Assembly: GCA_028713935.1 (NCBI GenBank) | Contig: JAQTNI010000060.1 | Span: 1-5,049, forward strand | DNA length: 5,049 nt | Source of the DNA: Candidatus Iainarchaeum sp. | GTDB taxonomy: Archaea > Iainarchaeota > Iainarchaeia > Iainarchaeales > GCA-2688035 | Direction of reading: 5' to 3' | Shown here: in pieces, positions 1 to 5,049 of the stretch | Layout of the letters: every line of letters starts with the position of its first letter | How positions within the stretch are numbered: the first letter of the stretch is position 1 | The notes under the pieces: model-generated | Told to the model about the DNA's origin: nothing | Databases searched by the model: none | Seen by the model: only the letters and a program-made list of their open reading frames with translations | Program-made: the position numbers and the translations under genes

Positions 1-358
1 CAAGGGCAAAATCAAAAACACTGTTTTTGAAAGGAAGATTCTGAATGTCCGCAACAACAAGCAGGGGCTCAGAGCCCATCTTTTTTGACAGCTGCCTCGC
101 ATTGAGCAGGTTTTCCTTGAGAATATCAACGCCTATGACCAAAGAAAAATTTTTGGAAAGGACAGGAAGCATTGCACCGCAGCCACAACCAAGGTCAACT
201 GCGACAGAATCCCTTTTTTTTCCAAAAAAAGAGGCAATTGTCAGCCCCAAATCTGCCATCCTTAACCTGTGCTCAAAGGCAATAAAAGAATGCTCATTGT
301 AGGCATAAGAACTGGCAAGAGCCCTTGAAAACAGGTCATCCGGCGGGAATTTTCGCAT
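1..358 (-). CDS. Class I SAM-dependent methyltransferase (N-terminal part; C-terminus runs off the left edge)
   Basis: Absent from the supplied ORF track because it has no stop in the window. Reverse complement from the ATG (complement of 356-358) reads without a stop: MRKFPPDDLFSRALASSYAYNEHSFIAFEHRLRMADLGLTIASFFGKKRDSVAVDLGCGCGAMLPVLSKNFSLVIGVDILKENLLNARQLSKKMGSEPLLVVADIQNLPFKNSVFDFAL. VDLGCGCG is the SAM-binding glycine loop (motif I). GVDI is the acidic post-I loop. ADIQNLPF..FDFA is the motif II/III region typical of Methyltransf_11/25-type enzymes. Confidence 0.85.
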   Translation of the reverse strand, partial: MRKFPPDDLFSRALASSYAYNEHSFIAFEHRLRMADLGLTIASFFGKKRDSVAVDLGCGCGAMLPVLSKNFSLVIGVDILKENLLNARQLSKKMGSEPLLVVADIQNLPFKNSVFDFAL

Positions 359-432
359 AATACAAAATTAAAACAAAAAGGCTTTAAAAACAGCCCGCCT
401 TTTAATTTATAAGGGGTTTTTTTATAAGGCTC
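359..432. promoter_or_regulatory. Divergent intergenic/promoter region between the methyltransferase and GT2 genes
   Basis: This 74-bp AT-rich spacer lies between two divergently oriented start codons (358 minus, 433 plus). On the minus strand, TTTTTAAA (plus coordinates 390-383) lies about 25-32 nt upstream of the minus-strand ATG. On the plus strand, TTTTAATTTATAAGG (400-414) lies about 20-33 nt upstream of GTG 433. TTTATAAGG occurs twice (406-414 and 421-429). There is a weak 7-bp inverted repeat, AAAAGGC (376-382) / GCCTTTT (397-403). Confidence 0.4.
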
Positions 433-1377
433 GTGGTATTAATTCCTGCTTTTAACGAAGAAAAAACAATTGCCCGGGTAATAAAAGAAATTCCCAAAAA
501 AATTTTGGGGATAGGCGAAATAAAAATAATTGTGGTGAACGACGGGAGTTCAGACAGGACAATTGAAGAGGCAAAAAAAGCAGGGGCAGGCCTGGTTGTT
601 TCACATGAATCCAACAAGGGCCTGGGCGTTGCGTTCAGGACTGGAATCGAAAATGCATTAAAGGCTGGCGCTGACATTATTGTGAACATAGATGCCGACA
701 TGCAGTTCAATCCAAAAGACATTCCAAAAATAATACGGCCGATTCTTGATGGAAAGGCCGATTTTGTAACATGCACGAGATTCAAGGACAAAACGATTTC
801 CCCAGAAATGCCGTTCATCAAGAAATTCGGCAACAATGTTTTTACAAAACTGATTTCAATTCTTGCAAAGCAGAAATTTACAGACACGCAGTGCGGGTTC
901 AGGGCATACAGCAGGGAAACGGCACTGCACCTCAATCTCTTCGGAAAGCACACTTATACCCAGGAGGCATTGCTTGACGCAATTGAAAAAGGAATGCGCA
1001 TTGTGGAAGTCCCCTGCGTAGTGAAAGGCCAGCGCGAAGGAAAATCAAGGGTGGTTGAAAACTGGTTTGCTTATTCCACAAAAGCCCTGCTGATAATCAT
1101 AAGGACAGTGCGGGACCACAGGCCATTGGAATTCTTTGGAGGCATGGGTTTTGCATTGTTTGCAGCAGGAACAATAAGCGCACTATGGCTCTGGGCAAGG
1201 CTGCTTGCCGAACACATAATAGACCCTTTCATGTGGGTGGCATATGCGGATGTCATATTGATTGTCCTTGGGTTTCTTCTGGCTGTCCTGGCAATGATTG
1301 CCGACATGAACTCGCGGCAGAGAAAACTCACAGAAGAAATCCTTTACCGCATAAAAAAGCAGGAATTTGAAAAATAA
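433..1377 (+). CDS. Family 2 glycosyltransferase, polyprenyl/dolichyl-phosphate sugar synthase-like (DPM1/GtrB/ArnC-type), with a C-terminal two-helix membrane anchor
   Basis: 314-aa ORF. GTG 433 is the first canonical start after the in-frame stop at 403-405. GT-A hallmarks: VLIPAFNEE at the N-terminus, VVNDGSSDRT, the DXD motif NIDADMQF (GAT GCC GAC at 691-699), and TDTQCGFRAY. Two hydrophobic C-terminal segments (FFGGMGFALFAAGTISALWLWARLL and WVAYADVILIVLGFLLAVLAMIADM) match the anchor seen in polyprenyl-phosphate glycosyltransferases. Stop TAA at 1375-1377. Confidence 0.9.
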   Translation: MVLIPAFNEEKTIARVIKEIPKKILGIGEIKIIVVNDGSSDRTIEEAKKAGAGLVVSHESNKGLGVAFRTGIENALKAGADIIVNIDADMQFNPKDIPKIIRPILDGKADFVTCTRFKDKTISPEMPFIKKFGNNVFTKLISILAKQKFTDTQCGFRAYSRETALHLNLFGKHTYTQEALLDAIEKGMRIVEVPCVVKGQREGKSRVVENWFAYSTKALLIIIRTVRDHRPLEFFGGMGFALFAAGTISALWLWARLLAEHIIDPFMWVAYADVILIVLGFLLAVLAMIADMNSRQRKLTEEILYRIKKQEFEK

Positions 1378-1381
1378 GGTG
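1376..1381 (+). promoter_or_regulatory. Shine-Dalgarno-like site for the GT4 gene
   Basis: AAGGTG lies 5 nt upstream of TTG 1387 and overlaps the GT2 stop codon. This is consistent with coupled translation. Confidence 0.5.
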
Positions 1382-1386
1382 TTTTT

Positions 1387-2571
1387 TTGAACATTCTTTT
1401 TTTGAGCTCATCCTACCCGATTTTTGTAAAAGGCCACTGGCAGAACTGGAGCCCAAGGCATGAAACAGCAAAAAGGCTTGTGGAAAAAGGCATAAATGTT
1501 TTTGTGGTGGCGCCGCACACGGAAGGCGCTGCTTTTGAAGAAACAATAGACGGAGTAAAAATTTACAGGTTTGGAAAAAATGCGCCACTTGATTTCAGGA
1601 GAATAAGCCCTTTCGCAGTGCCTGTATACATGCACCAGTTTTATTCAAAGGCAAAAAAAGTCTGCGGGAAAAACAAAATAAGCCTGGTCCATGGCTTTTG
1701 GGCAATTCCAAGCGGAACAATAGCGGCAAGAATTGCAAAAGAATGCAAAATCCCGGGCATTGTTGAGCTTCTCGGAAGCGATGTGTTCCTGGGCCTGAAA
1801 AATTTCCTTACAAAAGGGCTTGTAAAAAACGCGATTGAAAAGGCGGATTACGTTTTTGCAGACGGCTACAGCCTAATTGATTTTGCAAAAAGCAGGGGCA
1901 TTAAAATCAGCAGAAGCTTCGTGCACTTCTACGAGCCTGAAATGCATGACCCTTCAAAGGAAAAAATACTTGAAATGAGAAAAAAATGGGGAATTGGCGA
2001 TAATGATTTTGTGCTAATGGTCAGCAGGTTCAAGGGAAAAATTTACGGCGCGGAATACGCGATAAGGGCCATGCCCGAAATACTGAAGGCGGTTCCAAAT
2101 GCAAAATTGCTTCTTGTTGGAAAAGCAGGGGATTATGAAAAGGCAATCGAGGAAGAAATAAAAAAATCAGGCGCAGAAAAAAACATTTCAAAAACAGGGT
2201 TTCTTGACAAGCAAGAATACTGGTGCGCATTAAAAATTTCAGATATCTACATAACACCTTCCCTTTCAGACAGCACTTCTGTGGGATTGCTTGAGGCAAT
2301 GTTTGCCGAAAAGCCAATTATTGCAACAGGCATAGGGGACAATCCATACTGGGTAAAAAACAATTCAAACGGAAAAATAATTCTCCCTGCAGACAGCCCG
2401 GAAATTGCCAGGGCAGTCATTGAACTTAAAAATTCGGATTTATCAAAAATCGGCGCTGCAAACAAAAAAAGCCTGGAAAAAGAGCACTGCACCTGGAAGG
2501 AAATAATAGAAAAATACATTGAAATATATGAAACCTGCATCAAGGAAAAACAAAGCCTTGGCAAAAATTAG
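1387..2571 (+). CDS. Family 4 (GT-B fold, GT1 superfamily) glycosyltransferase
   Basis: 394-aa ORF with a TTG start. The N-terminus MNILFLSSSYP is the usual GT4 first beta-strand/loop, which supports the TTG start. The C-terminal half carries the GT4 signature region PSLSDSTSVGLLEAMFAEKPIIATGIGDNPYWVKNNSNGKII. This is a D-x7-E variant of the E-x7-E motif, followed by the nucleotide-sugar binding loop. Stop TAG at 2569-2571. Confidence 0.9.
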   Translation: MNILFLSSSYPIFVKGHWQNWSPRHETAKRLVEKGINVFVVAPHTEGAAFEETIDGVKIYRFGKNAPLDFRRISPFAVPVYMHQFYSKAKKVCGKNKISLVHGFWAIPSGTIAARIAKECKIPGIVELLGSDVFLGLKNFLTKGLVKNAIEKADYVFADGYSLIDFAKSRGIKISRSFVHFYEPEMHDPSKEKILEMRKKWGIGDNDFVLMVSRFKGKIYGAEYAIRAMPEILKAVPNAKLLLVGKAGDYEKAIEEEIKKSGAEKNISKTGFLDKQEYWCALKISDIYITPSLSDSTSVGLLEAMFAEKPIIATGIGDNPYWVKNNSNGKIILPADSPEIARAVIELKNSDLSKIGAANKKSLEKEHCTWKEIIEKYIEIYETCIKEKQSLGKN

Positions 2572-2606
2572 TTTATGAAACACTGGAATTTTAAAAAAAT
2601 ATTAAA

Positions 2607-2711
2607 ATGCAAAACCCAATCTTAAAATATCTTACGCCCAATCAAATATACAAGGCAAACAAAAAAAGCCATGGAAAATACTGCAGCGGGCCAATATGCC
2701 ATAAGGCTTGA
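2607..2711 (+). CDS. Candidate small ORF (34 aa) directly upstream of the radical SAM gene; speculative
   Basis: ATG 2607 to TGA 2709-2711 gives MQNPILKYLTPNQIYKANKKSHGKYCSGPICHKA. It ends 6 nt before the radical SAM ATG and is in the same frame. The peptide is basic with a C-terminal C-x4-C. No convincing Shine-Dalgarno site is present. In AT-rich sequence a 34-codon open stretch is not statistically remarkable. Confidence 0.2.
   Translation: MQNPILKYLTPNQIYKANKKSHGKYCSGPICHKA
2615..2651. repeat. Two-copy direct repeat CCCAATC-(0-2 nt)-AAA(A)TAT
   Basis: Copy 1 is CCCAATCTTAAAATATC (2615-2631) and copy 2 is CCCAATCAAATATAC (2637-2651). The copy starts are 22 bp apart, about two helical turns. 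Each copy abuts a TATA-like A/T block. Confidence 0.5.
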
Positions 2712-2717
2712 TTTTTT

Positions 2718-3776
2718 ATGAAAAAAGGGATAACTGGAATTTTCAAGGCTTCAAAAATTGCGAAGCAGGTGCTGATAAGCAAGATTACAGGGAAAAGGAT
2801 TCCAATTGCTGTGAACTTTCACCTGAATACAGACTGCAACCTGAGATGCAAATATTGCTATGCAAACGTTGACAGCAGGTTTGATTCGCATCCCGTGGAT
2901 TTGAACACTGAACAGGTTCTGGGCCTGATTGATGAAATGTACAAGGCGGGAACAAGATGGCTCATTCTTCTCGGGGGAGAACCATTGCTCAGGCAGGACA
3001 TAGGGGAGATTGTTGCGCATATAAAAAAGAAAGGCATTATCTGCGAAATTGTCACAAACGGAACTCTCGTAAAAAACAGGATTGACGCGATAAAGGATGT
3101 TGATTTGCTTTGCGTAAGCTGTGACGGTGACGAGATTGCAAATGACATTATGCGCGGTAACGGGACTTATAAGAAAATAGTCGAAGGAATAGGGGCGGCA
3201 AGTGCAAACGGGATTAACATAAGGATTCATGCGGTTCTTTCCCGCCATAACATAAATAAAAAGGCGCTTGACAGCCTTGTGGAACTGGCTGAAAAAAACA
3301 GGGCGACCCTTGGCTATTCAGTTGCAATAACCCACGAGTATAACAATATGCCAGAACTTAATGTTCCGGACAATGAAACAAGGGAATTCTGGAAAATGCT
3401 GAAGGAATACAAAAAAAAGGGAAAACCTGTTTACAACACCATTGCAGTGCTTGATTATCTTCTTGGCTGGCCAATTTCTTACCAAAAGGTAATAAAAAAA
3501 ATGGAAGACTGGCCTGACAAAAAATTCAGGCCAAGGCCTTGTTTTGCCGGCAAAAGAATGTGTTACATTGACTGCCAGGGTTTTGTGTATCCCTGCATTG
3601 TCCTTGGCGTTAAAAAAGGCCTTAATGTAAAAGAAGTCGGATTCAAAAAGGCATGGGATGCATTGGAATCTTTCAGCTGCGGAGCATGCGGTTTTCCGCA
3701 GTATATCGAGACAAACAATGTCCTTGATTTAAAGGCCCACAGCATTCTTCTGGGGTTAAAGACTTTTTTGAAATAA
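2718..3776 (+). CDS. Radical SAM enzyme with a truncated SPASM/twitch-like auxiliary Fe-S domain
   Basis: 352-aa ORF. The canonical CX3CX2C cluster motif is in NFHLNTDCNLRCKYCY (C40/C44/C47; TGC at 2835-2837 and 2856-2858). The GGEPLL SAM-binding motif is in LILLGGEPLLRQD. The C-terminus has six further Cys: CFAGKRMCYIDCQGFVYPC (which fits CX9-15GX4C) and then CGAC. Stop TAA at 3774-3776. Confidence 0.9.
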   Translation: MKKGITGIFKASKIAKQVLISKITGKRIPIAVNFHLNTDCNLRCKYCYANVDSRFDSHPVDLNTEQVLGLIDEMYKAGTRWLILLGGEPLLRQDIGEIVAHIKKKGIICEIVTNGTLVKNRIDAIKDVDLLCVSCDGDEIANDIMRGNGTYKKIVEGIGAASANGINIRIHAVLSRHNINKKALDSLVELAEKNRATLGYSVAITHEYNNMPELNVPDNETREFWKMLKEYKKKGKPVYNTIAVLDYLLGWPISYQKVIKKMEDWPDKKFRPRPCFAGKRMCYIDCQGFVYPCIVLGVKKGLNVKEVGFKKAWDALESFSCGACGFPQYIETNNVLDLKAHSILLGLKTFLK

Positions 3777-3777
3777 A

Positions 3778-3782
3778 GAGGG
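3778..3782 (+). promoter_or_regulatory. Shine-Dalgarno site for the Cys-rich protein gene
   Basis: GAGGG lies 5 nt upstream of ATG 3788 and starts 2 nt after the radical SAM stop codon. Confidence 0.6.
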
Positions 3783-3787
3783 AACAA

Positions 3788-4801
3788 ATGAATGCTTATT
3801 GTGAAACGGATTTTAAAAATTTTTCAGTAAAAAAAGGCGGGAAAACCTTTTGCCATGCGGATTTTGACAATGGGCTCTGCTTTTCCGCCTTGTATTCCGC
3901 AGTGCCTTACCTGTTAAGCTTTTCAAGAGGGTCCTGGTTCAGCTGGGAAAAGGATAAAAATGCAGTGACTGCGGTATGTTCCGCTGGAATAATTGCCATG
4001 GAAATAAGAAAGCTTGAAAATAAAATGCAAATCCGGATAACAAAATCCTTTGGAAACTGCGCCAGAAACCACAAAGAGGGGGATTTGTTTTTTGCAAATA
4101 AAAAGGATTTTGATTGGAATGCGTTCAATTCAATTTTTCCGTTTTTGTTTGTTGGCACAAAAAAAACAAAAATTAAAATTTGCGCCAGCGATTCTGATGA
4201 AGCCTTTGAATTTTCAGGCCTTTGCAAAAAAAAAGATTCTTTTACAGGCGCCTGCGGCTTGAACAGCAGTATTAAGGAAAATGCCAGCGTAAGAGTTTCG
4301 GGAATGGCAAGAAAATGCAGGTACCAGAAAAAGGCAGGCCAAAGGTATTCCTTTGAAGAACTGATGCCAAAAAATTTCTGTGCTTTTGCATACTGCTCGG
4401 CCTATCCCCTTGCGCTTTCCCTTATTTACAATGGCAGGCCTCTTGGCTTGGATTCAAGAATTGTTTTCTGCCCCGGCTGCAGCAACAGGGTTAAAATGGA
4501 AATTTTTACAAGGCAGAGAAGAATGGCACCTGTTTACAACTTGGCTGAAAAGGCATTCAGATTTTTTGGAATTCCACAGGATGTAATCGAGAGAAAAGCA
4601 GTGGCGAGGGCTGTTGAAGTGACCGGGAAATGCCCTGCCGGAATAAAAAAGGGATTTGAAATAGAATTCAATTTTAATGACCAAAAAAAAATTTGCCCTG
4701 CATCGCTGTATACTCTTCTGCCACTGTTGGCAGGGGAAGGCGAAGGCGAAAAGTGCTCTTGCCCGAGCATTTTGTGCAGGGTAGAATACGAGGTAAAATA
4801 A
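3788..4801 (+). CDS. Cysteine-rich protein of unknown function with four tandem TIGR04076-like modules
   Basis: 337-aa ORF with a good SD site and 18 Cys (5.3%). There is no signal peptide or obvious TM segment. Four internally homologous modules are visible: residues 1-77, 80-143, 166-243 and 272-337. From memory, the shared pattern resembles the ~90-aa TIGR04076 family. That pattern is G/K-x-C, then K-x-G-x-x-F/Y, then a Cys followed by a hydrophobic Pro-containing helix, then Gly, then a late Cys and a beta-strand ending in E. An HMM search is needed to confirm the family. Stop TAA at 4799-4801. Confidence 0.8.
   Translation: MNAYCETDFKNFSVKKGGKTFCHADFDNGLCFSALYSAVPYLLSFSRGSWFSWEKDKNAVTAVCSAGIIAMEIRKLENKMQIRITKSFGNCARNHKEGDLFFANKKDFDWNAFNSIFPFLFVGTKKTKIKICASDSDEAFEFSGLCKKKDSFTGACGLNSSIKENASVRVSGMARKCRYQKKAGQRYSFEELMPKNFCAFAYCSAYPLALSLIYNGRPLGLDSRIVFCPGCSNRVKMEIFTRQRRMAPVYNLAEKAFRFFGIPQDVIERKAVARAVEVTGKCPAGIKKGFEIEFNFNDQKKICPASLYTLLPLLAGEGEGEKCSCPSILCRVEYEVK
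4790..4794 (+). promoter_or_regulatory. Shine-Dalgarno site for the epimerase/dehydratase gene
   Basis: GAGGT lies 9 nt upstream of ATG 4804, inside the end of the preceding gene. Confidence 0.55.
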
Positions 4802-4803
4802 GT

Positions 4804-5049
4804 ATGGGCAGAAAGCCGAATATTCTTGTAATAGGGGCAACTGGTTTTATCGGAAGCCGGCTTGTAAAAAGACTTGTTGAGCACGGCAATAAACCCAGGA
4901 TTCTGGCAAGAAAACAAAGCAATCTTGCCTTGCTCAGTGAAATTGACAAAAAAAAAATTGAAATTTTTTACGGGGATGTCACAAACAAAGGGCAATTAAG
5001 AAAAGCGATAAGGGGAAGCGATTATGTTTTCAATATTTCAGGTGTTTTG
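4804..5049 (+). CDS. NAD(P)-dependent epimerase/dehydratase (extended SDR), N-terminal part; continues past the right edge
   Basis: Absent from the ORF track because it has no stop in the window. ATG 4804 lies 2 nt after the upstream stop. Translation: MGRKPNILVIGATGFIGSRLVKRLVEHGNKPRILARKQSNLALLSEIDKKKIEIFYGDVTNKGQLRKAIRGSDYVFNISGV. It has the Rossmann GxxGxxG motif (GATGFIGS), the acidic/basic end of beta-2, and D-V-T followed by V-F-N-x-S-G. This layout is typical of sugar-nucleotide epimerases, dehydratases and reductases. Confidence 0.85.
   Translation, partial: MGRKPNILVIGATGFIGSRLVKRLVEHGNKPRILARKQSNLALLSEIDKKKIEIFYGDVTNKGQLRKAIRGSDYVFNISGVL

Follow-up and report, generated by a model that had tools for sequence, protein, structure and literature searches.

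Some radical SAM enzymes are known to have a protein partner of their own. The deoxygenation of apramycin involves the radical SAM diol dehydratase AprD4 and the NAD(P)H-dependent reductase AprD3, and the radical SAM-like Dph1-Dph2 is served by a dedicated electron donor, Dph3 (Kti11), which is a small Cys-ligated iron protein. QhpD, which matures the thioether-crosslinked subunit QhpC, and the enzymes of SCIFF-type ranthipeptide systems are radical SAM maturases whose substrates are Cys-rich proteins or peptides. The prototype of the twitch radical SAM enzymes is BtrN, the 2-deoxy-scyllo-inosamine dehydrogenase of butirosin. The twitch domain is a shortened form of the SPASM domain and binds one auxiliary cluster; in BtrN, this is a C-terminal [4Fe-4S] cluster with four Cys ligands, the proposed electron acceptor in a two-electron oxidation (PMC9012708).

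We analysed a stretch of 5,049 nucleotides from Candidatus Iainarchaeum sp. (contig JAQTNI010000060.1; referred to as the window in what follows), in which an earlier note had singled out a radical SAM gene followed by the gene of a protein with 18 cysteines as a coupled pair. No description of such a partnership was found in the searchable literature, in agreement with the earlier note. To our knowledge, no partner of a radical SAM enzyme is known in which an uncharacterised Cys-rich domain is repeated four times in tandem, which lacks a solved fold and which is fused elsewhere to short-chain dehydrogenases/reductases (SDRs) or to a DUF362-ferredoxin.

The gene pair and its surroundings

The radical SAM gene (2718..3776, plus strand) encodes 352 amino acids and ends with a TAA stop codon at 3774-3776. 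An 11-nt spacer (3777..3787, plus strand), in which a GAGGG ribosome-binding site could be read at 3778-3782, 5 nt before the next ATG, separates it from the Cys-rich gene (3788..4801, plus strand; 337 amino acids, TAA stop codon at 4799-4801). The ATG of an SDR gene follows at 4804, 2 nt past this stop; the contig end cuts the gene, leaving the N-terminal 82 amino acids of an extended SDR with a Rossmann fold (4804..5049, plus strand). All these open reading frames and spacings, as given by the earlier note, were confirmed from the sequence. The SDR matched the Pfam families NAD_binding_10, NmrA, Epimerase and 3Beta_HSD (1e-12 to 4e-11), and its top match in NCBIfam, HpnA, was under the cutoff.

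Upstream of the pair and on the same strand, Pfam and NCBIfam identified a GT2 glycosyltransferase (433-1377), which is AglJ-like with a score below the cutoff, and a GT4 glycosyltransferase (1387-2571). The AT-rich intergenic spacer of 146 nt that separates the GT4 gene from the radical SAM gene (2572..2717, plus strand) probably holds the predicted promoter of a transcription unit comprising the radical SAM, Cys-rich and SDR genes. At the other end of the window, a class I SAM-dependent methyltransferase gene (2..358, minus strand; Methyltransf_11, 2e-10), cut by the contig end to its N-terminal 119 amino acids, is divergently transcribed. No Rfam family was matched in the window. The proposed location of the pair inside a glycosylation operon was only partly borne out, as the two glycosyltransferase genes do precede it on the same strand, but the spacer and the orientation of the methyltransferase gene speak against it.

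The pair itself recurred in other genomes. Starting from the Cys-rich protein, 7/7 relatives that were looked up and had readable flanks showed a radical SAM gene of the same clade immediately beside the Cys-rich gene and in the same orientation (L005, L007, L134, L135, L139, L140 and L141); starting from the radical SAM enzyme, the partner was present in the window, L001, L002 and L091. The two genes were adjacent in all 11 interpretable contexts, archaeal as well as bacterial, always on the same strand, though in both gene orders and in varying surroundings. In the homologous loci they overlapped by 4-26 nt or were separated by a gap of 1-22 nt, with the exception of L091 (about 190 nt). Close radical SAM orthologues of a Lokiarchaeia lineage had no adjacent partner in L003, L004, L089 and probably L088. 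As a control, we used 80 loci (about 1 Mb) around unrelated, distant radical SAM genes, which came from a contig scan with the full radical SAM alignment and were drawn by the generic motif CN[LM]RCxYCY; none of them contained a member of the Cys-rich family, which indicates that adjacency exceeds chance. Furthermore, the two proteins diverged in parallel (nine pairs, r = 0.64, Mantel p about 2e-4). These findings strongly support the functional coupling of the two proteins that had been proposed. Because the tight linkage recurs in archaea and in bacteria, the two proteins most likely cooperate as the two parts of one hitherto uncharacterised enzyme.

The other neighbours were less constant. 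Glycosyltransferase genes were found near the pair in L001, L133 and L134, as in the window, and were absent from 6/12 contexts (L005, L007, L135, L139, L140 and L141), two more contexts being too short to tell. Glycosylation genes are therefore frequent but not constant neighbours, and a glycosylation operon was dropped as the defining context. The same counts bear on the suggestion that both proteins act on a sugar made by the flanking glycosyltransferases, which suits the window but not the contexts devoid of these genes. An SDR gene follows the pair in L001 and is nearby in L002, methyltransferase genes similar to that of the window are near it in L001, L002 and L141, and a DUF362-ferredoxin gene adjoins it in L135 and is nearby in L002. 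A divergent PurH-like paralogue recurs in 4/12 contexts. The PurH-like proteins of L001, L002 and L140 scored 158-162 bits against NCBIfam purH cutoffs of 402 or 528, and are not bona fide PurH; together with these scores, their mutual identity of 44-45 % indicates that they form a distinct paralogous subfamily. L002 and L135 contain a phosphoribosyltransferase gene, and L005 contains one for a NUDIX hydrolase. No Rfam element, the ZTP riboswitch included, was found near the pair in 11 loci.

These neighbours provide conflicting hints as to the substrate. The PurH-like paralogue, the phosphoribosyltransferase and the NUDIX hydrolase hint at a nucleotide-type compound, whereas the SDRs of the system best match lipid-type reductases (OleD, HpnA and mycolate reductase, all below cutoff).

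The radical SAM enzyme

The enzyme matched PF04055 at 8e-24 (85.1 bits for a gathering threshold of 29.5) and belongs to the radical SAM superfamily, as the earlier note had expected. Its invariant cysteines were taken from a clade alignment of 39 sequences. They comprise the CX3CX2C motif (C40/C44/C47), C132 and, in the C-terminal part, only four residues, C275, C293, C321 and C324. The latter make up an auxiliary-cluster motif, C275-X12-G288-X4-C293 (corresponding to C275-X17-C293) plus C321-X2-C324, of which all positions are invariant. A SPASM domain was defined by a seven-Cys C-terminal motif binding two auxiliary clusters and by a Pfam score above the gathering threshold. The enzyme scored 17.4 bits against this domain (PF13186/TIGR04085), for a cutoff of 21.5, and contained no CX2CX5CX3C run. 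Since there is a single four-Cys motif, the enzyme is predicted to be of the twitch type (BtrN/MoaA type) rather than a full SPASM enzyme, with one putative auxiliary cluster. From the initial description as 'SPASM/twitch-like', the second term can be kept and the first one can not.

None of the NCBIfam equivalog cutoffs was reached. The best score was for PTO1314 (109 bits, cutoff 306), followed by AhbD (102, cutoff 500), NirJ (95, cutoff 515), MoaA (89, cutoff 284), MftC (86, cutoff 265), prokaryotic viperin (83, cutoff 180) and HpnH (62, cutoff 225). We considered the possibility that the enzyme is a viperin or belongs to a defence system, and rejected it because the scores were under the cutoff and because the PADLOC pVip matches span only core residues 30-197.

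The AlphaFold2 model of the enzyme (pLDDT 94.7) matched many radical SAM structures with a Foldseek probability of 1.00. Its neighbours were BlsE, SkfB, CteB, viperin, SuiB, anSME, DesII and MoaA, with TM values of about 0.55-0.63. In this model, the N-terminus consists of a single helix (residues 2-24), which is followed by a strand (residues 31-35) and by the CX3CX2C motif at residues 40-47. No Pfam match to PqqD/RRE was found. As only one helix stands ahead of the core, the enzyme has neither an RRE nor another N-terminal peptide-recognition domain.

The Cys-rich protein

The count of 18 cysteines in 337 amino acids was exact. Cysteine makes up 5.3 % of the protein, whereas the GT2, GT4 and SDR products encoded in the window have about 1 % (binomial p about 2e-8). 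As had been proposed, the protein contains four modules in tandem, all of them TIGR04076-like (about residues 1-78, 79-150, 163-245 and 266-337). Profile-profile comparison of the sub-alignments with hhalign related the modules to one another with a probability of 86-98.7 % (E 5e-6 to 3e-16), and the whole protein belongs to NCBIfam family TIGR04076 (63.4 bits, cutoff 33), the best stretch extending over residues 168-239 and covering positions 6-86 of the 91 in the profile. The same family was matched by 25/26 relatives, at best with 1e-42. TIGR04076 is catalogued without known function, and the mentions that we found of it in the searchable literature do not assign one. Therefore, the protein does not fall into a well-characterised family with an unrelated role, an outcome that the earlier note had listed as evidence against a partnership.

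Searches for other relationships were negative. Nothing was found in Pfam at E <= 0.1, hence no ferredoxin-type, other Fe-S or zinc domain. A sequence search of the PDB gave no match with the whole protein or with a single-module profile, and tblastn on plasmids gave nothing. The AlphaFold2 model (pLDDT 90.4, pTM 0.90) shows one compact body, for which Foldseek returned no match at E <= 0.001 in the PDB and BFVD; a resemblance to sliding clamps was at noise level (TM about 0.15). For homologues, a word-index search returned the protein itself when it was used as single query and three proteins with a 26-sequence profile; the family set was recovered by an exhaustive HMMER search.

In 150 family representatives, ten cysteines (C31, C64, C91, C156, C177, C198, C228, C282, C303 and C325) are 92-100 % conserved, and most of them are followed by a proline; the remaining 8/18 are not conserved. 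The whole fold is conserved at 20-38 % identity, together with non-Cys motifs such as WEKDK, YP..L..LY and PQD. Cysteines b and c of the first module, b(M1) and c(M1), and cysteine a of the second, a(M2), have been retained in the family, and a(M1), b(M2) and c(M2) have been jointly lost. This pattern was established by inspection of the alignment, because an automated count of the co-occurrence of a(M1) with b/c(M2) was confounded by unrelated cysteines. The retention of one triad and the loss of its complement suggest putative metal or Fe-S sites located between modules. We looked for a compensating His or Cys at positions 180 and 203, with a negative result.

In some lineages, the Cys-rich protein is part of a larger polypeptide. 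P0134 combines three modules with DUF362 and a 2x[4Fe-4S] ferredoxin, P0151 and P0219 carry an SDR ahead of the four modules, and P0167 carries one after them. In L002, the Cys-rich protein is encoded by two separate genes.

Role of the Cys-rich protein and comparison with known systems

Three options had been put forward in the earlier note for the Cys-rich protein, namely a substrate, a metal or Fe-S redox or chaperone partner, or a participant in sugar chemistry. The second one fits best with the conserved Cys-Pro positions, the fusion to DUF362 and a 2x[4Fe-4S] ferredoxin, and the confidently predicted globular fold. We therefore favour, with a probability of roughly 0.45, the idea that the Cys-rich protein is a folded metal or Fe-S accessory subunit of a radical SAM enzyme that tailors small molecules, and that it serves as its dedicated redox partner. 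Both genes would encode subunits of one enzyme system. The radical SAM subunit would resemble BtrN in being a small twitch enzyme that has no peptide-recognition domain and whose auxiliary [4Fe-4S] cluster is ligated by Cys only. Its substrate, from which it would abstract a hydrogen atom, would be a small molecule that is nucleotide- or nucleoside-like or else sugar/lipid-linked. The four-module subunit would bind metal, most probably Fe-S clusters, in about three sites formed by the conserved Cys-Pro positions at the module interfaces, and would conduct electrons to or from the clusters of the radical SAM subunit, being linked in some lineages to a DUF362-ferredoxin. The candidate triads are C31/C64/C91, C198/C228/C282 and C303/C325/C177, the last one together with C156 or residue 180. 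A further possible function is docking of the downstream SDR, which would then act on the oxidised or dehydrated intermediate. The gene coupling, the architecture, the conserved cysteines, the fusions and the lack of a known fold are observations, and metal binding, electron transfer and the kind of substrate are inferred.

SDRs transfer hydride, not single electrons. The SDR fusions are therefore as compatible with scaffolding or substrate binding as with a redox role. The Cys-rich protein might accordingly be a non-redox subunit, for example with structural zinc, that holds the substrate or bridges the radical SAM enzyme and the SDR so as to channel a reactive intermediate. The occurrence of the SDR at either terminus of the fusion proteins, the SDR gene that follows the pair in the window and L001, the compact, pseudo-symmetric predicted fold, and the conserved motifs, which could line a binding surface, are all consistent with this. 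Yet the conserved cysteines are single, widely spaced and followed by proline, unlike the CxxC knuckles typical of structural zinc, and the fusion and adjacency to DUF362-ferredoxin suggest an electron-transfer context. We consider such a non-redox role rather unlikely.

The Cys-rich protein could also be the substrate of the enzyme, as a counterpart of QhpC or, at the size of a protein, of the Cys-rich RiPP precursors, with the modification site repeated in each module. Many SPASM/twitch enzymes modify Cys-containing peptides, which counts for this possibility, as do the tight gene coupling, the repeated Cys positions and the presence of SkfB, CteB and SuiB among the structural neighbours. 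However, the enzyme lacks an RRE or N-terminal extension and has only one predicted auxiliary cluster. Furthermore, its partner is fused to enzymes at either end or split into two genes, displays a conserved overall fold without leader/core layout, and has kept 10/18 cysteines, and genes for a protease or an exporter were not observed in any of the 12 contexts. The substrate option of the earlier note is thus disfavoured, and we judge it improbable.

Still less probable in our view is a function as sulfur donor, in which a tri-Cys [4Fe-4S] cluster whose free iron binds an extra sulfide, or sacrificial clusters, would supply the radical SAM enzyme for the formation of a C-S bond on a substrate resembling a nucleotide or a sugar. 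In TtuA, NcsA and some LarE enzymes, sulfur is carried by tri-Cys [4Fe-4S] clusters, and the radical SAM enzymes BioB and LipA consume auxiliary clusters when they insert sulfur, which lends plausibility to this scheme. Conservation in the Cys-rich family likewise points to three-Cys sites devoid of an invariant fourth ligand, and DUF362 and the N-terminal domain of LarA are members of one Pfam clan (PMC11770544). Against this, no gene for a cysteine desulfurase, a thiocarboxylate carrier or a PP-loop ATPase was seen in the neighbourhoods, the enzyme's own predicted auxiliary cluster would be fully Cys-ligated, and the scheme is purely inferential. Finally, the view that the genes are incidental neighbours in a surface-glycan cluster and act independently could invoke the orthologues of L003 and L089, but is effectively refuted by the adjacency in 11/11 interpretable contexts with changing surroundings, the empty control loci and the co-divergence.

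It is conceivable, though we would bet against it, that the four-module TIGR04076 protein represents a new class of multi-centre Fe-S proteins, with clusters between pseudo-symmetric modules, and that together with the twitch enzyme, the PurH-like paralogue and the SDR it defines an unrecognised pathway shared by DPANN archaea, Asgard-type archaea and anaerobic bacteria. Its product would be a modified metabolite or cofactor derived from a nucleotide, or else a nucleotide- or lipid-linked building block of a surface glycan. In any case, TIGR04076 gains its first consistent functional context, and a compact gene set is provided for joint expression, consisting of the radical SAM enzyme and the Cys-rich protein, often with the SDR, the PurH-like paralogue or the DUF362-ferredoxin. 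Should the partner be a new multi-cluster module for electron transfer or sulfur carriage, this would bear on how twitch radical SAM enzymes are reduced or re-oxidised in vivo. Both DPANN archaea and, probably, relatives of the Asgard archaea contain the system, and the chemistry of their surfaces and cofactors is still poorly understood.

How does this pair compare with the systems described so far? QhpD/QhpC and the SCIFF-type systems similarly encode a radical SAM enzyme of the SPASM/twitch family beside a Cys-rich polypeptide. Their substrates, however, are short or become crosslinked subunits, and are not known to be fused to unrelated enzymes, and their maturases usually have two auxiliary clusters and often an RRE, both of which are absent from the enzyme of the window. 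The likeness to Dph3 resides in the general idea that one SAM-cleaving Fe-S enzyme receives its electrons from a Cys-ligated metalloprotein of its own. Yet Dph3 is a protein of approximately 80 amino acids of the CSL zinc-finger/rubredoxin-like type with a CxxC-type site, whereas the partner described here is 337 amino acids long, consists of four modules, has single Cys-Pro positions that lie far apart, and is predicted to adopt an unrelated fold. With AprD4/AprD3, the system shares the co-encoding of a radical SAM enzyme and a nicotinamide-dependent reductase, which there act sequentially on one sugar-like substrate; this is a likeness of concept. AprD4/AprD3 are not known to have a third, Cys-rich component, and the SDRs found here best match lipid-type reductases, with scores below cutoff.

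The proteins of the TIGR04076 family are single-domain, with a profile of about 91 residues, which each module of the window protein matches, and they have three conserved Cys positions per domain in common with it. The window protein departs from this model by its four tandem copies, by the degeneration of half of one site pair and by its obligate pairing with a specific radical SAM clade. Lastly, BtrN differs from the enzyme of the window in that no significant sequence-family membership links them, in that it was absent from the top Foldseek matches, and in that it is not known to have a dedicated Cys-rich partner. Like BtrN, however, the enzyme is small and devoid of a peptide-recognition domain, and has four invariant C-terminal cysteines, spaced CX17C...CX2C. 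BtrN converts a small polyol to a keto product, and such a product would suit the downstream SDR of the window.

Pairing of the two genes across genomes

The adjacency that the earlier note had noticed in the window recurred in other genomes. Starting from the Cys-rich protein, a radical SAM gene of the same family was found immediately adjacent, on the same strand, in all seven relatives with readable flanks (compared loci L005, L007, L134, L135, L139, L140, and L141; L133 and L138 were left out, their contigs being too short), as against no Cys-rich family member in 80 loci around unrelated radical SAM genes (about 1 Mb in total). Starting from the radical SAM enzyme, the partner was present in the window, L001, L091, and L002, where it is split into two separate genes. 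The pair occurred in either gene order, with an overlap of 4-26 nt or a gap of 1-22 nt, except in L091 (about 190 nt). The two proteins also co-diverged, as indicated by their pairwise identities (r = 0.64, Mantel p about 2e-4, nine pairs). Hosts include archaea and bacteria, L141 being bacterial by the rRNA on its contig and L139 and L140 by gene content.

Close radical SAM orthologues without an adjacent partner were present in L003, L004, and L089 (all three annotated Lokiarchaeia) and probably in L088, and the partner was absent around more distant paralogues, which form tandem arrays. The orthologue of this lineage (51 % identity; L003/L004, 6001-7068, L089, and L088) faces a 724-aa NosD/beta-helix/PKD protein and is set among several B12-binding radical SAM genes. 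In L093 (6076-9304), L094 (3191-6419), L096, L097, L098, and L099, two or three such distant paralogues are arranged head to tail and lack a Cys-rich gene in their vicinity.

The window spans the whole of a 5049-bp contig, which comes from an NCBI metagenome-assembled genome under the label Candidatus Iainarchaeum sp., a DPANN archaeon. Five genes lie on its plus strand; they encode GT2 (433-1377) and GT4 (1387-2571) glycosyltransferases, the radical SAM enzyme (2718-3776), the 337-aa Cys-rich protein (3788-4801), and an extended SDR, of which 82 codons are present from the ATG at 4804. A gene for a class I SAM-dependent methyltransferase, cut by the contig end so that the part for its N-terminal 119 aa is present (2-358, minus strand), is transcribed divergently from the GT2 gene. 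The tight spacing described earlier for the last three genes was confirmed, the radical SAM stop codon (3774-3776) being followed by GAGGG at 3778-3782 and the Cys-rich ATG at 3788, and the Cys-rich stop codon (4799-4801) by the SDR ATG. Their placement inside a glycosylation operon was not borne out. A 146-nt AT-rich spacer (2572-2717), in which no Rfam element was found, parts the GT4 gene from the radical SAM gene and suggests a separate promoter; the three genes therefore look like a transcription unit of their own rather than the tail of a glycosyltransferase operon. Furthermore, glycosyltransferases near the pair (window, L001, L133, and L134) are not universal. GT2 genes encoding about 230 aa lie near the pair in L001, L133, and L134, and the GT2 protein of the window resembles AglJ (archaeal S-layer N-glycosylation) and polyprenyl-phosphate sugar synthases (129 bits, missing the cutoff of 325).

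Properties of the radical SAM enzyme and the Cys-rich protein

The radical SAM protein matched PF04055 (8e-24), with C40/C44/C47 as its CX3CX2C motif. Of the earlier description as SPASM/twitch-like, the twitch part stood and the SPASM part did not, the SPASM model scoring 17.4 bits, under its threshold of 21.5. An alignment of 39 clade members revealed C132, C275, C293, C321, and C324 as further invariant cysteines, with the C-terminal layout C275-X12-G-X4-C293 ... C321-X2-C324. By its published definition, a twitch domain holds one auxiliary-cluster site, which is fully ligated by four cysteines in BtrN and has three in MoaA (PMC9012708). The single four-Cys site fits this definition, and the enzyme is thus predicted to be of the twitch type, with a site fully ligated like that of BtrN and unlike that of MoaA.

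No curated NCBIfam equivalog reached its cutoff (top PTO1314, 109 bits versus 306), and AhbD, NirJ, MoaA, MftC, viperin, and HpnH were rejected as identities, all scoring far under their cutoffs. In the AF2 model (pLDDT 94.7), only one helix (residues 2-24) precedes the core, so that an RRE-type peptide-binding domain is predicted to be absent. Foldseek neighbours with TM 0.55-0.63 included both nucleoside, nucleotide, or sugar enzymes (BlsE, viperin, DesII, and MoaA) and peptide maturases (SkfB, CteB, SuiB, and anSME). By itself, the fold does not discriminate between substrate classes.

The Cys-rich protein contains 18 Cys in 337 residues, compared with about 1 % Cys in neighbouring proteins. 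It had no Pfam match but scored 63.4 bits against NCBIfam TIGR04076 (cutoff 33), a cutoff also passed by 25 of 26 relatives. Its proposed four-module architecture was upheld by profile-profile comparison of four sub-alignments, all four segments being homologous (probability 86-98.7 %). When 1.84 billion representatives were searched exhaustively with HMMER, 219 clusters of the family were detected; the best 150 of these included about 33 four-module proteins like that of the window, 57 two-module proteins (about 180-260 aa), and 50 proteins of 260-450 aa with the best score confined to the C-terminal-half pattern. One 1933-aa protein, P0216, matches the query in 13 short stretches, has a Pfam HPIP_like match, and probably represents another kind of Cys-rich repeat protein. 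The AF2 model is a single compact body (pLDDT 90.4, pTM 0.90). For its fold, neither PDB nor BFVD yielded a significant match, and PDB gave none by sequence either.

Ten cysteines (C31, C64, C91, C156, C177, C198, C228, C282, C303, and C325), most of them directly followed by Pro, are conserved at 92-100 % among the best 150 of 219 clusters, and eight (C5, C22, C132, C146, C203, C231, C323, and C330) are not. Each module has three canonical cysteines, termed a, b, and c. In the N-terminal part, the window subfamily retains b and c in module 1 and a in module 2, all of them invariant. It lacks the complementary trio (a in module 1, b and c in module 2), which P0122, P0132, P0147, P0155, and P0158, among other relatives, keep as a set. 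The simplest reading is that each putative metal site lies between modules and combines b and c of one with a of the next, which would give C31/C64/C91, C198/C228/C282, and C303/C325/C177 as three candidate sites in the window protein.

Proposed role of the Cys-rich protein

Several relatives are fused to enzymes. In P0134 (L133, 18-1982), three modules are fused with DUF362 and with a 2x[4Fe-4S] ferredoxin, and a classical SDR is found at the N-terminus in P0151 and P0219 and at the C-terminus in P0167. A stand-alone DUF362-ferredoxin gene lies upstream of the radical SAM gene in L135 (931-2091) and near the pair in L002 (10832-11971); the closest NCBIfam match of this protein, the Npun_F2552 family, did not reach its cutoff. 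DUF362 belongs to the same Pfam clan as the LarA N-terminal domain (PMC11770544). In the window and L001, an SDR gene comes after the pair, and in L002 one is nearby.

Fusion to enzymes, occurrence as two halves, retention of the entire fold at 20-38 % identity, and conservation of only some cysteines suggest that the Cys-rich protein behaves as a structured subunit and not as a RiPP-type substrate. This behaviour, together with a radical SAM enzyme that lacks an RRE and has a single auxiliary-cluster site, leads us to favour a putative metal/Fe-S accessory subunit, one of three options in the earlier note. Such a subunit would carry electrons to or from the radical SAM clusters and might also be a docking platform for the SDR, the overall reaction being small-molecule tailoring. 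By analogy with BtrN-type radical SAM dehydrogenases, whose auxiliary cluster the four-Cys site resembles, the radical SAM enzyme would give a keto product for the SDR, a coherent though hypothetical scheme. We keep as rivals a non-redox scaffold and a sulfur donor. A protein substrate, the first option of that note, is also retained, but the fusions, the split halves, the retained fold, and the missing RRE and second cluster all argue against it.

Neighbouring genes and known systems

The remaining option, sugar chemistry involving the flanking genes, reflects a local context: such genes recur, but neither glycosyltransferases nor methyltransferases (window, L001, L002, and L141) are universal. 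In four contexts, each of a different lineage, the immediate neighbour of the pair is a divergent PurH-like paralogue with MGS-like and AICARFT domains (L001, 3215-4744; L002, 8266-9792; L140, 11293-12798; L138, 855-1145, truncated at the contig end). The copies are mutually 44-47 % identical, score about 160 bits against NCBIfam purH (missing cutoffs of 402 and 528), and appear to be an additional component of the system. A gene for a phosphoribosyltransferase is present in L002 and L135. In L135, genes for adenine phosphoribosyltransferase, adenine deaminase, and purine nucleoside phosphorylase (4361-7591, all above NCBIfam cutoffs) directly follow the pair, the same set being present in L136 and L137; they may serve 5'-deoxyadenosine/adenine salvage or be a substrate clue. 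Beyond them lie three further radical SAM genes, two with B12-binding domains. Together with a NUDIX hydrolase in L005, these genes suggest either that the substrate is nucleotide-like or that 5'-deoxyadenosine is salvaged. The SDRs best match lipid-type reductases (OleD, HpnA, SdmB, and mycolate reductase), all under cutoff, so the hints on the substrate conflict.

TIGR04076 is catalogued but uncharacterised, its literature mentions being speculation only, and a literature search for its partnership with a radical SAM enzyme found nothing. The strongest lead is a three- or four-gene module of radical SAM enzyme, TIGR04076 repeat protein, PurH-like paralogue, and SDR. The enzyme would resemble BtrN-type twitch enzymes in its four-Cys auxiliary cluster. 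Its arrangement with an SDR recalls AprD4/AprD3, in which a radical SAM enzyme is encoded with a nicotinamide-dependent reductase, and the dedicated, putatively metal-binding partner recalls Dph3, a dedicated Cys-ligated metalloprotein partner of Dph1-Dph2; none of these systems is known to be homologous to the Cys-rich partner. A radical SAM enzyme with a dedicated accessory metalloprotein is a known kind of system, and what is new here is the type of putative metalloprotein partner.

Follow-up and report, generated by a model that had tools for sequence, protein, structure and literature searches.

A four-module TIGR04076-family protein of paired A and B modules, encoded with a radical SAM enzyme and an SDR in Candidatus Iainarchaeum

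The window analysed here (the whole stretch of 5,049 nucleotides of contig JAQTNI010000060.1) encodes a cytoplasmic protein of 337 aa that joins two paralogues, each of two modules and long diverged from the other, in the organisation (A-B)S-(A-B)L. This protein is a fresh member of a known, sizeable and uncharacterised family (TIGR04076) and not a one-off. Together with a radical SAM (rSAM) enzyme and an SDR/epimerase, it forms a conserved cassette. It may quite possibly serve a sugar-modifying radical SAM/SDR system as an accessory subunit with Cys-ligated metal, probably Fe-S, a role that we propose tentatively from its cysteines and its genomic company. The initial annotation had delimited the ORF exactly and had described a four-fold internal repeat in its product, and this repeat is confirmed by the family HMM, by orthologue profiles (hhalign) and by an AlphaFold2 model.

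The four-fold repeat and the anatomy of its modules

The whole protein matches the TIGR04076 profile (NCBIfam, 91 positions) in three stretches with 63.4 bits (E=2.2e-17), above the curated cutoff of 33, and its orthologues, which share 26-38% full-length identity with it, score 46.6-71.1 bits. Scanned singly, the four segments all have TIGR04076 as their top match, with 16.1, 20.3, 26.5 and 14.5 bits for M1, M2, M3 and M4, respectively (E-values of 0.012, 6.2e-4, 7.1e-6 and 0.039), every one of these scores lying under the cutoff. The resemblance to TIGR04076 pointed out in the initial annotation therefore holds for the whole protein; for the single modules, the profile-profile comparison described below lends separate support.

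Self-comparison of the single sequence is much less telling. Indeed, inter-module identity is only ~25% (BLAST, Smith-Waterman), and Smith-Waterman alignment against 2000 shuffles gave p=0.002 for M1-M4, p=0.027 for M3-M4 and p=0.042 for M1-M3, with no significant pair involving M2. Since these pairwise comparisons are weak, a RADAR or dot-plot check confined to this one sequence would only just succeed. The self-similarity that had been predicted is thus barely detectable in the single sequence, but it is significant between module profiles built from nine full-length orthologues (hhalign; M2~M4, P=4.3e-8; M1~M3, P=2.5e-5; M3~M4, P=6.9e-5; M1~M4, P=7.5e-4). Furthermore, the AlphaFold2 model of the 337-aa protein (pLDDT 85.8, pTM 0.87; pLDDT 86-91 across the full and L-unit models) displays a strand-strand-helix-strand-strand order four times, module 1 being devoid of the first strand. 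No DNA-level repeat was found inside the gene at 3788-4801, and the duplication is consequently old, as had been suggested. If the four-fold pattern were due to chance or to the composition of a Cys-rich ORF, the mostly non-significant single-sequence tests would be as expected, but this reading is already effectively refuted by the match of all four segments to the family HMM, by profile-profile P values down to 4e-8, by the recurrence of the secondary-structure order in a confident model and by the A-B-A-B typing, with independent HMMs, of 64/64 four-module relatives.

Table 1. Features of the window (coordinates in nucleotides, numbered from its first letter)
Feature	Position	Strand	Remarks
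Class I SAM-dependent methyltransferase, N-terminal part	1..358	-	divergent, runs off the contig end; Pfam Methyltransf_11, Methyltransf_25
GT2 glycosyltransferase, AglJ-like (below cutoff)	433..1377	+	same gene string
GT4 glycosyltransferase	1387..2571	+	same gene string
Partner radical SAM gene, 352 aa	2718..3776	+	11 bp upstream of the repeat gene; Pfam Radical_SAM, 85 bits
TIGR04076-repeat gene (S unit + L unit)	3788..4801	+	ORF, 337 aa, four modules; stop codon 4799-4801
Module 1 (residues 1-76), A-type, S unit	3788..4015	+	keeps C5, C31, C64; lacks strand 1 and the first triad Cys
Module 2 (residues 79-144), B-type, S unit, degenerate	4022..4219	+	C91 is the sole triad Cys left
S-L junction (residues 145-164)	4220..4279	+	C156 and helix 155-165 (AlphaFold2)
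Module 3 (residues 165-243), A-type, L unit	4280..4516	+	full Cys set C177, C198, C228 (plus C156)
Helical A-B linker, L unit (residues 244-268)	4517..4591	+	helix 247-259, conserved PQD motif
Module 4 (residues 269-337), B-type, L unit	4592..4798	+	full Cys set C282, C303, C325, plus C330
NAD-dependent epimerase/dehydratase (SDR superfamily), N-terminus	4804..5049	+	2 bp downstream of the repeat gene, runs off the contig end; Pfam Epimerase, NAD_binding_10, NmrA

Two module types, A and B, alternate along the protein. They were told apart with HMMs built solely from stand-alone two-module proteins: (i) module 1, in which the WFSWEKDKNAV motif is located, scores 28.1 bits with the A-HMM vs 18.2 with the B-HMM, and 48.6 bits as S-type vs 11.7 as L-type, (ii) module 2 scores 35.1 bits with the B-HMM vs 7.2 with the A-HMM, (iii) module 3 scores 85.1 bits with the A-HMM vs 29.2 with the B-HMM, and (iv) module 4 scores 70.8 bits with the B-HMM vs 7.3 with the A-HMM. 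This typing supports the alternation of long (1, 3) and short (2, 4) modules described initially. The helix of the L-unit linker is seen in both the full-protein and the L-unit models, and D265 in this linker is invariant in the nine orthologues.

Three hallmark cysteines, derived here from the relatives and not from the TIGRFAM description, characterise the modules: the first follows strand 1, the second caps the helix (C-P-x-x-F...P) and the third belongs to a C-P that precedes the last strand; A modules add a fourth, N-terminal Cys. Across 452 modules, the three columns are unsubstituted, where aligned, in 381/383, 400/441 and 374/391 cases. In the window protein, the set is complete in modules 3 and 4, reduced to two plus the extra N-terminal Cys (C5) in module 1, and to one in module 2, where W111 occupies the position of the second Cys. 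C5, C31 and C64, the Cys sets of modules 3 and 4, and C156 (the extra N-terminal Cys of module 3) are invariant in the nine orthologues, and a Cys is found at the C156 position in 60/62 third modules and 51/58 stand-alone A modules. Five residues past the helix-capping Cys, about half of the A-type modules carry a His; here this residue is C204. The anchors on which the four segments had initially been aligned are partly retained in a 36-module alignment: the K-x-G-x-x-aromatic motif, the Cys with its Pro-containing helix and the late Cys are in register, but two cysteines had been misassigned. Indeed, because module 1 has lost strand 1 and its Cys, C5 pairs with C156 and not with C91, C177 and C282, and C133 of module 2, taken as an anchor, is unconserved among orthologues.

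These Cys sets probably bind metal, most likely as Fe-S clusters, as judged from their conservation; Zn(Cys)3-4 sites would yield an identical conservation pattern. Pfam, PDB sequence comparison and Foldseek with the two confident models recognised in the protein neither a motif nor a family known to bind Fe-S or Zn. In brief: Pfam at E<=1 returned no family, with neither a Fer4 nor a SPASM match; a CxxCxxCxxxCP-type cluster motif is absent, and the Cys spacing differs from that of 4Fe-4S ferredoxins (Pfam Fer4 clan); neither the protein nor the 36-module profile matched the PDB by sequence; and Foldseek against the PDB found no credible match for the full-protein model (best E 0.018, TM about 0.1) or for the L-unit model (best E 0.49). 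The sliding clamps that gave the former value were rejected as a spurious fold relative.

Distribution and architecture of the family

Relatives were collected by a HMMER search (219 representatives), and the architecture was read in the best 150 of them. All of the 149 genuine relatives in this set have two to four modules, four being present in 64 and two in 59. P0096 (1933 aa) was discarded as a spurious match to a low-complexity repeat protein, and one apparent single-module match proved to be a fragment of a four-module locus that is split. The initial annotation saw in the 337-aa protein an exceptional fusion of a normally single-domain family; this view is not upheld among these 149 relatives, and the family is named 'uncharacterized repeat protein (TIGR04076 family)' by JGI. 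Since both this name and the 149 relatives with two to four modules speak for a repeat, the stand-alone single-domain form of ~90 aa, an architecture that the four-module protein does not have, is probably not a defining feature of TIGR04076.

Two unit types are distinguished by the way A and B are joined: the S unit has a short A-B junction, and the L unit a helical linker of ~30 aa, which is typical of 50 stand-alone L-type proteins. The window protein opens with an S unit (modules 1-2) and ends with an L unit (modules 3-4); both units also occur as stand-alone proteins of ~180 aa. The order A-B-A-B is found in all 64 four-module relatives, and every one of them combines one S with one L unit (34 S-L, 30 L-S, no S-S and no L-L). 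This occurrence of one S and one L in either order suggests that two long-diverged paralogues were fused, at least twice or with permutation. The duplication of a two-module unit, as first proposed, therefore holds in that the A-B pairing occurs twice, but not as a simple internal duplication of one unit, S and L being old paralogues.

The two units differ in their cysteines. Full triads are retained in the L unit (55/64 and 61/64 four-module relatives). The S unit decays whichever the fusion order in these 64 proteins, and its B module is devoid of the second/third Cys in 37/64 of them.

Three natural fusions were detected, namely P0014, in which the repeat protein is joined to DUF362 and two 4Fe-4S ferredoxin motifs, and P0031 and P0099, in which it is joined to an SDR. 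Other searches were less productive: a word-indexed homologue search returned only the query itself with the single sequence, two matches with a nine-orthologue profile and three with a module profile, and a scan for related loci with five sequences yielded one genome locus and three metagenome loci. NCBI records name the window protein, and likewise the two orthologues checked there, as nothing more than 'hypothetical protein', and the literature found on TIGR04076 amounts to two passing mentions.

A conserved cassette in glycosyltransferase-rich clusters

The conserved cassette of a radical SAM enzyme, the repeat protein and an SDR/epimerase is set in archaeal gene clusters rich in glycosyltransferases and radical SAM enzymes (Iainarchaeota, Altiarchaeota, Promethearchaeota). 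An orthologous rSAM (43-56% identity) directly adjoins the repeat gene in L001, L006/7, L008, L010, L012 and L018, often with an overlap of 1-8 bp; in L015/16 it lies one gene away, and in L011 a fragment of an rSAM with 36% identity is found beside the repeat gene. At L003, L004, L005, L013/14 and L017, the repeat gene has different rSAM genes as neighbours. An SDR or epimerase adjoins the repeat gene in the window and in L002, L008, L011, L012 and L019, with orthologous epimerases (42-47% identity) following it in L002 and L008. Methyltransferases are also encoded in L002, L008, L013 and L015, and a DUF362-ferredoxin is encoded immediately upstream in L015/16. No literature linking DUF362 to radical SAM enzymes was found. 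Rfam and tRNA scans of the window returned nothing.

The rSAM of the window contains the CX3CX2C motif (C40/C44/C47) and four C-terminal cysteines (C275, C293, C321, C324), all invariant in seven orthologues. Its C-terminus is twitch/partial-SPASM-like, with a Cys set for an auxiliary cluster, and scores 17.4 bits with Pfam SPASM, under the cutoff of 21.5. The best NCBIfam match is the PTO1314-family radical SAM (TIGR03961), with 109.4 bits vs a cutoff of 306, which places the protein outside this family; no literature on PTO1314/TIGR03961 was found. Matches to StsB, MftC and PqqE (NCBIfam) are likewise sub-threshold. Among solved structures, the rSAM comes closest to viperin-like enzymes, BlsE, PqqE and MoaA.

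A short ORF upstream of the rSAM gene (2607-2711, 34 aa, with a Cys-containing C-terminus) was considered as a precursor peptide and rejected, as it is unconserved at other loci: no counterpart is present upstream of the orthologous rSAM in L006, L010, L015, L016 and L018, and L001 and L008 leave no space for one.

Possible roles and comparison with known systems

In the accessory-subunit role proposed above, the Cys sets would hold the metal, and the repeat protein would be a dedicated partner of the adjacent twitch-type radical SAM enzyme, feeding electrons to it or draining them from it, and/or holding it together with the SDR. The rSAM and the SDR may modify a nucleotide-sugar or a lipid-linked sugar destined for the cell envelope, and the decayed S unit could be the structural half of a pseudo-heterodimer. 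Two observations weigh against parts of this scheme: the recurring SDR partnership could reflect cooperation at the substrate level rather than at the electron level, and in L003, L004 and L005 other rSAM types, and not the orthologous one, lie next to the repeat gene. We regard as possible, albeit rather doubtful, a broader proposal in which TIGR04076-repeat proteins would constitute a class of multi-centre Fe-S proteins that has so far escaped recognition and possesses its own fold, S and L forming an obligate pseudo-heterodimer (one half cofactor-bearing, the other decayed) that would act as the electron-transfer/adaptor subunit of a three-component rSAM/repeat/SDR machine for a modified envelope sugar or glycolipid in DPANN, Altiarchaeota and Asgard.

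Three other roles were weighed. The protein could be a non-redox scaffold with structural Zn at its Cys3-4 sites, bridging and orienting the rSAM and the SDR or recruiting them to the membrane glycosylation machinery. The Cys3/Cys4 and Cys3His-like patterns suit Zn as well as Fe-S, the tolerance of Cys loss by the S unit, i.e. by half of the protein, is expected of a structural role, and the SDR fusions suggest a physical adaptor; however, DUF362 with its two-cluster ferredoxin is found both fused and adjacent, Fe-S enzymes are constant company, and the hosts (DPANN, Altiarchaeota, Asgard) are reputed anaerobes, which together make such a scaffold unlikely. It is improbable that the repeat protein is itself an enzyme, with a three-Cys [4Fe-4S] cluster and an open iron site in the B modules, working as a dehydratase, a reductase or a sulfur-transfer enzyme on the sugar intermediate in a sequence of steps shared with the rSAM and the SDR. 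B modules have just three strictly conserved cysteines, as in clusters with a substrate-binding iron, and a conserved three-gene cassette is compatible with three catalytic steps; against this, beyond Cys, Pro, Gly and aromatics, the 36-module alignment conserves no polar residue of a catalytic kind, a module measures only 65-77 aa, and Foldseek against the PDB revealed no likeness to any enzyme fold.

Very improbable is a role as the substrate of the adjacent rSAM, i.e. as a Cys-rich precursor cross-linked or processed as in RiPPs, or as a cofactor precursor as in PQQ/mycofactocin. The protein is Cys-rich and repetitive, its gene lies right beside that of an rSAM with a SPASM/twitch-like C-terminus, and this rSAM has the sub-threshold matches to peptide maturases (StsB, MftC, PqqE) reported above. 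It is nevertheless a confidently folded globular protein, not a short precursor, and has neither a leader/core layout nor conserved repeated cores, its modules being highly diverged. In addition, it is fused to enzymes elsewhere (SDR, DUF362-ferredoxin), the rSAM core is nearest to enzymes modifying nucleotides or nucleoside-sugars (viperin-like, BlsE, MoaA), and the sole small ORF upstream of the rSAM is the unconserved one at 2607-2711.

The analysis gives an anatomy to a family known by name only, with A/B modules and S/L units fused in both orders into putatively cofactor-bearing and decayed halves, and a testable set of partners, namely one specific twitch-type radical SAM enzyme and an SDR. 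The entries labelled 'hypothetical protein' could accordingly be annotated as TIGR04076-repeat proteins linked to this rSAM partner. If the Cys sites hold Fe-S clusters, the accessory subunit would represent a new fold of electron carrier/adaptor for radical SAM chemistry and would offer a way into an uncharacterised pathway for envelope glycans or glycolipids that is common to the little-known lineages Iainarchaeota, Altiarchaeota and Promethearchaeota.

With the TIGR04076 family, for which no Pfam model and no solved structure were found (Pfam, PDB and Foldseek searches), the protein shares a score above the cutoff, four modules that match the profile and the same Cys/Pro hallmarks; it differs in having two alternating module types, two unit types, one degenerate module and individual modules that all score below the cutoff.

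PqqD/RRE partners of rSAM-SPASM maturases offer a parallel for a small, here putatively non-catalytic, partner encoded beside an rSAM whose C-terminus forms an auxiliary-cluster domain. Mycofactocin systems (MftB/MftC, the GT2 MftF and dedicated SDRs) also resemble the window cluster, in which a GT2, a methyltransferase and SDRs are encoded nearby and weak matches to MftC (86 bits, cutoff 265) and MftF (E=2e-4) are found. In contrast to both, the repeat protein resembles PqqD neither in sequence nor in fold, no precursor peptide gene is conserved beside it, and all matches are far below the cutoffs.

Radical SAM enzymes paired with SDRs are known from AprD4/AprD3, which carry out C3' deoxygenation in apramycin biosynthesis, and viperin-type enzymes dehydrate nucleotides. 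The window likewise encodes an rSAM together with an NAD(P)-dependent SDR in a carbohydrate context, and in the PDB the closest entries to the rSAM core are viperin-like enzymes and the cytosylglucuronate decarboxylase BlsE. However, the NCBIfam matches of the window proteins to AprD4, AprD3 and viperin are far below the cutoffs, with no orthology found, and we know of no third, TIGR04076-type component in the AprD4/AprD3 and viperin systems.

Finally, ferredoxins and ferredoxin-like auxiliary domains (SPASM/twitch) are small Fe-S electron carriers serving radical SAM enzymes. The repeat protein resembles them by its putative Cys-ligated sites, by the location of its gene beside rSAM genes and by the two-cluster ferredoxin domain fused or adjacent to it; it differs from these carriers in that each site has its cysteines scattered across ~50-70 residues of a strand-strand-helix-strand-strand module.

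A four-fold TIGR04076 repeat

The four-fold internal repeat proposed for the 337-aa protein in the initial annotation is real, and is confirmed by a TIGR04076 scan, by hhalign on orthologue profiles and by an AlphaFold2 model. Indeed, NCBIfam TIGR04076 matches the full protein with 63.4 bits in three stretches (cutoff 33), and is, as anticipated, the best match of each of the four modules (M1 to M4) scanned alone (E = 0.012, 6.2e-4, 7.1e-6 and 0.039, respectively, all single-segment scores being under the cutoff). No Pfam family matches the protein. From the 337-aa sequence alone, the repeat is only just detectable: in single-sequence self-comparison (Smith-Waterman against 2000 shuffles, and BLAST), the Smith-Waterman p was 0.002 for M1-M4, 0.027 for M3-M4 and 0.042 for M1-M3, and no pair involving M2 was significant against these shuffles. 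With module profiles of nine full-length orthologues, hhalign gave P values of 4.3e-8 (M2 and M4), 2.5e-5 (M1 and M3), 6.9e-5 (M3 and M4) and 7.5e-4 (M1 and M4). The AlphaFold2 model (nine sequences; pLDDT 85.8, pTM 0.87) is confident and displays a strand-strand-helix-strand-strand unit four times, M1 lacking the first strand, with additional helices at residues 155-165 and 247-259. That there is no real repeat at all thus has a negligible probability.

Like the full-length model, a second one of M3-M4 (pLDDT 91.2, pTM 0.82) had no Foldseek match in the PDB, and no DNA-level repeat was found in the gene. Despite several runs of 8-9 A within the gene (window 4160-4235 and 4680-4692), its frame is unbroken and agrees with the orthologues, with no sign of a frameshift error.

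Module types and cysteine sites

HMMER, run exhaustively over 1.84 billion representatives (E<=1e-3), retrieved 219 relatives, the closest only 38% identical. Among the best 150 of these 219, a module HMM built in this analysis counts four modules in 64 proteins, three in 26 and two in 59; with two to four modules in 149 of these 150, the protein is not the exceptional fusion of a single-domain family first supposed. At JGI, the family goes under 'uncharacterized repeat protein (TIGR04076 family)'. The remaining one of the 150 (P0096, 1933 aa, E=2.7e-12 via 13 short stretches) is a low-complexity tandem-repeat protein, a false positive due to its Cys/Pro-rich repeats. An apparent single-module protein (P0151) is really the final module of a four-module locus (L019) split by in-frame stop codons, and the interruption may reflect a pseudogene, a sequencing error or a truly split version; 'single-module' database entries can therefore be mere fragments.

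The two alternating module forms noticed initially were borne out. With A and B HMMs made from the first and second modules of stand-alone two-module proteins, the protein is typed as A, B, A, B, as are all 64 four-module proteins at each position (mean margin ~25-30 bits). Two kinds of A-B unit are distinguished: S units, with an A-B junction of 5-15 residues (9 stand-alone representatives), and L units, with a helical linker of ~30 residues (50 stand-alone representatives), a division that persists when A modules are scored alone, linkers excluded. Each of the 64 four-module proteins pairs a single S with a single L unit, S coming first in 34, including the window protein, and L in the other 30; neither S-S nor L-L occurs among the 64. 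This constant pairing in both orders argues against the simple internal duplication of a two-module unit initially suggested, and indicates that two long-diverged two-module paralogues were fused to make the protein, fusions of this kind having been made in both orders. By a Rosetta-stone argument from these fusions, S and L units may act jointly.

The motif anchors of the initial annotation lie in register in a 36-module alignment, except that C5 is not equivalent to C91, C177 and C282 (its counterpart is C156, the additional Cys found N-terminally in A-type modules) and that C133 is unconserved in orthologues. Where aligned, the three hallmark Cys are kept in 381/383, 400/441 and 374/391 cases among 452 modules, the second and third each accompanied by a conserved Pro. 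In A modules, a fourth Cys lies ~20 residues N-terminal to the first triad Cys (51/58 stand-alone A modules; 60/62 third modules). Triads are full in the L unit (A 55/64, B 61/64), whereas those of the S unit are decayed in both fusion orders, 34/64 A modules being without the first Cys and 37/64 B modules without the second and third. In the window protein, the sites are C5, C31 and C64 (M1), C91 only (M2), C156, C177, C198 and C228 (M3) and C282, C303, C325 and C330 (M4), all twelve being invariant across nine orthologues. Two further Cys are lineage-specific, namely C22 (nt 3851-3853), near the site of the lost first triad Cys of M1, and C204 (nt 4397-4399), at a position occupied by His in roughly half of A-type modules; both may represent compensatory ligand changes.

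Gene neighbourhoods and the partner radical SAM enzyme

The 5,049-base window is a complete contig of a MAG of the DPANN lineage Iainarchaeota, and scans of it for RNA families and tRNAs gave no match. The repeat gene is separated by 11 bp from the preceding radical SAM (rSAM) gene and by 2 bp from the following gene, for an NAD-dependent epimerase/dehydratase of the SDR superfamily. In other loci (labelled L), an orthologous rSAM gene (43-56% identical, full length) directly adjoins the repeat gene, often overlapping it. This is the case (i) in L001, L006/L007, L008 and L010 (a Promethearchaeota MAG), (ii) in L012, where the repeat gene encodes a stand-alone L unit, follows the SDR gene and precedes the rSAM gene, and (iii) in L018, downstream of an SDR-repeat fusion. 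A 36% identical rSAM fragment adjoins the repeat gene in L011, and in L015/16 the orthologue is one gene off, a DUF362-ferredoxin gene lying between. Other rSAM types (B12-binding rSAM or rSAM-SPASM) lie beside it in L003, L004, L005, L013/14 and L017. A gene for an epimerase or SDR comes before or after the repeat gene in L002 (Altiarchaeota), L008, L011, L012 and L019, as in the window. Genes of this rSAM, repeat protein and SDR cassette, of variable order and with overlaps often of 1-8 bp, are seen in the window, L001, L006, L008, L010, L011, L012, L015 and L018. Naturally fused forms of the repeat protein carry an SDR (P0031, P0099) or DUF362 and a two-cluster ferredoxin (P0014). DUF362, which has no known function, shares a Pfam clan with the LarA N-terminal domain (PMC11770544).

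The wider clusters contain GT2, methyltransferases, GT-C-like polytopic membrane proteins, TPP-dependent E1 subunits and many B12-rSAM genes. A membrane protein 41-56% identical among loci, convergent and just downstream of the repeat gene, has no Pfam match in L001, L003, L004 or L010. It is probably a glycosyltransferase of GT-C type, and membrane proteins related to it in L008 and L010 match PMT_2 and GT87 weakly. A full-length PurH-like gene recurs beside the cassette in L008, L011, L013 and L014.

Coordinates of features in the window and in other loci
Locus	Feature	Coordinates	Strand
Window	class I methyltransferase, N-terminus	1-358	-
Window	GT2 glycosyltransferase	433-1377	+
Window	GT4 glycosyltransferase	1387-2571	+
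Window	34-aa ORF MQNPILKYLTPNQIYKANKKSHGKYCSGPICHKA, stops 6 bp before rSAM start	2607-2711	+
Window	rSAM enzyme (352 aa), SPASM-like C-terminus weak	2718-3776	+
Window	TIGR04076-repeat protein, 337-aa ORF	3788-4801	+
Window	NAD-dependent epimerase/dehydratase, N-terminus	4804-5049	+
L001	paralogous partner-rSAM copies	350-1411, 2958-4013	
L010	paralogous partner-rSAM copies	4136-5203, 6918-7994	
L015	DUF362 + two-cluster ferredoxin, directly upstream of repeat gene or fused to its C-terminus	2683-3873	
L016	same	1834-3024	
L017	same (P0014)	18-1982	
L001	polytopic membrane protein, ~480-500 aa	5086-6531	-
L003	same	3524-4954	-
L004	same	9044-10540	-
L010	same	9216-10718	-
L008	PurH-like (AICARFT_IMPCHas + MGS, ~510 aa)	3215-4744	
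L011	same	2411-3940	
L013	same	7612-9162	
L014	same	1775-2434	
L019	S-L four-module locus with in-frame stops; L-unit A and B called as 129-aa and 101-aa genes	338-1501	

The partner rSAM enzyme has invariant Cys at C40/C44/C47 and, C-terminally, at C275, C293, C321 and C324, a layout resembling the single-auxiliary-cluster 'twitch' of BtrN. The closest solved relatives of the enzyme, compared over its core alone, include viperin-like enzymes and cytosylglucuronate decarboxylase as well as PqqE and MoaA, and all its NCBIfam matches are far under their cutoffs. Conservation is higher in the rSAM enzyme (43-56% identity) than in the repeat protein (26-38%). L001 and L010 each carry two partner-rSAM copies (44-52% identical) for a single repeat protein, plus three to five B12-binding rSAM genes. 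The 34-aa ORF in the AT-rich 146-bp gap was rejected as a precursor peptide, having no counterpart upstream of orthologous rSAM genes elsewhere.

Proposed function and known systems

Tentatively, and at a little under even probability, the Cys sets could be metal sites, Fe-S being the likeliest, and the repeat protein could be an accessory subunit dedicated to the rSAM enzyme. As such it would relay electrons and/or act as adaptor to the SDR, within a pathway modifying a nucleotide-sugar or lipid-linked sugar. This reading is suggested by the near-absolute Cys conservation, by the conserved L half as against the decayed S half, by the ferredoxin and SDR fusions and by the Fe-S enzymes as constant neighbours. 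The fact that no known metal motif or fold was recognised in the repeat protein counts against this reading, and zinc would suit the Cys pattern equally well. A Zn scaffold is a lesser possibility. It is unlikely that the protein is an enzyme in its own right, and very unlikely that it is the substrate of the rSAM enzyme.

By the curated HMM cutoff, the 337-aa protein belongs to TIGR04076, and on sequence grounds it is a divergent member of this known, uncharacterised repeat family, which has no known function, Pfam model or solved structure and is mentioned just twice, in passing, in the searchable literature. As far as that literature shows, the rule of S/L hetero-fusion and the cassette of rSAM, repeat protein and SDR are undescribed. 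The repeat protein would be functionally like the small Fe-S partners of rSAM enzymes but is not a member of their family, and its setting is similar to that of known sugar-modifying rSAM and SDR pairs, to whose families it does not belong either.
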